Shown: one piece after another, positions 1 through 64,000 of the stretch
How positions within the stretch are numbered: the first letter of the stretch is position 1
Layout of the letters: each line of letters opens with the position of its first letter
NCBI GenBank assembly: GCA_021778845.1
Contig: JAJYBU010000006.1
Span: forward strand, 15,677-79,676
DNA from: Acidobacteriota bacterium
Lineage (GTDB): Bacteria; Acidobacteriota; Terriglobia; Terriglobales; Acidobacteriaceae
DNA: 64,000 bases
Direction of reading: 5' to 3'
The notes under the pieces: model-generated
The model's input: the letters and a program-made list of their open reading frames with translations, nothing else
Database searches by the model: none
Told to the model about the DNA's origin: nothing
Made by a program: the position numbers and the translations under genes

Positions 1-334
1 GGAAGACGGGCGCGGGCTCGCAGAGGGTGTAGCCGGCGGAGTGGAGGGTGCGGAACGTTGCGTCGATGTCGGCGACGTCGAAGGCGATGTGGTCGATGTG
101 ACCGTTGGAGCGGGAGCGGATCTCGTGGAGCGCCGCGGCGGGGAGTTCGTAGAGTTCGAGGGTGACGTCTCCGCGCTGCATCATGGAGACGCGGCCGGTG
201 CCCTCGGGGTGAGGGAAGGTTGAGGACATGACGTCGGTGAAGCCTAGGCCTGCGTAGAAGGCTTTGGAGGCGGCGAGGTCGGAGACCGGGAGGCCGGTGT
301 GCTGGATGCGTTGGATGTCGAGGTCGAGGCTCAC
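1..334 (-). CDS. VOC/glyoxalase family protein (3' end runs off window)
   Basis: Manual translation from GTG at 334: MSLDLDIQRIQHTGLPVSDLAASKAFYAGLGF...LELYE...IDHIAFDVADID; typical VOC motifs; absent from ORF track because it is truncated. Confidence 0.85.
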   Translation of the reverse strand, partial: MSLDLDIQRIQHTGLPVSDLAASKAFYAGLGFTDVMSSTFPHPEGTGRVSMMQRGDVTLELYELPAAALHEIRSRSNGHIDHIAFDVADIDATFRTLHSAGYTLCEPAPVF

Positions 335-343
335 GCGATTAGT

Positions 344-739
344 TTACTTGCTGGCGGGTGAAGCGGGACGCGAGATGCGGCGAAAGAAGATGGCCGCGCC
401 GAGCATGGGGACGCCGAGGAAGAGCAGACTGGCGCCGATGAGGCCGGTGACGGCGTCGGCGGTGTTGCGGCCGGCGGTGAGGGTGAGGACCAGGTTGACG
501 ATGCCGCCGACGAAGAGGAGAGCGCTGGCGGCGCGTGGCTGGAAGAGTCCCAGAAGGAGCAGCAGAGGGAAGGCCATGGCGAGAGTCTGGACAGCGAGGG
601 CGGCGGCGGTGAGGGGCGAGCCCTGGTGGACAGCGGTGTAGAAGACGTGAAGGCTGACGCCGCAGAGGAGCGCGCTGTAGAGGACCAGCGCGCCGGCGAG
701 GATGCGGTTGGGGATGGACCAGTGCGTGGGGTTAGGCAT
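344..739 (-). CDS. Hypothetical integral membrane protein (about 4 TM)
   Basis: 131 aa, strongly hydrophobic, C-ending codons like neighbouring minus-strand genes, directly downstream of aspS. Confidence 0.75.
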   Translation of the reverse strand: MPNPTHWSIPNRILAGALVLYSALLCGVSLHVFYTAVHQGSPLTAAALAVQTLAMAFPLLLLLGLFQPRAASALLFVGGIVNLVLTLTAGRNTADAVTGLIGASLLFLGVPMLGAAIFFRRISRPASPASK

Positions 740-745
740 GGGGCG

Positions 746-2602
746 TCAGCTCCGGGTGGCTACGCGGAGGCTGAGCTCGCGGAGTTGCTGGTCGCTGACG
801 GTGGTGGGCGCGTCGACCATGAGGTCGATGGCTTTGGCGGTCTTGGGGAAGGCGATGACCTCGCGGAGAGAGGATGCGCCGGCGAGGATCATGACGATGC
901 GGTCGAGACCGAGGGCGATGCCGCCGTGCGGCGGGGTGCCGTACTCGAGTGCGTCGAGGAAGAAGCCGAAGCGGGCCTTGGCTTCCTCGTCGGACATGCC
1001 GAGCGAGCGGAAGATTTCGGACTGCACATCCTTGCGGTGAATACGGATGGAGCCGGAGCCGAGCTCGGTGCCGTTGAGGACGATGTCGTAGGCGAGGGCG
1101 CGAACGGAGCCCTTGTCGTTGACCAGAGCGCCGGACTTGATGTCCTCCTCGTGCGGCGAGGTGAAGGGATGATGCGCGGCGTCCCAGTTCTTGGTCTCCT
1201 CGTTCCACTCGTACATGGGGAAGTCGGTGACCCAGAGGAACTTGAAGTCGGCGGCGGTGTGGGTCTGCTCGAAGAGCTTGTGCTTGTCGGCGTATTTCTT
1301 TGCGAGTTCGAGGCGGAGTGCGCCGACGCGCTTGTAGATCCACTGCGGATCGTAGTTCCAGAGAGCTGGTGTGCCGGGCTTGGGGGTGACGACGACGGCG
1401 AGGTCTTCTGGTATGAGCGCAGCGTTGTGGAATCGTTGAAGTTCTTCGGAGAGCTTTGTGGCGATGGACTCGGCGAGCGGGGTGAAGGCCTCGTTGGTGC
1501 GGAGGCGCGCGAGGTCGAGGAGGTCGAGGCCGGAGTCGCCGAAGAAGGCGCGGATCTCGCTGAGGAGAGCCTTGCGGGCGGTGCCGCTGAGTTCGCCGAC
1601 GCGGGGGATGGTGAAGCCGAGGACGGGAAGAGTGGGGTCGATCTTGAGGGTGCTGCGGAGTTCAGCGGTGAGCGTGGCGGAGAGGTCGACGATGGCGGGG
1701 AGGCGCATGTCGGGCTTGTCGATGCCGTAGCGCGTGATGGCCTGGTCGTAGGTCATCTGGATGAAGGGCTCGGTGCCGAGGTCGATGCCCGCGGCGGAGA
1801 AGGCGGCGCGGAGGAAGCCTTCGGCGGTGGCAAAGATGGTGGACATCTGCGGGAAGGAGATTTCGAGGTCGATCTGGGTGAACTCGGGCTGGCGGTCAGC
1901 GCGGAGGTCTTCGTCGCGGAAGCAGCGGGCGATCTGGAAGTAGCGGTCGAAGCCGGAGATCATGAGGATCTGCTTGAAGATCTGCGGGGACTGCGGGAGA
2001 GCGTAGAAGTGGCCGGGATGGACGCGGCTGGGGACGAGGTAGTCGCGCGCGCCTTCCGGGGTGCTGCGGGTCATGAAGGGGGTTTCGATCTCGAGGAAGC
2101 CCTGGGAGACGAGGTAGTTGCGGATGGCCATGGCGACGCGGCTGCGCAGGGCGAAGTTGTGCTGCATCTCGGCGCGGCGGAGGTCGATGTAGCGATACTG
2201 GAGACGCACTTCCTCGTTGGCGATGGCGTCTTCGGCGGGCGAGAAGGGAGGTGTCTTCGCGTCGTTGAGGAGCAGGAGCGAGTGGGCGACGAGCTCGACT
2301 TCGCCGGTGGGCATGTTGGGATTGACGAGTCCTTCACCACGCTTGCGCAGGATGCCGGTGACGGCGATGACGTACTCGGAGCGCGCGGCTTCGGCCTTGG
2401 CGTGCGCTTCAGGGGAGACTTCCTTGTCGAGGACGACTTGCGTGATGCCGGAGCGGTCGCGGAGGTCGAGGAAGATGAGGTTGCCGTGGTCGCGGCGGCG
2501 GTTGACCCAGCCCATGAGGGTGATGGTTTCGCCGGAGTGGGTGCTGCGCAGGTCGCCGCACAGATGCGTGCGCTGGAGGGTGCCTAGGAAGTCGAGAGTC
2601 AC
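746..2602 (-). CDS. aspS: Aspartyl-tRNA synthetase (probably non-discriminating type)
   Basis: RTHLCG, RRRDHGNLIFLDLRDRSG, STPEGARDYLVPSR, ALPQSPQIFKQ, FRDEDLRADRQPEFTQID, GTPPHGGIALGLDR; the His in RDHG is typical of ND-AspRS. Confidence 0.98.
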   Translation of the reverse strand: MTLDFLGTLQRTHLCGDLRSTHSGETITLMGWVNRRRDHGNLIFLDLRDRSGITQVVLDKEVSPEAHAKAEAARSEYVIAVTGILRKRGEGLVNPNMPTGEVELVAHSLLLLNDAKTPPFSPAEDAIANEEVRLQYRYIDLRRAEMQHNFALRSRVAMAIRNYLVSQGFLEIETPFMTRSTPEGARDYLVPSRVHPGHFYALPQSPQIFKQILMISGFDRYFQIARCFRDEDLRADRQPEFTQIDLEISFPQMSTIFATAEGFLRAAFSAAGIDLGTEPFIQMTYDQAITRYGIDKPDMRLPAIVDLSATLTAELRSTLKIDPTLPVLGFTIPRVGELSGTARKALLSEIRAFFGDSGLDLLDLARLRTNEAFTPLAESIATKLSEELQRFHNAALIPEDLAVVVTPKPGTPALWNYDPQWIYKRVGALRLELAKKYADKHKLFEQTHTAADFKFLWVTDFPMYEWNEETKNWDAAHHPFTSPHEEDIKSGALVNDKGSVRALAYDIVLNGTELGSGSIRIHRKDVQSEIFRSLGMSDEEAKARFGFFLDALEYGTPPHGGIALGLDRIVMILAGASSLREVIAFPKTAKAIDLMVDAPTTVSDQQLRELSLRVATRS

Positions 2603-2609
2603 AATCCTT

Positions 2610-4280
2610 CTATTGTACGAAGTTTGGAGGCTGACTCCGAATCCCGGTGAGAGCTTCGGCGAGTTTTGCGCGCGGAATTTTGACTTGCTCGCCGGTGGCG
2701 AAGGTTTTTACGGTGGCGATGTTGGTGGCAACTTCATCTTCGCCGAGGAGGATGATGTGGCGGGCCAGGGTGTCGGCGATGTCGAAGGACTTGCGGAGTT
2801 TGAAGGCGCCGTCGCCTACTTCTACCTTGAGGCCGGCGGTGCGGAGTTCGCGGGCCAGGGCGAGGGCGGCGGGGTTCTGGGCTGGGGCCAGGGGAGCGAT
2901 GTAGGCGTCCAGTTTGGGCGGGGCGGTCGAGGTGTTGTCGGCTTCGGCCTGTGCCTGAAGGGTAAGGATGAGGCGGTCTTCGCCGATGGCGAAGCCGATG
3001 CCGGGGGCGCGCGGGCCGCCCAGCATCTCGGAGAGGCCGTCGTAGCGGCCGCCGCCGAGGAGGGCGTTCTGGGTGCCGAGACCGGTGGTGACGGTGAACT
3101 CGAAGGTGGTGCGGGTGTAGTAGTCGAGGCCGCGGACGAGGCGCGGGTTGAGGTGGTAGGGGATACCGCAGGCGTCGAGGGCGGCGAGGACCTGGTCGAA
3201 GTGGGCTTTGGATTCGGGGCCGAGGTAGTCGGCGATTTTGGGCAGGGCGTTGATGAGGTCCTGATCGGCTTCGTCCTTGCTGTCGAGGACGCGGAGCGGG
3301 TTGGTGTCGGCGCGGCGCTGGTTGTCGGGGCAGAGCTGGTGCTTGATGGGTTGCAGGGCTTGGCGGAGGGCGGCGTTGTAGCGGACGCGGTCCTCGGAGC
3401 TGCCGACGGAGTTGAGTTCGAGACGCCAGTCGCGGATGCCTAGCTCGGTGAGGAGGCTGGCGAGCATCTCGAGGATCTCGGCGTCGCGGAGAGGGGATTC
3501 CGCGCCGGAGGATTGCGGTCCGATGACTTCGGCGCCGATCTGCCAGAACTGGCGGTAGCGTCCGCGCTGAGGACGCTCGCGGCGGAACTGCGGGCCGATG
3601 TAGTAGAGCTTTTGCAGGTTGCCGGTGTTGCCGAGCTGGTGCTCGATGTAGGCGCGGACGACTCCGGCGGTGGATTCCGGGCGGAGGGTGAGGGACTGGG
3701 ACGAGCGGTTGAACTCTCCAAAAGCATATTCGACCACGAGATCGGGACCGGGATGCTCCTCTTGTTTGTTAGGCACCGACGAAGCTACGACGATACGTTT
3801 TTTTGCGGGTGGATTGTGACCGAGGTGTCGCTGAGATTCTTGCACCTTCCGGATTGTTTCAACGTCCAACCGTCCGTGGAAAGCTACGAGTTCGTATGTG
3901 CCAGACCTGTAGCGCACTTCTGCATCAAATGTGCCGTCAGATTGTTGCTTTGCGCTGCTAATACGGCCACTCGAGCGAGTCCACCAGTCGTAAAGCATCG
4001 CTTTATCAAAGCGCTCACCATCATCCCAGGTGAACATTTCCTTGCTGACGATGTCGGTCTCTTCGCCGACGCCGCGAGCGAAGAGTTCGGTGGTTTCGAA
4101 GATCGGGGTGCGGATTTCGCCGAAGCCGTAGCGGGCGAAGAGGGCGCGGGCGGTGGCCTCGACGTGGTTCCAGAGCGGGGTCTGGTCAGGGAGCAGGTCG
4201 CGGGTGCCGCGGACGGCCTTGAGGGTGGGGCGAGCCGGGGTTTTGGGGGACTTCGGCGCGGGGTTCTTGCTTTCGGTCAT
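2610..4280 (-). CDS. hisS: Histidyl-tRNA synthetase with an internal insertion of about 105 aa
   Basis: VRGTRD, RTPIFE, DIVSKEMF, LRPESTAG, FRRERPQRGRYRQF, LVRGLDYY, GGGRYDGL, C-terminal anticodon domain; 556 aa versus the usual ~420-450. Confidence 0.97.
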   Translation of the reverse strand: MTESKNPAPKSPKTPARPTLKAVRGTRDLLPDQTPLWNHVEATARALFARYGFGEIRTPIFETTELFARGVGEETDIVSKEMFTWDDGERFDKAMLYDWWTRSSGRISSAKQQSDGTFDAEVRYRSGTYELVAFHGRLDVETIRKVQESQRHLGHNPPAKKRIVVASSVPNKQEEHPGPDLVVEYAFGEFNRSSQSLTLRPESTAGVVRAYIEHQLGNTGNLQKLYYIGPQFRRERPQRGRYRQFWQIGAEVIGPQSSGAESPLRDAEILEMLASLLTELGIRDWRLELNSVGSSEDRVRYNAALRQALQPIKHQLCPDNQRRADTNPLRVLDSKDEADQDLINALPKIADYLGPESKAHFDQVLAALDACGIPYHLNPRLVRGLDYYTRTTFEFTVTTGLGTQNALLGGGRYDGLSEMLGGPRAPGIGFAIGEDRLILTLQAQAEADNTSTAPPKLDAYIAPLAPAQNPAALALARELRTAGLKVEVGDGAFKLRKSFDIADTLARHIILLGEDEVATNIATVKTFATGEQVKIPRAKLAEALTGIRSQPPNFVQ

Positions 4281-4346
4281 AGAGATACAGTCTATCGTCC
4301 TGCACGAACGGCCAGAGGCTTCGCGTGGGGTGGAAAGGACGGTATC

Positions 4347-4630
4347 CCCACCCCCCCTCCCCCCCCGACTTTTTCTCGTAAAGTATTCAGGCGGATGAGG
4401 TTAAGTCTGTTTTGCCTGTAAGGTATTCTATCCAGGATGGTTACGGGTAAGATATTGCTTGTAAAGGGGTTAGCGGCCGCGTGAGGCGGGGGTGGGGCCT
4501 GGCTTTGATCCCTACTTCTATTGTAGTGAGTTGATGGGGGGTACTATGCCAGGTTTTGAAAATATAAATCGCCTTTGTTTATAGGGGGTTTGGCGATTTC
4601 ATGGTCCGCGAGGGGCTTGACGGCAATTTC
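4347..4630. repeat. Dispersed non-coding element of about 280 bp, copy 1
   Basis: Aligns by eye with 32548-32825: poly-C, three TAA-N19-TTA boxes, TTTGATCCCTACTTCTATTGTAGTGAG, AAATATAAATCGCCTTTGTTTATAGGGGGTTT, GGGGCTTGAC. Confidence 0.92.
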
Positions 4631-4766
4631 GGTGGCGACCGATCCGTAGCCGAAGCGCTCGAGTAGTACGGTCCATTATGGCAGGGGACAAGAAGTAGCC
4701 CAGGAACGTTGGGTCGCCCAAGCTTAGGAGCGTGCGGCACGCACCGGGATTGAAGCTGAAGGGGCA

Positions 4767-4807
4767 AACAGCAAGGGCACGGAGATGGACTCCGTGCCCT
4801 TGCTGTT
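4767..4807 (-). terminator. Intrinsic terminator hairpin after the TonB-dependent receptor
   Basis: AACAGCAAGGGCACGGAG-atgga-CTCCGTGCCCTTGCTGTT, perfect 18-bp stem 14 nt past the stop. Confidence 0.8.
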
Positions 4808-4820
4808 GCGAACTGCACCG

Positions 4821-7637
4821 TTAGAACTGATAGGTGATGGTGCCGTAGATGGTGCGTGGAGCCCCTGGATAGGCGTTGATGTAGCCGCTGGCGTTCGGGT
4901 TGAGGGAGGCGAAGTAGCCGCCGCTGGAGATGTACTCGTATCCGTTGTACTGACTATTTGCCAGATTCAGCATATCGACCCGGAGGTTGAAGGACTGACT
5001 CTTGAGCGTGATCGGAGCGTTGAACGAGAGGTTCAACGTGGTGTAGGCCGGCATGGTCTGCGTGGTGGGTGCTCCGGTATTGTTCGACCAGAGGTTCTGA
5101 GTGCCGGTCGACTGAATGTCGAGCCGAGGCTCGACGACGGTGCGGCCGTGGTACTGGATTCCGTAATAGAGTCCGGCGTTGACTGTGACCTTGGGGACAT
5201 AGGAGACCGGAAGGTTGTTGTAGAACGCGCAACCGGCAGCGGGATTGGCAGGGGTGCCGCAGGCGGCGATTGGACCACCGGTGACGTAGGTTGTAAAGTT
5301 CGCTGACTCCGCAGCGAAGTTGAACATGAAGTGGATATTGCTGCGGGGGTCGGCGTCAAAGAAGGCATCGACGCCGTGATAGGTGGAGTTGCCGCCGCTG
5401 GTTTCCACGACGCCGAGAGCTGTTTCGACGTCAATTTCCTGATTGGTGTAGTCGTTGTGGAAGTAGCTGACGCCGGCGATGAAGTTCCGGAGTGCGGGAG
5501 CGTTGGTGAAGTGAACCTTGCCGCCAAATTGAGCGTAGGCGCCCTTGGCGAGGATGTAGTAGTTGGGGTTTACGGCCTGGAACATGCCGCCGCCGCCGCC
5601 CAGGGCGGGCGAACGATAGATGGTGTCATAGCCGCCATAGATGGTGAGCCACTCGTAGGGCGTTATGGAGGCATCGACGCCGGGTTCAACGGCAGAGCGG
5701 CTCTCATGGGCTCCGCAGAGTGAGCCGGCGTCCTTGGTCAGGCTGCCGTCGGAGGTGGGGACGGGATTTCCCCAGAGGTTGTAGTAGGGGTCTGAGGCCC
5801 TGCTGCCGGTTTGCGGGTCCAGCGAGCAGTGGGTCTGATAGACAGGAGTGGTCGTCGGTGTGATTGTGCCGTCAGCGGCCTGGGAGAAGTAGGTGCTGGA
5901 GGCGAAGGTGAAGTCGCGCGCCGCCTCATTGTTGTAATCGGTGGAGAAGCCGTCGACGCGCACACTGGGGATGATGTGAACCTGGGGGATGGGGTGGATG
6001 TCGTCCTGAGCGAAGAATGTGACGTTGTCCTGCTGGAAGTAGCCGGAGCGGAACTTCGACCCTGCGCCGACGATCTGTTTGGCGCCGTCGCCGCCATCGG
6101 CTGGACTGTAGAAGAGGTTGTGGGTGTTGTAGACCTCGTGAATGAGGTAGCCGCCGAACTGAACGGTGTTGTACGGGAGGACCTGGGTGAAGTTGATGCG
6201 GTCGCCAAACATGTTGCTGTGGGGGTTGTTCCACTCGTCGACCTGGGCACCCTGCGCGAGGGCATCCTGATTGCGGCGGTGGAAGCGGCGAATGTGGGTG
6301 TACCAGGTGGAGTTTTCGAGCGTGGAGGTGTGGCTGAGATGCATCCGCTCACGCACGTAGGTCATGAACATTTCGTTGGTGTCGTACTTGTTGTAGGCGG
6401 CGTAGGGGAGCGCGCTGTAGAAGCCGCTGGTGGCCTGGCTGAAATGGATGCCGCTGGTGGGTTCGATGAGCTGCTGGTCGGTGGTGGGAATTACCGTGGG
6501 ACGATAGCCGCCACCCTTGGCGTACAGGACGCCGAAGGCAAGGCTGCCGGCTGAGAAGGTCTTGACGGTCTTGCCGAAGACGGAGCCGTTTTTGGAGGGG
6601 TTGCCGAAGCCGTCGGGAGCACGGCGGAAGTCGTCGCCGCGACCGACGCCGCCGCCTACCACGGTGGCCCAGTCTTTGAAGGACCCGGTGTTGCCGACAA
6701 AGGCGAAGTTTTGCTGGCCGAAGGGACCGTCGGTGACGGCAGCGCTGAGGTGGCGGTCGACGGTGGGCTGGATGGGCGTGAACTCGACGCGGCCGCCTTC
6801 GTCGGTGTACCAGCGATCGGCTGCCTGGCCGGGGCCGTAGGTTACCTGCACGTCCTGGATGACGAGGTTTTGCGGCATGGTGGCGGACTGCCAGAGACCG
6901 GTGGCGGGGTCGGCGACAGGAATGCCGTCATAGGTGATGCCGAGGGAGCCGGGCGCTGTGAAACTGGACGCCTCGCCCGCCCAGCCCTGCTGGATTCCGT
7001 TGAGGAGAACGGTGTACTTCTGGCCGCCCGTATTGCCGTAGCCGACAACGTTTGCGCCGGGCGTGGCGGCGAGCATCTGCGCGCCGCCGGCGACTGGACC
7101 AGCCACGTCCAACTGCTTGCGGTCGAGCACGCGGACGGTTTCCGGCATCATCATGACGTCCTCGCGGGTGGGGACGGGCGTGGCTTCGGGATCAACGGTT
7201 CCGCGCACGATGACGCTGTCGGTGAGCTTCGCCACCTGTAGCGCAGCGGTGATGGTGCGCTGGGTCGCGGGAGAGAAACGCAGGGTGAAGGACTCGAAAC
7301 CTGACTTCTCAACGCTGATGACCTTTGGCCCGGCAAGCACGTTGTTGAAGACAAACTCGCCGGCTGAATCGGAGGTGGTGTGAATGACGGTGTTGGTGGC
7401 GAGATCCGTTAGCGAGACAACGGCCTGAGGAATGATGGCTCCGGTGGAGTCAACCACCTTGCCCTGAATGGTGGGAATGGTCTTGATGGATGGGGTCGCG
7501 GCGGTGACGTCAGTGGCCAGCATCGCGGCGTTGGTGGTGCCTGTGACGGCGTTGTGGATTCCGGTGCCGGACTGGGCGTGGGCGGTGAAGCAGGATGCCA
7601 CGAGGAGAGACAGCAGGGCAAGACGTTTGTAAATCAA
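4821..7637 (-). CDS. TonB-dependent outer membrane receptor with N-terminal carboxypeptidase-regulatory-like domain
   Basis: Signal peptide, GKVVDSTGAIIPQA domain, plug region, beta-barrel ending PGAPRTIYGTITYQF (terminal Phe); GGAGG RBS before the TTG start. Confidence 0.9.
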   Translation of the reverse strand: MIYKRLALLSLLVASCFTAHAQSGTGIHNAVTGTTNAAMLATDVTAATPSIKTIPTIQGKVVDSTGAIIPQAVVSLTDLATNTVIHTTSDSAGEFVFNNVLAGPKVISVEKSGFESFTLRFSPATQRTITAALQVAKLTDSVIVRGTVDPEATPVPTREDVMMMPETVRVLDRKQLDVAGPVAGGAQMLAATPGANVVGYGNTGGQKYTVLLNGIQQGWAGEASSFTAPGSLGITYDGIPVADPATGLWQSATMPQNLVIQDVQVTYGPGQAADRWYTDEGGRVEFTPIQPTVDRHLSAAVTDGPFGQQNFAFVGNTGSFKDWATVVGGGVGRGDDFRRAPDGFGNPSKNGSVFGKTVKTFSAGSLAFGVLYAKGGGYRPTVIPTTDQQLIEPTSGIHFSQATSGFYSALPYAAYNKYDTNEMFMTYVRERMHLSHTSTLENSTWYTHIRRFHRRNQDALAQGAQVDEWNNPHSNMFGDRINFTQVLPYNTVQFGGYLIHEVYNTHNLFYSPADGGDGAKQIVGAGSKFRSGYFQQDNVTFFAQDDIHPIPQVHIIPSVRVDGFSTDYNNEAARDFTFASSTYFSQAADGTITPTTTPVYQTHCSLDPQTGSRASDPYYNLWGNPVPTSDGSLTKDAGSLCGAHESRSAVEPGVDASITPYEWLTIYGGYDTIYRSPALGGGGGMFQAVNPNYYILAKGAYAQFGGKVHFTNAPALRNFIAGVSYFHNDYTNQEIDVETALGVVETSGGNSTYHGVDAFFDADPRSNIHFMFNFAAESANFTTYVTGGPIAACGTPANPAAGCAFYNNLPVSYVPKVTVNAGLYYGIQYHGRTVVEPRLDIQSTGTQNLWSNNTGAPTTQTMPAYTTLNLSFNAPITLKSQSFNLRVDMLNLANSQYNGYEYISSGGYFASLNPNASGYINAYPGAPRTIYGTITYQF

Positions 7638-7745
7638 AGAGCCTCCAAGATGAAACGAGTGCGACGATGCGAACGCCCGGAGCGATGAGTGCTGGATCAG
7701 TTCGTGTCGCTTGCTGAGATGGTCTCTGAGCAGGATGTATGCGGA

Positions 7746-7772
7746 GTTACAGGAACGTTAACGGTTCGTGAC
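7746..7772 (-). promoter_or_regulatory. Pho-box-like / OmpR-family direct repeats upstream of the TBDR
   Basis: Minus strand GTCAC-N6-TTAAC-N6-GTAAC, exact 11-bp period. Confidence 0.45.
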
Positions 7773-7892
7773 TCGCAGCGATTGCGCGCGGAAAATCGCG
7801 GAATGTGGAGGCTAAGCTCCGGGGGTGAGTGGGGCGTGAATGTGGCGTGGCGTTTCGGATAGAATGCGGGAGTGGAACTGGAGGGGGTTGCG

Positions 7893-8006
7893 ATGAGTGA
7901 GAAGAAACAACATGAGGCGTGGATCGATCGGTGGTGGCCGCTGCTGCTGATTATTTTTGGAGTAGGCTGCGTGGGGATCCTGGTGCTGTTTCATCCCATG
8001 CACTAA
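7893..8006 (+). CDS. Small membrane protein (37 aa)
   Basis: MSEKKQHEAWIDRWWPLLLIIFGVGCVGILVLFHPMH; GGAGG RBS upstream; single TM helix. Confidence 0.65.
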   Translation: MSEKKQHEAWIDRWWPLLLIIFGVGCVGILVLFHPMH

Positions 8007-8032
8007 AGGGATTAGCAACAGCAACGGCAAAA

Positions 8033-8072
8033 GCTAATACGTAGGTCCATCGCTTCGCTCTGGATGACGGCG
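8033..8072. repeat. REP-like 40-bp palindromic repeat, copy A
   Basis: 35/40 identical to 32882-32921 (...TCC(A/T)TCGCT(T/G)CGCTCTGGATGACGGCG). Confidence 0.75.
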
Positions 8073-8244
8073 AGGAACAGGTAGCGCCGGCGGCATGAGC
8101 GGCTGCCTGCGTGGGTGCGGATCGATGGTTGGTGGTGGGTTGGTGGATGGTGGAAAGCTGGTGGTGAGAAAGTTGTTCACGCAGGGAGCGGGGCAGCGTA
8201 CACTTTCGTCAATTTGAAGCAGTGCAATTTGAAGGAGCGTTGCT

Positions 8245-9000
8245 ATGGACGAGGTCCGGATGAGCGGAGCCGACGGTGCTGCAAGCAAGGGGCTCTCGCA
8301 GGTGGAGCGCGTGGTGGATACGTTTCTTGAACCGAGTAAGACGTTCACCGATGTGCTGCGCAGCACGAGCTGGTGGCTGCCGTTTCTGCTGCTGGTGGTG
8401 GTGACGATGGGGTCGACGTTTGCGATCGATCAGAAGATCGGGTTTGACCGGGTGGCGGAACAATCGGTGCTGCAGAGCGCGTCGGCCGAGGACCAGATGG
8501 CGCAGTTGACGGCGGATCAGCGGGCGGCGGCGATTCATCGGATTGCGGTGGGGCAGAAGTATGGTTCGTATGCGGCGGCGGTGCTCATTTTGATCTTTGT
8601 GGCGATCGTCGCGCTGTTGAACTGGGCGAGCCTGAACTTTGGACTGGGAGCGAAGACGACGTTTGGACAGAACTTCGCGGTGTGCATGTATGCTGGGCTG
8701 CCGAAGATCTTTATCGGGCTGCTGAATATTGTGTTCGTGTATGCGGGCGTGAATACGGAGAACTTCGATCTGAATAATCCGGTGGGAACGAACATTGGAT
8801 ACTACATGGCGGATTCGGCGCACTGGCTGAAGATGGCGGGGAGCTTCTTCGATCTCTTCGGGCTGTGGTCGCTGGTGCTGATGGTGATCGGGCTGGCGAT
8901 TATCTCGAAGAAGAGCAAGGGGCAGGTGGCGGTGGTGGCGGTGGGGTGGTGGCTGATGGGGATGTTGGTCCTGGTGGGCGTTACGGCGGTGAAGGGATAG
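8245..9000 (+). CDS. YIP1 family membrane protein
   Basis: DTFLEPSKTFTDV...WWLP start and 5-TM layout typical of Yip1; AAGGAG RBS. Confidence 0.8.
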   Translation: MDEVRMSGADGAASKGLSQVERVVDTFLEPSKTFTDVLRSTSWWLPFLLLVVVTMGSTFAIDQKIGFDRVAEQSVLQSASAEDQMAQLTADQRAAAIHRIAVGQKYGSYAAAVLILIFVAIVALLNWASLNFGLGAKTTFGQNFAVCMYAGLPKIFIGLLNIVFVYAGVNTENFDLNNPVGTNIGYYMADSAHWLKMAGSFFDLFGLWSLVLMVIGLAIISKKSKGQVAVVAVGWWLMGMLVLVGVTAVKG

Positions 9001-9016
9001 AGACTGTTTGCAACAA

Positions 9017-9051
9017 GCAGAGAGGCCCGGCGGATGGCCGGGCCTCTCTGC
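9017..9051. terminator. Bidirectional terminator between convergent genes
   Basis: GCAGAGAGGCCCGGC-ggatg-GCCGGGCCTCTCTGC, perfect 15-bp stem. Confidence 0.75.
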
Positions 9052-9065
9052 GTTGCGGCTGGAAG

Positions 9066-9902
9066 TTACCGGGCGAGGAACTCGAGGAGCACCTTGTTGA
9101 CCTCGGTGGCGTGGGTCCAGTTGAGGCCGTGGGGGCCGCCTTCGATGACGTGGAGCTGGGCGCTGGGGATCAAGGCCGCAGTGCGCTTGCCGGTGGCTTC
9201 GATGGGGAGGATCTGGTCGCTGTCGCCGTGGATGACGAGGGTGGGAACGTGGATGCGCTTGATGTCGGCGCGGAAGTCCTCGAGCCAGGCGTCGACGCAG
9301 TTGAGGAAGGCGTGGTAGCTGGAGGCGGTGGCGATGTTGAAGCTGGCGTGGATGGCGGCGTCGGAGATGTGGGTGCCGCCGATGAGCTTCTTGTTGTAGA
9401 AGGTGTCGAGGAAGGTGTCGAGGAAGGCGAAGCGGTCGGCCTCGATGGCCTGCTTGATGCCCTCGAAGACGGCGGGGTCGATGCCTTCGGGGTTGTCGGC
9501 GGAGTGGCGGAGCGCGGGGGCGATGGAGGCCATGAAGACGGCCCGGGTGACGCGGCCGGGCTCTGCGTACTTGCCAAAGTAGCGGGCGACTTCGCCGCCG
9601 CCCATGCTGAAGCCGACGAGGGTGACGCCGTGGAGGTCGAGGGCCTGGATGAGCTTGCTGGTGTCGCCGGCGAGGGTGTCGTAGTCGTAGCCGAGGCTGG
9701 GCTGAGAGGAACGGCCAAAGCCGCGGCGGTCGTAGGTGATGACGCGGTGGCCGGAGGCGAGCAGAGCGGCGGATTGACGCTCCCAGGAGGCTCCGCTGAG
9801 TGGCCAGCCGTGGATGAGGACAACCGGCTGGCCGGTGCCGCGATCTTCGTAGTACAGCTCAATGTCGGTGCTGTTTTCTTTGCCAACTTTTAGAAATGCC
9901 AT
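9066..9902 (-). CDS. Alpha/beta hydrolase (non-heme haloperoxidase/arylesterase type)
   Basis: LIHGWPLSG, YDRRGFGRSS, GFSMGG nucleophile, HGDSDQILP, GGPHG. Confidence 0.92.
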   Translation of the reverse strand: MAFLKVGKENSTDIELYYEDRGTGQPVVLIHGWPLSGASWERQSAALLASGHRVITYDRRGFGRSSQPSLGYDYDTLAGDTSKLIQALDLHGVTLVGFSMGGGEVARYFGKYAEPGRVTRAVFMASIAPALRHSADNPEGIDPAVFEGIKQAIEADRFAFLDTFLDTFYNKKLIGGTHISDAAIHASFNIATASSYHAFLNCVDAWLEDFRADIKRIHVPTLVIHGDSDQILPIEATGKRTAALIPSAQLHVIEGGPHGLNWTHATEVNKVLLEFLAR

Positions 9903-9972
9903 GGTGTCGTTCTCCTCGTGCGGTATTCATGTGCGGTGTGTTGATGCGTCTTGTTGGATGCGGCGGAGAGAG

Positions 9973-10002
9973 AAAAAGCCCGGCAGGGTGCCGGGCTTTC
10001 TT
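9973..10002 (-). terminator. Intrinsic terminator of acpP-fabF
   Basis: AAAGCCCGGCA-ggg-TGCCGGGCTTT with a U-tract on the minus strand. Confidence 0.75.
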
Positions 10003-10038
10003 GCGAATAACGAACGATGGGTTGGCCGGCGGTGAAGT

Positions 10039-11292
10039 TTACTCGGCACCCCAGCGTTTGAAGACCAGCGAGCCGTTGGTGCCGCCAAAGCCGAAGCTGT
10101 TGGAGAGCGCGTAGTCGATTTTGGTCGGCTGCGGCTTGTTGGGGACGTAATTGAGGCGGCAGGCCGGATCGACGTGGTCGAGATTCATGGTCGGGGGAGC
10201 GATCTGGTGCTGCATCGCCATGATGGTGATGCCGGCTTCGAGGCCGCCAGCGCCGCCGAGCAGATGGCCGGTCATGGACTTGGTGGAGCTGACCAGAAGC
10301 TTGTGGCTCCTGGCGTGCTCGCCGAATACGTTTTCGATGGCCTGAGATTCGAGGGCGTCGCCGACAGCCGTGGAGGTGGCGTGGGCGTTGACGTAGTCGA
10401 TCTTGTCCGGCGAGATGCCGGCGACGCGGAGAGCAGCCTGCATCGCGCGGCGGCAACCATCGCCTTCGGGGGCCATGCCGGTCATGTGGTAGGCGTCGCC
10501 GCTCATGCCGTAGCCGATGACCTCGGCGAGGATGTGGGCGCCACGGGCCTGGGCGAACTCAAGCTCCTCGAGGATGAGGATGCCGGCACCTTCGCCGCAG
10601 ACGAAGCCGTCGCGATCCTTGTCAAAGGGGCGGCAGGCGTGGGTCGGATCATCGTTGCGGGTGGAGAGAGCCTTCATGGCGGCGAAACCACCGACCGAGA
10701 GAGGCGTGATGGCGGCTTCGGCACCGCCGGCGATCATGGCGTCGGCGTCACCGCGCTGGATGATGCGGAAGGCATCACCGATGCTGTGCGCGGAGCTGGT
10801 GCAGGCTGTGGCCGTGGCCTCGTTGGGACCCTTGGCGCCGTACTTGATGGAGACGTGGCCGGCGGCGAGATTGATGATGGTGGCCGGGATGAAGAAGGGC
10901 GAGATCTTGCGCGGACCACCATTCATGAGGGCGGTGTGCTCGCGCTCGATGACGTCGAAGCCACCGATGCCGGAGCCGATGTGGACGCCGATGGACTCGG
11001 AGTTTTCGGGCGTGATCTGGAGGCCGGAGTGGAGCATGGCTTCCTGTGCGGCGGCCATGGCGAAGTGGATGAAGCGGCCCATCTTGCGGGCCTCCTTCTT
11101 GTCCACGAAGGCGTGCACGTCGAAGTTTTTGACTTCGGCGGCGATGCGGACGGAGTGACCGGTGAGATCGAACGCAGTGATCTCAGCCATGCCACTCTTA
11201 CCGGCGAGCAGGCCCTCCCATATCTGCGATGCGGTGTTACCCACTCCGCAGAGGAGGCCCATGCCCGTTACAACGACGCGACGATGCGGCAT
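10039..11292 (-). CDS. fabF: Beta-ketoacyl-ACP synthase II
   Basis: RRVVVTGMG, TACTSSAH, NAHATST, STKSMTGHLLG, SNSFGFGGTN; follows acpP. Confidence 0.97.
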   Translation of the reverse strand: MPHRRVVVTGMGLLCGVGNTASQIWEGLLAGKSGMAEITAFDLTGHSVRIAAEVKNFDVHAFVDKKEARKMGRFIHFAMAAAQEAMLHSGLQITPENSESIGVHIGSGIGGFDVIEREHTALMNGGPRKISPFFIPATIINLAAGHVSIKYGAKGPNEATATACTSSAHSIGDAFRIIQRGDADAMIAGGAEAAITPLSVGGFAAMKALSTRNDDPTHACRPFDKDRDGFVCGEGAGILILEELEFAQARGAHILAEVIGYGMSGDAYHMTGMAPEGDGCRRAMQAALRVAGISPDKIDYVNAHATSTAVGDALESQAIENVFGEHARSHKLLVSSTKSMTGHLLGGAGGLEAGITIMAMQHQIAPPTMNLDHVDPACRLNYVPNKPQPTKIDYALSNSFGFGGTNGSLVFKRWGAE

Positions 11293-11343
11293 CTTTCTCT
11301 CATTCCTGTTCGTCTTCAGTAGCGGTATGCTGCGACGTTCCTG

Positions 11344-11586
11344 TTACTTAACCTTCTGGTGCTTCTCGATGTACTCGGTCGCGTCCTTGACGGTCTTGAT
11401 CTTCTCGGCATCCTCGTCAGGGATCTGGATGTCGAAGGCCTCCTCAAACTGCATGACGAGCTCGACGACGTCGAGCGAGTCGGCACCGAGGTCTTCCTGG
11501 AAGCTGGCGCCGGGGGTGACTTCGGCCTCATCCACCTGAAGCTGCTCGACAATAATCTGCTTTACCTTCTCATCAACTGCTGCCAT
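11344..11586 (-). CDS. acpP: Acyl carrier protein
   Basis: [14 protein letters not shown] phosphopantetheine motif. Confidence 0.98.
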
Positions 11587-11838
11587 CGTACGATCTCCTA
11601 TAAAATCCGGGGTTGGGCGCGAACACGGGACTCTGGAAAAGAGCTACCCGATTGACTGCCCCAGTGTGAAAGCATACCGACGCGGTCGGACGCTGTAAAG
11701 AAGCGGGGTGGGGTGGAACTGTGGAAGTACTCGGACGCCGGGCCTGAAATGGGCGCGGCGGGGAGACTCAGGTATATTTTAGCCTGAATTGCTATCGCGG
11801 GTGAGACGAAGTCCCGGGGCGGAAAGATCGGCGAAAAG

Positions 11839-11994
11839 TTGACGGAGAAGGCGTGTTTCTGGTGCGGATCGACGAAGTTCCGGCGGGTGAATCGGCGCGG
11901 GATGCTGCAGCGGTATGTGTTGACGGCGCTGGGATGGTATCCGTGGGAGTGCGTGATCTGCCGGCGCAAGACGTTTTGGCGGAAGAGCGCGTAG
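11839..11994 (+). CDS. Small zinc-ribbon-like protein (51 aa)
   Basis: TTG start; MTEKACFWCGSTKFRRVNRRGMLQRYVLTALGWYPWECVICRRKTFWRKSA with two CxxC pairs; G-ending codons like other plus-strand genes. Confidence 0.65.
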   Translation: MTEKACFWCGSTKFRRVNRRGMLQRYVLTALGWYPWECVICRRKTFWRKSA

Positions 11995-12016
11995 AGGCTG
12001 GGGTAGAGAGGTCAGG

Positions 12017-13522
12017 TCAGGCGGGATCGTCGTCGTCGCTGGCGGCGAGCATGGGGATGTGGCCGTCGAAGGCGACGGGGGAACGCATGGGCAATGCGGC
12101 CTGATCGGTGTCGATGCTGACATCGCGCAGGGTTCGGTTGATGGCGCGGGTGCGGGTGCCGACGTCCTGAATGGTCTTTTGCACCTTGCCGACCTGGTCG
12201 TCCATGCGGGTCATGAGGTCTTCGAATTTGCCGAACTGGGTGCGGGCGTTGGCGAGAACCTTCCAGACTTCATCGCCTTTTTGCTGGAGTTGGAGCATGT
12301 GGAAGCCCATCTGGAAGCTGTTGAGCAGGGCGGAGAGGGTGCTGGGACCGGCGATGGTGACGTGGCAGTTCTGCTGAATGTCGGATTGCAGGCCGTCGCG
12401 GCGCATGACCTCGGCGAAGAGGCCTTCGGTGGGTAGAAACATGATGGCGAAGGAGGTGGTGGTGGGCGGGGCGATGTACTTCTCGCTGATCTTGCGGCCT
12501 TCGTTGCGGATGGCGGTCTCGAAGGCCTTGCCGGCACTGACGATATCGGTTCCGGTCTCGTAGGCGGTTTCGAGGCGCTCCCAGATTTCGCGGGGGAACT
12601 TGGAGTCGATTGGAAGGAGCATTTCGCCGCCGGGGGTGGGGAGTTTGACGGCGAACTCGACGAGCTCCTGGGTGTTGGGGCGGACTTTGACGTTTTGCTG
12701 ATACTGGCTGGGGGCGAGCATCTGCTTGAGCAGGGTTTCGAGCATGACTTCGCCGATGGTGCCGCGGGACTTGACGTTGGTGAAGATGCGGGAGAGGTCG
12801 TCGACGCCGGCGGAGAGTTTGGTCATTTCGCCGAGGCCGGCGTGGACCTTTGTGAGCTGGTCGGTGACCTGGCCGAAGCTCTCGGTGAGGCGGGTTTGCA
12901 GGGTGGCGTGGAGCTTCTCGTCGACGGTCTGGCGCATCTCGTCGAGCTTCTTCTCGTTGTTTTGATTGAGGGCGTGGAGTTGGGCTTCGACAGTGGAGCG
13001 GAGTTGATTCTGGTGCGCGGTCTGCGCTGCGCCTAGCTCGGTGAGCTTGGCGTGAAGGGCAGCCTGGGCTTCGAGTTGATGGCGGCTGCTCTCGCTGGCG
13101 AAGCTGGTGAGGCGCTGGTCGATGGCGTCGAGGCTGCTCTGGACGGCGCTGCGGAGAGATTCGGAGGAGGTCTTGTTGTCGGCACGAAAGCTGTTGAGGC
13201 CGGTGTTGAGGGTGACGCCGAGAGTGGTGATGATGGAGGCGATTTCGGTGCGCAGGGAGCCGAAGTCGGTGGAGCTGGCTTCGCGGGTGCGCTGGGCTTC
13301 GTTGGCGGTGTCGGTGCGGAGATGAGAGAATTCGCGGCGGAGGTGCTCGTCGAGGCTCTGGGAGCGGGCGTCGAGGCGGGTGAACTGCGCGGGCAGATCG
13401 GCGGCGAGGAGTTGCGCGAGGCGAGGGTCTTCAGCCTGAGGCGCGGCTGCGGGACGGCGTACCAGCAGCACGATGAGCGCCACGAGCACAAGAAGTTGGA
13501 GTGCAATCAGAACTGCAATCAT
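12017..13522 (-). CDS. rmuC: DNA recombination protein RmuC
   Basis: N-terminal TM, long coiled coil, KSRGTIGEVML, LPIDSKFP, FAIMFLPTEGLFAE. Confidence 0.92.
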   Translation of the reverse strand: MIAVLIALQLLVLVALIVLLVRRPAAAPQAEDPRLAQLLAADLPAQFTRLDARSQSLDEHLRREFSHLRTDTANEAQRTREASSTDFGSLRTEIASIITTLGVTLNTGLNSFRADNKTSSESLRSAVQSSLDAIDQRLTSFASESSRHQLEAQAALHAKLTELGAAQTAHQNQLRSTVEAQLHALNQNNEKKLDEMRQTVDEKLHATLQTRLTESFGQVTDQLTKVHAGLGEMTKLSAGVDDLSRIFTNVKSRGTIGEVMLETLLKQMLAPSQYQQNVKVRPNTQELVEFAVKLPTPGGEMLLPIDSKFPREIWERLETAYETGTDIVSAGKAFETAIRNEGRKISEKYIAPPTTTSFAIMFLPTEGLFAEVMRRDGLQSDIQQNCHVTIAGPSTLSALLNSFQMGFHMLQLQQKGDEVWKVLANARTQFGKFEDLMTRMDDQVGKVQKTIQDVGTRTRAINRTLRDVSIDTDQAALPMRSPVAFDGHIPMLAASDDDDPA

Positions 13523-13692
13523 TTCGGCTTTCCTTCGCTTTGGAGGATAGCATCGCCGCGAGGTGGACGGGATGGCTGGCGGCGGCTGGGGCGGGTACGC
13601 TTTATTGTTTGGCGATTTGGCGGCTAGATGATTGAATAGGGGCTGGAACTAACTTTCTGCTAGCAAAGGTCCTTCGCTTGCGTCTATCTTCT

Positions 13693-14355
13693 ATGGCTCG
13701 AAACGTCGTAACCGCCTCCCTCTCGCTGCTGCTCTCGGTCGTTGTGGTTTCAGCGACGGCGCAAGTATCGGTACCGCCGAACCAGGTGGACCACTTCAAA
13801 GATACGTCGATGCTGGTGCCGCCGCCGGGTGCGAAGGTGGCCATTATCGAGTGGGAAGACCTGGAGTGCCCGGCGTGCGCGCATGCGTTTCCATTTGTGC
13901 ATATGGCGATCGATCACTACCACATTCCGCTGGTGCGGTATGACTTTCTGATCCCGGGCCACATGTGGAGTCGTGAGGCAGCGCTGTATGCGCGGTATCT
14001 GCAGGACAAGGTTTCGCCCGAGATTGCGACCGACTACCGGCGTCAGGTCTTCGCGTCGCAGTTCAAACTGGCCAGCAAGGATGACCTGAACAGATTTACG
14101 CAGGAGTTCTTTACCAAGCATGGCAAGCAGATGCCGTTTGTAGTGGACCCGAGCGGGCAGTTGCAGCGTGAGGTGAATGCGGATGTGGCGCTGGGCGACA
14201 AACTGGGGTTGTCCCAGACGCCAACGCTGGTGGTGGTGACGCCAAAGGGCTGGATTCAGGTGAAGGACGTGTCGGACCTGTATCAGGCGATCGATGAGGC
14301 GGAGGCCATGGTGGGAAGCGCTCCGGCAGAGCACGGCAAGGTTGCGAAGAAGTAA
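13693..14355 (+). CDS. DsbA/thioredoxin-fold periplasmic protein
   Basis: Signal peptide, EDLECPACA (CxxC), QTPT cis-Pro loop. Confidence 0.85.
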   Translation: MARNVVTASLSLLLSVVVVSATAQVSVPPNQVDHFKDTSMLVPPPGAKVAIIEWEDLECPACAHAFPFVHMAIDHYHIPLVRYDFLIPGHMWSREAALYARYLQDKVSPEIATDYRRQVFASQFKLASKDDLNRFTQEFFTKHGKQMPFVVDPSGQLQREVNADVALGDKLGLSQTPTLVVVTPKGWIQVKDVSDLYQAIDEAEAMVGSAPAEHGKVAKK

Positions 14356-14370
14356 AGCCTTCGGGCAGGA

Positions 14371-14399
14371 GGAGCCGTCCGCGATGCGGGCGGCTTTTC
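14371..14399 (+). terminator. Terminator between convergent dsbA-like and tetR genes
   Basis: AGCCGTCCGC-gat-GCGGGCGGCT followed by TTTCT. Confidence 0.6.
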
Positions 14400-15038
14400 T
14401 TATGGCGTGGGCCAGACGCTGAGGGCGAGATCGACGACGAGGTTGAGTTCTTCGCGGGTGTGGCCGCTGCAGGCCTGGACGGCGATGCCGTTCATGATGC
14501 TGACCAGGAAGAGAGTGAGGGCCGGGACGTCGGTGGCGTCGGGGAGGTCGCCTTCGCGGAGGGCGCGGTCGAAGCGCTCGCGCATCTGGGCGATGCCGCG
14601 GGCGCGGAGAGCAGCCATCTCGCGGCGCATGTGCTCGCCTTCAGTGCTGGCGACGAGGGCTCCCTGGACCCAGAGGCAGCCGCTGGGGCTGGCGGGGTCG
14701 GTGGCGAGAGCGACGGTGCCGCGAAGGAGCATTTCAGCGACCTGGCGGGCGCGGGGTTGGCCGAGGGCGCGGCGAACGTAGCGTCCGGGACCGAGGCCGT
14801 AGCGGGCTACAGCCTCGCGGAAGAGGTCGGCCTTGTCACCAAAAGCGGCGTAGAGGCTGGGGCGGTTGATGCCCATGGCGGCGGTGAGTGCGGTGAGGGA
14901 GGCGCCCTCGTAGCCCAGGCGCCAGAAGACACGCATGGCGGCGTCGAGGGCCTGATCGCGGTCGAAGGAGCGCGGGCGGCCGGGGTGCGGGCGGTTGGGC
15001 AGAAAGACGTACGGCTTGGGAGAGGCCGAGAGATTCAT
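14400..15038 (-). CDS. TetR/AcrR family transcriptional regulator
   Basis: [20 protein letters not shown]...[22 protein letters not shown]; GCL motif. Confidence 0.93.
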
Positions 15039-15113
15039 ACGCACTAATGTAGCCCCGCGACAGGGGTTTGCGCAGCAGAATTCGCATGAGGATGTGGTGG
15101 CGAAAAGTGTGGG

Positions 15114-15335
15114 CTAAGCGTCTTTGGCGTCTTCGTACTCTTCGTGCCAGGCGGTCTGGATGGCTTCGAGGATGGCCTCGTTGGACTTGGCGGGGTCGCC
15201 TTTGAAGCCGGGAAGCTGGGTAACCCACTTGTGGAGGTCGGTGAAACGGACGGAGTAGGGATCGGTGTCGGGAAACATCTCCTGTAGTTGGATACCGATT
15301 TCAAGGGTGTCGGACCAGTTGAGTTCGTGCGGCAT
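15114..15335 (-). CDS. iscX: Fe-S cluster assembly protein IscX
   Basis: LNWSDTLEIGIQL...DPYSVRFTDLHKWV...SNEAILEAIQTAW; GGAGG RBS before ATG 15335. Confidence 0.92.
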   Translation of the reverse strand: MPHELNWSDTLEIGIQLQEMFPDTDPYSVRFTDLHKWVTQLPGFKGDPAKSNEAILEAIQTAWHEEYEDAKDA

Positions 15336-15423
15336 GGGGTCGCCTCCAGGGCTCCAGTTTACTGCGAAGGAGGGAGGTGGCGAAGGCGCGGGAGGAGCGG
15401 GCACGATAGAATAACGAAGCTGC

Positions 15424-16503
15424 ATGACTATTCAAACTCAAGCCCCGAAGGTAGTGCCCACGAAGGCGCAGGGAACGCGCCGGATGACTGCGCGCAGGCG
15501 ATTAATTGCTGCAACGCGGAAGCTGCGCGAGGTGGGGTCGATAGCTTCGGCGGTGGCCGGGACCTCGCACCCGTATATGGCGCACATTGTGCCGATGCGG
15601 CGATGCAACCTGGCGTGCACGTATTGCAATGAGTATGACGACGTGTCGGCGCCGGTGGATGTTGAGGAGATGAAGCGGCGGGTGGATGCGCTGGGGCGGC
15701 TGGGGACGTCGGTGATTACGATCTCGGGCGGCGAGCCACTGCTGCATCCGGAGCTGGAGGAGGTGATCCGGCGGATTCGGAAGACGGGCGCGATTGCGGG
15801 GATGATTACGAACGGGTACCTGCTGATGCCGGAGCGGATTGAGCGGCTGAATAAGGCCGGGCTCGATCATATGCAGATCTCGATTGATAACGTGATGCCG
15901 GATGAGGTGTCGAAGAAGTCGCTGAAGGTGCTGGATGCGAAGCTGGCGATGCTGGCGGAGTATGCGGACTTTCATGTGAATATTAATTCGGTGGTGGGCG
16001 GGGGGATTGCGAATCCTGAGGACGCGCTGACGATTTCGAAACGTGCGCTGGGGCTGGGGTTCAGCTCGACGATCGGGATTATTCACGATGGCAGCGGGCA
16101 GTTGAAGCCGCTGGGCGAGCGCGAACGCAGGGTGTGGGACGAGGTGCGGCGGCTGACGCGGCGCAGCTACTCGCGGTTCAATGGATTTCAGGAGGCGATC
16201 GCGAATGGCCTGCCGAATGACTGGCGGTGCAGGGCCGGGTCGCGGTATCTGTATGTGGACGAGAAAGGGATCGTGTCGTACTGCTCGCAGCAGCGTGGGT
16301 ATCCGGGGATTCCGGTGGCGGAGTATACGACGGAGATGGTGCAGCGGGAGTTTCTGACGGAGAAGTCGTGCGCGCCGAACTGCACGATCAGCTGCGTGCA
16401 CCAGGTGAGCTATATCGACCACTGGCGGGCTCCGCAGAAGACGATGGTGACGCCGGGCGGTGCGGGCCATGGCGCCGCGGATGGGCTGGTTCAGATACGG
16501 TAG
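15424..16503 (+). CDS. Radical SAM protein with SPASM/twitch-like C-terminus
   Basis: CNLACTYC, ISGGEPLLHP, C-terminal CRAG...YC...CAPNCTISC. Confidence 0.9.
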   Translation: MTIQTQAPKVVPTKAQGTRRMTARRRLIAATRKLREVGSIASAVAGTSHPYMAHIVPMRRCNLACTYCNEYDDVSAPVDVEEMKRRVDALGRLGTSVITISGGEPLLHPELEEVIRRIRKTGAIAGMITNGYLLMPERIERLNKAGLDHMQISIDNVMPDEVSKKSLKVLDAKLAMLAEYADFHVNINSVVGGGIANPEDALTISKRALGLGFSSTIGIIHDGSGQLKPLGERERRVWDEVRRLTRRSYSRFNGFQEAIANGLPNDWRCRAGSRYLYVDEKGIVSYCSQQRGYPGIPVAEYTTEMVQREFLTEKSCAPNCTISCVHQVSYIDHWRAPQKTMVTPGGAGHGAADGLVQIR

Positions 16504-16621
16504 GGAAGTAGCGCGTGGGATGGGTGAATCGATTCCCATGGTCGATATGCCGAGGGTTGGATGAGGGATTGCAAGGCATAATGGGATGAGCCTTCAGCAG
16601 CACGGCACCTGGTGAACACTT

Positions 16622-17748
16622 ATGGCTGATGTTCTAACCGCGCCTATTCAGCGGCCGCGGCAGATTCCGAGTCTCGATGGGTTGCGAGCGCTCTCGGTGG
16701 TGATGGCTATAGCGCTGCATACGCTGCAGCGCTATAGCCTGAGCCACCATGTGCCGCTGTTCTATTACGTGCTGGGCAACGACTCCGTGGGTGTCTTCAT
16801 CTTTTCGTGATCTCTGGCTATCTGATTACGACGCTGTTGCTGCGCGAGCGGGAGAAGACGAGCCGGTTCAGCCTGAAGAGGTTTTATGTTCGGCGCGCGT
16901 TTTGCATTTTTCCTCCGCTCTACCTGTACATTCTGTTTCTCTGCATTCTGTGGATGACGGGACATCTGCCTGGGATGAATCGCCGGGAGTTGATCACAGC
17001 GCTTACGTTTACGCGAAACTATGTGCCGCATGTGAGCCTGTGGGCTATGGAGCACTTCTGGTCGCTCTGTATTGAGGAGCAGTTTTATCTGATCTGGCCC
17101 ACGGTTGTGGCGTTGTGCATCGTTCACCACAAGGGTTCAGCGGGCCGCCGCATAGCCACCCGGGTTGCGCTGGCGGTGATTGCCGTAGAGCCGTTTATTC
17201 GCGTATTTTCGTTCCGCTTCCTCCCTGGGTTTCATAATCCCGGGGCCTTTCACATGCAGGCCGATGGCCTGATGTTTGGAGCGCTGGGCGCGCTGCAGCA
17301 GGGCCATGAACGCTTCGAGAAGCTGTACCTGCGGGCGACGCGTTGGCCGTGGCTGCTGCCGCTGCTGCTGTTTTTCGTATCGGGCGCGCTGGAGATCAGG
17401 TTTCAGAACTACTGGAACATGCCCATCGGAATGACCATCGATGGCTTTTTGATTCTGATGTGGATGCTGTGGCTGGTGCGCAATCCGGTGAGTCTCGCCG
17501 GCCGGGTGTTCAATCAGCCAGCGATGGCGTGGGTGGGACGGCTGTCTTACTCGCTTTATATCTGGCAGACCTTTTTTCTTCACCACCTCAACATTGAGGT
17601 CTTTGGTCGCAACGGATGGTGGAATACATTTCCTACGAGTTGGGTGTGCATTCTGGCTGTTGCCATGCTCTCGTACTATGGCATTGAGCGGCCTGCGCTG
17701 CGGCTCCGTGATGTGTGCCTGCGGTCTATGCACTGGCGCGAAATCTGA
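16622..17748 (+). pseudogene. Acyltransferase-3 (OafA-like), frameshifted near 16802-16805
   Basis: IPSLDGLRA...GVFIF in one frame continues as VISGYLIT...FYVRRA...WSLCIEEQFY...SYSLYIWQ in the next; one extra T in the T4 run restores GVFIFFVISG. Confidence 0.85.
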
Positions 17749-17898
17749 CTGTCAGACTGCGGACGATGAGGACCAGAAGGAGCCGGCATGCTCGACGCCT
17801 GGATCGCTGATTGTGCGTGTAGACGGGATCTGGAAGGTTGATGGAGGGCCGGCCAGACAAGGGACTGGTTGCCTTGAGCGTCCTGTAAACTCGAGAAA

Positions 17899-19404
17899 GT
17901 GCGTCTGTCTCTGCCAACTCGAGTTTCGTTGTCGAAGACGTTCGTCTTTGCGTCGATATTTTTTTGTGTCCAACAGATTGAGCACACGGGCTTCTTATTC
18001 AGTCTGCTCTACTTTGCGTTTCTCATCCTGGCAGTGGTCGCCTTCAACGTTGCGGGAGGGTTTACGCGAATTTCGGGGGCGTATATCTTCTGGTACTCGA
18101 CGCTGATCGTTATTTTCGGCGTCACATGGAAGGCTGTGGTGGGAGAAGCGGCTGACTCCAATCTGTATACGCCGTTGCTGGACATCTCGCTGTATACCGC
18201 GAGCATGGTGATGCTGCTGCTGGTGACGCTGCTGAATAAGAAGATAGACTTTCGTTCGATGGGGGTGGGGGGCGGATTCAGCACGGGGGAGTTTAACTAT
18301 ACGGGAGCAGGGCTGGGCTGCCTGATCGTGTGGTATGCGATTATTTATGCCGATATGTTATTCGGGCAGGCGCCGGGAGGGCTTGTCAGCGCGCTCAACC
18401 AGGTGAACGTGTTCGGTCTGCTGGGCCTCATCCTCGGAACGATTGGGGCGATCAAGGATAGTGGGGGACGGCGCTCCACAAACTGGATCACCATCATTGG
18501 ATTTGGCTATTTTGGCTACCTGGGCGTTGCTTCGTTCTCCAAACAGGCGATGTTGACACCCATAATTTGCTGGGTAGTGGGAGCATTTTATTCGCGGCTG
18601 AAGGTGCGTTCTGTCCATGTGGTGGCGGCCGTTGTGATGGTGGTCCTGAGCTTTGGTTTTGTTTCACGGCTGTCGGCTTCGCGTGACCTTGCGGAGGGCC
18701 TGGATTATCCGCAGCGGTTAAGGCTGGTTATCTATTTGACCACGCACTGGTCAGTACTTGAGGCACACGTGAAAGACCACGAGGAAATGAACGCGGAAAA
18801 TGGGGTGGGCGAATGGTATGACACGCCGCAGGGGTCACTCGTCGAACGGTTGAGCATGATTCCTCCTGATGATGCGTTGGTTGCCTATAGCGAAAAAGGA
18901 CACTACGAGGGCATGGCCCCGGTGGAACAGTATTTCAGTAATGTTTTGCCGCATTTTGTGCGCCCCGACAAGCAATCAACCTATAGTGGAAACATGTACG
19001 CCCATGAGATGGGCTATGGTCTCTCCGCAGACGATACCACGACGGGTATTTCGTTCAGCCCAGTCGCGGAGGCATATCACTGCGAGGGTTGGGGTGGAAT
19101 ATTCTGGCTGCTTCCGGTGATCTGGATCATGCTGTTCAGCAGCGTCGACTTTATTGTTGGGGATATGGTCAAGTACCCTTGGGGGATGATGGTGGTGGTT
19201 TGGTTTGCGCATGTCGTTCCTGAGCAACTTCTCCTAGGCATGATTTATTTTCTTGCCTATGGCAACTTTGGCATGCTACTCGCGATCATTGGGGTCACCC
19301 GTATCGCTCCGATTCTGGGAGCGTTGTTCATGGGCAGGACTGTCTCTCCGCCATCGCGGAGGATGGGCCGTGTAGGGCCCATCCTGACTCGGTCGCAAGC
19401 TTGA
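17899..19404 (+). CDS. Polytopic membrane protein (possible Wzy-like polysaccharide polymerase)
   Basis: About 11 TM segments with a large periplasmic loop; surface-polysaccharide gene context; function inferred only. Confidence 0.65.
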   Translation: MRLSLPTRVSLSKTFVFASIFFCVQQIEHTGFLFSLLYFAFLILAVVAFNVAGGFTRISGAYIFWYSTLIVIFGVTWKAVVGEAADSNLYTPLLDISLYTASMVMLLLVTLLNKKIDFRSMGVGGGFSTGEFNYTGAGLGCLIVWYAIIYADMLFGQAPGGLVSALNQVNVFGLLGLILGTIGAIKDSGGRRSTNWITIIGFGYFGYLGVASFSKQAMLTPIICWVVGAFYSRLKVRSVHVVAAVVMVVLSFGFVSRLSASRDLAEGLDYPQRLRLVIYLTTHWSVLEAHVKDHEEMNAENGVGEWYDTPQGSLVERLSMIPPDDALVAYSEKGHYEGMAPVEQYFSNVLPHFVRPDKQSTYSGNMYAHEMGYGLSADDTTTGISFSPVAEAYHCEGWGGIFWLLPVIWIMLFSSVDFIVGDMVKYPWGMMVVVWFAHVVPEQLLLGMIYFLAYGNFGMLLAIIGVTRIAPILGALFMGRTVSPPSRRMGRVGPILTRSQA

Positions 19405-19501
19405 TCCGCAGGGCCTGCAATGTTGGGGAGTACGGTGTGGTGGGCAGCGGTGCGCTACTATGGGAGTTGCTGCAAAACCATGAATCACGCCAGCCTTACC
19501 C

Positions 19502-20608
19502 ATGAATAAACTGATCTTCGGCAATCTCGTACACCGTCCCCTGCGCTCTGTCATCAGCGCCTTCGCAGTCGCCATCGAGGTCATCATGATCCTCTCGGTG
19601 GTGGCCATTTTTTATGGCGTTCTGAACGGAAATCGCGCAGAGACTACGGGGATTGGCATGGATATGATCGTGCATCCTGGTGCTGCGACGGCCATGATGA
19701 TGACCAGTTCGGCTTCTGCGGACGTGCGAGTTGCCAAAGTGCTTGGCGGGTTGCCGCATGTGCAGGTGGTGGCTCCGGTTAACGTTAAGTTTACGCTGGG
19801 CAGTTCTCCTGAGAACATCTTCGGCATTGACTTTCAGAGCTACAACGCTTTGCGTCCCTTTGTGTTTGTCAGCGGCGGACCGTTCAAAGGAGCGGATGAC
19901 CTGATTGTCGATGACCTGCAGGCCGACTCCGGAAAGGGGTTGAAGGTTGGTGACACGGTCAAGGTGCTGAATCACACGTTCACGGTTTGTGGAATTGTGC
20001 AGCACGGCAAGGGGGCACGGAAGTACATTCCACTGGAAACGATGGACGCGCTGGATAATAATCCCGGCAAGGCCTCGCTGTTTTACCTTCGGACGGAGGA
20101 TTCACCGAAGTACCAGGAGGATGTTCGCGGAGAGATTCTGGCCACGGATGGGCTTCAGGACTGGAGCGTTCAGACGAGTCGAGAGTTTCTCTCCATGCTG
20201 ACACCGGATCATATGCCGGGGTTCAACATTGCGTTGAATGTGGTGATCTCGATTGCGACCATCATTGGGTTCCTGGTGATCTTCCAATCGATGTACACGG
20301 CGGTGCTGGAGCGCACGCGGGAGATTGGGATTCTGAAGTCGATGGGCGCGGGACGACTGGCGATCGTATCGGTGGTGCTGCGGGAGACGATGCTGCTGGC
20401 GATTGTGGGGACGTCGTTGGGTGTGGCCGCGACCTATCTGCTGCGTGACGTGCTGAGCGCGCGGTTCCCGACGCTGAGCTTTGAATTGACGTTGCCGTGG
20501 GTCATCAATGCGGTGGTGATTGCTATGGCTGGGGCGCTGCTGGGAGCGTTGTATCCGGCGTTGAAGGCGGCGCGGAAGGATCCGATCGACGCGTTGTCTT
20601 ACGAATAA
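19502..20608 (+). CDS. ABC transporter permease (MacB/FtsX type)
   Basis: MYTAVLERTREIGILKSMGA and LYPALKAARKDPIDALSYE signatures. Confidence 0.92.
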   Translation: MNKLIFGNLVHRPLRSVISAFAVAIEVIMILSVVAIFYGVLNGNRAETTGIGMDMIVHPGAATAMMMTSSASADVRVAKVLGGLPHVQVVAPVNVKFTLGSSPENIFGIDFQSYNALRPFVFVSGGPFKGADDLIVDDLQADSGKGLKVGDTVKVLNHTFTVCGIVQHGKGARKYIPLETMDALDNNPGKASLFYLRTEDSPKYQEDVRGEILATDGLQDWSVQTSREFLSMLTPDHMPGFNIALNVVISIATIIGFLVIFQSMYTAVLERTREIGILKSMGAGRLAIVSVVLRETMLLAIVGTSLGVAATYLLRDVLSARFPTLSFELTLPWVINAVVIAMAGALLGALYPALKAARKDPIDALSYE

Positions 20609-20670
20609 GTGAGTACGCTGCGCTTCGGCAGTTAAGTTCTTTTGCGCCAGAGGCGATACGGCCACAGGGC

Positions 20671-21543
20671 TCATGCTGCATGTTTAGCCGTGGAAGCGGC
20701 CTTGCGATAACCGATGGCGGAAATGATGGCCTCATGGTTGAGGTGGTGCAGCGCCAGGCAGTTGTGCGGAATCGTGTCGATTGCAGCCAGCGACTCCATA
20801 TCAAAAAACATGTAACCGAGATGATGCAGGAAGATACGCACGGCTTCCTGATCCTGATCGCACTCAAACATCAGTGCCGGGTGCGACCGTGAAAGCACTG
20901 TTTCTCCTCCCCGTAGTACTTTCAACTCAGCACCTTCGACATCGATTTTTATGAAGTCCGGAGATCCAGTTGGGTAAAACTCGTCCAGCGTGATAGCCCG
21001 AACACTGACGACGGCGGGAGCCCGGTGGTGATGGAGGGCGATGAAGGAGTCTTCTTCCGTGCGCACCAATGATCCAGTAGCCCCAGTAAGATCGTCCCGG
21101 TAAAACGTTAATGTGCGCGATTCATCTGAAGCCGCTGCTTCCACAAGAGTTACGGATAGCTTCGAGGTCAGAATGGTCTTGCGGATGAGCTTGGCATTGG
21201 AGTCGTCTGGCTCCATCATCGTCACGCTTCCATCGTTCTCTACGGAGCCAAAGATGAACCCGTAGAGGCCAATGTTGGCACCCACGTCGAGGAAGTGCCG
21301 GAATCCACCCTCCTTGATCAGCCAGATAAAGTTCTCCCGCTCGCCCTCTTCGCCTGCTGCTCCTCCGCTAAGGACCCAGCCGAGATTTTTGGAAAAGCTG
21401 ACAAAGACAGGGTGGGAAACCTCCTTGAAGCGAATCGCAATTGGAACGTCCAGGAGGCGTGTTGCTCGTTGAAAGACTTTGAACTGCCTCAAGTAAAAGA
21501 GGGGATGAAATCGGTTTCTAAGAAACAAGATCAGGCGTGTCAT
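20671..21543 (-). CDS. FkbM family methyltransferase
   Basis: FLDVGANIGLY, IKIDVEGAELKVLRG; lower GC than its flanks. Confidence 0.9.
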   Translation of the reverse strand: MTRLILFLRNRFHPLFYLRQFKVFQRATRLLDVPIAIRFKEVSHPVFVSFSKNLGWVLSGGAAGEEGERENFIWLIKEGGFRHFLDVGANIGLYGFIFGSVENDGSVTMMEPDDSNAKLIRKTILTSKLSVTLVEAAASDESRTLTFYRDDLTGATGSLVRTEEDSFIALHHHRAPAVVSVRAITLDEFYPTGSPDFIKIDVEGAELKVLRGGETVLSRSHPALMFECDQDQEAVRIFLHHLGYMFFDMESLAAIDTIPHNCLALHHLNHEAIISAIGYRKAASTAKHAA

Positions 21544-22054
21544 CGTGACAGGTTCCCCTCTTTGCTGGTTGATGGTTCTATGCTGCTATGGGCGGGCTCC
21601 ACATGATTAGAGCCGCGAGAGCCTAGTTTACCAATACGTGCCTGTGGCGTCTTTGACCGCAACCCACTCCACGGAGCCGTTGCTGTGCGTGCGAAGCTCT
21701 GAGCGACCGAGCATTCACAGTATCCGTTTGTGAGCAACTCCGATCTTGGCTTTCAGAATGCTTTGCTCAACATGAAGGGCGGTTCGGTATGCCTGGGTTA
21801 CGATCTGGAGAATCTGCATGCACCGGATCTGCACTACCTGCTGGCGTCGCTGAAAGCGCCATCTTCTTTTAGGAACGGCTTTCATGGCTGGTTCTTGAGC
21901 GTTGCGGGCCATAGCGTCGATTAGGTGCAAGGCCCCAGAGTTTCTATAATGCGAAATCATAGGGTGAATCTCGGGAGAACGGTAGCTCGTGCGGTGTCCA
22001 CGGCTACCGGGTGCTGCTTGAGACGAACTGCAGGCCTGCTGTTTTTCTTCGAGG

Positions 22055-23773
22055 ATGCTGCCCGAACTGCTGATGATGCCTGTTTCCTCCAATACGCCGG
22101 CTGTTGCGGTTCCTGCGCCGAAGCTATCGCCAGCGGCGACAGGATTGATGCGGCGAATGAGTTGGTCGCGGGTGGTTTGGATGGCGCTGCTGGGGGTGTC
22201 GGCGATCTTCTTTGCGCTGCACTTTGTGCATCTGACGGCGGACTTTCCGAATCACTCGCCGTGGATGGACTGGTCGAAGTATACCGACGAGGGTTGGTAT
22301 GGAGATGCGGCGATTCGCCACTACGCGAGCGGGCACTGGTATTGGGCGGGCGACTTCAATCCGGCGGTGGCGCTGCCGGTGTGGCCGGCGGTTGAACTGC
22401 TGGTGTTCAGGTTTACGGGGGTATCGGTGGTGGCGGCGCGTGCGCTGACGGTGTGCGTGTTCGGACTCACACTGATCACGCTGTACGTGCTGATCGAGCG
22501 GCATACGCGGCCGCGGACGAGCGGCTCCGGGCAGCCGCTGGCAGCGGCGATTGCTGTTTTGTTTCTGTGTACGAGCCCGCTGCTGTATGTGTTCGAGCGC
22601 ATGGCGATTCTTGAACCGCTGCTGATTGCTCTGATGGCGTTGGCGTTGCTCGTTGCGTCGACGATGCGGCCGATTCACCTGCATGGACGCGGGGTGCGCT
22701 GGGTTTGGCCGATGCTGCTGCTGGCGGTACTGCTGCCGGCGATGGTGCTGACGAAGACTACGGCGATCTGCTTGTTTCCCGCGATCTTTTATATGGTGTG
22801 GGCGCGGGCAGGGTATCGGGTGCGACCGGCGTTGCGGCTTGCACTGCCGCCGGCGCTGGGCGGTGCTGCACTCTGGTGCGCGTACTTTTTTCTGTTGGTG
22901 CGTCCGCACTATCTGGAGGACTATCGCTATCTTTTCTCTGCGAATGCTTATACGGGGATTGCGCTGGAGCCGGTTGCGAATGTCATCCTGAACACGATTA
23001 CCGATGGCGCGTGGATGGGGGCGCTGATTTATGTGGTCTTCTTTGTGGTGATCGCGCTGGTGTTCTTCTGGCGGCCGCGGTTGCTGGCTAATCCGCTGTT
23101 TCCTTCGCTGCTGCTTTGGATTGGCGGGTACTTTGCGTTCCTGACGTATCACAATAATCTGCAGCCGCGCTATTACCTGGTGGTGGCGGTGCCGATTACG
23201 GTGGTGGTGGCGATGGGGATCGACAGCTTTCGGCAGCGACATGGGCGGAGGACGACGATCGTTGCGTCGGTGCTGGCGGCGACGGTGGTGCTGGCGATTG
23301 CGGTGCCGGATGCGGTCGAGCAAGTGGGGTACGTGCTGCACCCGACGTATGAGTTTGAGGCTGCGGCGCAGGGGATCAAGCGCATTGTGCTGGCGGACAA
23401 GACGCACTCTCACTTGATTCTTTCGATCTCAGGCTCGGACCTGACGCTGATGACGGGGCTGCCTTCGATCGATGATGATTTTGGGACGCTGGACCTGGAT
23501 GTGCGGGTGAAGCAGTATCGGCCGGGGTGGTATGCGTCGTGGAATGATGTGGAAGATGATAAGGCGGATGCGTTGACGCCTCTTTATCAGTTGCAGCGGG
23601 TCGCGGCGTTTCCGGCGTATGACGATCCGGACAGAAACCTGCTGATTCTTTATCGGCTGGATCCGGTGGGGGAGACGAGGCATGCTGCGCGGCGCAGGGC
23701 GAGACGACATATTCCGAAGCCGCTGGTGACGAGTCTTGGACAGCAGCCTAGCAGTGACCAGTTACAGCATTGA
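22055..23773 (+). CDS. GT-C (ArnT/PMT-like, family 39) glycosyltransferase
   Basis: TDEGWY acidic first loop, multiple TMs, TKTT, QPRYYL; exact start uncertain. Confidence 0.75.
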   Translation: MLPELLMMPVSSNTPAVAVPAPKLSPAATGLMRRMSWSRVVWMALLGVSAIFFALHFVHLTADFPNHSPWMDWSKYTDEGWYGDAAIRHYASGHWYWAGDFNPAVALPVWPAVELLVFRFTGVSVVAARALTVCVFGLTLITLYVLIERHTRPRTSGSGQPLAAAIAVLFLCTSPLLYVFERMAILEPLLIALMALALLVASTMRPIHLHGRGVRWVWPMLLLAVLLPAMVLTKTTAICLFPAIFYMVWARAGYRVRPALRLALPPALGGAALWCAYFFLLVRPHYLEDYRYLFSANAYTGIALEPVANVILNTITDGAWMGALIYVVFFVVIALVFFWRPRLLANPLFPSLLLWIGGYFAFLTYHNNLQPRYYLVVAVPITVVVAMGIDSFRQRHGRRTTIVASVLAATVVLAIAVPDAVEQVGYVLHPTYEFEAAAQGIKRIVLADKTHSHLILSISGSDLTLMTGLPSIDDDFGTLDLDVRVKQYRPGWYASWNDVEDDKADALTPLYQLQRVAAFPAYDDPDRNLLILYRLDPVGETRHAARRRARRHIPKPLVTSLGQQPSSDQLQH

Positions 23774-23987
23774 GTGGCGTGGAGTGTGTATGAGCAGGCA
23801 GATCGAGGGGCACAAGACCTGCACGCTCGGGTTCGCATCGGCACATCCTAAAATCGATTTATGCGGTAACATCACATCAGCTTAATCCTGCATTATTTTC
23901 CGAGAAATTCTCGTTGATGTTTCGCGACCTCCCAGGTCATCTTTCAAACAGGTAGCTGGCAACTTGATTTTTCGTGGGTGGTCCCGA

Positions 23988-26852
23988 ATGTCGAAGTTCT
24001 GGTGGGCTGGCTGCGCCCTGACCTTGTGCTGGGTGGCGGTTCCCTTGCACTGTTTTGCTGCGATGGTGGGTGGCGGTCATTACGGGATGGCTATGCGTAC
24101 GGAGCCGGTGGAGCCTGAGGCTGTACCGATGATGGGGGTGCTGAGCGGCACGGTGTCGGACCCTTCGGGCGCGAAGATTGCAGACGCTGCAGTGCATGTG
24201 CAAAGCAACGTCGTAGAGCGGGATACGACGACTGACGACACGGGGCGATTCAGCGTTCCGCTGCCGCCGGGGAACTATGCGGTGACGGTCGATGCGTCGG
24301 GATTCAGAACCTATCACACCAATGTCAGGCTGACGGATCGGGTAGCGAATGCGAGCGTGAGCGTGAGGCTGGAGATAGACGCAAAGCCGGAGGAGATTAC
24401 GGTCGAGTCTGAGCATGAGGAGAGTACAGCGGCAGCTGAGAACAAGAGCGCTCTGGTCTTCAAGGGAGAGCAGTTGAAGGAGTTCTCAGACGACGACAGC
24501 TCGTTTCAGCAGGAGATTCTGGCGATGGCTGGGAGATCGCCGGAGATTATGGTGGACGGATTTTCGAACGGAAGGTTTCCGCCGAAGAATACGATCAGCG
24601 AGATTCGGATCAATCAGAATCCTTACTCGGCGGTGTACGATTCGTTGGGCCTTGGGCGGGTGGAGATCTTCACTAAACCGGGTACGAGCACGCTGCATGG
24701 AGAGTTCACCAGCTCCGGCACCGACAATGTGTTTGACTCGCGTAATCCGTATACGACTGTCGAGCCGCCGTTCCATACGCTGAATCTGGACGGCAATGTG
24801 AGTGGCTCCTTCGACAAGAGAACATCTTTTTTTTTTGGTGGCACGTATAACGATCTGCAGAACAATGCAATCGTCGATGCGACTGACCCGACGCTGCTGA
24901 CGTCGCTGAAGGAGGCGGTGGCGGCGCCGCAGCGGACGCAGACATACAGCGGACGGCTGGAACGCCAGATGACGCCGCATAACACGTTCCGAAGCCGCTA
25001 TGAGTTCAACCGGGTGAGCGTGAACAACAGTGGCGTGGGGCAACTGGTGCTGCCGTCCGAGGGGCTGAATATTAACACCACGACGCAGACGCTGCAGCTT
25101 ACCGACACGCAGGTGATTGGCGCGAAGATTATCACCGAGGCGCACTTTCAGTATGTGCGCACGCGTCTGCAACAGACCCCTGCGAGTACCGGAGCGACGG
25201 TGGTGGTGCAGGGTGTGTTGAACGGCGGCGGTGGCCTGGCGCAGAACCTGATCGACAACCAGGACCACTATGAGTTTCAGGACTTGGTGACGGTCGAGCA
25301 CGGAGCGCACTATATGCGCTTTGGCGGACGCTACCGGTTGCTGCGGGATGCGAACTACTCGCGGTCGAGCTTCAACGGGCAATTCACGTTTCCGGATCTC
25401 GCGACGTACGCGCTCGCGCTGAAGGGGGAGACGCCGGCGCAGATCTTCGCCAATGGCGGCGGTGCGACGCAGTACAACCTTACAACGGGAGAGCCCAGCG
25501 CGGTTGTGCTCGTTGGCGATCTTGGGGTGTTTGCCGAGGATGAGTGGAAGGTAACTCCGAATTTTACGCTTGACTATGGGTTTCGCTTTGAGAGCCAGAC
25601 GGCGGTGCCGGATCATGCCGATCCAGCACCGCGGGTAGGGTTCGCATGGGCGGTCGGCAAGGGGCCGAAGCGGAAGCAGTTGTTTGTGCTGCGGGGCGGC
25701 TTCGGGCTGTTCTACGACAGGTTTGTCTCCACGAATATCCTGACCGCGATCCGGGAGCAGAGTGCCAGTACGCAGCCTTCGTACTATGTGCAGAATCCGG
25801 ACTTCTATCAGCAGTATTTGAGTGCCCCACCGCCGGTGAGCCTGTTGGGTTCGGTGCCGGCGACGCTGTATAACATCGATCCGCATATGCGCACCCAGTA
25901 CGAGGTGACGGCAGGCCTGACCGTGGACCGGAATATTGGCAGGATTGGCAGCGTCAGCGCGACGTACTTCTACATTCGGGGCGATCACCAGTATCTGTCG
26001 CGCAACATTAATGCGCCGCTGCCCGGGACCTATAACCCGGCCAATCCAGGCAGTGGCGTTCGGCCGCTGGGAGGGTCGCAGAATATCTACCAGTTTGGCT
26101 CCGGGGGCATTGCGCAGAACCAGATTCTGTCGGTCAACCTGAACGTGCGACCCAGCAAATGGGTCTCGCTGTTTGCGTTCGAGTTTTACGCCCCGGTGCA
26201 GGATACAGACGCGGCGAGCGCGACCAGCTTCCCGACCAATCAGTATGAGCCGTCAGTGGATTACGGACGGGAGGCGTCTCCGAGTCAGCAATTTTTTGCA
26301 GGCACAACGCTGAAACTGCCCTTCAGATTCAGGGGTAATCTGTTCGGATCAGTACAGAATGGGTCGCCGTTCAACATCACCACGGGAACCGACCTGAATG
26401 GCGATACGATCTTTAATGACCGGGCGGCGTTTGCGACGCATCCGACGGCTAACTCGGTGATCTACAAGACGCCCTTTGGGAGTTTTGACGCGAATCCGCA
26501 ACCGGGTGAGGCGATCATCCCCGTAAATTATGGGAGCTCGCCGAACTTTTACTTTCTCGTGGTGCGCCTGGAACGGGGCTTTCAGATCGGCCCGCGGCCA
26601 GGGGTTCCTGCGCCGGCAGCAGGAGCATTGGCGGCAAAGGGGCCGGTGCCGAAGCCGGATCGTCCCTACAGCCTCACTTTTTCGGTGGAGGCGCAGAATG
26701 TGCTGAATCACGATAACCCGGGCACTCCGGTGGGGGTGCTGGGATCGCCGCTGTTTGGGCAGTCGATCTCGCTCAACAGCCCGTTGTCGCTGGGGAGTGT
26801 CAGCACTTCGGCTAACCGGACGGTAACGTTGCAGTGCAATTTCAGCTTTTGA
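23988..26852 (+). CDS. TonB-dependent receptor-like outer membrane protein with carboxypeptidase-regulatory domain
   Basis: LSGTVSDPSGAKI, EIRINQNPYSAVYD...GRVEIFTKPG, APRVGFAW, terminal FSF. Confidence 0.88.
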   Translation: MSKFWWAGCALTLCWVAVPLHCFAAMVGGGHYGMAMRTEPVEPEAVPMMGVLSGTVSDPSGAKIADAAVHVQSNVVERDTTTDDTGRFSVPLPPGNYAVTVDASGFRTYHTNVRLTDRVANASVSVRLEIDAKPEEITVESEHEESTAAAENKSALVFKGEQLKEFSDDDSSFQQEILAMAGRSPEIMVDGFSNGRFPPKNTISEIRINQNPYSAVYDSLGLGRVEIFTKPGTSTLHGEFTSSGTDNVFDSRNPYTTVEPPFHTLNLDGNVSGSFDKRTSFFFGGTYNDLQNNAIVDATDPTLLTSLKEAVAAPQRTQTYSGRLERQMTPHNTFRSRYEFNRVSVNNSGVGQLVLPSEGLNINTTTQTLQLTDTQVIGAKIITEAHFQYVRTRLQQTPASTGATVVVQGVLNGGGGLAQNLIDNQDHYEFQDLVTVEHGAHYMRFGGRYRLLRDANYSRSSFNGQFTFPDLATYALALKGETPAQIFANGGGATQYNLTTGEPSAVVLVGDLGVFAEDEWKVTPNFTLDYGFRFESQTAVPDHADPAPRVGFAWAVGKGPKRKQLFVLRGGFGLFYDRFVSTNILTAIREQSASTQPSYYVQNPDFYQQYLSAPPPVSLLGSVPATLYNIDPHMRTQYEVTAGLTVDRNIGRIGSVSATYFYIRGDHQYLSRNINAPLPGTYNPANPGSGVRPLGGSQNIYQFGSGGIAQNQILSVNLNVRPSKWVSLFAFEFYAPVQDTDAASATSFPTNQYEPSVDYGREASPSQQFFAGTTLKLPFRFRGNLFGSVQNGSPFNITTGTDLNGDTIFNDRAAFATHPTANSVIYKTPFGSFDANPQPGEAIIPVNYGSSPNFYFLVVRLERGFQIGPRPGVPAPAAGALAAKGPVPKPDRPYSLTFSVEAQNVLNHDNPGTPVGVLGSPLFGQSISLNSPLSLGSVSTSANRTVTLQCNFSF

Positions 26853-26918
26853 GGCAGGAGTAAGGGCTGCGGCTAACGCGGGCGGGGCTGGAAGCCGGGG
26901 GAGTCTCCGATAAAATCG

Positions 26919-26948
26919 TTGACGGCAGAGGGGGCAATCGCATAGTCT
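26919..26948 (+). promoter_or_regulatory. Sigma70-type promoter for rplM-rpsI
   Basis: TTGACG-N18-TAGTCT, about 360 nt upstream of rplM. Confidence 0.55.
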
Positions 26949-27309
26949 AGAGACTCGCGTAGTCTCGCGCCTGCACCTCCGTGTGCCCGTAGTATGGGCG
27001 GCAACGAGGTTTCCGGGAGCCAGACATCGAGGTGAGTCAACTCGGGGCAGGGCAAACTTCTTTTTTGGGGAGGGCGTCGGCCATCGAAGCACCCACTCCC
27101 CAGTCGCTTGCAGTTTGATCCAGCAGCCGATCCGGCAGCCAGATCCAGACGCAGGGGCTCTGTGCGCTCAACCGCAACTCCGGCTTTGGCCTGCGTGGGC
27201 ATCGTGTCTGCGTTGGACCTGCCGCCCAACCGCACGGCTGCAACTCTCTTCGCGCTTCAAGCCGAGCAGTCAGATCTACGAAGACGGCAGAACCAAGGAG
27301 TAACCCCAG

Positions 27310-27756
27310 ATGAACCTCAATCAGACGACAACGATCCCCAGCGGCAAAGATATCCAGCGCAAGTGGTTTGTGGTGGACGCCAGCGGCCAGACCCTGGGAC
27401 GCCTCGCCTCGCACGCGGCCAGCGTTCTGGCGGGCAAGTTGAACCCGCTCTACACGCCGTACATCGATATGGGCGATCACGTCATCGTCATCAACGCCGA
27501 GAAGATCCATGTGACCGGCATCAAGGCTGAGAGCAAGCTCTATCGCCGCTACACCGGCTTCCCCGGCGGACTGCGCGAGGAGGAGTACAGCAAGCTGCTC
27601 GCCCGCCGTCCTGAAAAGATCCTCGAAGAGGCGATCAAGGGCATGCTGCCCAAGAGCAAGCTGGGCCGCCAGATGGCCACCAAGCTCAAGGTGTACAAGG
27701 GTGCCGAGCATCCGCACCATGCACAGCAGCCGACAGCCCTCGAAGTCAAGGGCTAA
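27310..27756 (+). CDS. rplM: 50S ribosomal protein L13
   Basis: RKWFVVDA...LGRLAS...[18 protein letters not shown]...GMLPK...HPHHAQQP. Confidence 0.98.
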
Positions 27757-27851
27757 GGGCAGGGATTAGGGGATTGGAAGATCCGATCCCGCGACATTCA
27801 GCGGCAAGAATTTGAGGGGCTTCGGCCCCAGGCTCTACAAGAGGATTCAAC

Positions 27852-28247
27852 ATGGCAGATTTGATTCAGTACTACGGAACCGGACGCCGCAAGAGCGCGA
27901 TCGCACGCGTCTTCCTGCGCCCCGGCTCAGGCAAGTTCACCGTCAACGGCAAGCAATTTGAGGAGTACTTCGTGACCCCGGCGCAGCGCGTCGCGGCAAA
28001 GCTTCCGCTCGGCATTGCGGACATCAACGAGACGTTTGATGTGCTCTCCACCGTCAAGGGCGGCGGCGTCAATGGCCAGGCTGATGCGGTCAAGCTGGGC
28101 ATCGCCCGCGCGCTGATGGAGTTTAACATCGAGCTGCGCAAGACGCTCAAGGCCGGCGGTATGGTCACGCGCGATTCGCGCGGCAAGGAACGCAAGAAGT
28201 ACGGGCAGAAGGGCGCTCGCGCTCGCTTCCAGTTCAGTAAGCGCTAA
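27852..28247 (+). CDS. rpsI: 30S ribosomal protein S9
   Basis: [14 protein letters not shown]...[19 protein letters not shown]. Confidence 0.98.
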
Positions 28248-28257
28248 CCGCTTCCAG

Positions 28258-28327
28258 GGAGTAGAGAGCAAGGAGTAAGGAGCAGAGGGTTTTGGTTTTC
28301 TGCTTCTTACTCTCTACTTCTTATTTC
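28258..28327. repeat. Heptamer tandem repeat with inverted counterpart (hairpin)
   Basis: GGAGTAG AGAGCAA GGAGTAA GGAGCAG ... CTGCTTC TTACTCT CTACTTC TTATTTC. Confidence 0.75.
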
Positions 28328-28434
28328 ACTCGCATCACCCGCTGGCAACGTGCTGGCGGCAGGAACTCAATCTCCCTTCGGGGATCTCAATCGCTTCACG
28401 TCGCAGCGCAAGCGATGCCACACAAGGAGCCTCT

Positions 28435-29367
28435 ATGGCCAGCATTACGATGAAGGAACTGCTCGAAGCCGGTGTCCACTTCGGTCACCAGACCAAGCGC
28501 TGGAACCCCAAGATGAAGGAATATATCTTCGGCGAGCGCAACGGAATTTACATTATCGACCTGCAGAAGACGCTGAAGATGTTCAAAGAGGCGTCGAAGT
28601 TTGTCACCGATCTGACCTCGACGGGTAAGCTGATCCTGTTTGTCGGCACCAAGCGCCAGGCGCAGGATGCGGTGGCCGAAGAGGCCAAGCGCGCTGGAAT
28701 GCCGTACATCAACAGCCGTTGGCTGGGCGGGTTGCTGACCAACTGGGTGACGGTGCAGAAGTCGGTGAAGCGGTTGCAGGAGCTCGACGATATGTCGACC
28801 GACGGACGCTATGAGCTGCTGACGAAGAAGGAAGTCATCAAGCTGGAGCGCGAGCGCAAGAGCCTGTCGACGAACCTCTCGGGTATCAAGAACATGAAGC
28901 GGCTGCCGGACGCTCTGTTCGTGATCGACTCCAATAATGAGGCGATTGCAGTGGCGGAGGCTCGCAAGCTGGGTATCCCGGTGGTTGCAGTGGTCGATAC
29001 GAACTGCGATCCGACGGTGGTCGACTACGTGATTCCGGGCAATGACGATGCGTTGCGCGCCATCCGGCTGTTCACGACGAAGATCGCGGACTCGGCCTTC
29101 GAGGGCACGCAGATGATCTCGGATAAGGCGTTCGCCAATGAGTTGGAAGAGGTTCGTCCGCTCGCGACCGAGTCGCACTTCATCGGCGAAGATGGCGATG
29201 AGGTGATCGGCGAGGTTCACGAGTCGGCTGGCTCGGCGGAGGCTTCGGTTGAGGACGTCGAGGACGAGACCATTGATCTCAATGCAGCTCTGGGCGGCGG
29301 AATCCGCAAGGCGCCCGCGGCGGCGGACGCTGAGCCTGAGGTTGAAACCGCAGTGGTCAGCGCCTAG
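28435..29367 (+). CDS. rpsB: 30S ribosomal protein S2 (acidic C-terminal extension)
   Basis: [44 protein letters not shown]. Confidence 0.98.
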
Positions 29368-29518
29368 TCTTCAGCGCCAGGACCTGGGCTGTGCGGTTAT
29401 GGCATTTGCCGTACCGTAACGGTCAAGCCCTAGAATCATGGCGCGGGCCAAGGCCCGCGCCATTTTCGCAAAATGCGCATGCGCTCCACGCGCTGCCCCA
29501 GAAATAAGAAGGAAGGTT

Positions 29519-30184
29519 ATGTCTACCACTGAAGCTGTGAAGATTGATGCCAAGCTCGTCAAGGAACTCCGCGAAAAATCCGGCGCCCCGATGGGCGACT
29601 GCCTGAAGGCCCTGCAGGAGGCCAAGGGGAATATGGAAGAGGCGTTTGTTGTGTTGCGGAAACGCGGCATGGCGTCGGCTGCGAAGAAGGCCAGCCGCTC
29701 GACGAACGAAGGCGCGGTGGGAACGTACATCCACGCCGGCGGTAAGATTGGCGTGCTGATCGAACTCAATTGCGAGTCGGATTTCGTGGCGCGTACAGAA
29801 GACTTTCAGGAGTTGCTGAAAGACATTGCGATGCACATCGCGGCGGTCGATCCGCGCTATGTTGGCAAGGACGAGGTGACGGCCGAGGATATCGAGCGCG
29901 AGAAGGACATCTATCGCGCCCAGGCCGCTGCGACGGGCAAGCCTGCGAACATCGTGGAGAAGATGCTCGAAGGGAAGATGGCGAAGTTCTATGAGGAGGT
30001 CTGCCTGCTGGAGCAGCCGTTCATCAAGGAGCAGACGCTGACGATCGCGCAGTTGATTGCGCAGAAGGTGGCCAAGCTCGGCGAGAATATCAGCGTGCGG
30101 CGGTTTGCGCGGTTCAAGATCGGTGAACCGAATTTTACGGTCGCCTCGGCGAAGGCTGCAGTTGCTGAAGAGCCTGCAGCGTAA
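29519..30184 (+). CDS. tsf: Elongation factor Ts (short form)
   Basis: LVKELREKSGAPMGDC, ELNCESDFVART, VRRFARF; GGAAGG RBS before ATG 29519. Confidence 0.97.
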   Translation: MSTTEAVKIDAKLVKELREKSGAPMGDCLKALQEAKGNMEEAFVVLRKRGMASAAKKASRSTNEGAVGTYIHAGGKIGVLIELNCESDFVARTEDFQELLKDIAMHIAAVDPRYVGKDEVTAEDIEREKDIYRAQAAATGKPANIVEKMLEGKMAKFYEEVCLLEQPFIKEQTLTIAQLIAQKVAKLGENISVRRFARFKIGEPNFTVASAKAAVAEEPAA

Positions 30185-30202
30185 GACTCAACTATCACGC
30201 AG

Positions 30203-30243
30203 CGACATAAAAGCCCGGGCTATCAGCCCGGGCTTTTATGTCG
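30203..30243 (+). terminator. Intrinsic terminator after tsf
   Basis: CGACATAAAAGCCCGGGCT-atc-AGCCCGGGCTTTTATGTCG, perfect 19-bp stem. Confidence 0.85.
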
Positions 30244-30555
30244 GTGGAGGCTCAAGAGGTTGTTCGGATTCAGGCCTGATCTGGAAGCTGGCGGATTGAG
30301 ATTGAGGCGACCTTGTGGTCTGGGGAAGTTATAGTCATGCAGCCATGGACCGATCTGGGTGGCAGAAGCTGTACGGCGCGGACTGCGCAGAGGACGGGAG
30401 CTTCGGTCTCCAAGATCAGACTTTCCGCGCTCCCGGTAGCGGCGAACCCACTTCAACGTCGGCCCATGCTCCAGAACTCTCTTGGCTAATGGCTCTCGAC
30501 TATGAGACTTCACAGCTAGTGCCGTTCTCCTATTACGGTGAACTGGACGAGGCAT
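30244..30555 (-). mobile_element. IS481-family transposase relic (internally deleted)
   Basis: KWVRRYRERGKSDLGDRSSRPLRSPRRT (IS481 N-terminal motif) joined to WLHDYNFPRPQ...PPASR...NNLLSLH (IS481 C-terminus); the DDE core is missing. Confidence 0.8.
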
Positions 30556-30647
30556 GCGAGCTTGGTTTTCCTGGCGGAAAAGACAGCTAAAGTCGAGGCC
30601 TTGACCTGCACCTATAGGGAGGCGGCGCTATTGGGTCTTCTGTCGGA

Positions 30648-31379
30648 CTACGCGCGCGGCGCGCGAGAACGGAGGTAGCCGGCAAAGGCTCCGGCGGTCG
30701 CGGAGAAGGCGAGGTAGAAGGCCAGGCCGATGGAGATGCTGGTGAGAAGGAGGCCGGCGCGGAACTCGGGGATGGTGATCATGTCGAGCGCAGCCTTGGT
30801 GGCAGGTCCTGCTTGCGCGGTGATGGAGGTGTGCATCTGGGTGAAGACGTTGGCGATCTGGGAGTCGATCTCGGCGGTGGAGTGGAAGACAAAGCGCTCG
30901 AGGACGAGGGCGATGGTGTTGAGCGTGGTGGTGGCGACCAGGATGGCGAGGCCGGTGAGCAGGCCGAGGCGGGCTCCGAAACCGGTGGTGATGAGCGTCT
31001 TGCGGAACCGCGAGGTGTAAACGCCAAGCACGACGATGGGCGCGGAGATGAGCCACATGAAGGAGAGCACGGAGACTGGCGGAAGTGCGAAGGAGATCAG
31101 CGTGAGGGCTCCGGCAGCGGCTCCGGCGAGGCCGGCGGTCTGAATGGCGCCGCGCCAGATGATGGCGTTGCTGGGCGCTGTGGGTTGCGGGATTGGCTCG
31201 GCGGACGGGTTGGCGGCGGACTGCTGGGCGCTGATCTGCTGGTCGATCTGGTCGCGCAGCTCCTCGGAGAGTTGCACCTGGGGTGCGCCGCAGCTCCAGC
31301 AGAAGACGAGAGAACCCTCATCTTCACGATGGAGGACGGCGTGGCAGCGGGGACAGATGCGGGGAGTCACTACTGTCAA
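30648..31379 (-). CDS. Zinc-ribbon-containing membrane protein
   Basis: CPRC...CWSCGAPQ followed by 4 TMs; start may be GTG 31370. Confidence 0.75.
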   Translation of the reverse strand: MTVVTPRICPRCHAVLHREDEGSLVFCWSCGAPQVQLSEELRDQIDQQISAQQSAANPSAEPIPQPTAPSNAIIWRGAIQTAGLAGAAAGALTLISFALPPVSVLSFMWLISAPIVVLGVYTSRFRKTLITTGFGARLGLLTGLAILVATTTLNTIALVLERFVFHSTAEIDSQIANVFTQMHTSITAQAGPATKAALDMITIPEFRAGLLLTSISIGLAFYLAFSATAGAFAGYLRSRAPRA

Positions 31380-31400
31380 GGGTAGTCGAGCGCTGGCCGA

Positions 31401-31475
31401 GTAGCAAGGAGTAAGGAGTAGAGAGTAAGGAGTAGAAAGAGCGAGGACATCTCTCTACTCCTTACTCCTTGCTCT
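31401..31475. repeat. Heptamer tandem repeat with inverted counterpart (hairpin)
   Basis: GGAGTAA GGAGTAG AGAGTAA GGAGTAG ... CTACTCC TTACTCC TTGCTCT; same unit as 28258-28327. Confidence 0.8.
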
Positions 31476-31482
31476 CGCCTTG

Positions 31483-32109
31483 CTACTCTTCGCTGTCCTT
31501 GTTGGCGTGGCCGGAGAGGTGGGACGGGAGGTCGAGGGCGACGAGGCCGATTTTGGTGCCACCGCCGTGGGCTTCCACGCTGACGATGTGCTGGTGCTGC
31601 GGGGAGCCGGCGCGGAGTTCGACGTTGTTATTGGACGGTTCGCTGCCGTTGATTTGAACTTCTTTGGAGCTGTCGCTACAGGTGAGGCCTAACGTGGTGC
31701 GCGTGGGTTGGCCAACGGATGCGTGGCCGTGGCACTCGATCACGTTACTGTAGCGGCTAAGGTCCTTGCGATAGAAGGCGAGGACCTTGTCCGGCTGGTC
31801 GGGGGTCTGGAAACCGGCGGCCCTGACGCCGAGACGGAAGCTGCCGAAGCTCATGTCTACGTTGGCGGAGTTGCCGTCCTTGTCGCCGCTGTCGTTGGTG
31901 GGAACGGCGCCGGGATAGGCTGAGAGTCCTATGGCGGAGGTGTCCGTGGAGTTGTTGGTGTGGACCTTCATGGAGCCGAAGGGCGTGCCGATGTCGACGT
32001 TCTTCCTGTTGCCATGCTCGTTTTCGGTGACGTGGCAGCCGGTGAGCAGGAGGCAGGCGAGGGGAGCGGTGACGGCCAGGATCGTCGGGATACGAAGGGT
32101 GCGGGTCAT
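31483..32109 (-). CDS. Hypothetical lipoprotein
   Basis: Lipobox LLTGC; GGAG RBS; YPGA motif. Confidence 0.75.
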   Translation of the reverse strand: MTRTLRIPTILAVTAPLACLLLTGCHVTENEHGNRKNVDIGTPFGSMKVHTNNSTDTSAIGLSAYPGAVPTNDSGDKDGNSANVDMSFGSFRLGVRAAGFQTPDQPDKVLAFYRKDLSRYSNVIECHGHASVGQPTRTTLGLTCSDSSKEVQINGSEPSNNNVELRAGSPQHQHIVSVEAHGGGTKIGLVALDLPSHLSGHANKDSEE

Positions 32110-32158
32110 GGGTTCTCCAACGGCGGCTGCGTGACAGGTGCTTGCGATACGAGAAGAG

Positions 32159-32186
32159 GATACGCTGGGCAGAGGTGTAAGGTTCC
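32159..32186 (-). promoter_or_regulatory. ECF sigma-type promoter
   Basis: GGAACC-N16-CGTATC, 50 nt upstream of the lipoprotein gene. Confidence 0.5.
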
Positions 32187-32547
32187 GTGGATTTCGATGA
32201 AGGCGTTTGCGCTGCGTTCAGTACATATGCAGGAGCATCTTTGTATTTCAGCTTGGGTTTACGCTGCTGGATCAATCGAGCGAGCTTGAAATGGAGGACG
32301 AGGAAGGACGTAGCCTATGCCCGCCCCATTGGGTAGACTGCCTGGCCGAGTTGGGTGGGGCTGTGTCGAGTTATGCCCTCGGGAGATGCCACATCCGGTG
32401 CAGCGGACGGCAACTCGGACGGCACCTGCACAGCAGGCTGCTCGGGCTTCGTTGCCGTCTGCGTCCAGGCGCCAGGCACTATGGAGTGACCAGGAGGGGT
32501 GCTTCTGCTCGTGCCTTGTCGGGCCAAAGTGCGCCCGGCAGGGGGGC

Positions 32548-32825
32548 CTCCCCCCCCCCCATGACTTTTTGGCCTAAAGTATTCAAAGGAATTGGGTTAA
32601 GCCTGTTTTCCCCGTAAAGTATTCTGTTCAGGTGGGTTATAGCTAAGATATTGCTTTTAGAGGGGTTAGCGGCTGTGTTTGGCAGGGTGGGGATTGGTTT
32701 TGATCCCTACTTCTATTGTAGTGAGCCGGTGGGGGGTATTATGCCAGGTTTTCGAAATATAAATCGCCTTTGTTTATAGGGGGTTTTGCGATTTTCTGGT
32801 GGGTGGGGGGCTTGACAGGGATTTG
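32548..32825. repeat. Dispersed non-coding element of about 280 bp, copy 2 (same orientation as copy 1)
   Basis: Colinear with 4347-4630; TAA-N19-TTA boxes start at 32575, 32615 and 32644. Confidence 0.92.
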
Positions 32826-32881
32826 CGCGGACGGCGCGCGTGGTACATGGGCGTCCGGGAAGAGTCATGGAGGAGGGAAGG

Positions 32882-32921
32882 GCAAATACGGAGATCCTTC
32901 GCTGCGCTCTGGATGACGGCG
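32882..32921. repeat. REP-like 40-bp palindromic repeat, copy B
   Basis: GCAAATACGGAGATCCTTCGCTGCGCTCTGGATGACGGCG, 35/40 identical to 8033-8072. Confidence 0.75.
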
Positions 32922-32966
32922 GGAAACGAACGACCGCAAGAGCAAGGGCGTGCGGGGCTTGGGCGG

Positions 32967-33467
32967 TTAGGAGTTGAAGGAGTGGGGGGTGGAGGTGGGG
33001 GTGCCGGAACTGAGTTGGGCGTCTTCGATCTCGCGGGTCTGGATTCGGGCGTCGATGAGGAGGCCGATGCCGATGCCGAGGGGGATGAGGCCGACGGCGG
33101 CTCCGGAGAGGACGTCGCGCTGCTGAAGGACGGCGGCAAGGGTGATGAAGAAGAGGATGAGGCCGATGGCAGCGCCGCAGAGAACGATGCCTCCCTGACG
33201 AGAGTTGGCGCGGCGGCGGAGGGAGTTGGGAGCGGTCTGGCCGCGGCCCTGGAAGACGGAACTGATGGCGACTTCGTCGGTGGTGGGCGGAGGGGTCATG
33301 CCGCGGGCGATGGCGGCGAGGCGTTCCTGGCTCTCCATCTCGCGGCGGCGGGTGCGGGACCAGGTCTTGAAGCCGACGATGCCGAGCACCATGAGACAGG
33401 CGGCAACGGGAACGATGAAGGGGCTGTTGGCGACGTCGCCGAGGGTGGAGAGGGATTCGAGAATCAT
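32967..33467 (-). CDS. DUF6249-like membrane protein
   Basis: TM, then ERLAAIARG, then two TMs with GLIPLGIGIGLL; AAGGAG RBS. Confidence 0.7.
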   Translation of the reverse strand: MILESLSTLGDVANSPFIVPVAACLMVLGIVGFKTWSRTRRREMESQERLAAIARGMTPPPTTDEVAISSVFQGRGQTAPNSLRRRANSRQGGIVLCGAAIGLILFFITLAAVLQQRDVLSGAAVGLIPLGIGIGLLIDARIQTREIEDAQLSSGTPTSTPHSFNS

Positions 33468-33531
33468 GGGTAACTCCTTTAGGTTTCGGGGCTGCGGCGG
33501 CTGGCAGCGGCAACGGTGGTCTCTGTGGGGC

Positions 33532-33559
33532 TTCGACTGCGGGAGGGGGCGAAAGTTTC
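33532..33559 (-). promoter_or_regulatory. ECF sigma-type promoter
   Basis: GAAACT-N16-GTCGAA upstream of the DUF6249-like gene. Confidence 0.5.
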
Positions 33560-33825
33560 AGGTGCAGGTTATTGGGGTAGTCCGAACACAATATTTGTCA
33601 TCAGAAGGGGCTCGGTTGATCTCAATGTGAGCCTTTTGCCCCTGGTTGCGACCCATCGGTGATGATCTCTGACTGGCCGTGATGGGTGCGGCCGAACAGG
33701 ACGTGATCGTCTGAGCGGCATCGCCTTGACCGGATGGGCTGCGCGGCGGGGTGGGTTGGGCTACACTCATAGGAATTCCGCTGCTGGTGCGAATTCCAAC
33801 CTCGATGTCTTCAGGAGCAACCGTT

Positions 33826-35316
33826 ATGCGTCTTGCCGCCCTGCTGGTTCTTGCGACTGCTTCGATCGCTACGTTTGGTGCTTCCTCTACTGCACTTGCT
33901 GCTGCGGTGCCTGCTTTGGACGGGCGCGCGGTTGCGGCTTCCGGTGCTGTGCCTGATCCGCGACTGGGGGACGCTTACAAGTTTCATGATGGTGGGTGGA
34001 CGTATGTGCACCTGGCGGGAACGCCGGAGGAGATTGGATTTCAGCATGGGTATCTGCTGGCGCGGGAGATTGAGGACAATGTGCACGTGTACTCGGTGGA
34101 GGCAGTGCATTTGGATAAGCGGCCGTGGGAGTTCTTTCGGCAGGCGGGAAAGAATGTGCTGTGGCCGAAGCTCGATGCTGAGTATAAGGCAGAGCTGACG
34201 GGGATTGCCGAGGGATTGAAGGCGCAGGGGTCGAAGGTGGACTTGTGGGATGTGGTGGCGATCAATGGCGATCAGGAGCTGACGGGATATTACCTGCCGA
34301 TGGTGAATGCAAGGGAGGGTAAGCCGAATCCGAAGGCGGCGGTGGCGCCGGGCAAGTGCAGCGCGTTGATTGCTACCGGGTCGGCGACCAGGGATGGGAA
34401 GATCGTGATTGCGCATAGCAACTGGTCGCCGTATGCGGAGGGAGAACGGTGGACGGTGGCGTTCGACGTGGTGCCGGCGAAGGGGTATCACTTTCTGATG
34501 GATGGAACGCCGGGCGTGATTACGAGCCAGGATGACTTCGGCGTGAACGCGGCGGGGATGATGATTACGGAGACGACGCTGCCGATGGCGAAGGGGTTCG
34601 ACGTGCAGGGGATTCCGGAGTTTGAGCGCTCGCGCAAGGCGATGCAGTATGCAAGCTCGATTGCGGAGTATGCGGCGATTATGCGCGAGGGGAATAATGG
34701 CGGCTATGCGAACTCGTGGCTGATTGGCGACAGGAAGACGAACGAGATTGCGTACCTGGAGTTGGGGCTGCACCATACGCCGCTGACGGTGAAGAAGGAC
34801 GGGTTCTTTGTGAGCTCGAACTTTGCGCAGGATCCGATGGTGATTCGCGATGATACGCCGGGGTTCAATCCGGACGATCCGCAGAGCTCGATGAATGCGC
34901 GGCATATACGGGCGCTGGAGTTTGTGAAGGAGCACTACGGGAAGCTGGATACTGCGCTGGCCGAGGCGTATCTGTCGGACCACTACGATACGTATGAGAA
35001 GCGGGTGGATGCGGGGATGAGGAGCCTGTGTGGACATGAGGAGATGTCGGCGCGCGGGGAGCCGGTGTGGGGCAGCAGGCCGTTTACGCCGGGGGGCGCG
35101 GTGACGGGGAAGGTGATGGACTCCGATATGGCGGCGAAGATGAGCTTTATTGGGCGAGCCGGGCATCCTTGCGGAGAGGATTTTCTGGCGGAGGCGTTCT
35201 TCAAAGCGCATCCGGAGTTCGACTGGGAGAAGCCGATTCTGCATGACATGAAGGCCGGCCCATGGACTACGCTCAAGGCCGATGAGAAGGCTCCGACGAT
35301 GGTTGCAGCACGATAG
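33826..35316 (+). CDS. Secreted Ntn-hydrolase (peptidase C45 / phospholipase B-like)
   Basis: Signal peptide, GFQHGYLL, GKCSALIATG nucleophile Cys, NNGGYANSW; AGGAG RBS. Confidence 0.8.
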   Translation: MRLAALLVLATASIATFGASSTALAAAVPALDGRAVAASGAVPDPRLGDAYKFHDGGWTYVHLAGTPEEIGFQHGYLLAREIEDNVHVYSVEAVHLDKRPWEFFRQAGKNVLWPKLDAEYKAELTGIAEGLKAQGSKVDLWDVVAINGDQELTGYYLPMVNAREGKPNPKAAVAPGKCSALIATGSATRDGKIVIAHSNWSPYAEGERWTVAFDVVPAKGYHFLMDGTPGVITSQDDFGVNAAGMMITETTLPMAKGFDVQGIPEFERSRKAMQYASSIAEYAAIMREGNNGGYANSWLIGDRKTNEIAYLELGLHHTPLTVKKDGFFVSSNFAQDPMVIRDDTPGFNPDDPQSSMNARHIRALEFVKEHYGKLDTALAEAYLSDHYDTYEKRVDAGMRSLCGHEEMSARGEPVWGSRPFTPGGAVTGKVMDSDMAAKMSFIGRAGHPCGEDFLAEAFFKAHPEFDWEKPILHDMKAGPWTTLKADEKAPTMVAAR

Positions 35317-35393
35317 GATTGCGCAAAGAGGATTGCGTCTCCGGCTTGTGACAAGCGTAAGTGCAAGGCCGGTTTGCCATGTGGGATGAAATG

Positions 35394-35423
35394 CGAAGGG
35401 CGAGCCGGTTGGCTCGCCCTTCG
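35394..35423. terminator. Terminator between convergent C45 and metK genes
   Basis: CGAAGGGCGAGCC-ggtt-GGCTCGCCCTTCG. Confidence 0.7.
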
Positions 35424-35443
35424 TGTTGATCACGCGATCAGGT

Positions 35444-36616
<1,173 letters not shown>

Positions 36617-36770
36617 AGCGGGAAGCTCCTTAGCTCAGATAGCCGGACACGCTCGTGGTGACCCATAGCGCCCGACGACCGGCTCCTCGTGCTGGTAGAT
36701 GCCACGGGCGTGGCAACAGCATTGGTTTCCGGTCGTTCAGCCAAGACGATGCAAATCGTATCAGCGGAAC
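36617..36770 (-). ncRNA. Structured metK 5' leader, candidate riboswitch
   Basis: Nested helices plus a long-range pairing over the SD; TAGAAT -10 at 36777-36782. Confidence 0.45.
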
Positions 36771-36888
36771 CCTTTTATTCTACCTGCACAGAGAGCGCGA
36801 ACCAATGCGGAACAGCGGTTGGTGGGATTCGGCGGTTCAGTGGGGATGTGGAGGATTGAACGGGGTGGGATGTATCGACTGAATGAGA

Positions 36889-38504
36889 CTAGGCGGCTTT
36901 GCGGCGGAGGATCCGGGCGGGAAGCCTGGAGCGGAGGAGGAGGAGCATGAGCAGCGTTGCAATGGCCCAGGCGAGGGTTCCGGCGGTGATGGTGAGGAGG
37001 TCGGCGGTGTGGCCTGTGAGCGTGGGGAGAATGTGCGTGAGGGCCAGCGTTGCGCTGTGGGCTGCGACGAAGGCGATGAGTGCGGCGGCGAGAGCGCGGG
37101 CGAGTTCGGGGTACTCGAGATGAAGGAGCGAGACGAGACGCTTGCGGTGCAGGAGGACGGCGAGCGTGGCGGTCTGGATGATGATGCCGACGTCAGAGGC
37201 GATGGCGAGGCCGATGAGGCCGCGGGCGTTGAAGAGCGCCCAGTACATGGGGATGGAGAGGATGGTGATGAGGGTTCCGGCGATGGCGGGAGTGTGAGTG
37301 TTGGAGGCGGCGTAGAAGGCTCGGGCGTAGATGCCCTGCACGGCCCAGAAGGCCAGCGTGAGAGCGAGGACCTGGAAGAGCTGGGTGACCGAGGCAACAT
37401 CGGCGCGATTGAATTTGCCGCCCTTGAAGAGGTCGAGGAGCCAGGGGGCGAGGGCGATCATCCAGGCGGAGACCAGCATGCCGACGGCGAAGAGGCGGGA
37501 GACGGAACGACCGACAGAGGCGGAGAAGTCAAAGGCGCGGCGCTGCTGGAAGAGAGAGGCGAAGAAGGGCAGCGAGGCTGCTCCGGCGGCCGGGCCGATG
37601 ACGTTGAAGGGAGCGTTGAAGAGATCCTTGGCGTTGCCGATGAGGGTGATGCCGCCTTTGGCGATGGAGGCGAAGTAGTTGAGGAAGATGCCGTCGAACA
37701 TGACCAGCGAGACGCCGATCATGAGGGGGAGAGAGAGCTTGAGCCACTCGTGGAAGGCGGGGTCGCGGAAGCCGAGGATGGGGCGGTAGCGGAAGCCGGT
37801 GCGGAAGGCTCCGAGCGAGTTGAGCAGAGCGGAGCCGAGGATGACGCCCGCGAGAACGCCGACGGCCAGCGAGTAGATGCCGAGACGGGTGTGCAGGAAG
37901 AGCGCGCCGAGGATGATGCCGCCGTTGTAGATGAGCGGCGTGAAGGCCTGGTAGAGAAAGATCTTGCGGACCTGCAGGCGCGAGCTCATGACGGAGCCGA
38001 TGAAGAAGAAGAGTTGCGCGGGGAGGATGAGCCGGGTGAGGGAGGTGCAGAGAGCGGCGCGGATGGGCTCGTTGCGGAAGCCTTCGTTGGCTAGCCAGAC
38101 GTATTGAGGGGCGAAGATTTCGGCGAGCAGGACGCCGGAGCCAAGCACGACGAGCATGGTGTTGAGGATGACGGAGAGGGCGTGGTCGCCGCCGGCTTCG
38201 TCGCCGGCTTCGCGGTAGCGGTTGAGGATGGTGATGAGGGAGATGGAGGCTGCGCCGCCGATGAGGAAGTAGTTGAGAAGGTTGGGGAGGGTGAAGGCGG
38301 CGCGGTAGGCGTCCTGCGCGGCACCGGCGCCGAAGAGGTAGTTGACGTACTTGATGCGCACCAGGGCGAGCAGGCCGGAGAGCAGCGAGCTGGCCATGAG
38401 GAGCAGCGTGGCCGAGGCGGCGGTGTGGGTGCGGGGGGTGCGCGGCGGGGAGGGGGGGGGGGGGAGCCCTGTGGCGAGGCGTCGGGGCGTGCTGACGCGG
38501 TCAT
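36889..38504 (-). CDS. murJ: Lipid II flippase MurJ/MviN; the 5' ATG is out of frame across a G13 tract
   Basis: [10 protein letters not shown]...[33 protein letters not shown]; the ORF body 36889-38397 is intact. Confidence 0.9.
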
Positions 38505-39142
38505 TCGGAGGGGAAGAGGTCGCCCTGATCGACGAGGCGGGGCTTGCGTTCGGGAGCTGGATCGGACGTGGATGCAGGTCTGGGTTCGAGGACCAGACGC
38601 GGGCGCATGGGCCTGACGGCCGGTGGTGGGGCGGCGGAGATTGCGGCGGCGGGCGCTGGATGGCCGGGGGAGGCAGGCTTGGAAAGAAGGTCGGCGAGCG
38701 AGCGGAGTTCTTCGCGGAGGGTAGCGATCCGGTCGCGGTGCTGGGCTTCCTGACGGATGGCCGCTCCGATGTCGCTGGCGGGCGGGGCTTCGATGGGCTG
38801 CGGCGGCGGGGTGGCGGGGGTGAGTTGTGGCGTGGGCTCGGAGGCGTCTTTGGACCTGGGCTCGGTGGCGAAGACCTGGCGTGCTCCGGGGATGGTGTAG
38901 CCCTGGTCGTAGAGCAGGCTCTTGATGCGGAGAGCCATCTCGACGTCGCGCTTGCGGTAGAGGCGCTGGCCGGTGCCGCCCTTGTTGGGCTTGAGCTGGG
39001 GAAACTCTGTCTCCCAGAAACGAAGGACGTAGGCAGGGACGTCGCAGAGGCGGGCTACGTCGCCGATGCGGAAGTAGAGCTTGTCCGGGATGATTGTCGG
39101 CTCGGTGGTGACGACCTTACGGATTGGGTGATGTGAGGTCAC
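38501..39142 (-). CDS. MerR family transcriptional regulator
   Basis: [35 protein letters not shown]...QRLYR...[13 protein letters not shown]. Confidence 0.92.
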
Positions 39143-39387
39143 GTATACCTGAAGTACTAAAGTATAGGATCGCAGAGAAGTTCAGCTAGTGGTTAGCACG
39201 GTTCCACCTGTGGTTCATCCATGAGTTACCGAGGTATCAGGTTAGTTAATAGGGGGTTCGAGGGTTACTTTAAGGGTTGGGCGGGAATGAAAGCCAGTGG
39301 TCAGTTGTGAGGCCCCCGCCTTTGAGCCTCAGCTCTATCTCGCGTGCCGCGCGCCTCATGGAGGACGGAGAACGGAGCACTGGCAAC

Positions 39388-40503
39388 TTAACCGGCAAGA
39401 GGTTGGCGGCGCTCGACCTTGCCCTGGGCGGCGCGCTCGTACTGGACGGGCCAACTGGCGGGGTGGTGGAGGGCGTCGGCGGCGTGGAGGGGCCAGTAGG
39501 GGTCACGGAGGAGTTCGCGGGCGAGGAGGACAACGTCGGCCTGGCCGGTGCGGATGATCTGGTCGGCCTGCGCGGGGTCGGTGATCATGCCGACGGCGCC
39601 GGTGGCGAGGTGGGTCTCGCGGCGGATGCGGTCGGCGAAGGCGACCTGGTAGCCGGGGCCGAGGGGGATGCGCTGGCGGTGATCGTTGCCGCCGGAGGAG
39701 ACGTCGAGGAGGTCGATGCCTTCGGCTTTGACGAGGCGTGCGAACTCGATGGAATCTTCGATGGAGAGGCCACCTTCTACCCAGTCGACGGCGGAGACGC
39801 GGACCCAGACGGGGAGGTCGGCGGGAAATGCGGCGCGAACGGCGCGGATGATTTCGAGGGGGAAGCGGGCGCGGTTGGCGAGTGAGCCGCCGTACTCGTC
39901 GGTGCGGGTGTTGGAGAGCGGGGAGAGAAATTCGTTGGCGAGATAGCCGTGGGCGGCGTGGACTTCGGCGAGGAGGAAGCCGGCGGTGGCGGCGCGCTGG
40001 GCGGCGGCGGCGAAGTCGGCGAGGATGATGTCCATGCCGGCGCGGTCGAGAGCCTGGGGGAGAGGGTATTCGTCGTGGAAGCGGAGAGCGGAGGGTGCGA
40101 CGACGTTGGTCCAGCCGCCTTCGGAGGGTGCGGCGGTGCGGGAGGGCGTGACCCAGGGAGCGGTCATGCTGGCCTTGCGGCCGGCGTGCGCGAGTTGGAT
40201 GGCGGGAACGCTGCCGTTGGCGCGGATAAAGGCGGCGATGTGGGAGAGCGCAGAGACGTGGGCGTCGGACCAGATGCCGAGGTCGCCGGGGGTGATGCGG
40301 CCTTCGGGGCTGACGGCGGCGGCTTCGGTCATGACGACGCCTGCTCCGCCTACTGCGCGGCTGCCGAGGTGGACGAGGTGCCACTCGGAGGCGAAGCCGT
40401 CGACGGAGCTGTACTGGCACATGGGCGAGACGACGATGCGGTTGGGGAGGGTGATGCTGCGCTGCGGGAGCGGCGAGAAGAGATGGTCGGGCGCGGTGGA
40501 CAT
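39388..40503 (-). CDS. NADH:flavin oxidoreductase (Old Yellow Enzyme, YqjM/NamA-like)
   Basis: NRIVVSPMCQYS, IQLAHAGRKAS, HAAHGYL, RTDEYGGSLANR, RELLRDPYWP. Confidence 0.93.
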   Translation of the reverse strand: MSTAPDHLFSPLPQRSITLPNRIVVSPMCQYSSVDGFASEWHLVHLGSRAVGGAGVVMTEAAAVSPEGRITPGDLGIWSDAHVSALSHIAAFIRANGSVPAIQLAHAGRKASMTAPWVTPSRTAAPSEGGWTNVVAPSALRFHDEYPLPQALDRAGMDIILADFAAAAQRAATAGFLLAEVHAAHGYLANEFLSPLSNTRTDEYGGSLANRARFPLEIIRAVRAAFPADLPVWVRVSAVDWVEGGLSIEDSIEFARLVKAEGIDLLDVSSGGNDHRQRIPLGPGYQVAFADRIRRETHLATGAVGMITDPAQADQIIRTGQADVVLLARELLRDPYWPLHAADALHHPASWPVQYERAAQGKVERRQPLAG

Positions 40504-40585
40504 GGCGATTGGATGCTCGATGCAGCCAGGAAGAAGCGCGGGCGGCGAGGGTGTCGTGTGCGGTTGGGGCGCGTCCAATAGAATA

Positions 40586-41650
40586 GTGAATGCTGTGTCT
40601 ACTACGAATGTAACGGTACTGCCGCCTGAACCCGCGCCTCCTGAGGCGATCCATAACTGCCCGTCGTGCAGCCACTGGCTGCCGGAGGGAACACTGGCGT
40701 GTCCGGATTGCAAGACGCTGACGTATGGCGTGCATTTGAGCGCGATTGCGCGCTCGGCGCAGGAGCTGGAGCAGGAACAGCGGTGGGCGGAGGCGCGGGA
40801 GCGCTGGCGGTCGGCGCTGGCGTGGCTGCCGGAGGAGACACAGCAGGCGGAGAGCGTGCGGGTCCATGTTGCGCAGATCAACGCGCGGCTGAAGGCTGAG
40901 GAAGACAAGAAGACGAAGTGGAAGAAACGGCTGGGGCCGTTTGCGCCGATTGCGCTGTTCCTGATGAAGATCAAGTCGGCGATTTTTCTGCTGTTCAAGC
41001 TTAAATTTCTGATCAGCTTTCTGGCGTTCTTCGGGATCTACTGGGCGCTGTTTGGATGGAAGTTTGCCGCGGGATTCATTGCCTGTTTGTTTATCCACGA
41101 GATGGGGCACTTTGTGGCGGTGAAGCGACGCGGGCTGAAGGCTGAGATGCCGGTGTTCGTCCCCATGATGGGAGCGTATGTGAAGTGGTACGCGCAGGGG
41201 GTGTCGCTGGAGGATTTAGCGTCGATCTCACTGGCGGGCCCGCTGTATGGGCTGATGGCAGCGCTGGCGTGCTATGGGATGTTTGTGGCAACGCACGCGC
41301 CGATCTTTCTGGTGCTGGTGTATGTGGGGGCGTGGATTAATTTTCTGAACCTGCTGCCGGTGCTGGGGCTGGATGGTGCGCAGGCTACGTATGCGCTGTC
41401 GCGGCTGCAGCGGGGGTTGATTGCTACGACCTGCGTGGTGCTGTTTGGATTGTCGATTACGAATGGGGATGTGTTCGGCGAGTCGACGCTGTGGATCTTT
41501 TTGATTGTGGGCCTGGGAATGGCGTGGCGATGCCTTACACACGATGAGCCGGAGAAGCCGAGCACGAAGACGTTCCTGTACTTCCAGGCGCTGGTGCTGA
41601 TCCTGGGCGTGATTGTGTACCGGACGCAGTTTGCAGGGATGGCGAAGTAG
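40586..41650 (+). CDS. Site-2 protease (M50) family protein with N-terminal Zn ribbon
   Basis: CPSC...CPDC, HEMGH, ISLAGP, NLLPVLGLDG; start GTG 40586 or 40595. Confidence 0.88.
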   Translation: MNAVSTTNVTVLPPEPAPPEAIHNCPSCSHWLPEGTLACPDCKTLTYGVHLSAIARSAQELEQEQRWAEARERWRSALAWLPEETQQAESVRVHVAQINARLKAEEDKKTKWKKRLGPFAPIALFLMKIKSAIFLLFKLKFLISFLAFFGIYWALFGWKFAAGFIACLFIHEMGHFVAVKRRGLKAEMPVFVPMMGAYVKWYAQGVSLEDLASISLAGPLYGLMAALACYGMFVATHAPIFLVLVYVGAWINFLNLLPVLGLDGAQATYALSRLQRGLIATTCVVLFGLSITNGDVFGESTLWIFLIVGLGMAWRCLTHDEPEKPSTKTFLYFQALVLILGVIVYRTQFAGMAK

Positions 41651-41660
41651 GTTCGAAGGC

Positions 41661-42806
41661 CTAGCTATAGGTGATGCGGGGCGTGGATTTGCGGATGACG
41701 CGGCCGAGGATGATGGAGCGCTCGTTCATGCGGGTAAGCGTGAGACGCGCCTTCTTGAGGAGGTCGGCGGGGATGACCGCGACCAGGCCGATGCCCATGT
41801 TGAAGGTGCGGAACATCTCGTCGTGATCGAGGTCGCCGAGGGTTCGCAGGTGGGTGAAGAGCTGCGGTGGGTCCCAGGCGGAGAGATCGATCTGAGCGGC
41901 GAGGCCGCGGGGAAGGATGCGGGGGAGGTTTTCGGTGAGGCCGCCGCCGGTGATGTGCGAGAAGCCTGAGGCAACTTCGGCCTGAATGAGTTTGCGAATG
42001 GGGGAGAGATAGCTGCGGTGGGGGCGCATGAGCGCAGCTCCGACCTTGTCGCCTAGCTCGTTGACATACTGCTCGGGGCGGTAGGCGGCGGTTTCGAGCA
42101 GGAGCTTGAGGGCGAGCGAGTAGCCGGTGGTGTGGAGGCCGTTGGAGGGCAGGCCGAGGAGATAGTCGCCTTCGCGGATGGCTTCGCCGGTGAGCAGGCG
42201 GGGACGGCTGACGACGCCGGTGAGGAAGCCGGCGAGTTCGTAGTCGGAGTGGCCGTAGAGCCAGGGAGTCTCGGCGGTTTCGCCACCGAGGAGTGCGCAG
42301 CCGTTGGCTTTGCAGGCGTCGACGAGGCCACTGATGACTTGCTGGACGATGTCGGGGTCGAGGAAGCCGGCGGCGAAGTAGTCGAGGAAGAAGAGAGGCG
42401 TGGCGCCCTGAACGGCGACGTCGTTGACGCAGTGGTTGACGAGGTCGGCGCCGATGCTGGAGTGAAGGCCGAGTTGGATGGCGAGCTCGAGCTTGCTGCC
42501 GACGCCGTCGGTGGAGGCGACCAGGACGGGGTCGGGGAAGCGCGCGGCGTCGAGGGCGAAGAGGCCGGCGAAGCCACCGATTTCGCTGAGAACCTGCTTG
42601 TTGAAGGTGCGGCGGGCGAGGCCCTTGATGCGGTCGTTGGCGAGGACGTGGCGGTCGGTGGAGACGATGGCGTGATCGTCGCTGCGCGGTGCGCGAGCCT
42701 CCTGATGCACGGAGGCGTGCGCGTGCAGAGGATTTGATGGGTGCGACGAGGCGGTGGGGCTTTCACGCGGAGTCTGCGCTTCGTTTTTTGAGATGGACTT
42801 TGCCAA
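41661..42806 (-). CDS. purM: Phosphoribosylformylglycinamidine cyclo-ligase (AIR synthetase), divergent
   Basis: [43 protein letters not shown]; start uncertain. Confidence 0.85.
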
Positions 42807-42886
42807 TGACGGCCGCCTTGCTTGCTGGATGGATGTGCAGAGAAAGTTTATCAGCCAGTTTTCGACGCGACTTCTATACTGTGAAT

Positions 42887-44200
42887 ATGGCACTTTCTTT
42901 TGTACGATCAGCGGCGCTGCAGCAGCGCGCTGAGAGGTTTTTGCCGGGGGGCGTGGACTCGCCGGTGCGCGCGTTCCGCGCTGTGGGCGGGCATCCTCCG
43001 TTTGTGGAGAGCGCTGAGGGCGCTTATCTGCTGGATGCGGACGGTAATCGTTTTGTGGATATGTTCGGGTCGTGGGGGCCGATGCTGCTGGGTCATGCGT
43101 TTCCTCCGGCGGTGGCGGCGATTCGTGAGGCGGCGGGGAAGAGTGCGTCGTTTGGAGCGAGTACGGCGGCAGAGGCGGATCTGGCGGAGCTGGTCGAGCG
43201 GTGCTACCCGTCGATTGAGAAGCTGCGGTTTGTGAGCTCGGGGACCGAGGCCTGCATGTCGGCGATAAGGCTGGCGCGAGGGTTTACGGGGCGGCCGTTT
43301 GTGATCAAGTTTGAGGGCTGCTATCACGGGCACGCCGACGCGCTGCTGGTGAAGGCGGGAAGCGGCGTGGCGACGTTTGGGATTCCGGGATCGGCAGGCG
43401 TGCCGGCGGAGACGGTGATGCACACGCTGGCGCTGCCGTATAACGATCTGGCAGCGGTGGAGGCGGCGTTTGAAGCGTATCCGGAGCAGATTGCGTGCGT
43501 GATTCTGGAGCCGGTGGTGGGCAATGCAGGAACGATTGTGCCAGGGGCAGGGTATCTCGCCGGGTTGCGCGCGTTGACGCGAAAGCATGGGGCGCTGCTG
43601 ATCTTCGATGAGGTGATGGTCGGGTTTCGACTGGCTGCGGGTGGGGCGCAGGAGTTGTTCGCGAGTGAGTTGGGCGGGCTTCCGGATTTGACGACGCTGG
43701 GAAAGATTGTCGGCGGAGGGTTGCCGGTGGGAGTGTTTGGTGGACGCGCGGAGATTATGGACTGCCTGGCGCCGCTGGGGCCGGTGTATCAGGCCGGGAC
43801 GCTGAGTGGGAATCCGCTGGCGATGGCCGCGGGCATTGCGACGTTGAAGGCGCTGCTGGAGGGCCGGTCGGAGATTTATCCGAAGCTGGAGAAGACGACG
43901 GCGGCGATTGCGAATGGTGTGGCCAGGCTGGCCGCGGAGCAGGGGGTTGCGTTGACGACCAACCGCGTGGGCAGCATGTTTACGTGGTTCTTTACGCCGG
44001 AGAAGGTGACAGACTTTGCTTCGGCTGCGACGTCTGATACGGCGGCGTTTGCACGGTTTCATCGGGCCATGCTGGAGCATGGCGTGTGGCTGCCGCCGAG
44101 CCAGTATGAGGCCGCGTTTGTGAGCGCGGTGCATGGTGACGCAGAGGTGGAGCTGGTGCTGAAGGCGGCGAAGGCGGCGCTGAAGGCAGCCGTCAGCTAG
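42887..44200 (+). CDS. hemL: Glutamate-1-semialdehyde 2,1-aminomutase
   Basis: [53 protein letters not shown]. Confidence 0.97.
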
Positions 44201-44280
44201 CGGAATCTGTGGTGCGGATCAGAGGTCTCCTCAGAGGCTGAAGCCGCGCTCTCAAGATGTGAGCGCGGTGAGGCTGGACG

Positions 44281-45213
44281 TCAGCGGGTGGGGCTGGAGG
44301 CCGTGAAGTCTGAGCAGCAGGGCTTGGTTACGGGCTGAAATTCCATGAGCTCGACGCGGGTTCCGTCGGGGTCGTAGAGGTTGGCCTGCCACTTGCCATC
44401 CCTGCCCATCTGCGGGCCGTCGTGGTGCGGCGGGAGGCGGTCCTGCTGGTAGAGGGTGGTGACGGCCTGCTCCATGTTGGGAACGCCGAGAGAGAAGTGA
44501 TTGAGGACACCGAGATGCTGGGCGCTGAGATTTTCGGTGGGCGTGGTGGAGCCGGGGCCGACCATCATGTACTCGATCCAGTCGTGGCCGTTGGGGACTT
44601 GTTGCGAGATCCAGTCCACGGAGCCGGGATTCATTGCTCCGAACCAGTAAGGGCGGAAGCCGAGGATGTCGCGATAGAAATGGTCTTCATCGGAGCGGCT
44701 GTGGACGAGGTAGCCCACGTGAATGATGTGGGTGCTGATGGGGTGGGTCGTGATGGCGATGGAGTGGGAGGGGGCGGGCTGGAGGAATTGGACGCCGTTG
44801 CCTTCGGGGTCCTGGGTGTCGAACCAGCGGGTGTGGTCGGAGGAGGTGTGGAGCTCGGAGAGGTGAGCGACGTGGTGTGCGGAGAGATAGTGGTGGAGTG
44901 ATGCGGCGTCGGTGGTGGTGTAGGCGACGCAGGCCATGCGGCTGAGGGTGTGGTCGGCGGGGAGGGGAAGGACTTCGATGAACTGCGTGGGGCTGAAGTA
45001 GTAGAGCGTGCCGGCGGGAGACTGCGGATCGGGGGCCTTGGTGGCGCCGAGGATGTGGGCGTAAAAGTTGTCGCTGGCGGCGAGGTCGTGCGCGTAGACG
45101 CACATGTGGGAGATGCCGGTGATCGGCGGGCGGGGCTGCTGCCCGAGAGCGACGAGAGGCGCGACGAGGAGGAATGCGGCGTAGAGCGACTTGCTGAGAG
45201 AGAGCATCTTCAT
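44281..45213 (-). CDS. Secreted two-domain VOC/glyoxalase family protein
   Basis: Signal peptide; two VOC repeats (ITGISH...DPEGNGVQF; HIIHVG...DPDGTRVELMEF). Confidence 0.8.
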   Translation of the reverse strand: MKMLSLSKSLYAAFLLVAPLVALGQQPRPPITGISHMCVYAHDLAASDNFYAHILGATKAPDPQSPAGTLYYFSPTQFIEVLPLPADHTLSRMACVAYTTTDAASLHHYLSAHHVAHLSELHTSSDHTRWFDTQDPEGNGVQFLQPAPSHSIAITTHPISTHIIHVGYLVHSRSDEDHFYRDILGFRPYWFGAMNPGSVDWISQQVPNGHDWIEYMMVGPGSTTPTENLSAQHLGVLNHFSLGVPNMEQAVTTLYQQDRLPPHHDGPQMGRDGKWQANLYDPDGTRVELMEFQPVTKPCCSDFTASSPTR

Positions 45214-45288
45214 TTTGCGGGGCCACCGTACTTTCCGTAGCGACAACAGTATACGGAAGCTGGGGGAGGCCTGGCGGACGTGGTGGGG

Positions 45289-46371
45289 CTACTCGGATTC
45301 TGTGGGGGCGGCGAGTTCGAGGTGGGTCTCGATGTCGTCCAGGCGACACCAGCGGTAGATGGCGATGGAGAGGACCCAGCTTAGGGCGAAGATGCCGATG
45401 ATGAAGTAGCCGAGGACGCCGAAGTTGTTGTTGAGCTTTCCGATGAGGGTCCAGAAGACGCCGCCGAGACGGAGGTGCGAGGCGATGAGGCCGAGGGCTT
45501 CGATGCCGCCGACGGCGAAGGCGACGATGACCGAGACGGAGGTGATGGTGAGGTTGTAGTAGAGCTTGCGGATGGGTTTGACGAAGGCCCAGCCGTAGGC
45601 GCCGAGCATGAGGATGTTGTCGGTGGTGTCGATGAGGGACATGCCGGCGGCGAAGAGGGTGGGGAAGACGAGGATGGACCAGAGAGAGAGGCCGGCGGAG
45701 GCCTCGGCGGCGGCGATGCCGAGGAGGCCGATCTCGGTGGCGGTGTCGAAGCCGAGGCCGAAGAGGAGGCCGAGGGGGTACATGTGCCAACTGCTGCGGA
45801 TGATGCGGAAGACGGGGCGGAAGAGACGAGCGAGGAAGCCTCGGCTGCCGAGGAGGAGGTCGAAGTCTTCGTCTATGTAGGGCTCACCGCGGCGGACGGA
45901 CTGGAAGGTGCGATAGACGGCGCGCAGGATGATGAAGTTGACGATGGCGATGGCGAAGAGAAAGAGCGTGGAGACGAGAGTGCCGACGATGCTGCCGATG
46001 GCGCGGACGTGGTCGATGCGGTGCTGCAGGGCGAGGGCCGTGGCGGCGATGGCGATGGAGCCGATGACGACGATGGTGGAGTGGCCGAGAGAGAACATGA
46101 GCCCGACGGCGACGGGGCGCTTGCCCTCGTGCATGAGCTTGCGGGTGACGTTGTCGATGGCGGCGATGTGGTCGGCGTCGACGGCGTGGCGGAGGCCGAA
46201 GCTGTAGGCGAGGAAGGCGGTGCCGAGAAGGACCGGGAAGCGGTGAAAGGCGACGACGGCCCAGGCCCAGGCGGCGAGGTTGAAGACGGCGAGGAGGGCG
46301 TAGATCGCGAAGACCTTGGCGCGGGTGTTGCCGGGTTGGTCGTTGAAGATGGAACGCAGGGACGGAGGCAT
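45289..46371 (-). CDS. High-affinity nickel/cobalt transporter (NiCoT; HoxN/HupN/NixA)
   Basis: RHAVDADHIAAID, FSLGHST, LFGLGFDTATE signatures. Confidence 0.95.
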   Translation of the reverse strand: MPPSLRSIFNDQPGNTRAKVFAIYALLAVFNLAAWAWAVVAFHRFPVLLGTAFLAYSFGLRHAVDADHIAAIDNVTRKLMHEGKRPVAVGLMFSLGHSTIVVIGSIAIAATALALQHRIDHVRAIGSIVGTLVSTLFLFAIAIVNFIILRAVYRTFQSVRRGEPYIDEDFDLLLGSRGFLARLFRPVFRIIRSSWHMYPLGLLFGLGFDTATEIGLLGIAAAEASAGLSLWSILVFPTLFAAGMSLIDTTDNILMLGAYGWAFVKPIRKLYYNLTITSVSVIVAFAVGGIEALGLIASHLRLGGVFWTLIGKLNNNFGVLGYFIIGIFALSWVLSIAIYRWCRLDDIETHLELAAPTESE

Positions 46372-46565
46372 GGGTGTAGCCCTGAGGCAAGTGGCTTCTA
46401 CAGGGTTAGACGATTGTAGAAGCAGGCCTATCAAAAACCTAACATTGCGCACGCCTCCTGCCTGGTGATGCGAGTCACTGGCGGGCGGGGGTTGCGGCAT
46501 GAGAATGAAGGCGTGTGCGGTTCTGGAGGATTTTATCGAGATCGACAGGACGGCGGGGTTGAAGG

Positions 46566-46976
46566 ATGCATGAGCTTGCGATTGCGTACAGCGTGGTGGA
46601 GATTGCGACACAGAGCGCAGTCGAGGCCGGGGCGACGGGAGTGAAGTCGGTGCATGTGCGGCTGGGGGCGCTGTCGGGGGTGGTGCGCGGGGCGCTGGAG
46701 TTCAGCTATGAGATTGTGTGCGCGGGGACGATGCTGGAGGGGTCTAGTCTGGTGGTGACGGAACTTCCTGCGCGAGTGTACTGCGCGGTGTGCGCGATGG
46801 AGGTGGAGTTAGAGAGCGTGCAACTATTTTGCTGTCCGCGGTGTGACACGCCGAGCGGCGACCTGCGGCAGGGACGCGAACTGGATGTGGAGTTCATTGA
46901 GGTTGACTTACCGGGAGATGCGCATGGAAACACGGGTGCTGGAGATTCGCAAAGGGATTCTGAACAAAAACGATGA
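46566..46976 (+). CDS. hypA: Nickel metallochaperone HypA
   Basis: MHE N-terminus, CAVC...CPRC, GRE. Confidence 0.93.
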   Translation: MHELAIAYSVVEIATQSAVEAGATGVKSVHVRLGALSGVVRGALEFSYEIVCAGTMLEGSSLVVTELPARVYCAVCAMEVELESVQLFCCPRCDTPSGDLRQGRELDVEFIEVDLPGDAHGNTGAGDSQRDSEQKR

Positions 46977-47598
46977 GATTGCGCGCAGGCTTCGGGAGAG
47001 GTTGCATGCGTGCGGACTGCTGACGGTGAATCTGGTGTCGAGCCCAGGGTCGGGTAAGACGGCGTTTCTGCAGCGGACGCTGCGGGCGCTGCGGGAGAAG
47101 GGGAAGGCACCTGCGGCGCTGGTCGGCGACCTGGCTACGGACAATGATGCGAAGCGACTGGCGGAGGCGGGCGTTCCGGTGAAGCAGATCAACACGGATG
47201 GGCGCTGTCACCTGGAGGCGCAGATGATCACGGACCATCTTGCGGATTGGGAGCTGAGCTCGTTTGAGTATTTATTTATCGAGAACGTTGGCAACCTGGT
47301 GTGTCCTTCGAGCTACGATCTGGGCGAGGATGTGCGGGTGGTGCTGCTGTCGGTGACGGAGGGCGAGGACAAGCCGCTGAAGTATCCCAATATCTTCAAC
47401 TCGGCCGATATCGCTGTGATTACAAAGATGGATCTGGCGGAGGCGTGCGAGTTCGATCTGGGCGCGGCGCGGAGGAATATTCAGGCTGTGCGCCCGGGGA
47501 TGCAGGTTTTGACGACGTCGGCCAAGACGGGCGCCGGGATGAGCGAATGGCTGGAGTGTCTTGCGCAGGAGAAACGAGCGCGCGGCGCGGTGGTCTAG
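46924..47598 (+). CDS. hypB: Nickel-insertion GTPase HypB
   Basis: SSPGSGKT, CHL, ENVGNLVCP, EGEDKPLKYP, TKMDL, TSAKTG. Confidence 0.95.
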   Translation: METRVLEIRKGILNKNDEIARRLRERLHACGLLTVNLVSSPGSGKTAFLQRTLRALREKGKAPAALVGDLATDNDAKRLAEAGVPVKQINTDGRCHLEAQMITDHLADWELSSFEYLFIENVGNLVCPSSYDLGEDVRVVLLSVTEGEDKPLKYPNIFNSADIAVITKMDLAEACEFDLGAARRNIQAVRPGMQVLTTSAKTGAGMSEWLECLAQEKRARGAVV

Positions 47599-47815
47599 CG
47601 GAAGACGGTGATGGCGCCGGGTGATGCGAAATGAAGCCGGGGAAATCGCGCTGTGCTTCTGGTCACCGAGCCTGCGCTGCGCCGGATATGATAATAGGTG
47701 GGGTTGCGTACGAATTGACTTAACTTGTCCGCCCAGGCTGTGCTCGATGGTCGAGCGGGCCTCTCAGGGCACCCAACGAAGCACCGGATCAAGGCGTTGA
47801 GCCGCGATCTCAAAT

Positions 47816-49291
47816 ATGGAGAACGTTTTTATGTCGAATGGAACTTGTGACATTGGATTGATTGGGTTGGCGGTAATGGGTCAGAACCTTGTTCTGAACA
47901 TGAATGACCATGGGTATAAGGTGGCGGTGTTCAATCGCACTGTCTCGAAGGTAGATGAATTTCTGAATCAGGAAGCCAAGGGAACGCAGATTGAGGGCGC
48001 GCACTCGATTGAAGAGCTGTGCAGCAAGCTGAAGAGCCCTCGCCGCGTGATGATCATGGTGAAGGCCGGCGAGGTGGTGGACCAGAATATTGCGCAGATT
48101 CTGCCCTACCTGGAGAAGGGCGACATTATTATTGACGGCGGAAATTCGCTGTTTACGGATTCGAACCGGCGCACGAAGGATCTGGCAGAGAAGGGCATTC
48201 TGTTTATCGGCGCGGGTGTTTCGGGTGGTGAAGAGGGAGCGCGCTTCGGTCCGTCGATTATGCCGGGCGGAAACCCTGCAGCGTGGCCGCATGTGAAGGC
48301 GATCTTCCAGGCGATCTCGGCCAAGGTGGAAGATGGAACGCCGTGCTGCGACTGGGTGGGCGAGGATGGAGCCGGCCACTATGTGAAGATGGTCCACAAC
48401 GGGATTGAGTATGGCGACATCCAGTTGATCTGCGAGGCGTATCAGCTGCTCAAGGACGGACTTGGACTGAGCGCGGATGAGTTCGCCGAGGTGTTCACGG
48501 AGTGGAACAAGGGCGAACTGGATAGCTATCTGATCGAGATCTCGGCGACGATCTTTGCGAAGAAGGATGAAGACGGCACGCCGCTGCTGGACAAGATTCT
48601 GGACACGGCTGGGCAGAAGGGCACGGGCAAGTGGACGGCGATCTCTGCGCTCGACCTGGGGATGCCGCTGACACTGATCGGGGAGAGCGTGTTTGCGCGC
48701 TGCCTGTCGGCGCTGAAGGATGAGCGCGTGCAGGCTTCGACGGTGCTGCATGGACCGGCGAAGGCGAAGACGGCTGTGGAGCGCGCAGAGTTCATCGAGC
48801 AGGTGAGGATGGCGCTTTACTGCTCCAAGATCGTGAGCTATGCGCAGGGATACATGCTGCTGCGGGCCGCCGAGAAGGAGTACAACTGGCGCCTGAATAT
48901 GGGCGGCATTGCGCTGATGTGGCGTGGTGGATGCATCATTCGGAGCATCTTCCTGGGCAATATCAAGGCTGCGTATGACAAGAATCCGGAGCTTGCGAAC
49001 CTGCTGCTGGATGAGTTCTTTGCGAGCGCGCTGAATAAGTATCAGGCGAGCTGGCGGAAGTCCGTGGTGCAGGCAATCGAGTTGGGCGTGCCGACACCGG
49101 CGTTCTCGACCGCGCTGGCGTTCTTCGATGGATTCCGTACCGCTCGGCTGCCGGCGAACCTGCTGCAGGCGCAGCGCGACTTCTTCGGAGCGCACACGTA
49201 CGAGCGTACGGACAAGCCCCGCGGCGAGTTCTTCCATACCAACTGGTCGGGCCGCGGAGGCCGCGTCTCGTCGTCTACCTATAACGCATAA
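47816..49291 (+). CDS. gnd: 6-phosphogluconate dehydrogenase, decarboxylating (NADP)
   Basis: GLAVMGQNL, VSGGEEGARFGP, KMVHNGIEY, QAQRDFFGAHTY; start 47816 or 47831. Confidence 0.97.
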   Translation: MENVFMSNGTCDIGLIGLAVMGQNLVLNMNDHGYKVAVFNRTVSKVDEFLNQEAKGTQIEGAHSIEELCSKLKSPRRVMIMVKAGEVVDQNIAQILPYLEKGDIIIDGGNSLFTDSNRRTKDLAEKGILFIGAGVSGGEEGARFGPSIMPGGNPAAWPHVKAIFQAISAKVEDGTPCCDWVGEDGAGHYVKMVHNGIEYGDIQLICEAYQLLKDGLGLSADEFAEVFTEWNKGELDSYLIEISATIFAKKDEDGTPLLDKILDTAGQKGTGKWTAISALDLGMPLTLIGESVFARCLSALKDERVQASTVLHGPAKAKTAVERAEFIEQVRMALYCSKIVSYAQGYMLLRAAEKEYNWRLNMGGIALMWRGGCIIRSIFLGNIKAAYDKNPELANLLLDEFFASALNKYQASWRKSVVQAIELGVPTPAFSTALAFFDGFRTARLPANLLQAQRDFFGAHTYERTDKPRGEFFHTNWSGRGGRVSSSTYNA

Positions 49292-49507
49292 TGCTTTCGA
49301 TGGCGGACTCCACGGTGAAGGTTGGAGCCCGCCTTCGGAAGGTGAATGTTCCTGGCGTGGCTACATCTGGCGCGCTGAGGGCATGCGGTTCTCCGTAACT
49401 TATTCCATAGAACATAACAGCTTCATTGGCTTGGTTTTGCGACTGCTGTTGCACTGAGATTGCGACATGGCGGGTTTGAATTCCAGCGCTCAGCAGGCGA
49501 ATGCAGT

Positions 49508-49711
49508 ATGCATTCCGCCTCCGCGTTGCGTGCCCAGATCGAAGCTGCCTTCGCCGATAGAATTCCTTCGGCGCTGACGCCTGCACCAAGGATTATTCGG
49601 CCACGTGCGGCAACGGGCATCCCGCAGGTGGATGAACTGCCCGAGGGTGGACTGCCGGTTGGCGCGCTCACCGAAATCTGCGGCGCGGCTGGCGTTGATG
49701 ACTTCCACTAA
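49508..49711 (+). pseudogene. Truncated RecA-like (ImuA-type) gene remnant
   Basis: ATGIPQVDELPEGGLPVGALTEICG matches the RecA/RadA pre-Walker-A segment, then stops at the P-loop. Confidence 0.65.
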
Positions 49712-49796
49712 ACGATCACTACGCATGGAATCCTTTTATTCGTCATGATTTAATATTTCGAAAGGCTGCAAATTACCGATTCGCATCCAACCCATC

Positions 49797-50849
49797 ATGA
49801 CCGAACGGACGAAGGTTTATAGCATCCATCGGGCAATGTTTTTTTGTGGCGCAATGGTCCTGCTCTGGTTCTGCATGGTAGCTGCCTGCGCGCATGCGTC
49901 CGTTGCACTGCTGATGGAAGAGCCCTATGGCAGATTTGGCGCCATGAATCCTACTGGCCACGCCGCAATTTATCTTAATCATGTCTGCGCGGATTCTCCT
50001 ACCGTACTTCGACCTTGTCATGACGGCGAATACGGCGCCGTCATCAGCCGTTATCACAAGATCGACGGCTATGACTGGGTAGCTATACCGCTGGTTGGAT
50101 ACCTAGATGCGGTCGATGACGTGAGTGAGATTCCTACCGCAGTGGATCGCGAAAAGGTTAAGGCGTTGCGCAATGCGTATCGCAAAGAGCATCTGCTCGA
50201 CCTTGCTCCGAGCACTCGCGGAGGCCGGGCTCCGAAAGGGGAATGGATCCAACTGGTCGGATCGTCCTACGATCGGACGATTCATGGCTTCGAGGTAGAC
50301 ACGACAGCGGAGCAGGACCAGCGTTTCATTGCAATCTTCAACGACCGCAGGAACGTTGGACACTTCAATTTGCTCTTTCATAACTGCGCTGACTTCTCGC
50401 GGGTGGTGATCAATATCTACATGCCGCACGCGATCCACCGCAACTTCATCGCCGACATTGGCCTGATGACACCCAAGCAAGTCGCGCGGTCGCTGGTGAA
50501 GTATGGCAAGAATCATCCCGAGGTCGATATGGCTGCGTTCATCATTCCTCAGGTGCCGGGCACCATTCCCCGCAGCCATGCGGTGGATGGCGTGGGCGAG
50601 TCGCTGGTGAAGAGCAAGAAGTACCTGATCCCTCTGACGATTCTCGCGCCTGCGGTGACTGGCGGGGTCGTGGTTGCGTATCTGGCGGATGGGCGCTTGA
50701 AGCTGCCGAAGCGTGCGCCAGTCTTCAACATTGGCGACGAGGAGAATACGGGGCAGCCAGATCCTGCGGAGGCGCCTGCTCGTGAGCCACTCGCGCTAAC
50801 GCGTGGGCCGGTAGCCACGGCCGCTACTCCAACGGGCAGAGTGCGATGA
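49797..50849 (+). CDS. Secreted hypothetical protein, possible permuted papain-like fold
   Basis: Signal peptide; GHAAIYL early and FHNCADF later (His...Asn-Cys order). Confidence 0.65.
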   Translation: MTERTKVYSIHRAMFFCGAMVLLWFCMVAACAHASVALLMEEPYGRFGAMNPTGHAAIYLNHVCADSPTVLRPCHDGEYGAVISRYHKIDGYDWVAIPLVGYLDAVDDVSEIPTAVDREKVKALRNAYRKEHLLDLAPSTRGGRAPKGEWIQLVGSSYDRTIHGFEVDTTAEQDQRFIAIFNDRRNVGHFNLLFHNCADFSRVVINIYMPHAIHRNFIADIGLMTPKQVARSLVKYGKNHPEVDMAAFIIPQVPGTIPRSHAVDGVGESLVKSKKYLIPLTILAPAVTGGVVVAYLADGRLKLPKRAPVFNIGDEENTGQPDPAEAPAREPLALTRGPVATAATPTGRVR

Positions 50850-50882
50850 TGCCCGAAGCGTGCTGACTCCGGAGGATGGCCA

Positions 50883-51098
50883 CTATCGTCGCATGCGGCT
50901 GAGCAGATAGAACAGCAGAGATAGCACCACACTCACGAGCAGAGACGTCGCCAGCGGCGCATAGACGGTTGTATGTTTACCTCGCCATACGAAGTCGCCG
51001 GGGAGCCGGCCGACGCCGAGGCCCATGCGCTCCAGTCCCATCACCAGCAGGCCAACCGCTATCAGTACGAAACCTGCGCCGATCAGAAACCGCCCCAT
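50883..51098 (-). CDS. DUF2905 family small membrane protein
   Basis: GRLPGDF...YAPLATSLLVSVVLSL. Confidence 0.85.
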   Translation of the reverse strand: MGRFLIGAGFVLIAVGLLVMGLERMGLGVGRLPGDFVWRGKHTTVYAPLATSLLVSVVLSLLFYLLSRMRR

Positions 51099-51246
51099 GG
51101 CTTCATTATCTGCCTCGGGCCTTCATTGTGGATGACAGGGTGGAGTGCGGAGTGGGTGGTTGGGGCCATACAATTCCTTCAGGCGCGAGGATGGGAGAGT
51201 CGGAGCGTCTGCGGATCCCCAAATGGATTGTAGTGACGGAGACAGC

Positions 51247-52080
51247 ATGATGAACCGCAAGGACAAAGCGCAACGGCTGCATGAGAGGCTCAAGTCACTC
51301 GACTCGTTGCTGGTTGCGTACTCGGGCGGAACGGACTCGGCGTTTCTGGCGTATGCAGCGAAGCGCGCGCTTGGGGATCGCATGCTGGCTGTGATCGCGG
51401 ATTCGCCGTCGCTGCCGCGCAGGGAGTTGGCGGATGCGCTGGCCTTTGCGGAGCGGCATCACATCCCGGTGCGCGTGTTGCAGACGCATGAACTGGAGCA
51501 ACCGGAGTATGCTCGCAACGATGCGCAACGTTGCTTCCATTGCAAGAGTGAACTGTTTACGCAGATGGACGGTGCGCGGCGGAGGCTCGGATTCAAGCAT
51601 CTGGCCTATGGCATGAATCTTGATGACCGCAGCGAGTTTCGTCCGGGGCAGCGGGCAGCAGTGCTGCATGGAGCGCTTGCGCCGCTGGTCGATGCGGAGT
51701 TGAGTAAAGCGGAGATCCGCATGCTGGCGCGCGAGGCAGGGTTGGAGCTCGCGGATAAGCCTGCGAGCGCATGTCTTTCGTCACGCGTCGAATACGGACG
51801 GGCGGTGACGGCGGAAAATCTTGCGCAGGTGGAGCAGGCAGAAGAGGCGCTGCATGCGCTGGGCTTTGCGCAGGTTCGGGTTCGCCACCACGGCGATCTT
51901 GCGCGGATCGAGATTGCGCGGGAGGACCTGGAGCGGGCGTTGACGCTCCCCATGCTGGACGCGATGACGGACGCTCTGCGGCCCATGGGCTTCCTGTATG
52001 TGACGCTCGATACGCGAGGCTATCGTTCGGGTTCAATGAATGACGTGCTGCCTGCGTCGGCCATTGCAGGGGCGATGTAG
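51247..52080 (+). CDS. larE: Nickel-pincer cofactor sulfur transferase LarE
   Basis: AYSGGTDS PP-loop, RCFHCK, RPG, SACLSSR, VRVRHHG, GYRSGSMN. Confidence 0.92.
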   Translation: MMNRKDKAQRLHERLKSLDSLLVAYSGGTDSAFLAYAAKRALGDRMLAVIADSPSLPRRELADALAFAERHHIPVRVLQTHELEQPEYARNDAQRCFHCKSELFTQMDGARRRLGFKHLAYGMNLDDRSEFRPGQRAAVLHGALAPLVDAELSKAEIRMLAREAGLELADKPASACLSSRVEYGRAVTAENLAQVEQAEEALHALGFAQVRVRHHGDLARIEIAREDLERALTLPMLDAMTDALRPMGFLYVTLDTRGYRSGSMNDVLPASAIAGAM

Positions 52081-52165
52081 ACGGTGGCGAAGGGTACGAT
52101 GCGTTGGCGGCGAGCCTTATCCTAGTGTCAGACGTAATGTTCGATTAAGTGGTGAAAGAGAGTTC

Positions 52166-53455
52166 ATGCGGATTGCGTATCTTGACTGCTTTGCCGGGAT
52201 CTCCGGCGACATGTTTCTGGGTGCTTTGATTGATGCTGGTGTTCCAACCGAGGTGCTGATAGAGGCGACTGCGGCTCTCGATCTTGGAGCAGGTTTGAAG
52301 ATCGAGAAGGTTGATCGGAGTGGGATCAGCTGCACCAAGGTGCATGTGCTGGAGGACGGGCATCTCGCCGAGGAGAAGCCGCATGCTGAGCATTCGCACG
52401 CTCACGACGCGCAGGCCCATACCCATAGGCATGATCATGCGCATACACACGAACACGCTCATTCACATGGGCGTTCGCTCCGTGTGATTCGAGAATTGAT
52501 ACGGGCGGCGCCATTGGCTGAGCCAGTCAAGAAAACTGCAACGCAAGTGTTTGAGCTGCTCGGGGCTTCGGAGGCGAAGATCCACAATGTTGATATCGAT
52601 GCGATCCACTTTCATGAAGTGGGGGCGGTCGATGCGATCGTCGATATCGTTGCTGCCAGTGCGGGGATTTATTACGTGAAGCTAGACGCGTGGCATTGCT
52701 CGCCGCTGAACGTTGGAGGGGGAATGGTGGAGTGCGCGCATGGGACGTTTCCGGTTCCGGCCCCGGCGACGGCCGATCTGCTGCGCGATTTTCCGACGTA
52801 CTCCGCGCATGTGCAGAAGGAGCTGGTAACGCCGACAGGCGCCGCGCTGCTGCGTGTACTCAATCCTGCGTTTGGACAGCAGCCGGCGATGCGTGTGGAC
52901 CGAATTGGATACGGTGCGGGAACACGTAATCCGAAGGGGTTTCCGAATGCTCTGCGTATCAGCATGGGCGAAGCAGACGAAGGGGCAGAGCGGCGGACCG
53001 AGACGGTCACGGTCATCGAAACGGCGCTGGATGATTTGTCGCCTCAGATTCTCGCGTGGGTTGCGGAGTCTGCGTTGGCGGCCGGCGCTGCCGATGTGAT
53101 GCTGACGCCGGTGATCATGAAGAAGGGAAGGCCGGGGACGCTGCTGACGGTCTTGTGCAATGCATCGGAGAGCGCTGCCATGGAGCGGTTGATTTTTCGC
53201 GAGACGAGTACGCTCGGGGTGCGGATTCGGCAGGACCAGAGGCGCTGCCTGAAGCGCCAGCACATGCCGGTGCAGACGCCCTATGGCGAGATTCGGATGA
53301 AGGTTGGTTTGCTTGCGGGCGAAGAGATGAATGCGGCGCCGGAGTTTGAAGACTGCCGCGCCGCGGCGACGCAGCACAACGTTGCGCTGAAGCTGGTGCA
53401 GCAGGCGGCGATTGCGGCGTATCACGCTGTGCGAGAGGATCGTGGCGCGTTATGA
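52166..53455 (+). CDS. larC: Nickel-pincer cofactor nickel insertase LarC
   Basis: LDCFAGISGDMFLGAL, His-rich tract, IHFHEVGAVD, PVPAPAT, TPTGAA, MKKGRPG, PEFEDC. Confidence 0.95.
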   Translation: MRIAYLDCFAGISGDMFLGALIDAGVPTEVLIEATAALDLGAGLKIEKVDRSGISCTKVHVLEDGHLAEEKPHAEHSHAHDAQAHTHRHDHAHTHEHAHSHGRSLRVIRELIRAAPLAEPVKKTATQVFELLGASEAKIHNVDIDAIHFHEVGAVDAIVDIVAASAGIYYVKLDAWHCSPLNVGGGMVECAHGTFPVPAPATADLLRDFPTYSAHVQKELVTPTGAALLRVLNPAFGQQPAMRVDRIGYGAGTRNPKGFPNALRISMGEADEGAERRTETVTVIETALDDLSPQILAWVAESALAAGAADVMLTPVIMKKGRPGTLLTVLCNASESAAMERLIFRETSTLGVRIRQDQRRCLKRQHMPVQTPYGEIRMKVGLLAGEEMNAAPEFEDCRAAATQHNVALKLVQQAAIAAYHAVREDRGAL

Positions 53456-54222
53456 CTCCTTCTGATTTGCTCAGAATTCTGTCCGCGGTAGAGCGTGGTA
53501 CGCTCTCGCCAGCGACAGCAGTTGAACGTCTTGCGAAGCTGCCGTTTGAGGATATTGGCCATACGCGTGTTGATCATCATCGCAGCCTGCGGAGTGGACT
53601 GCCGGAGGTGATCTACGCTGCGGGCAAGACGCTGGAGCAGACGTCCGCGATCTTCGCAAGCCTGCTGGCGGATGGAGTGGATGTGCTGGCGACACGCGTC
53701 GATGCAGCGACTGCCGAGGTTCTGGTACGTGCGTATCCGGGAGCTGTTCATAATGCCATGGCGCGGACGGTCAGCCTGCGCCAGTCGTCCTCTGCGCTGC
53801 CGGATGGTGGCCATATTGCGGTGGTGTGCGCAGGGACGAGCGACCTGCCGGTGGCGGAGGAAGCGGCCGTTACGGCGGAGACGTTCGGCGCAAGGGTGAC
53901 GCGGATGTACGACGTCGGCGTTGCTGGATTGCATCGGCTGCTGGCGGTGCGGAGTGATCTGCTGACAGCGGATGTGGTGATCGTCTGCGCTGGAATGGAG
54001 GGGGCGCTGCCCTCGGTTGTCGGCGGATTGGTGGGGGTTCCGGTGATTGCGGTTCCAACGTCGGTTGGGTACGGCGGGTCGTTTGGAGGAGCGACGGCGT
54101 TGCTGGGGATGCTCAACTCGTGCAGCCCGAATGTGACCGTGGTGAATATCGACAATGGGTTTGGAGCAGCGTACACGGCGGTGCTGATCGCGCGAGCCGC
54201 CTCGAAGTCGACCCTGGGATAG
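53452..54222 (+). CDS. larB: Nickel-pincer cofactor carboxylase/hydrolase LarB
   Basis: AGTSDLPVAEEA, DVGVAGLHRL, AGMEGALPSV, PTSVGYG, NIDNGFGAA; 4-nt overlap with larC. Confidence 0.95.
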   Translation: MTPSDLLRILSAVERGTLSPATAVERLAKLPFEDIGHTRVDHHRSLRSGLPEVIYAAGKTLEQTSAIFASLLADGVDVLATRVDAATAEVLVRAYPGAVHNAMARTVSLRQSSSALPDGGHIAVVCAGTSDLPVAEEAAVTAETFGARVTRMYDVGVAGLHRLLAVRSDLLTADVVIVCAGMEGALPSVVGGLVGVPVIAVPTSVGYGGSFGGATALLGMLNSCSPNVTVVNIDNGFGAAYTAVLIARAASKSTLG

Positions 54223-54371
54223 AGCCGCTACGGTAGCGAGGCTGAGCGCGGACGCACGGGGTGACGGTGGTCACAGCCAAGCCGCTGCGGCGGTGGGAGC
54301 CTAGGTGCGGTCGAGTTGGCGATCCGGTTTGACAGCGAATCTGGCCGGACGCGACTCGAGAGGAGGTTCGT

Positions 54372-54779
54372 ATGTTGACGTCCTTGCTTCTGCTTCCGCT
54401 GCTTTTACTGCTGGCCCCTGTGCAGCAGCAACCAGCCGCAACTCCGGCATCGCCGGTAGCCATTCCGGCTGAGGCTTTGCATATGCTGAACCCGGTGAAG
54501 CCGACGCCAGAGGGTATGGCGCAGGCGAAGAAGATCTTCGGGTACGACTGCGCGATGTGCCATGGAACTACGGGCAATGGGAAGGGCGATATGGTCGCGG
54601 ACCTGAAGCTCAATCTGAAGGACTGGACCAATCCGGAGTCGCTGAAGAACAGGACGGATGGAGAACTGTACTACATCATCACCAACGGCCAGGGGCAGAT
54701 GCCGGGCGAGAACGGCCGCGCTAAGCCTGAACAGATATGGAACATGGTGGTGTTGGTGCGCTCGTTCTCAGCACATTGA
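54372..54779 (+). CDS. Monoheme cytochrome c
   Basis: Signal peptide, CAMCH, distal QMP; GGAGG RBS. Confidence 0.9.
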   Translation: MLTSLLLLPLLLLLAPVQQQPAATPASPVAIPAEALHMLNPVKPTPEGMAQAKKIFGYDCAMCHGTTGNGKGDMVADLKLNLKDWTNPESLKNRTDGELYYIITNGQGQMPGENGRAKPEQIWNMVVLVRSFSAH

Positions 54780-54833
54780 AATAAGCTGCGGGATGATTTG
54801 GCAGGCGCATCCAAAGCTTGCCGACCTGACGGA

Positions 54834-55430
54834 TCAGTCGGCGAGCTCAACGAGGAGGACTTGTTCGTCGTTGTCGACTTCGCGGAGTTTGACCTCGATG
54901 ATCTCGCGACGCGAAGTGGGAATGGTGCGGCCGATGAAGCGGGCCTCGATGGGGAGCTCGCGGTGGCCGCGGTCGATGAGGACGAGCAACTGCACGCTCT
55001 TGGGTCGGCCCTGGTCGAAGAGGGCGTCGAGTGCGGCGCGGATAGTGCGGCCGGTGTAGAGGACGTCGTCCATGAGGATGATGTCGCGGCCGTTGACGTC
55101 GAAGCCGATGTCACCCTTCTCGACGATGGGGCGGGGGCCGGTGGTGGAGAGGTCGTCGCGGTAGAAGCTGATGTCGAGTACGCCGCTGTCGACGGGGGTC
55201 TTCTCGATGGTCTCGATGAGCTTGGCGATGCGTTGGGCGAGGGGGACGCCGCGGCGTTTGATACCGATGAGGCCGAGGTTGGCGCAGCCGTTGTTGCGCT
55301 CGACGATCTCGTGCGCGAGGCGGACGAGGGTGCGCTCGATCTCGGAGGCGGACATGAGGCGGCCCTTCTCGCGGAGGTGCGGCGTGGAGGCGGACGGAGT
55401 GGCTGCGGCGGTGTTGATTGGATCGCTCAT
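54834..55430 (-). CDS. pyrR: Pyrimidine regulatory protein / uracil phosphoribosyltransferase PyrR
   Basis: RLAHEIVE, GIKRRG, LDISFYRDDL, DDVLYTGRTIRAA, DRGHRELPI. Confidence 0.95.
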   Translation of the reverse strand: MSDPINTAAATPSASTPHLREKGRLMSASEIERTLVRLAHEIVERNNGCANLGLIGIKRRGVPLAQRIAKLIETIEKTPVDSGVLDISFYRDDLSTTGPRPIVEKGDIGFDVNGRDIILMDDVLYTGRTIRAALDALFDQGRPKSVQLLVLIDRGHRELPIEARFIGRTIPTSRREIIEVKLREVDNDEQVLLVELAD

Positions 55431-55810
55431 GGTTTGCCCTTCATGATAGCAGCGGACGGTGCGCGGAGGGATGGGCGCGAAGATACGGGTGGACATCTAG
55501 ATTCTCCCCTCAAGAACTAAGGCGCCACGTTGCTCGATCCGGTACGGTCCAGGCTGAGGGTGAAATCTATCGCCCTCGTTCCCCTTTTGGAACCAAGGCG
55601 ATAGGTTTCTGAGAAGATGTCGGAAATTTCACGAGACAACCCAGGTCCGGCCTGCTATGTTTCGCTCAGTGAGGTTGAATCTCGCGCTGATTGACCCTTG
55701 GAAGTTCTGGTTCCTGTAGCACGAGTCCCCTGCTGAATGGAGTGTCATGGGATCCATGCCTATGTGCCACCCAGATTTTCGAGCTTCGTCATAGGTAGAA
55801 GGAGTCGCAC

Positions 55811-57247
55811 ATGTATTCACCAAAAGGAATTGGGCCAACCCTCCTCCTGGTAGCCCTACTCTCTACCGCTGCTTCCATAGTGGGCTGTTCTTCCGGAAGC
55901 ACTGGGACCATGTCAAATCCACTTGGCGCTGCAGCCGGAACTGCCCCGTTCCTTTTTACCGTCAGCGATGCGCCGCTGGCCAATGTTCTCTCCGCCAGCG
56001 TGACGCTGTCGTCCGTAACGCTCAGCACCGGGACTGCGGGCAGTGCGGTGTCCGTGCTGCCCAATCCCGCGACCATCGAGCTATCCAGTCTCGCCGGTAT
56101 TCAGGAGCCGCTTGAACTGGAGAACATTGCTGCAGCAACCTACACCTCGGCCACGGTGACGGTCTCCGCGGCTCAGGTTACGTATTTGAATGCGAGTGGA
56201 GTTGTTACCACTAGCGCTGCAACCATCAGCCAGCCCACCATTACCGTTGCGCTCAGCCCGGCGATGACGGTCGCCACCAGCGGTGAGGTGCATCTAGACC
56301 TGGGCTTCAATCTCGCGACGTCCTTCGATCTGACGGGAACAACGCTCACGTTTACTCCGGCCATCAGCACAGCAGCCGCAGCCGTTAGCGCTGAAGCCGG
56401 TGGCGATCGGCAGCTTGAGGTTGTCGGCTCCGTCGTCAGCGTCAGCGCGAACACGATCGTCGTTCAGGGTATGGACTCGGGCAATCAGTTCACCTATGCG
56501 ATTGACAGCGCGACGGTCTTGCCAGCAGGCCTGACCCCCGCCTCGATCGCTGTCGGGAGTATCGTTCAGTTGCAGGCGCAGATCCAGGCCGATGGGACGC
56601 TCCTTGCAATGTCCATTACGCCGCAGTCGTCGGAGTCTATGTCGAATCAGTCTGGCAGCTCGAGCGGTGGCGGAGATGGCCTGATTGTTAGCGTTACGAC
56701 CGTAGGCGGCCAGGTGACCGGATTCACGATGGTTCCTCGCGAGCACTTTGACGGTTCAACCGCAACAACCCTTGCCGTCAGTCTTTCCCCATCGACGGTC
56801 TACGCCATCGACCAGGACGCGCTGGCCCTCGGCCTCACGAGCGCCGAGTTCACCAACGCACAACTGTTCCCCGGCCAGTCGGTTTCGGTCTCAGGGACGA
56901 ACACCGGCGGTACGGTGGCCGCGACTCAGGTTACCCTCTCCCCCGAGAGCCTATCCGGCACTCTTGCGGCAATACCCACGGGGACGAGTTTCAGTCTTGC
57001 TCTGCCGACGGGGTCTTATCTGACCACGTACGACGCGCTTACCAGCCTCAGCGTGGTCACTGGAACAGCTACCAGTTTTGATTATCAACTTACGGCCGCT
57101 ATGTTCATCGCACTGCCCGCCGCAACTTCTGTTGAGGTTAATGGGTACCTGCTCCAAACAGCGCCTGGGATCTTCACTCTCTATGCCGAGAATGTTGGCC
57201 AGACCCAGGCTGCTGAGACTCCTGAAGCCCCTGAGGGTGGCGGCTAG
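55811..57247 (+). CDS. Ser/Thr-rich lipoprotein with DUF4382/DUF5666-like repeats
   Basis: Lipobox IVGC, VSDAP motif, repeated G.V.SV / L..G..V.V.G modules. Confidence 0.7.
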   Translation: MYSPKGIGPTLLLVALLSTAASIVGCSSGSTGTMSNPLGAAAGTAPFLFTVSDAPLANVLSASVTLSSVTLSTGTAGSAVSVLPNPATIELSSLAGIQEPLELENIAAATYTSATVTVSAAQVTYLNASGVVTTSAATISQPTITVALSPAMTVATSGEVHLDLGFNLATSFDLTGTTLTFTPAISTAAAAVSAEAGGDRQLEVVGSVVSVSANTIVVQGMDSGNQFTYAIDSATVLPAGLTPASIAVGSIVQLQAQIQADGTLLAMSITPQSSESMSNQSGSSSGGGDGLIVSVTTVGGQVTGFTMVPREHFDGSTATTLAVSLSPSTVYAIDQDALALGLTSAEFTNAQLFPGQSVSVSGTNTGGTVAATQVTLSPESLSGTLAAIPTGTSFSLALPTGSYLTTYDALTSLSVVTGTATSFDYQLTAAMFIALPAATSVEVNGYLLQTAPGIFTLYAENVGQTQAAETPEAPEGGG

Positions 57248-57367
57248 AGCTGATTTGCTATCACCGTGGACGGGACGAAGCATGCGAGCACTTCTTTTCT
57301 CGGAGAGAGACGCATGAGGTAACGGCTTGGGATAACACCGATAGGAGAACGGCTCTAACGCGCCGCT

Positions 57368-57412
57368 ATAAACACAAAGAACCTGGCTGATTGCCAGGTT
57401 CTTTGTGTTTAT
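57368..57412. terminator. Bidirectional terminator
   Basis: ATAAACACAAAGAACCTGGC-tgatt-GCCAGGTTCTTTGTGTTTAT, perfect 20-bp stem between convergent genes. Confidence 0.8.
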
Positions 57413-57428
57413 GGCGGAATGGCTGGGG

Positions 57429-57683
57429 TCAGGATCTTCTGCCGGTGATGAGGCGGAAGAGCCAGGTGAGAATGACGGCGCCCAGGAAGGCTACGAGGAT
57501 GCTGTAGAGGAGGCCGCCGGAGCCGGAGAGGCCGAGCAACCCGAAGATAAAGCCACCTGCGAGCGCGCCAAGGATGCCGATGACGATGTCGCCGAGGACA
57601 CCGAAGCCGCTGCCCTTCATGACTTTGCCGGTCAACCAACCGGCGATGAGCCCGACCAGAATCCACCAAAGAATCCCGTGCAT
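57429..57683 (-). CDS. GlsB/YeaQ/YmgE (transglycosylase-associated) stress membrane protein
   Basis: WILVGLIAGWL...DIVIGILGALAGG...AFLGAVIL. Confidence 0.9.
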   Translation of the reverse strand: MHGILWWILVGLIAGWLTGKVMKGSGFGVLGDIVIGILGALAGGFIFGLLGLSGSGGLLYSILVAFLGAVILTWLFRLITGRRS

Positions 57684-57779
57684 AGAAGTTCCTTTCTGAT
57701 GCGTATTGTGGTCCGCGGAGTATTGGAGCACGAGGCGGCGGCGGGTGTCTACGATTTCGTCGCGCGGGGATTGCGGCGG

Positions 57780-59099
57780 TTATGATGCTGCGAGGCGACG
57801 GACGAAATCGAGATAGACGAGCGCGGCTGGGGAGTAGCCGCTGGGGTCGGCCATGGTGAACTCGCCGCTGACGGGGTCCATTTGCTGGCGGAAGCCGTGG
57901 GATGCGGCGAGGGCTTCGACCCACTGGCGCATGAGGTGGTGGAGTTCGGCGCGTTTGCCGTAGTGCTCCATCCAACGCGGGGCGCGGAGGGCGGTGAGGG
58001 CCTGCGCGGCTCCGCCCCAACTGTTGCGCGGGATGGGGCGGACGAAGGCGGGGTCGTTGAGCGCGACCGACGGGAAGGGAAAGGGCGACCAGAAGGCTTT
58101 CGGGTTATGGATTTGGCGGTGCCACACGGCGTCGAAGATCTTCCGGTCGGAGGGGATCTCGAGCTTGAGAACATGCTCGCCAAGCACGCGTGTGATGGCC
58201 GTTCCGCGCACTTTGACGAAGTTATTTTGCGCATCGAGATCGAAGAAGGCGGCGTCTTCGGGTGAGTAGAGTTTGGTGAGGATGAGGCTGCGGAGGGTCT
58301 CGGCGTCTTCGTCCCAGAGGGCGGCTTCGGCGGGCTTGCCGAGCGCGCGGGCCATGGAGGCGAGCGCGATGCGGCCGCCGTAGACGGTTGCGGAGAGGTC
58401 CGGGCAGAGGCGCGGGAGGGATGGCAGGGGAGGACACTTGCGCGCGTCGGAATCGGGGCAGCGGTTGGGGATGCCGGCCCAGCGGGGACTGTTGTCCTGC
58501 CCGGTGTCGTAGGTGCAGAAGCCTTCGACGAGGCCGGTTTTGCGGGTGTCTCGGTAGCGGCGCAACCATGCGTCCCAACGGCTGCAGGCGGTGTAGGCGG
58601 TGGCGAGGAGTTGCTCGTTGTGGGTGAGTTGCACGAGTTCCCATGCGGTTGCGGCGATGGGAACCACCATTTGAATCTGGCCGAAGCCGACCTCGGAGCG
58701 CTTGACGCTGGAGGGAAGCTGGCCGTCCGGACGCTGGAGAGCGAAGAAAGCCATGTGATTGGCGGTGGCGACCTGGATGGGAAGTGGCGGGGGGGTGGTT
58801 GCATCTGGGTCAAAGCCCCAGTCGAGGCTGGCGTAGACGAGGCCCTCGAGCGGACCGCACTCCTGCCAAACGCCTGAGTAGACGGAGCCTTCGATGAGCA
58901 CGGGGCGATCGTAGTGTGGGAGTGTGGTGATGTTTCCGGCGAGCAGGGTGAGGGCCGCGTCCCACATGGGCTTCCATCGGGGGTTGGCAGCGGGGAAGGC
59001 TGGCCGCTGCAGCGCGGGGGGCTGAAGAATGGACGCGCGGGAGCAGGTCATGCCCGCTGCGGATACTCCCGCGATGTATAGAAATTTGCGCCGTTGCAT
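57780..59099 (-). CDS. Tat-exported (alpha/alpha)6 glycoside hydrolase (GH63/MGH1-like)
   Basis: QRRKFL twin-arginine signal, GQDNSPRW, SWGG motifs. Confidence 0.7.
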   Translation of the reverse strand: MQRRKFLYIAGVSAAGMTCSRASILQPPALQRPAFPAANPRWKPMWDAALTLLAGNITTLPHYDRPVLIEGSVYSGVWQECGPLEGLVYASLDWGFDPDATTPPPLPIQVATANHMAFFALQRPDGQLPSSVKRSEVGFGQIQMVVPIAATAWELVQLTHNEQLLATAYTACSRWDAWLRRYRDTRKTGLVEGFCTYDTGQDNSPRWAGIPNRCPDSDARKCPPLPSLPRLCPDLSATVYGGRIALASMARALGKPAEAALWDEDAETLRSLILTKLYSPEDAAFFDLDAQNNFVKVRGTAITRVLGEHVLKLEIPSDRKIFDAVWHRQIHNPKAFWSPFPFPSVALNDPAFVRPIPRNSWGGAAQALTALRAPRWMEHYGKRAELHHLMRQWVEALAASHGFRQQMDPVSGEFTMADPSGYSPAALVYLDFVRRLAAS

Positions 59100-59129
59100 G
59101 AAGCCTCGGGGAACTGGTGAAGCGGTGCT

Positions 59130-60029
59130 TTAGTGGACGCCGCCGAGCAGGTTAATGAGGCGGCGGAAGCCCTCGGCGCGGGCGGCGGAGTTGGCGGCAT
59201 TTGCGTCGGGAGCCTCGCCGGCGCGCATGAAGCCGTGGCCGGCACCGTCGTAGATGACTGGATCGTAGACCTTGCCCGCAGCCTTCATGTCGACGATGGT
59301 TTGCGGGACGGTTGCGGTGATGCGGGCATCGTCACCGGCATAGAAGCCGTAGACCGGAGCGGTGATGCTCTTCATCGCATCGGCGGGTGGGGGAGGGCCA
59401 TAGAAGACGAAAGCCGCGCTGAGGTCGGGGCGATGCGTGGAGAAGAGGAAGGATTTGCCTCCGCCCCAGCAGAAGCCGGTGACGAAGAGGTTGCCGTTGG
59501 CTGCGGGAAGCTTCTTGCCGTAGTCGGCGGCCGCATCGAGGTCGGAGAGGACCTGGGCGTCGGGCAGGGCGGAGACTGCGCGGACGACGGCGCTGCGGTC
59601 GGGAAAGGCGGCGGTGCCTCCGGGTTGAGCGGCAATGTAGGGTGCTCCGGCGGCGCTTGGCTGCGTGGGGGTGGCTGAGGGTGCAACGGGTGCGGGGCCA
59701 AGGCCGCTGAGGAGGTCCGGCTCGACGACGATGTAACCTGCGCCGGCAAGCTCATCTGCCATCTCGCGCGCCCAGTCGCTGAGGCCGAAGATCTCGTGGA
59801 TCATGATGACAACAGGTGCTTTGTCCTTGACCTGCGGGTAGACGACCCAGGCCTGCAGCTTGCGACCGCCGGCTGCGGTGAGGGTAACGTACTCGCCGTG
59901 GCGGGGGCTCTTGTCGAGGGTTGACCTGGCCCAGTCCTGTGCTGAGACGGACGCAGTACACCAGCCCAGCAGGATCATGCCCAGGGCCGTCCATACAGGT
60001 ATAGATAACAGCTTCGTTGCTCGCATCAT
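59130..60029 (-). CDS. Dienelactone hydrolase family protein (secreted)
   Basis: IHEIFGL, GFCWGG, AGHGF. Confidence 0.9.
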   Translation of the reverse strand: MMRATKLLSIPVWTALGMILLGWCTASVSAQDWARSTLDKSPRHGEYVTLTAAGGRKLQAWVVYPQVKDKAPVVIMIHEIFGLSDWAREMADELAGAGYIVVEPDLLSGLGPAPVAPSATPTQPSAAGAPYIAAQPGGTAAFPDRSAVVRAVSALPDAQVLSDLDAAADYGKKLPAANGNLFVTGFCWGGGKSFLFSTHRPDLSAAFVFYGPPPPADAMKSITAPVYGFYAGDDARITATVPQTIVDMKAAGKVYDPVIYDGAGHGFMRAGEAPDANAANSAARAEGFRRLINLLGGVH

Positions 60030-60104
60030 GCCAGTGAGTCTACGTCGTAGGCGGGCGCGACTGCAACGCAAATGTCCGGGATGCGTTGCGGGTGATTCAA
60101 GCTG

Positions 60105-60866
60105 TCAGCGATTGTCGAACATGCTGCCGACGATGCCGCCGAGTACGGCTGCCGTTCCTACCTTGCCGGCGTCGCTCTGCGCGGATGGCAGATACGGCTG
60201 GATGGCGTGCGCGAGGTTCGCCAGCGGGAGGGTCTGGAGCCAGATGCGCCCGGGGCCGGTGAGCGCGGCGAGGAAGATTCCGTCCGCACCGAAGAACATG
60301 TTGCGGATGCCCTGAATGCGCGTGATCTGGAAGTTGACGCTGGCCTGGAAGGCACCGACGTGGCCGGGATGGACACGCAGGGTCTCGCCGGGCTGGAGGT
60401 CGCGGATCACAACTTCGCCGCCGAGTTCGAGCCATGCGGTGCCGATGCCGGCGACCTTTTGCAGCAGGAAGCCGTCGCCGCCGAAGATGCCTGCGCCGAG
60501 CGATTGCTGGAAGCCGACGCTGAGCTGGATCTGCGGCGTGGCGCAGAGGAAGCCGTGGCGATGGATGAGGAACTCATGTCCGGGGCCAACTTCGATGGGC
60601 AGAATGTGGCCGGGGATCTTGGCCGCAAAGGCAACCTCGCCGGGATAGCCCTGCGCGGTGTACTCGGTCATGAAGAGGGTTCCGCCACCGGCTACGCGCT
60701 TGATGGCGCCGAAGATCCCGCCGCCGCCAGCCATCTGGGTGTGCGTGGTCATGGCGATGGTCTGGGTCATCCAGCTAAGCTCGCCAGCCTCGGAGATGAG
60801 GCTTTCGCCGGGTTGCAGCAGGGCTTCCAGCACCGGCATGGTGGTTCCAACAATTCGGCTCTGCAT
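60105..60866 (-). CDS. AIM24 family protein (TIGR00266-like)
   Basis: LQPGESLISEAG, GIFGGDGFLLQ, LTGPGRIWLQTLP. Confidence 0.88.
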   Translation of the reverse strand: MQSRIVGTTMPVLEALLQPGESLISEAGELSWMTQTIAMTTHTQMAGGGGIFGAIKRVAGGGTLFMTEYTAQGYPGEVAFAAKIPGHILPIEVGPGHEFLIHRHGFLCATPQIQLSVGFQQSLGAGIFGGDGFLLQKVAGIGTAWLELGGEVVIRDLQPGETLRVHPGHVGAFQASVNFQITRIQGIRNMFFGADGIFLAALTGPGRIWLQTLPLANLAHAIQPYLPSAQSDAGKVGTAAVLGGIVGSMFDNR

Positions 60867-60984
60867 GGTTCGTGCTTCCTTTCGGGGGGTGGAGTTGGGG
60901 TCAACTGCCGATGACGCAACTTTGCAACATATCCTACGTTCGCGGGAGGCGAAAAGTTCCGTGTCAGCGAATGTTTGTCTGCCC

Positions 60985-61018
60985 GCCATCCAGGGGTGGG
61001 GCGCCACCCCTGGATGGC
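60985..61018. repeat. Perfect 15-bp inverted repeat between divergent genes
   Basis: GCCATCCAGGGGTGG-ggcg-CCACCCCTGGATGGC. Confidence 0.75.
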
Positions 61019-61109
61019 TGATTTGTCATCTCCATTTGATGCGGCGCTATCACTTCCAGGACACCCGCGAAGTACACTACCGAGAAGCAACACGAGAGGA
61101 ACGAGCAAT

Positions 61110-61676
61110 ATGGCGAGTGGTAAGTCGAGGTCGAGTGCAGGTGGTTCCGGCGGAATGCTGAAGTTTTTCCTTGGTTTCGTCTTCGCGTTCGTGGTTCTGT
61201 TCGTGGGTGTGTTCGTGTATTTCAAGTTTGGCACCCCCCCCGTTGCTACCGCTGACAAGCCATTTCCGTTTGAGAAGACAATTGTGAGGATTCCGCTCGA
61301 CGCGCGGATTGATCGCGAGATGCAGCAGCCACCCTTCGGCACTAGCGAAGATGTGTACGAAACCGGAGCGATGGCCTATAAGCTGCAATGCTCAGCGTGC
61401 CACGGCGTTCCCGGTAAAGATGCAGCGTTCGCCAAAGGGATGTACCCGATCGCGCCGCAGCTATGGAAGAAGCATGGCCACGGAGATGTGGTCGGGGTCA
61501 GCGATGATGAGGCTGGCGAGACCTACTGGAAGATCAAGAATGGAATTCGGCTGACGGGTATGCCTTCGTTCAAGGGCGTGCTGAGCGAGGACCAGATGTG
61601 GGACGTCGCGCTGCTGCTGAAGCACGCGAATGAACAGTTGCCGGACCCGGTCGTGGGGATGTTGAAGGGACAGTAG
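61110..61676 (+). CDS. Membrane-anchored cytochrome c
   Basis: TM anchor, CSACHG, YWKIKNGIRLTGMPSF. Confidence 0.88.
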   Translation: MASGKSRSSAGGSGGMLKFFLGFVFAFVVLFVGVFVYFKFGTPPVATADKPFPFEKTIVRIPLDARIDREMQQPPFGTSEDVYETGAMAYKLQCSACHGVPGKDAAFAKGMYPIAPQLWKKHGHGDVVGVSDDEAGETYWKIKNGIRLTGMPSFKGVLSEDQMWDVALLLKHANEQLPDPVVGMLKGQ

Positions 61677-61768
61677 TGATTAGGATCGGTCGAGGCCGCC
61701 ACATGCTCATAAGGACAGGTGACGGTGTGCGGCAGAGCCGGTACTGACCCTGTACACTGGACGTTAGC

Positions 61769-62473
61769 ATGTATAAACGCGTCCTCTTGAAGCTCTCTGG
61801 AGAAGCCCTGGCCGCCGGCCGTGGCTTCGGTGTTGACGCTGTGTTTGTCAACGCAGTGGCCCATGAAATCGCCGAGGCGGCGCGGTCCGGCTGCCAGATC
61901 GGCATCGTCGTGGGCGGTGGCAACTTCTTCCGTGGCGTCGCCGAACAGGCCATCCACATGGACCGCGTCGCTGCCGACCACATGGGGATGTTGTCTACGG
62001 TTATTAACGCGATCGCTTTACAGGATGCCATCGAGAAGACTGGCATTCCCGTTCGCGTGATGAGCGCCATCCAGATGCACCAGGTTGCCGAACCGTACAT
62101 TCGGCGGCGTGCGATTCGTCACCTGGAGAAGGGCCGCGTGGTGATCTTCGCTGCGGGGACCGGCAATCCGTACTTCTCCACCGACACCGCTGCGAGCCTG
62201 CGCGCGATGGAGATTGGCGCTGAGGTGCTGCTGAAGGCCACTAGCGTTGATGGCATCTACGACGCCGATCCGAAGAAGGTCGCCGATGCCGTCAAGTTTG
62301 AGGAGATCACATACATGGACATCCTCAAGCTGGGCCTGCAGGTGATGGATACGACGGCCGTCTCGCTGTGCAAGGATAATAGCCTGCCAATGATTATCTT
62401 CTCGATGCGGGAGCGCGGAAATATTCTGCGCGTCATCGAAGGCGAGAAGCTGGGCTCGCTGGTTACGTCGTAG
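61769..62473 (+). CDS. pyrH: UMP kinase
   Basis: [42 protein letters not shown]. Confidence 0.97.
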
Positions 62474-62506
62474 ATTTCCTGGACTGCGTACTGGTCGGGA
62501 GAAACA

Positions 62507-63727
62507 TTAGCCTACGGTAACTATCTCGCGTTGTTCTCTCGCGGCCTCGCGGCGCTTCCACCAGTGGCCGATGGCTAGCTGTGCTGGATGTTCAACCCAC
62601 TTGCGCACTGCGATGGCGAGCAGGATCACAAACACGTAGGAGATCCACGGTTCAAACCGGCCGAGGCCGAGACGCGCCCAGACGTGATGATTCTGCAGCA
62701 GTATGATGACGTTGAAGTGCAGCAGGTACAGCGCGTAGGTGGATGTGCCGACGGCGACCAGCGGCTCCCATGAGAACAGGCTCGCGAGCACGCTGGGGCC
62801 CGAGAGTCCGAGGATGATTGCGGCGAAGAGCGGCGTGAGCAGGCCGCCATGCACCATGATGTACGGCAGGGTGTTGGCCAGGTGATAGGCGGCAAACCAC
62901 ACGCCAATGAAGCCCAGCGTTCCGATGATCACTCTGGCTCGCGCGGTCAGCTTGGCTGCTTCATGCAACTGGCCCAGCGTCAGGCCGGCGAGAAACGTGC
63001 AGAGGTAGGGCAGCGGCGTGAACTTCAAGGTGTTGACCCACAGACCGTCGCTATAACGGTTCGCAGCGTGCCCGAAGTGGTCCGGATCATGCAGGATGTA
63101 GATGGAGTGGGGGATGAGTCCCACGACCCAGATGAACAGCCCCAGCGCCAGCAATTTGCCGGCTGTGCGCGGCCATGGCAACCGCACCAGCCAAGGGAAG
63201 GCGATGTATAACACCACTTCGCAGGAGAGCGTCCAGGTCACCGTCATCCAAAAGGTTGCCAGATGAGGGAAGAAGCCCTGGACCAGCAGCGGTGTCGCGA
63301 TCGCACCCATCCAGAATTCGGTGCGCGATCGCACAGCCCACTCGGTCATCAGCATGGGGATGGAGACCACCATGGTCAGAGCGTAGATCGGGTAGAGGCG
63401 CGAGAATCGTGCGACCCAGAAGTCCATGGCGTTCATCCGCTGGTCGCGGCCCGCATAGTTATAGGCGAGGATGTAGCCGGAGATCAGGAAGAAGAAGCTG
63501 ACGAACACGTATCCGATGTCGACCAGAGGGTACAGGGTGATCGACGGGTGGCGGGCCCACGTGAGCCCCGAGGGCGTGAAGTGGAAAAGGATAATCGTGA
63601 CGGCCAATAGGGAACGCAGGCCGGTGAGCGCCGGGAGCGCCGGCTTCCGAACATACTGCTTCCTGGGCTGGAGTTCGCCCGCGGGCTCTCCGGTGGATGT
63701 GGGTGCTGTTGCGATCAATGCCTGCAT
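62507..63727 (-). CDS. Acyltransferase-3 family protein
   Basis: LPALTGLR, FFFLISGYIL, ARFSRLYP, WTLSCE, YALYLLH. Confidence 0.9.
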   Translation of the reverse strand: MQALIATAPTSTGEPAGELQPRKQYVRKPALPALTGLRSLLAVTIILFHFTPSGLTWARHPSITLYPLVDIGYVFVSFFFLISGYILAYNYAGRDQRMNAMDFWVARFSRLYPIYALTMVVSIPMLMTEWAVRSRTEFWMGAIATPLLVQGFFPHLATFWMTVTWTLSCEVVLYIAFPWLVRLPWPRTAGKLLALGLFIWVVGLIPHSIYILHDPDHFGHAANRYSDGLWVNTLKFTPLPYLCTFLAGLTLGQLHEAAKLTARARVIIGTLGFIGVWFAAYHLANTLPYIMVHGGLLTPLFAAIILGLSGPSVLASLFSWEPLVAVGTSTYALYLLHFNVIILLQNHHVWARLGLGRFEPWISYVFVILLAIAVRKWVEHPAQLAIGHWWKRREAAREQREIVTVG

Positions 63728-63802
63728 CTCTCCTGATAGGACGCATGCAGAACGACGGAAGTTCCTGCGCCTTTAGAAAATCTATCGAGCTCTTTGCTGC
63801 GT

Positions 63803-64000
63803 CTAGCGAATGTCCACATGCTCGAATCCCAATCCCTGGAGCATGGCGGTCACCGTTGCCTTCGCATTTTTCGTAGCTGCATCGAGAATGCCATCGCTCA
63901 GCGCAGCTTGTTGCAACTGGCTCTGCGCCTTTTGCCGTACCTGCGTCTCGAGTGTTGGATCGGCCTCGACAAACAATCCTGTGTCGCGCGCATACACGCG
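63803..64000 (-). CDS. DUF4230-like protein, 3' portion only
   Basis: ...AALSDGILDAATKNAKATVTAMLQGLGFEHVDIR C-terminus; 5' end lies outside the window. Confidence 0.65.
   Translation of the reverse strand, partial: RVYARDTGLFVEADPTLETQVRQKAQSQLQQAALSDGILDAATKNAKATVTAMLQGLGFEHVDIR

What the first reader, a model, noticed from the sequence alone, without database searches (positions are those of the whole stretch)
3705..4022. Foreign in-frame domain of about 105 codons inserted in histidyl-tRNA synthetase
Seen: between KEMFTWD and SQSLTLRPE the ORF carries about 105 extra residues with no stop. Two 60-nt lines counted inside the insert are 50-52% GC, versus 60% and 73% in two flanking lines, and its codons often end in A/T whereas the rest of hisS ends in C. 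Established: in HisRS the KEMY/F...LRPE segment is a short beta-hairpin after motif 1, normally with only a few residues in its loop. The insert lacks intein termini (no N-terminal C/S, no His-Asn followed by C/S/T). Inference: its pattern (FDAEVRY..TYELVAFHG.LDVETIRKV...AKKRIVVASS) resembles an Mrr-like PD-(D/E)xK restriction-endonuclease fold lacking the ExK catalytic residues. This suggests a recently captured domain displayed on an essential synthetase, possibly a variable cassette site used as a defence decoy/sensor or a trace of a homing-type element.
Basis: partly seen in the sequence, partly recalled or inferred. Interest (0 to 1): 0.8.

Follow-up and report, generated by a model that had tools for sequence, protein, structure and literature searches.

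The report
Swappable nuclease-fold cassette inside HisRS
The essential histidyl-tRNA synthetase gene of this acidobacterium carries, in frame in one loop, a 107-codon domain predicted to fold like a NucS-type nuclease but missing its catalytic residues; related bacteria hold about a hundred different versions in the same loop, a few still intact, which likely reflects a selfish homing-type element that stays in the protein instead of splicing out.

Summary
Real. Window 3699-4019 (minus strand, 107 codons) replaces a conserved 9-codon loop in the genome's only detected hisS. Contigs of three public runs from one study span both junctions unchanged. The domain models confidently as a PD-(D/E)xK fold, best match NucS/EndoMS (Z 8.7); this copy keeps only the Asp. 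Homologous cassettes fill the same loop in 24 of 372 hisS-bearing Acidobacteriaceae genomes (21 genera). Of 103 distinct cassettes, 7 keep D-E-K. Cassette and host histories are decoupled: a hisS 93% identical to this one carries a 24%-identical intact nuclease, its closest kin are empty, and a dead-looking cassette jumped between hosts 70% identical (AU p 1.7e-10). Cassettes are under purifying selection (omega 0.19). One free-standing relative lies in a prophage-like island. It is not an intein, intron or repeat-bounded element, and low GC does not show recent capture. Best reading (0.5): a phage-derived, non-splicing homing-type nuclease, mostly decayed. The spread of dead copies is unexplained, which keeps a conflict/defence role open (0.3). 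This scan noted similar inserts before in other synthetases (alaS, leuS, thrS), not hisS; no paper found.

The parts
2610..4280 (-). hisS, histidyl-tRNA synthetase, 556 aa with the cassette; motif 2, motif 3 and the histidine-binding loops read intact
   Evidence: single hisS match in the 89%-complete genome; motif names recalled
3699..4019 (-). cassette: 107 codons (G88-S194) replacing the 9-codon loop of empty alleles; predicted PD-(D/E)xK (NucS_C-like) domain
   Evidence: boundaries; fold
4020..4043 (-). 5' host flank K80-D87 (first strand of the hairpin after motif 1); likely recombination arm
   Evidence: role inferred
3675..3698 (-). 3' host flank Q195-E202 (QSLTLRPE); likely recombination arm
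   Evidence: role inferred
3981..3983 (-). W100, the only residue invariant in all 103 cassettes; also present in the free-standing prophage relative
3924..3926 (-). D119, the retained motif-II aspartate of the nuclease fold
3876..3884 (-). A133-F134-H135, standing where intact cassettes and NucS have E-x-K
746..2602 (-). downstream neighbour, aspS by its sequence (context only; name by eye, not scanned)

Best explanation
The insert is one allele of a mobile nuclease-fold cassette that replaces the tip loop of the HisRS hairpin after motif 1 and likely stays in the mature enzyme as a separately folded domain; it likely began as a small phage NucS-type endonuclease and would spread like a homing element, and this copy has lost the catalytic Glu and Lys and is predicted to be inactive. 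Steps. (1) Shown: same site, one family, empty, intact and degenerate alleles side by side, cassette history decoupled from hisS history. (2) Shown by model: both ends of the cassette form short strands; inferred: they extend the host hairpin, so no splicing is needed. (3) Inferred: alleles are exchanged by recombination in the short conserved flanks. (4) Inferred, untested: intact versions cut the empty hisS allele and are copied in during repair; decayed versions persist because they are immune to cutting, cheaper than an active nuclease and cannot be partly deleted without unfolding an essential enzyme; empty alleles return by recombination.
For: Site in a conserved, single-copy essential gene. 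Patchy spread: 24 of 372 hisS-bearing genomes, 21 of 137 genera. On a 132-row hisS tree without the cassette, 43 carriers need 36 changes, at least 21 forced by starred branches. The three allele classes of the homing cycle as described in PMC3229294 (passages) are all present: 7 of 103 distinct cassettes keep D+E+K, and these residues persist between copies only 54-58% identical. One tight clade of hisS alleles (support 99) holds this dead cassette, two intact ones (L231, L002), two other dead ones and two empty alleles; host DNA identity to this gene 89-93%, cassette identity 24-40%. Small PD-(D/E)xK proteins can be homing endonucleases (I-Ssp6803I; PMC3384342 passages). A free-standing 146-aa relative with the full motif sits in a prophage-like island beside a methyltransferase-like gene and an endolysin, groups with one cassette lineage (95/98), and has mostly viral Atlas look-alikes including a NucS_C cluster. 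No cassette among 103 is a truncated fold (109-143 aa counted with 3 host residues).
Against: The clearest recent long jump is by a dead-looking cassette (L194/L197: 88% nt, hosts 70% nt; AU p 1.7e-10), and the largest lineage (68 rows, support 88) lacks E+K throughout yet spans many genera; its own nuclease cannot have driven that. No near-identical intact cassette was found in distant hosts. Intact cassettes are net acidic (-1 to -6) and have no separate DNA-binding part, which is odd for an enzyme reading a long DNA site. The cassette replaces 9 conserved codons rather than inserting at one point, and no long co-converted flank was seen. Cleavage of anything is untested. Phage origin rests on one prophage gene (30% over 67 aa to the nearest cassette) and Atlas leads; direct phage searches found nothing.
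Confidence: 0.5

Rival explanations
1. The loop is a conflict hotspot and the cassette is a host-beneficial swappable module. It would mask a conserved HisRS surface that a phage or competitor protein targets, or act as a decoy; intact versions would be nucleases that HisRS carries to tRNA-His or other RNA (abortive infection). Allele diversity would be kept by frequency-dependent selection, as with target-recognition domains of methyltransferases.
For: Dead-looking cassettes move between genera and differ completely among near-identical hosts. All codons of a 41-row dead lineage are constrained (omega 0.187; no weight at omega 1 or above). The replaced loop is itself strongly conserved (R 74 of 74, A and S 72 of 74). 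Acidic intact cassettes fit a tethered enzyme whose host supplies the substrate. Swapping through flanks of 8-117 bp is documented for Type III mod TRDs (PMC3467074 passages).
Against: No site under positive selection. No partner, immunity or regulator gene travels with carriers within about 1.5 kb. Only 6.5% of genomes carry one. No antagonist of this loop is known to me (recall).
Confidence: 0.3
2. A tolerated passenger: one or a few chance captures of a phage nuclease gene into a permissive loop, then neutral shuffling by ordinary recombination at conserved hisS flanks; selection only keeps the domain folded.
For: The lineage tolerates in-frame insertions: 9 genomes carry unrelated 24-49-residue versions of the same loop, and MetRS of this genus has several variable loops. 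Omega 0.19 with conserved core residues is compatible with a folding constraint. GC3 drifts to about 0.5.
Against: Catalytic D, E and K are kept across 40-45% divergence in several lineages. At least 21 changes on the host tree and cross-genus jumps are many for a neutral allele. Empty alleles keep one conserved loop, so losses too need precise allele replacement.
Confidence: 0.17
3. The insert is spliced out at the RNA or protein level, or is an assembly artefact.
For: The last cassette residue is followed by Gln-Ser, which resembles an intein junction variant (recall).
Against: Gln-Ser is host sequence, present in empty alleles. No Hint family; 99 of 103 cassettes start with Gly; the fold is PD-(D/E)xK. 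No Rfam match near a gathering score. Selection acts on the in-frame protein. Junction-spanning contigs and over 100 independent homologues.
Confidence: 0.03

Closest known systems
NucS/EndoMS C-terminal nuclease domain (Pfam PF01939; PDB 2vld, 5gke) and small phage NucS_C-like proteins
   Same: Fold (Z 8.7, rmsd 2.8 over 92 residues); profile match E 0.014 with E-x-K in register; intact cassettes give weak NucS_C hits (E 3e-4 and 1.6e-3).
   Different: No N-terminal NucS domain; below the Pfam cut-off; embedded in a synthetase; 95 of 103 versions lack E+K.
Homing endonucleases in inteins and group I introns, including the PD-(D/E)xK enzyme I-Ssp6803I (PMC3384342, passages; PMC3229294, passages)
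   Same: Conserved essential target gene; patchy, incongruent spread; empty, intact and degenerate alleles; small PD-(D/E)xK fold.
   Different: No splicing element; replaces 9 codons instead of inserting at one point; dead lineages dominate and still travel; acidic rather than basic; cleavage untested.
ShiLan domain and lone LAGLIDADG insert in actinophage methylases (PMC11855218; first of six parts and three passages read)
   Same: A translated, apparently unspliced insert with a disjunct distribution.
   Different: ShiLan hides an out-of-frame HNH gene in a non-essential phage gene and folds poorly in frame. Here the nuclease fold is the in-frame product, other frames are closed (open in at most 3 of 103), and the host gene is essential. 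The paper does not mention tRNA synthetases.
Target-recognition-domain swapping in Type III methyltransferases (PMC3467074, passages)
   Same: A domain exchanged between conserved short flanks, with tree incongruence between domain and scaffold.
   Different: There the swapped domain is essential to function and always present; here most alleles are empty and the domain is a nuclease fold on a housekeeping enzyme.
Earlier notes of this scan on nuclease inserts in alaS, leuS and thrS (e1-3256488, e1-3869933, e1-3071068 and others; unchecked AI notes)
   Same: In-frame nuclease-fold cassettes in surface loops of tRNA synthetases.
   Different: Other enzymes, mostly DUF559/Vsr or RAYT domains, often bounded by hairpin repeats; the hisS cassette has no terminal repeats and is NucS-like.

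Membership tests
PD-(D/E)xK superfamily | alpha/beta restriction-endonuclease core fold | tested here: met
   Model pLDDT 89.8; of 48161 chains the two with Z 8 or more are NucS (8.7) and AF1548 (8.2), and most of the top 50 rows are PD-(D/E)xK nucleases. Foldseek best E 0.017 only.
PD-(D/E)xK superfamily | catalytic D...(D/E)xK in this copy | tested here: not met
   Motif columns read K/D/A/H/K here; D+E+K kept in 7 of 103 relatives.
NucS/EndoMS | NucS_C score above the Pfam cut-off | tested here: not met
   No hit for this copy; best relative 21.2 bits against a cut-off of 24.
NucS/EndoMS | N-terminal DNA-binding/dimerisation domain (recalled) | tested here: not met
   The 107-aa cassette aligns only to residues 126-233 of 2vld_B.
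Mrr-like endonucleases | Mrr_cat profile match or uniquely best structural match | tested here: inconclusive
   No Mrr Pfam hit in 23 cassettes scanned; AF1548 (recalled as Mrr-like) is tied with NucS by Z.
Intein | Hint fold, N-terminal Cys/Ser, C-terminal His-Asn/Gln before Cys/Ser/Thr | tested here: not met
Group I/II intron | structured intron RNA | tested here: not met
   Two weak unrelated Rfam matches, far below gathering scores, in 3500-4800; selection on the in-frame protein.
Homing endonuclease element | sits in a conserved site of an essential gene with disjunct, incongruent distribution | tested here: met
Homing endonuclease element | empty, intact and degenerate alleles coexist | tested here: met
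Homing endonuclease element | cleaves the empty allele and is copied in | not testable with these tools
   Needs biochemistry.
Homing endonuclease element | recent spread of intact copies with co-converted flanks | tested here: inconclusive
   No long flank tract; no near-identical intact cassette in distant hosts, but only 7 intact ones were sampled.
ShiLan-type insert | hidden out-of-frame endonuclease ORF | tested here: not met
   Other frames stop-free in 0 to 3 of 103 cassettes.
IS/MITE/REP-bounded in-frame cassette | terminal inverted repeats or target duplication | tested here: not met
   None at the ends in 5 of 5 loci examined.
Anti-phage nuclease system | match to known defence proteins or a dedicated partner gene | tested here: inconclusive
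   Best PADLOC E 0.003 in 1 of 10 members; no shared neighbour within about 1.5 kb.
Anti-phage nuclease system | protects against phage | not testable with these tools
   Needs infection assays.

The most novel reading that the evidence does not exclude
HisRS of Acidobacteriaceae is a display platform for a polymorphic conflict module: phage-derived nuclease domains, swapped between genera through a few conserved codons, either shield a conserved synthetase surface from an antagonist (dead forms) or ride the synthetase to tRNA-His as a triggered toxin (intact forms). That would be a defence system built into an essential translation enzyme, with no separate gene.
Probability: 0.25. Interest if true: 0.87.

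Novelty: new variant of a known kind. Interest (0 to 1): 0.64.

Why it matters
Homing elements in essential genes are thought to need splicing to be tolerated. Here a nuclease-fold domain appears to be worn permanently on an essential enzyme, in about 1 in 15 genomes of a major soil family, with empty, intact and dead alleles all in hand among close relatives. That makes the homing cycle without an intein or intron directly testable with a few genes. If dead cassettes spread for a benefit of their own, it points to an unknown antagonist of HisRS. It also shows that low GC in an in-frame insert need not mean recent acquisition, and it marks a HisRS loop that accepts domains of 105-140 residues.

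Tried and rejected
Terminal repeats or target duplications: none. Hidden ORF in another frame: none. Structured RNA: none. Other copies in the own genome: best non-hisS E 0.7. Free-standing homologues in protein libraries: 11 hits among 1.84 billion representatives, 10 HisRS pieces and 1 cassette-only fragment; 18 of 18 longer hits are HisRS; near-length searches gave only HisRS fragments. Outside the family: in a phylum draw of 401 genomes the three weak hits from other families were a dehydrogenase-like frame, a deformylase-like frame and a short broken frame (names by eye), so not found in those searched. hisS in viral contigs: 5 pattern matches, none hisS. Phage records: no match; viral contigs with the prophage protein: none; BFVD fold search: only weak endonuclease-like rows, best E 0.004. 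PHROGs and PADLOC: nothing convincing. Flank co-conversion: no GC3 dip and only slightly more differences in the nearest codons. Positive selection: none (own grid codon model on a fixed tree after the IQ-TREE mixtures failed). The cassette grouping L003+L201+L216 was not rejected on the host tree (p 0.26), and the 8-row test (p 2.8e-8) is inflated by empty alleles nested in that group. L041 has a frameshift and was disregarded in pair comparisons; 4 short rows were dropped from the tree and 1. The full-length monomer model (pLDDT 73) folds the cassette but not the hairpin region with confidence, so it does not place the domain. RNA: the one RNA run laid held only an empty relative, so expression is untested. 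tRNA-His of the genome looks ordinary. Literature: searches gave 0 papers; two searches gave 1 each (a Candida intein review, listing only; a tRNA paper, passages read, unrelated). No supplements were read; subscription journals are not covered.

Full report
Observation. The ORF at 2610-4280 (minus strand) is HisRS, matched by Pfam in two stretches with a gap over the insert, and is the only hisS match in the 89%-complete genome. Close relatives read W-x-D, nine residues, Q-S-L-T-L-R-P-E; this gene has 107 codons (3699-4019) in place of those nine. GC3 is 0.51 inside against 0.85 downstream, the strongest such dip among 2643 long coding-like ORFs. Contigs from runs X1, X2 and X3 span both junctions with no difference, and X5 from a second study holds most of the insert identically.

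Fold. With 23 homologues as alignment the domain models at pLDDT 89.8. Among 48161 solved chains only NucS (Z 8.7, rmsd 2.8, 92 residues) and AF1548 (Z 8.2) reach Z 8, followed by McrC, CdiA-CT and DdmD; Foldseek also ranks NucS first but at E 0.017. A sequence profile of 24 cassettes independently finds NucS as best PDB match (E 0.014) with its E-x-K aligned to the column where this copy has A-F-H. This copy keeps the aspartate only, so it is predicted to be inactive. Both ends of the cassette form short strands in the model, which would extend the host hairpin; the full-length monomer model does not resolve that region.

Distribution. 3 of the 22 same-genus loci read carry a cassette, all different. 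A junction pattern over GTDB genomes gave 22 loci, all with a complete cassette; 21 record titles name Acidobacteriaceae, Terriglobales or Acidobacteriota, and one 5.3-kb contig filed under another family has a hisS 95% identical to an acidobacterial one. In a draw of 401 family genomes, 372 have a hisS match; 15 hit the first profile and follow-up of 30 genomes with two matches added 9 with other linkers: 24 of 372, in 21 of 137 genera. Genomes with a single low-scoring match were not opened, so this is a floor. The pooled set is 103 distinct cassettes, biased to the DGERF linker by the patterns. The two linker groups are homologous (hhalign probability 93%). All library hits are HisRS. In a phylum draw of 401 genomes hisS cassettes were found only in this family.

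Intact and dead alleles. 7 of 103 keep D+E+K and one has N+E+K. Intact pairs keep these residues at 54-58% overall identity. They lie in several parts of the cassette tree (5 changes), while one lineage of 68 rows is degenerate throughout.

Decoupled histories. The hisS tree without the cassette largely follows the genus codes, and carriers sit among empty genus-mates: 36 changes for 43 carriers, at least 21 forced by starred branches, no more clustered than shuffled labels (the sample was enriched for genus-mates of carriers). The hisS backbone of this gene is 93% identical in DNA to L231, whose cassette is intact and 24% identical; 91% to L039 (38%); 89% to L002 (intact, 28%) and L196 (40%); empty alleles L004 and L021 belong to the same clade. 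Conversely L194 and L197 share a dead-looking cassette at 88% DNA identity in hosts 70% identical; forcing them together on the host tree is rejected (p 1.7e-10), as is L032+L033 (p 0.017), while L003+L201+L216 is not (p 0.26). Flanks diverge within a few codons of the junctions, so exchange tracts are short, as in methyltransferase TRD swapping through 8-117 bp (PMC3467074, passages). Because the empty loop is conserved in 74 alleles, losses too must be allele replacements.

Selection and composition. Pairwise dN/dS in cassettes is 0.06-0.42 where dS is not saturated. For 41 dead cassettes omega is 0.187 against 0.048 for the host part of 37 of them, with no weight at omega 1 or above. Cassette GC3 is below host GC3 in 94 of 95 cases, and parsimony on 25 triplets gives an equilibrium GC3 of 0.47 (0.44-0.51) against 0.65 (0.61-0.70) for 22 host triplets (parsimony pulls both toward 0.5). 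The cassettes are not drifting toward host usage, so low GC does not date them.

Origin. One free-standing relative was found (G138, E 2.6e-5): 146 aa with the E..W helix, D, E-x-K and Q-L. It lies in an island next to truB with endolysin, ParB, HTH and tape-measure-like genes, directly behind a methyltransferase-like gene. It shares a second tryptophan with the non-DGERF cassettes and groups with them (95/98). Atlas look-alikes are mostly viral and include a NucS_C cluster (TM 0.84; the intact cassette L087 gave similar leads). One sequence cannot root the tree or count captures.

Mechanism. I favour a homing-type life cycle without splicing (0.5): essential conserved target, scattered distribution, catalytic residues kept in a minority, and the empty/intact/dead triad of the homing model (PMC3229294, passages); small PD-(D/E)xK homing enzymes exist (PMC3384342, passages). 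Against it: dead cassettes travel, intact ones are acidic and show no recent sweep, and the event is a 9-codon replacement. A conflict module on HisRS (0.3) explains the travel of dead copies but lacks positive selection, a partner gene or a library match. A neutral passenger in an insertion-tolerant lineage (0.17) fits the other loop extensions but not the kept catalytic residues. Nuclease activity, expression and dimer geometry are untested.

Novelty. It works like a homing element but is not an intein, intron, ShiLan-type or repeat-bounded element. Six targeted literature searches found no description; the closest print case is ShiLan (PMC11855218; part 1 of 6 and passages). Earlier notes of this scan report similar inserts in alaS, leuS, thrS and valS and none in hisS; those notes are unchecked and are not used as support. 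Tallies of the 401-genome draw include two unpublished genomes (G065, G042); no other claim rests on them.

Noticed in passing
G000:C67:9893-12373 (-), locus L283; relatives L284-L287: The methionyl-tRNA synthetase of this genus (named by its motifs, not scanned) has several loops that vary freely in length and sequence among 5 genomes aligned, including the anticodon-binding helices.
   Followed up: partly
L071, L081, L082, L083, L086, L091, L097, L108, L153: Nine family genomes carry unrelated 24-49-residue versions of the same HisRS loop; several are insertions inside the conserved empty loop rather than cassette remnants.
   Followed up: partly
L297:652-14400 (G138:C77): A compact prophage-like island of about 14 kb next to truB with endolysin, ParB, HTH replication-like, methyltransferase-like and nuclease genes and several genes without any PHROG match.
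   Followed up: partly
G000:C76:152823-155957 (+), C23:60939-65948 (-), C77:9667-12045 (+): Low-complexity, repeat-like in-frame insertions in recG-, Lhr- and dnaX-like genes (names by eye).
   Followed up: no
L043 (contig DASRWO010000046.1): A 5.3-kb contig filed under Deferrimicrobiaceae holds a hisS 95% identical to an acidobacterial one; probably mis-binned.
   Followed up: no
P0022: A cassette-bearing HisRS with an additional C-terminal extension of about 100 residues (647 aa).
   Followed up: no
window 4281-4820: About 540 nt of lower-GC intergenic DNA upstream of hisS with long C and G runs; no Rfam match near a gathering score.
   Followed up: no

Follow-up and report, generated by a model that had tools for sequence, protein, structure and literature searches.

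A dispersed phased-box element marks the start of polar strand-composition gradients in Acidobacteriaceae chromosomes and may be an auxiliary origin

What is the non-coding element that occurs twice in the 64-kb stretch of Acidobacteriaceae DNA analysed here (the window), and what does it do? The initial annotation described two diverged copies in the same orientation, and both are present, with 82% identity across 279 nt. We read the element on the minus strand of the window, where its order is a TGTCAA(G/C)CCCC end, a degenerate box, TGGCATA, the hexamer TACAAT, a variable middle (the middle spans 20-450 nt across the family), the boxes and a tail of the G7AG6 type. Copy 1 (4351-4622, minus strand) runs from a head end of the TGTCAA type at 4622 (here CGTCAA) to a G8AG7 tail at 4351-4366, which resembles the G5AG7 core of mitochondrial CSB II. 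Its head (4566-4622) consists of the conserved TGTCAA(G/C)CCCC end and a degenerate fourth box (4566-4591), and is followed by a promoter-like module (4520-4552, with TGGCATA at 4545-4552 and the -10-like TACAAT at 4520-4525) and by three 25-bp TAA..TTR boxes at 4379-4403, 4419-4443 and 4448-4472. Copy 2 (32547-32817, minus strand) has its head end at 32817, the -10-like hexamer at 32715-32720, boxes at 32575-32599, 32615-32639 and 32644-32668, and a G11AG2 tail at 32547-32560. The box starts first reported (4379/4419/4448 and 32575/32615/32644) are exact, and ATTGTA (TACAAT on the minus strand) and the outward-facing TTGAC are where they were described.

The two copies belong to a large family, and the description of a two-copy element is not correct. 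Searching the 3.77-Mb genome of the window (G000) with an iterated nhmmer profile gave 37 head modules, along with about 9 further partial copies; 36 copies were catalogued end to end and one missed the tail pattern. Copies carry 0-9 boxes of 25 bp, with conserved arms (TAA in 98%, TTR in 98%) and drifting interiors. The 40- and 29-bp spacing stands for the window pair, but spacings in the copies of G000 and its relatives cluster at 29/30 bp (89), 40/41 bp (18) and 64-66 bp (38). Likewise, the supposedly invariant TTTGATCCC..GTGAG block is shared by the two close window copies, which also both have the arms of an AAATCGC..GCGATTT palindrome, but neither feature is found in the family head consensus. 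The hexamer TACAAT lies at +96/97 from the head in 32/36 copies and at +74/75 in two. A second promoter-like class, in which just 7 nt separate TTGACA from a TANNNT hexamer, precedes some tails (G000 C15:18176 and C61:11376; L041; L236 in G041).

The element is a member of no family tested. The 36 copies lack terminal inverted repeats (best 14-nt end match 6-10), as first proposed, and target duplications (longest junction duplication 0-4 nt), and there is no meaningful Rfam match at the gathering or E-value level. The box matrix is asymmetric rather than palindromic, and the matrix and fold tests revealed no 20-40 bp palindrome hairpin of the REP/BIME type. The earlier judgement that this is not a CRISPR, REP or MITE holds. 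A structured RNA, the other option then raised, is unsupported: the window copies show no excess fold stability (z 0.29 and 0.21), and across 27 copies (mean z -0.39) there is no stable RNA fold. REP/BIME repeats with IHF sites (RIB/RIP) and MITEs are likewise intergenic, dispersed and non-coding with IHF-like boxes, and the element, like REP/BIME, often lies inside REP-rich spacers. It differs in being non-palindromic, without TIR or TSD, and in its asymmetric ends, promoter-like module and polar long-range skew. The right half of the box, which we take to be IHF-like, fits only the (C/G)AA-N4-TTR part of the WATCAA-N4-TTR consensus; G000 has three HU/IHF genes. No prior description of the element appeared in listings of openly available full-text literature.

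With copy 1 as BLAST query, matches were obtained in 7/24 congeners, and five close relatives have 6-36 head matches each. The box-plus-tail pattern occurs in 52/102 genomes of the family and in 1/18 genomes of the sister family (reversed-pattern control, 0-1 matches per genome). Among 90 loci in relatives, 27 are syntenic with a G000 copy, 9 are syntenic with an empty G000 site, 19 are at synteny breaks and 35 are unscorable. Because 27/36 syntenic loci share the copy with G000, the copies are old and conserved; they are inherited for the most part, yet turn over. One site can hold different head and body subtypes between species. No match was found among 72,556 plasmids, nor in viral contigs.

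The main feature of the element was outside the view of the initial annotation: each copy lies where a polar gradient of strand composition begins, 20-40 kb long, that leaves via the TGTCAA end. The plus strand of the window is G-rich from copy 1 (4623-30000), where the 4-fold skew is 0.65-0.84 to 16 kb and falls unevenly to 0.04 at 28-30 kb, and again from copy 2 (32818-64000, plus strand), where it is 0.90 at 32-34 kb and 0.71-0.82 to 48 kb and declines irregularly to 0.05 at 62-64 kb. Plotted along the window, skew forms a saw-tooth, reset at copy 2; the trough near 27-30 kb may be deepened by highly expressed ribosomal genes. GC skew throughout G000 is strong, patchy and organised on the element, whose strand is C-rich at 33/36 copies. 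In element coordinates, the skew of 4-fold degenerate sites on the head side is -0.72 in the first 2.5 kb, -0.56 at 10 kb and -0.41 at 20 kb, and fades to about -0.05 at 50 kb; successive 2.5-kb bins on the tail side give -0.56, -0.34, -0.19 and -0.12. Genes on either strand are affected equally. The head-side 10 kb is negative at 32/32 scorable copies (mean -0.63), compared with -0.35 +/- 0.06 (lowest -0.54) in 1000 draws of random intergenic sites oriented C-rich-forward, and the head-minus-tail asymmetry is -0.45 (20/26 negative) versus -0.05 +/- 0.09 in this control. Two mobilisable regions of G000 (C7:35081-41458 and C4:6186-11342, in each of which a relaxase-like gene accompanies a coupling protein and a small accessory gene) have nearby skew of about 0.

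On the outgoing strand T/C goes from 0.28 to 0.52 and A/G from 0.27 to 0.11, a shift that fits raised C-to-T and A-to-G on that strand. This pair of changes is the reported signature of single-stranded or leading-strand-sequence DNA (PMC3269012). A polymerase that turns everything to G is unnecessary, as the purine share in 7/7 distance bins follows from the two transition shifts to within 0.03.

The gradient recurs in 40 windows from seven other genomes of three genera, which were chosen from pattern lists blind to skew: the head side is negative in 39/40 and the asymmetry is present in 35/40. The skew step, with a G-rich outgoing strand, is one-sided in most of these genomes. The sign reverses from one side of the element to the other in G092, where skew is -0.27 to -0.71 upstream and, in 5/6, +0.36 to +0.62 downstream, which is the pattern of a bidirectional origin; G-rich skew on the tail side is seen in G092 and part of G041, not in G000. 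G003, with one tail match and no head pattern, has ordinary two-replichore skew with a G-rich leading strand, within +/-0.28 in 12/13 windows. Heads point away from dnaA, and tails toward it, in 148/226 copies (65%; 50-100% by genome) of closed or near-closed genomes, for some of which lists are partial and sizes rounded. The share stands at 50% in G041 and G115. Counter-oriented copies in G041 keep the gradient (3/3 tested), so the main fork is not required. We regard the element-anchored gradient as a solid, replicated observation, and reach its cause by inference.

A candidate partner of the element is a CCCH zinc-finger protein (genes were called with a home-made dicodon caller, not a standard annotator). 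G000 has two such genes, each starting 10-71 nt past a tail. The family is found in 77/102 genomes and in 52/52 tail-positive genomes; the tail occurs in 0/25 zinc-finger-negative genomes, and 25 zinc-finger-positive genomes lack the tail pattern (cross-tabulated by hand, with kin genomes that are not independent). Thirteen of 25 distinct homologues have a G-run within 75 nt and 18 have TGTCAA up to 1 kb upstream; neither head nor tail is near 7/25 genes examined, and six homologues represent one orthologous locus. The family forms 5,116 clusters at 50% identity, with atlas neighbours in Acidobacteriota, and lacks Pfam or NCBIfam matches above cut-off; weak zf-primase (8/24 members) and DUF5763 (9/24) matches fall below it. 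It was not found in viral contigs, phages or PHROGs, and a phage, GTA or plasmid origin of element or protein was rejected for want of matches.

Structural models (pLDDT 77 and 82) have a zinc finger, a helical hairpin and a C-terminal strand pair. There was no Foldseek match at E<=0.001, the best VIA match (Z 6.2) was to unrelated helical hairpins, and the fold searches named no homologue; no catalytic fold was seen, and longer forms carry only unrelated fused domains. A four-copy prediction gave a homo-oligomer score of 0.64 (best control 0.01), with at least 85% of contacts agreeing between runs and pLDDT of at least 71; this mark was reached by 20/30 solved homodimers and 1/23 single chains in a calibration that used two copies only. 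The models support self-association, and we infer that the protein may bind the phased boxes. The earlier proposal that a dimeric protein binds them gains indirect support from the conserved arms and spacing and the co-occurring candidate oligomer; neither a recombinase-type core site nor a cognate recombinase turned up. At several loci (L011:1-4501, corresponding to G000 C23:67607-69121; L013-L017; L022) a small basic ORF with an LPPHELNARR motif separates promoter from boxes within the element, and the zinc-finger gene comes after the element; this arrangement is a candidate complete or master unit.

We propose that the element is a dispersed, lineage-wide, oriC-independent auxiliary origin of strand-asymmetric DNA synthesis, and put the probability of this reading at a little under one half (about 0.45). 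Transcription from the -10 module would produce a short RNA that crosses the boxes and, on reaching the G-run, stalls as a hybrid G-quadruplex/R-loop, as at mitochondrial CSB II. The site would be opened by the oligomeric zinc-finger protein on binding the boxes, possibly helped by IHF/HU, and a fork or displacement loop would exit via the TGTCAA end. Since the outgoing strand would be leading-strand sequence and exposed single-stranded, it would gain C-to-T and A-to-G changes, fewer and fewer across 20-40 kb as tracts terminate; some lineages (G092, part of G041) would send out a second fork through the tail. Finally, copies would spread, and the chromosome would be rearranged, when ectopic recombination or template switching takes place between them. 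At that same slightly-below-even probability, the case for an origin is made by the promoter, the phased boxes, the tail of CSB II form, autonomy from the main fork, the mild bias against head-on orientation and the G092 flip. With an amplitude of 0.7-0.9, the gradient is three- to fourfold stronger than the replichore skew seen in G003, and an ordinary replisome is therefore insufficient without an extra assumption. Contigs from four runs of one study, a weak test, showed no depth step at copy 2; one 691-nt skip over this copy has a short side of only 24 nt and was not counted. Among the strains of that study, the G-run length at copy 2 (window 32550) varies, and from about 100 nt outside its head (window 32920) other DNA is found.

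In its working the element is most like an R-loop or iteron origin. Iteron replicons, ColE1 and T4 oriF are such origins of plasmids and phages. Phased direct repeats, as in iteron replicons, are present, as is a promoter-like module upstream of a G-run motif, as in origins of the CSB II/ColE1 type, the latter recognised by its motifs. IHF-like half sites, an AT-rich patch and a small cognate gene near some copies are further likenesses. The differences are the absence of a Rep_3/RepA-type initiator and of plasmid matches, a chromosomal multi-copy state and a CCCH zinc-finger partner: no known iteron-type Rep initiator gene is adjacent, and the adjacent gene, when present, belongs to the zinc-finger family. 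At the mitochondrial origin, the G5AG7 core of CSB II is reported to form an RNA:DNA hybrid quadruplex and to end primer transcripts (PMC4176368, PMC3488243). The element shares with the mitochondrial heavy-strand origin, whose promoter is LSP, a promoter-like sequence 130-600 nt ahead of a G-run-A-G-run motif and a distance-dependent downstream gradient of C-to-T and A-to-G (PMC4176368, PMC3488243, PMC3269012). The element differs in being bacterial, in its 20-45 copies per chromosome and phased 25-bp boxes, and in a main gradient opposed to the predicted transcript. In most lineages the main gradient opposes the predicted direction of transcription, unlike CSB II or ColE1 priming.

Mammalian replication N/U-domains reportedly have saw-tooth skew with jumps at defined sites and decay between them; the present system differs in its scale of tens of kb, its prokaryotic setting and its tie to a sequence-defined repeat. 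A more doubtful extension of our reading, to which we give clearly less than an even chance, is that Acidobacteriaceae chromosomes hold dozens of mobile oriC-independent origins, promoter-box-G-run modules, each with a dedicated oligomeric zinc-finger protein, that would fire one- or two-sidedly and produce saw-tooth GC skew across most of the genome, and in whose place some lineages could take up unrelated families of origins. If true, it would be the first case of a bacterial chromosome with a sequence-defined multi-origin system.

The window itself probably records a rearrangement at the element. The element precedes hisS (2610-4280, minus strand) in G000, G001, G012, G051 and G059. The DUF6249 gene (32967-33467, minus strand) is directly upstream of hisS, by 43-305 nt, in 17/22 element-free congeners with a scorable hisS start, and the gap is 1.5-2.8 kb in three element-bearing relatives. 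Along G000 come DUF6249, copy 2, a 28-kb stretch of housekeeping genes (4623-32546; TonB receptor, fabF/acp, rplM-rpsI-rpsB-tsf), copy 1 and hisS. Because this block and the copies separate genes that are adjacent in congeners, the pair probably reflects a block that arrived through recombination at the element, and under our proposal it would exemplify copy-copy rearrangement. Flanks that in G001 and G059 are divided between two facing copies are joined in G051, which represents an inversion between copies. Both inversions and translocations are found at element copies. The HisS protein of the window has an insertion of ~100 residues (about 90-190) that is absent from most congeners and shared by G002, G010 and G054.

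An unlikely alternative is that the element is a chromosomal oriT, nicked near the tail by a relaxase acting in trans, from which the outgoing strand is transferred element-first and recombines, building the gradient and spreading the element. This would suit a one-sided, decaying gradient that carries a single-strand signature and is independent of main-fork direction, as well as the variable head-side DNA (including the 1.5-2.8 kb between DUF6249 and hisS in three relatives), the loose ends about 100 nt outside the copy 2 head and the IHF-like right half of the boxes. Contig C7 of G000 also has, beside a coupling protein, a gene that we take to be relaxase-like from its N-terminal motif. However, PF02534 coupling proteins occur in 57/102 genomes and were not found in the element-rich G099, G092 and G114, no conserved nic hairpin was seen, and the plasmid search was empty; the G092 sign flip and the same-sign shoulder on the tail side are unexpected from one nick. 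Hfr-type oriT and IS91-ISCR share a one-sided process, variable cargo on one flank and the lack of TIR or target duplication, but profiles of PF02534 and PF04986 showed no relaxase system or Y2 transposase co-occurring with the element, and its skew flips two-sidedly in some lineages. IS91/ISCR was rejected: the Y2 transposase PF04986 was not found in G000, G041, G099 or G092 and occurs in 26/102 genomes overall.

Quite unlikely, in our estimate, is a programmed fork-stall or break site, at which protein-bound boxes and a G-run R-loop collapse the fork and recombination-dependent restart, by a migrating D-loop, re-synthesises 20-40 kb mutagenically. The short tail-side shoulder of the same sign (0.57 at 1-2 kb, 0.27 at 5-7.5 kb) is what resection would produce, the main fork enters by the tail at 65% of copies, and the inversions and translocations at copies are also consistent with restart. 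Against it, G041 copies that oppose the main fork keep their gradient, orientation is even in G041 and G115, and the skew flips in G092. A reading of the tail as KOPS (taken to be GGGNAGGG) was rejected: it is the G-poor strand that carries the tail, and in most cases the tail faces dnaA, the reverse of KOPS.

The element could also be a marker rather than a cause, if passive, non-autonomous mobile repeats insert, oriented, into DNA that is already skewed; we consider this very unlikely. In its favour, REP-like GTCATTCC and GCCGTCCGCGCAGGAC repeats (44 and 18 G000 copies) are likewise nearly all on the C-rich strand, with negative upstream skew at 40/42 and 15/15, some skewed blocks have no site, and the genome has Y1 HUH transposases. 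Skew differs little between the two sides of the REP-like repeats, however (-0.63/-0.38 and -0.61/-0.53), whereas it peaks and steps at the element. REP-like repeats cluster by element heads, including at 4290-4320 and near 32830 in the window. Y1 transposases as the cause were rejected, as they occur in genomes with and without the element. Against passive insertion there are also the sharing of copies at 27/36 syntenic loci, the lack of TIR or target duplication, and the relaxation of skew in aligned codons where a copy is gone: three relatives with a copy have -0.81 to -0.86 versus -0.06 to -0.17 in G000 without it, and further genes give -0.93 versus -0.17, -0.93 versus -0.49 and -0.67 versus +0.32. 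Beside a copy, skew stays high in the majority of the orthologous genes tested. Several hold -0.67 to -0.89 without a detected adjacent G000 copy, which we read as relics or undetected sites.

Among 244 strongly skewed 4-kb bins of G000, 118 are accounted for by this element family and 35 by a second repeat; 62 are close to contig ends, and 29 are unexplained. Four tail-only copies have a gradient and a fifth has it weakly; two atypical tail-like sites (C18:109466 and C5:27283) are without one. The second repeat, unrelated to the element, has 31 copies in G000 with two 12-bp direct repeats CACTCTCAGCRC about 31 bp apart (for example C68:45477, C75:149315 and C16:16112 on the plus strand and C16:11609 on the minus strand; loci L248-L263). 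It also starts a polar gradient, from 0.58 to 0 by 20 kb, and therefore the boxes and tail of the element are not the sole trigger. A pattern search did not find this repeat in 120 other genomes or in the five close relatives, and it is apparently specific to G000. Some of its copies are back to back and some are in frame inside RNase R-like genes (C34:95370 and 96403; C63:1754); one relaxed match is at C13:82994, outside the window.

Most improbable is that the copies are pac-like packaging-initiation sites for directional transduction, the zinc-finger protein being a small-terminase-like adaptor for a helper phage: the protein layout (nucleic-acid-binding head, helical hairpin, C-terminal strands, side-by-side oligomer), which is reminiscent of small terminases, and a decay length near a headful speak for it, but the zinc-finger family was not found in viral contigs, phages or PHROGs, nor the element in viral contigs, Terminase_6N (the single terminase family profiled) is in 9/102 genomes and not in G000, and double-stranded packaging yields no obvious strand-specific transitions. 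Small-terminase motifs of the HGGxSTG type had no coding match in G000.

The accepted view is that a bacterial chromosome has a single replication origin. Earlier multi-origin claims were reportedly based on irregular skew plots without an underlying sequence element (PMC3269012). Here, a defined repeat predicts the position, strand and reach of skew in several genera of a family that is dominant in soil and has cultured members, which makes the multi-origin question directly testable. Whether origin, oriT or restart site, the element points to a polar process that reshapes synonymous codons over most of the genome and drives rearrangements. It can confound skew-based origin prediction, codon-usage analysis and binning in Acidobacteria, and provides a lead for a zinc-finger family of over 5,000 unannotated protein clusters.

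Further observations concern individual loci. Directly outside several heads (G000 C20:597-938; L023; L041) are genes that, from their motifs, we take to be toxin-antitoxin-like. An IS1595-like element is inserted in one element head (L016:2000-2470). Three loci of G012 (L097, L102 and G012:C28:15564) have an identical element head, and the two of these that were examined lead to the same G000 flanking genes, which suggests a duplicated or redundantly assembled segment.
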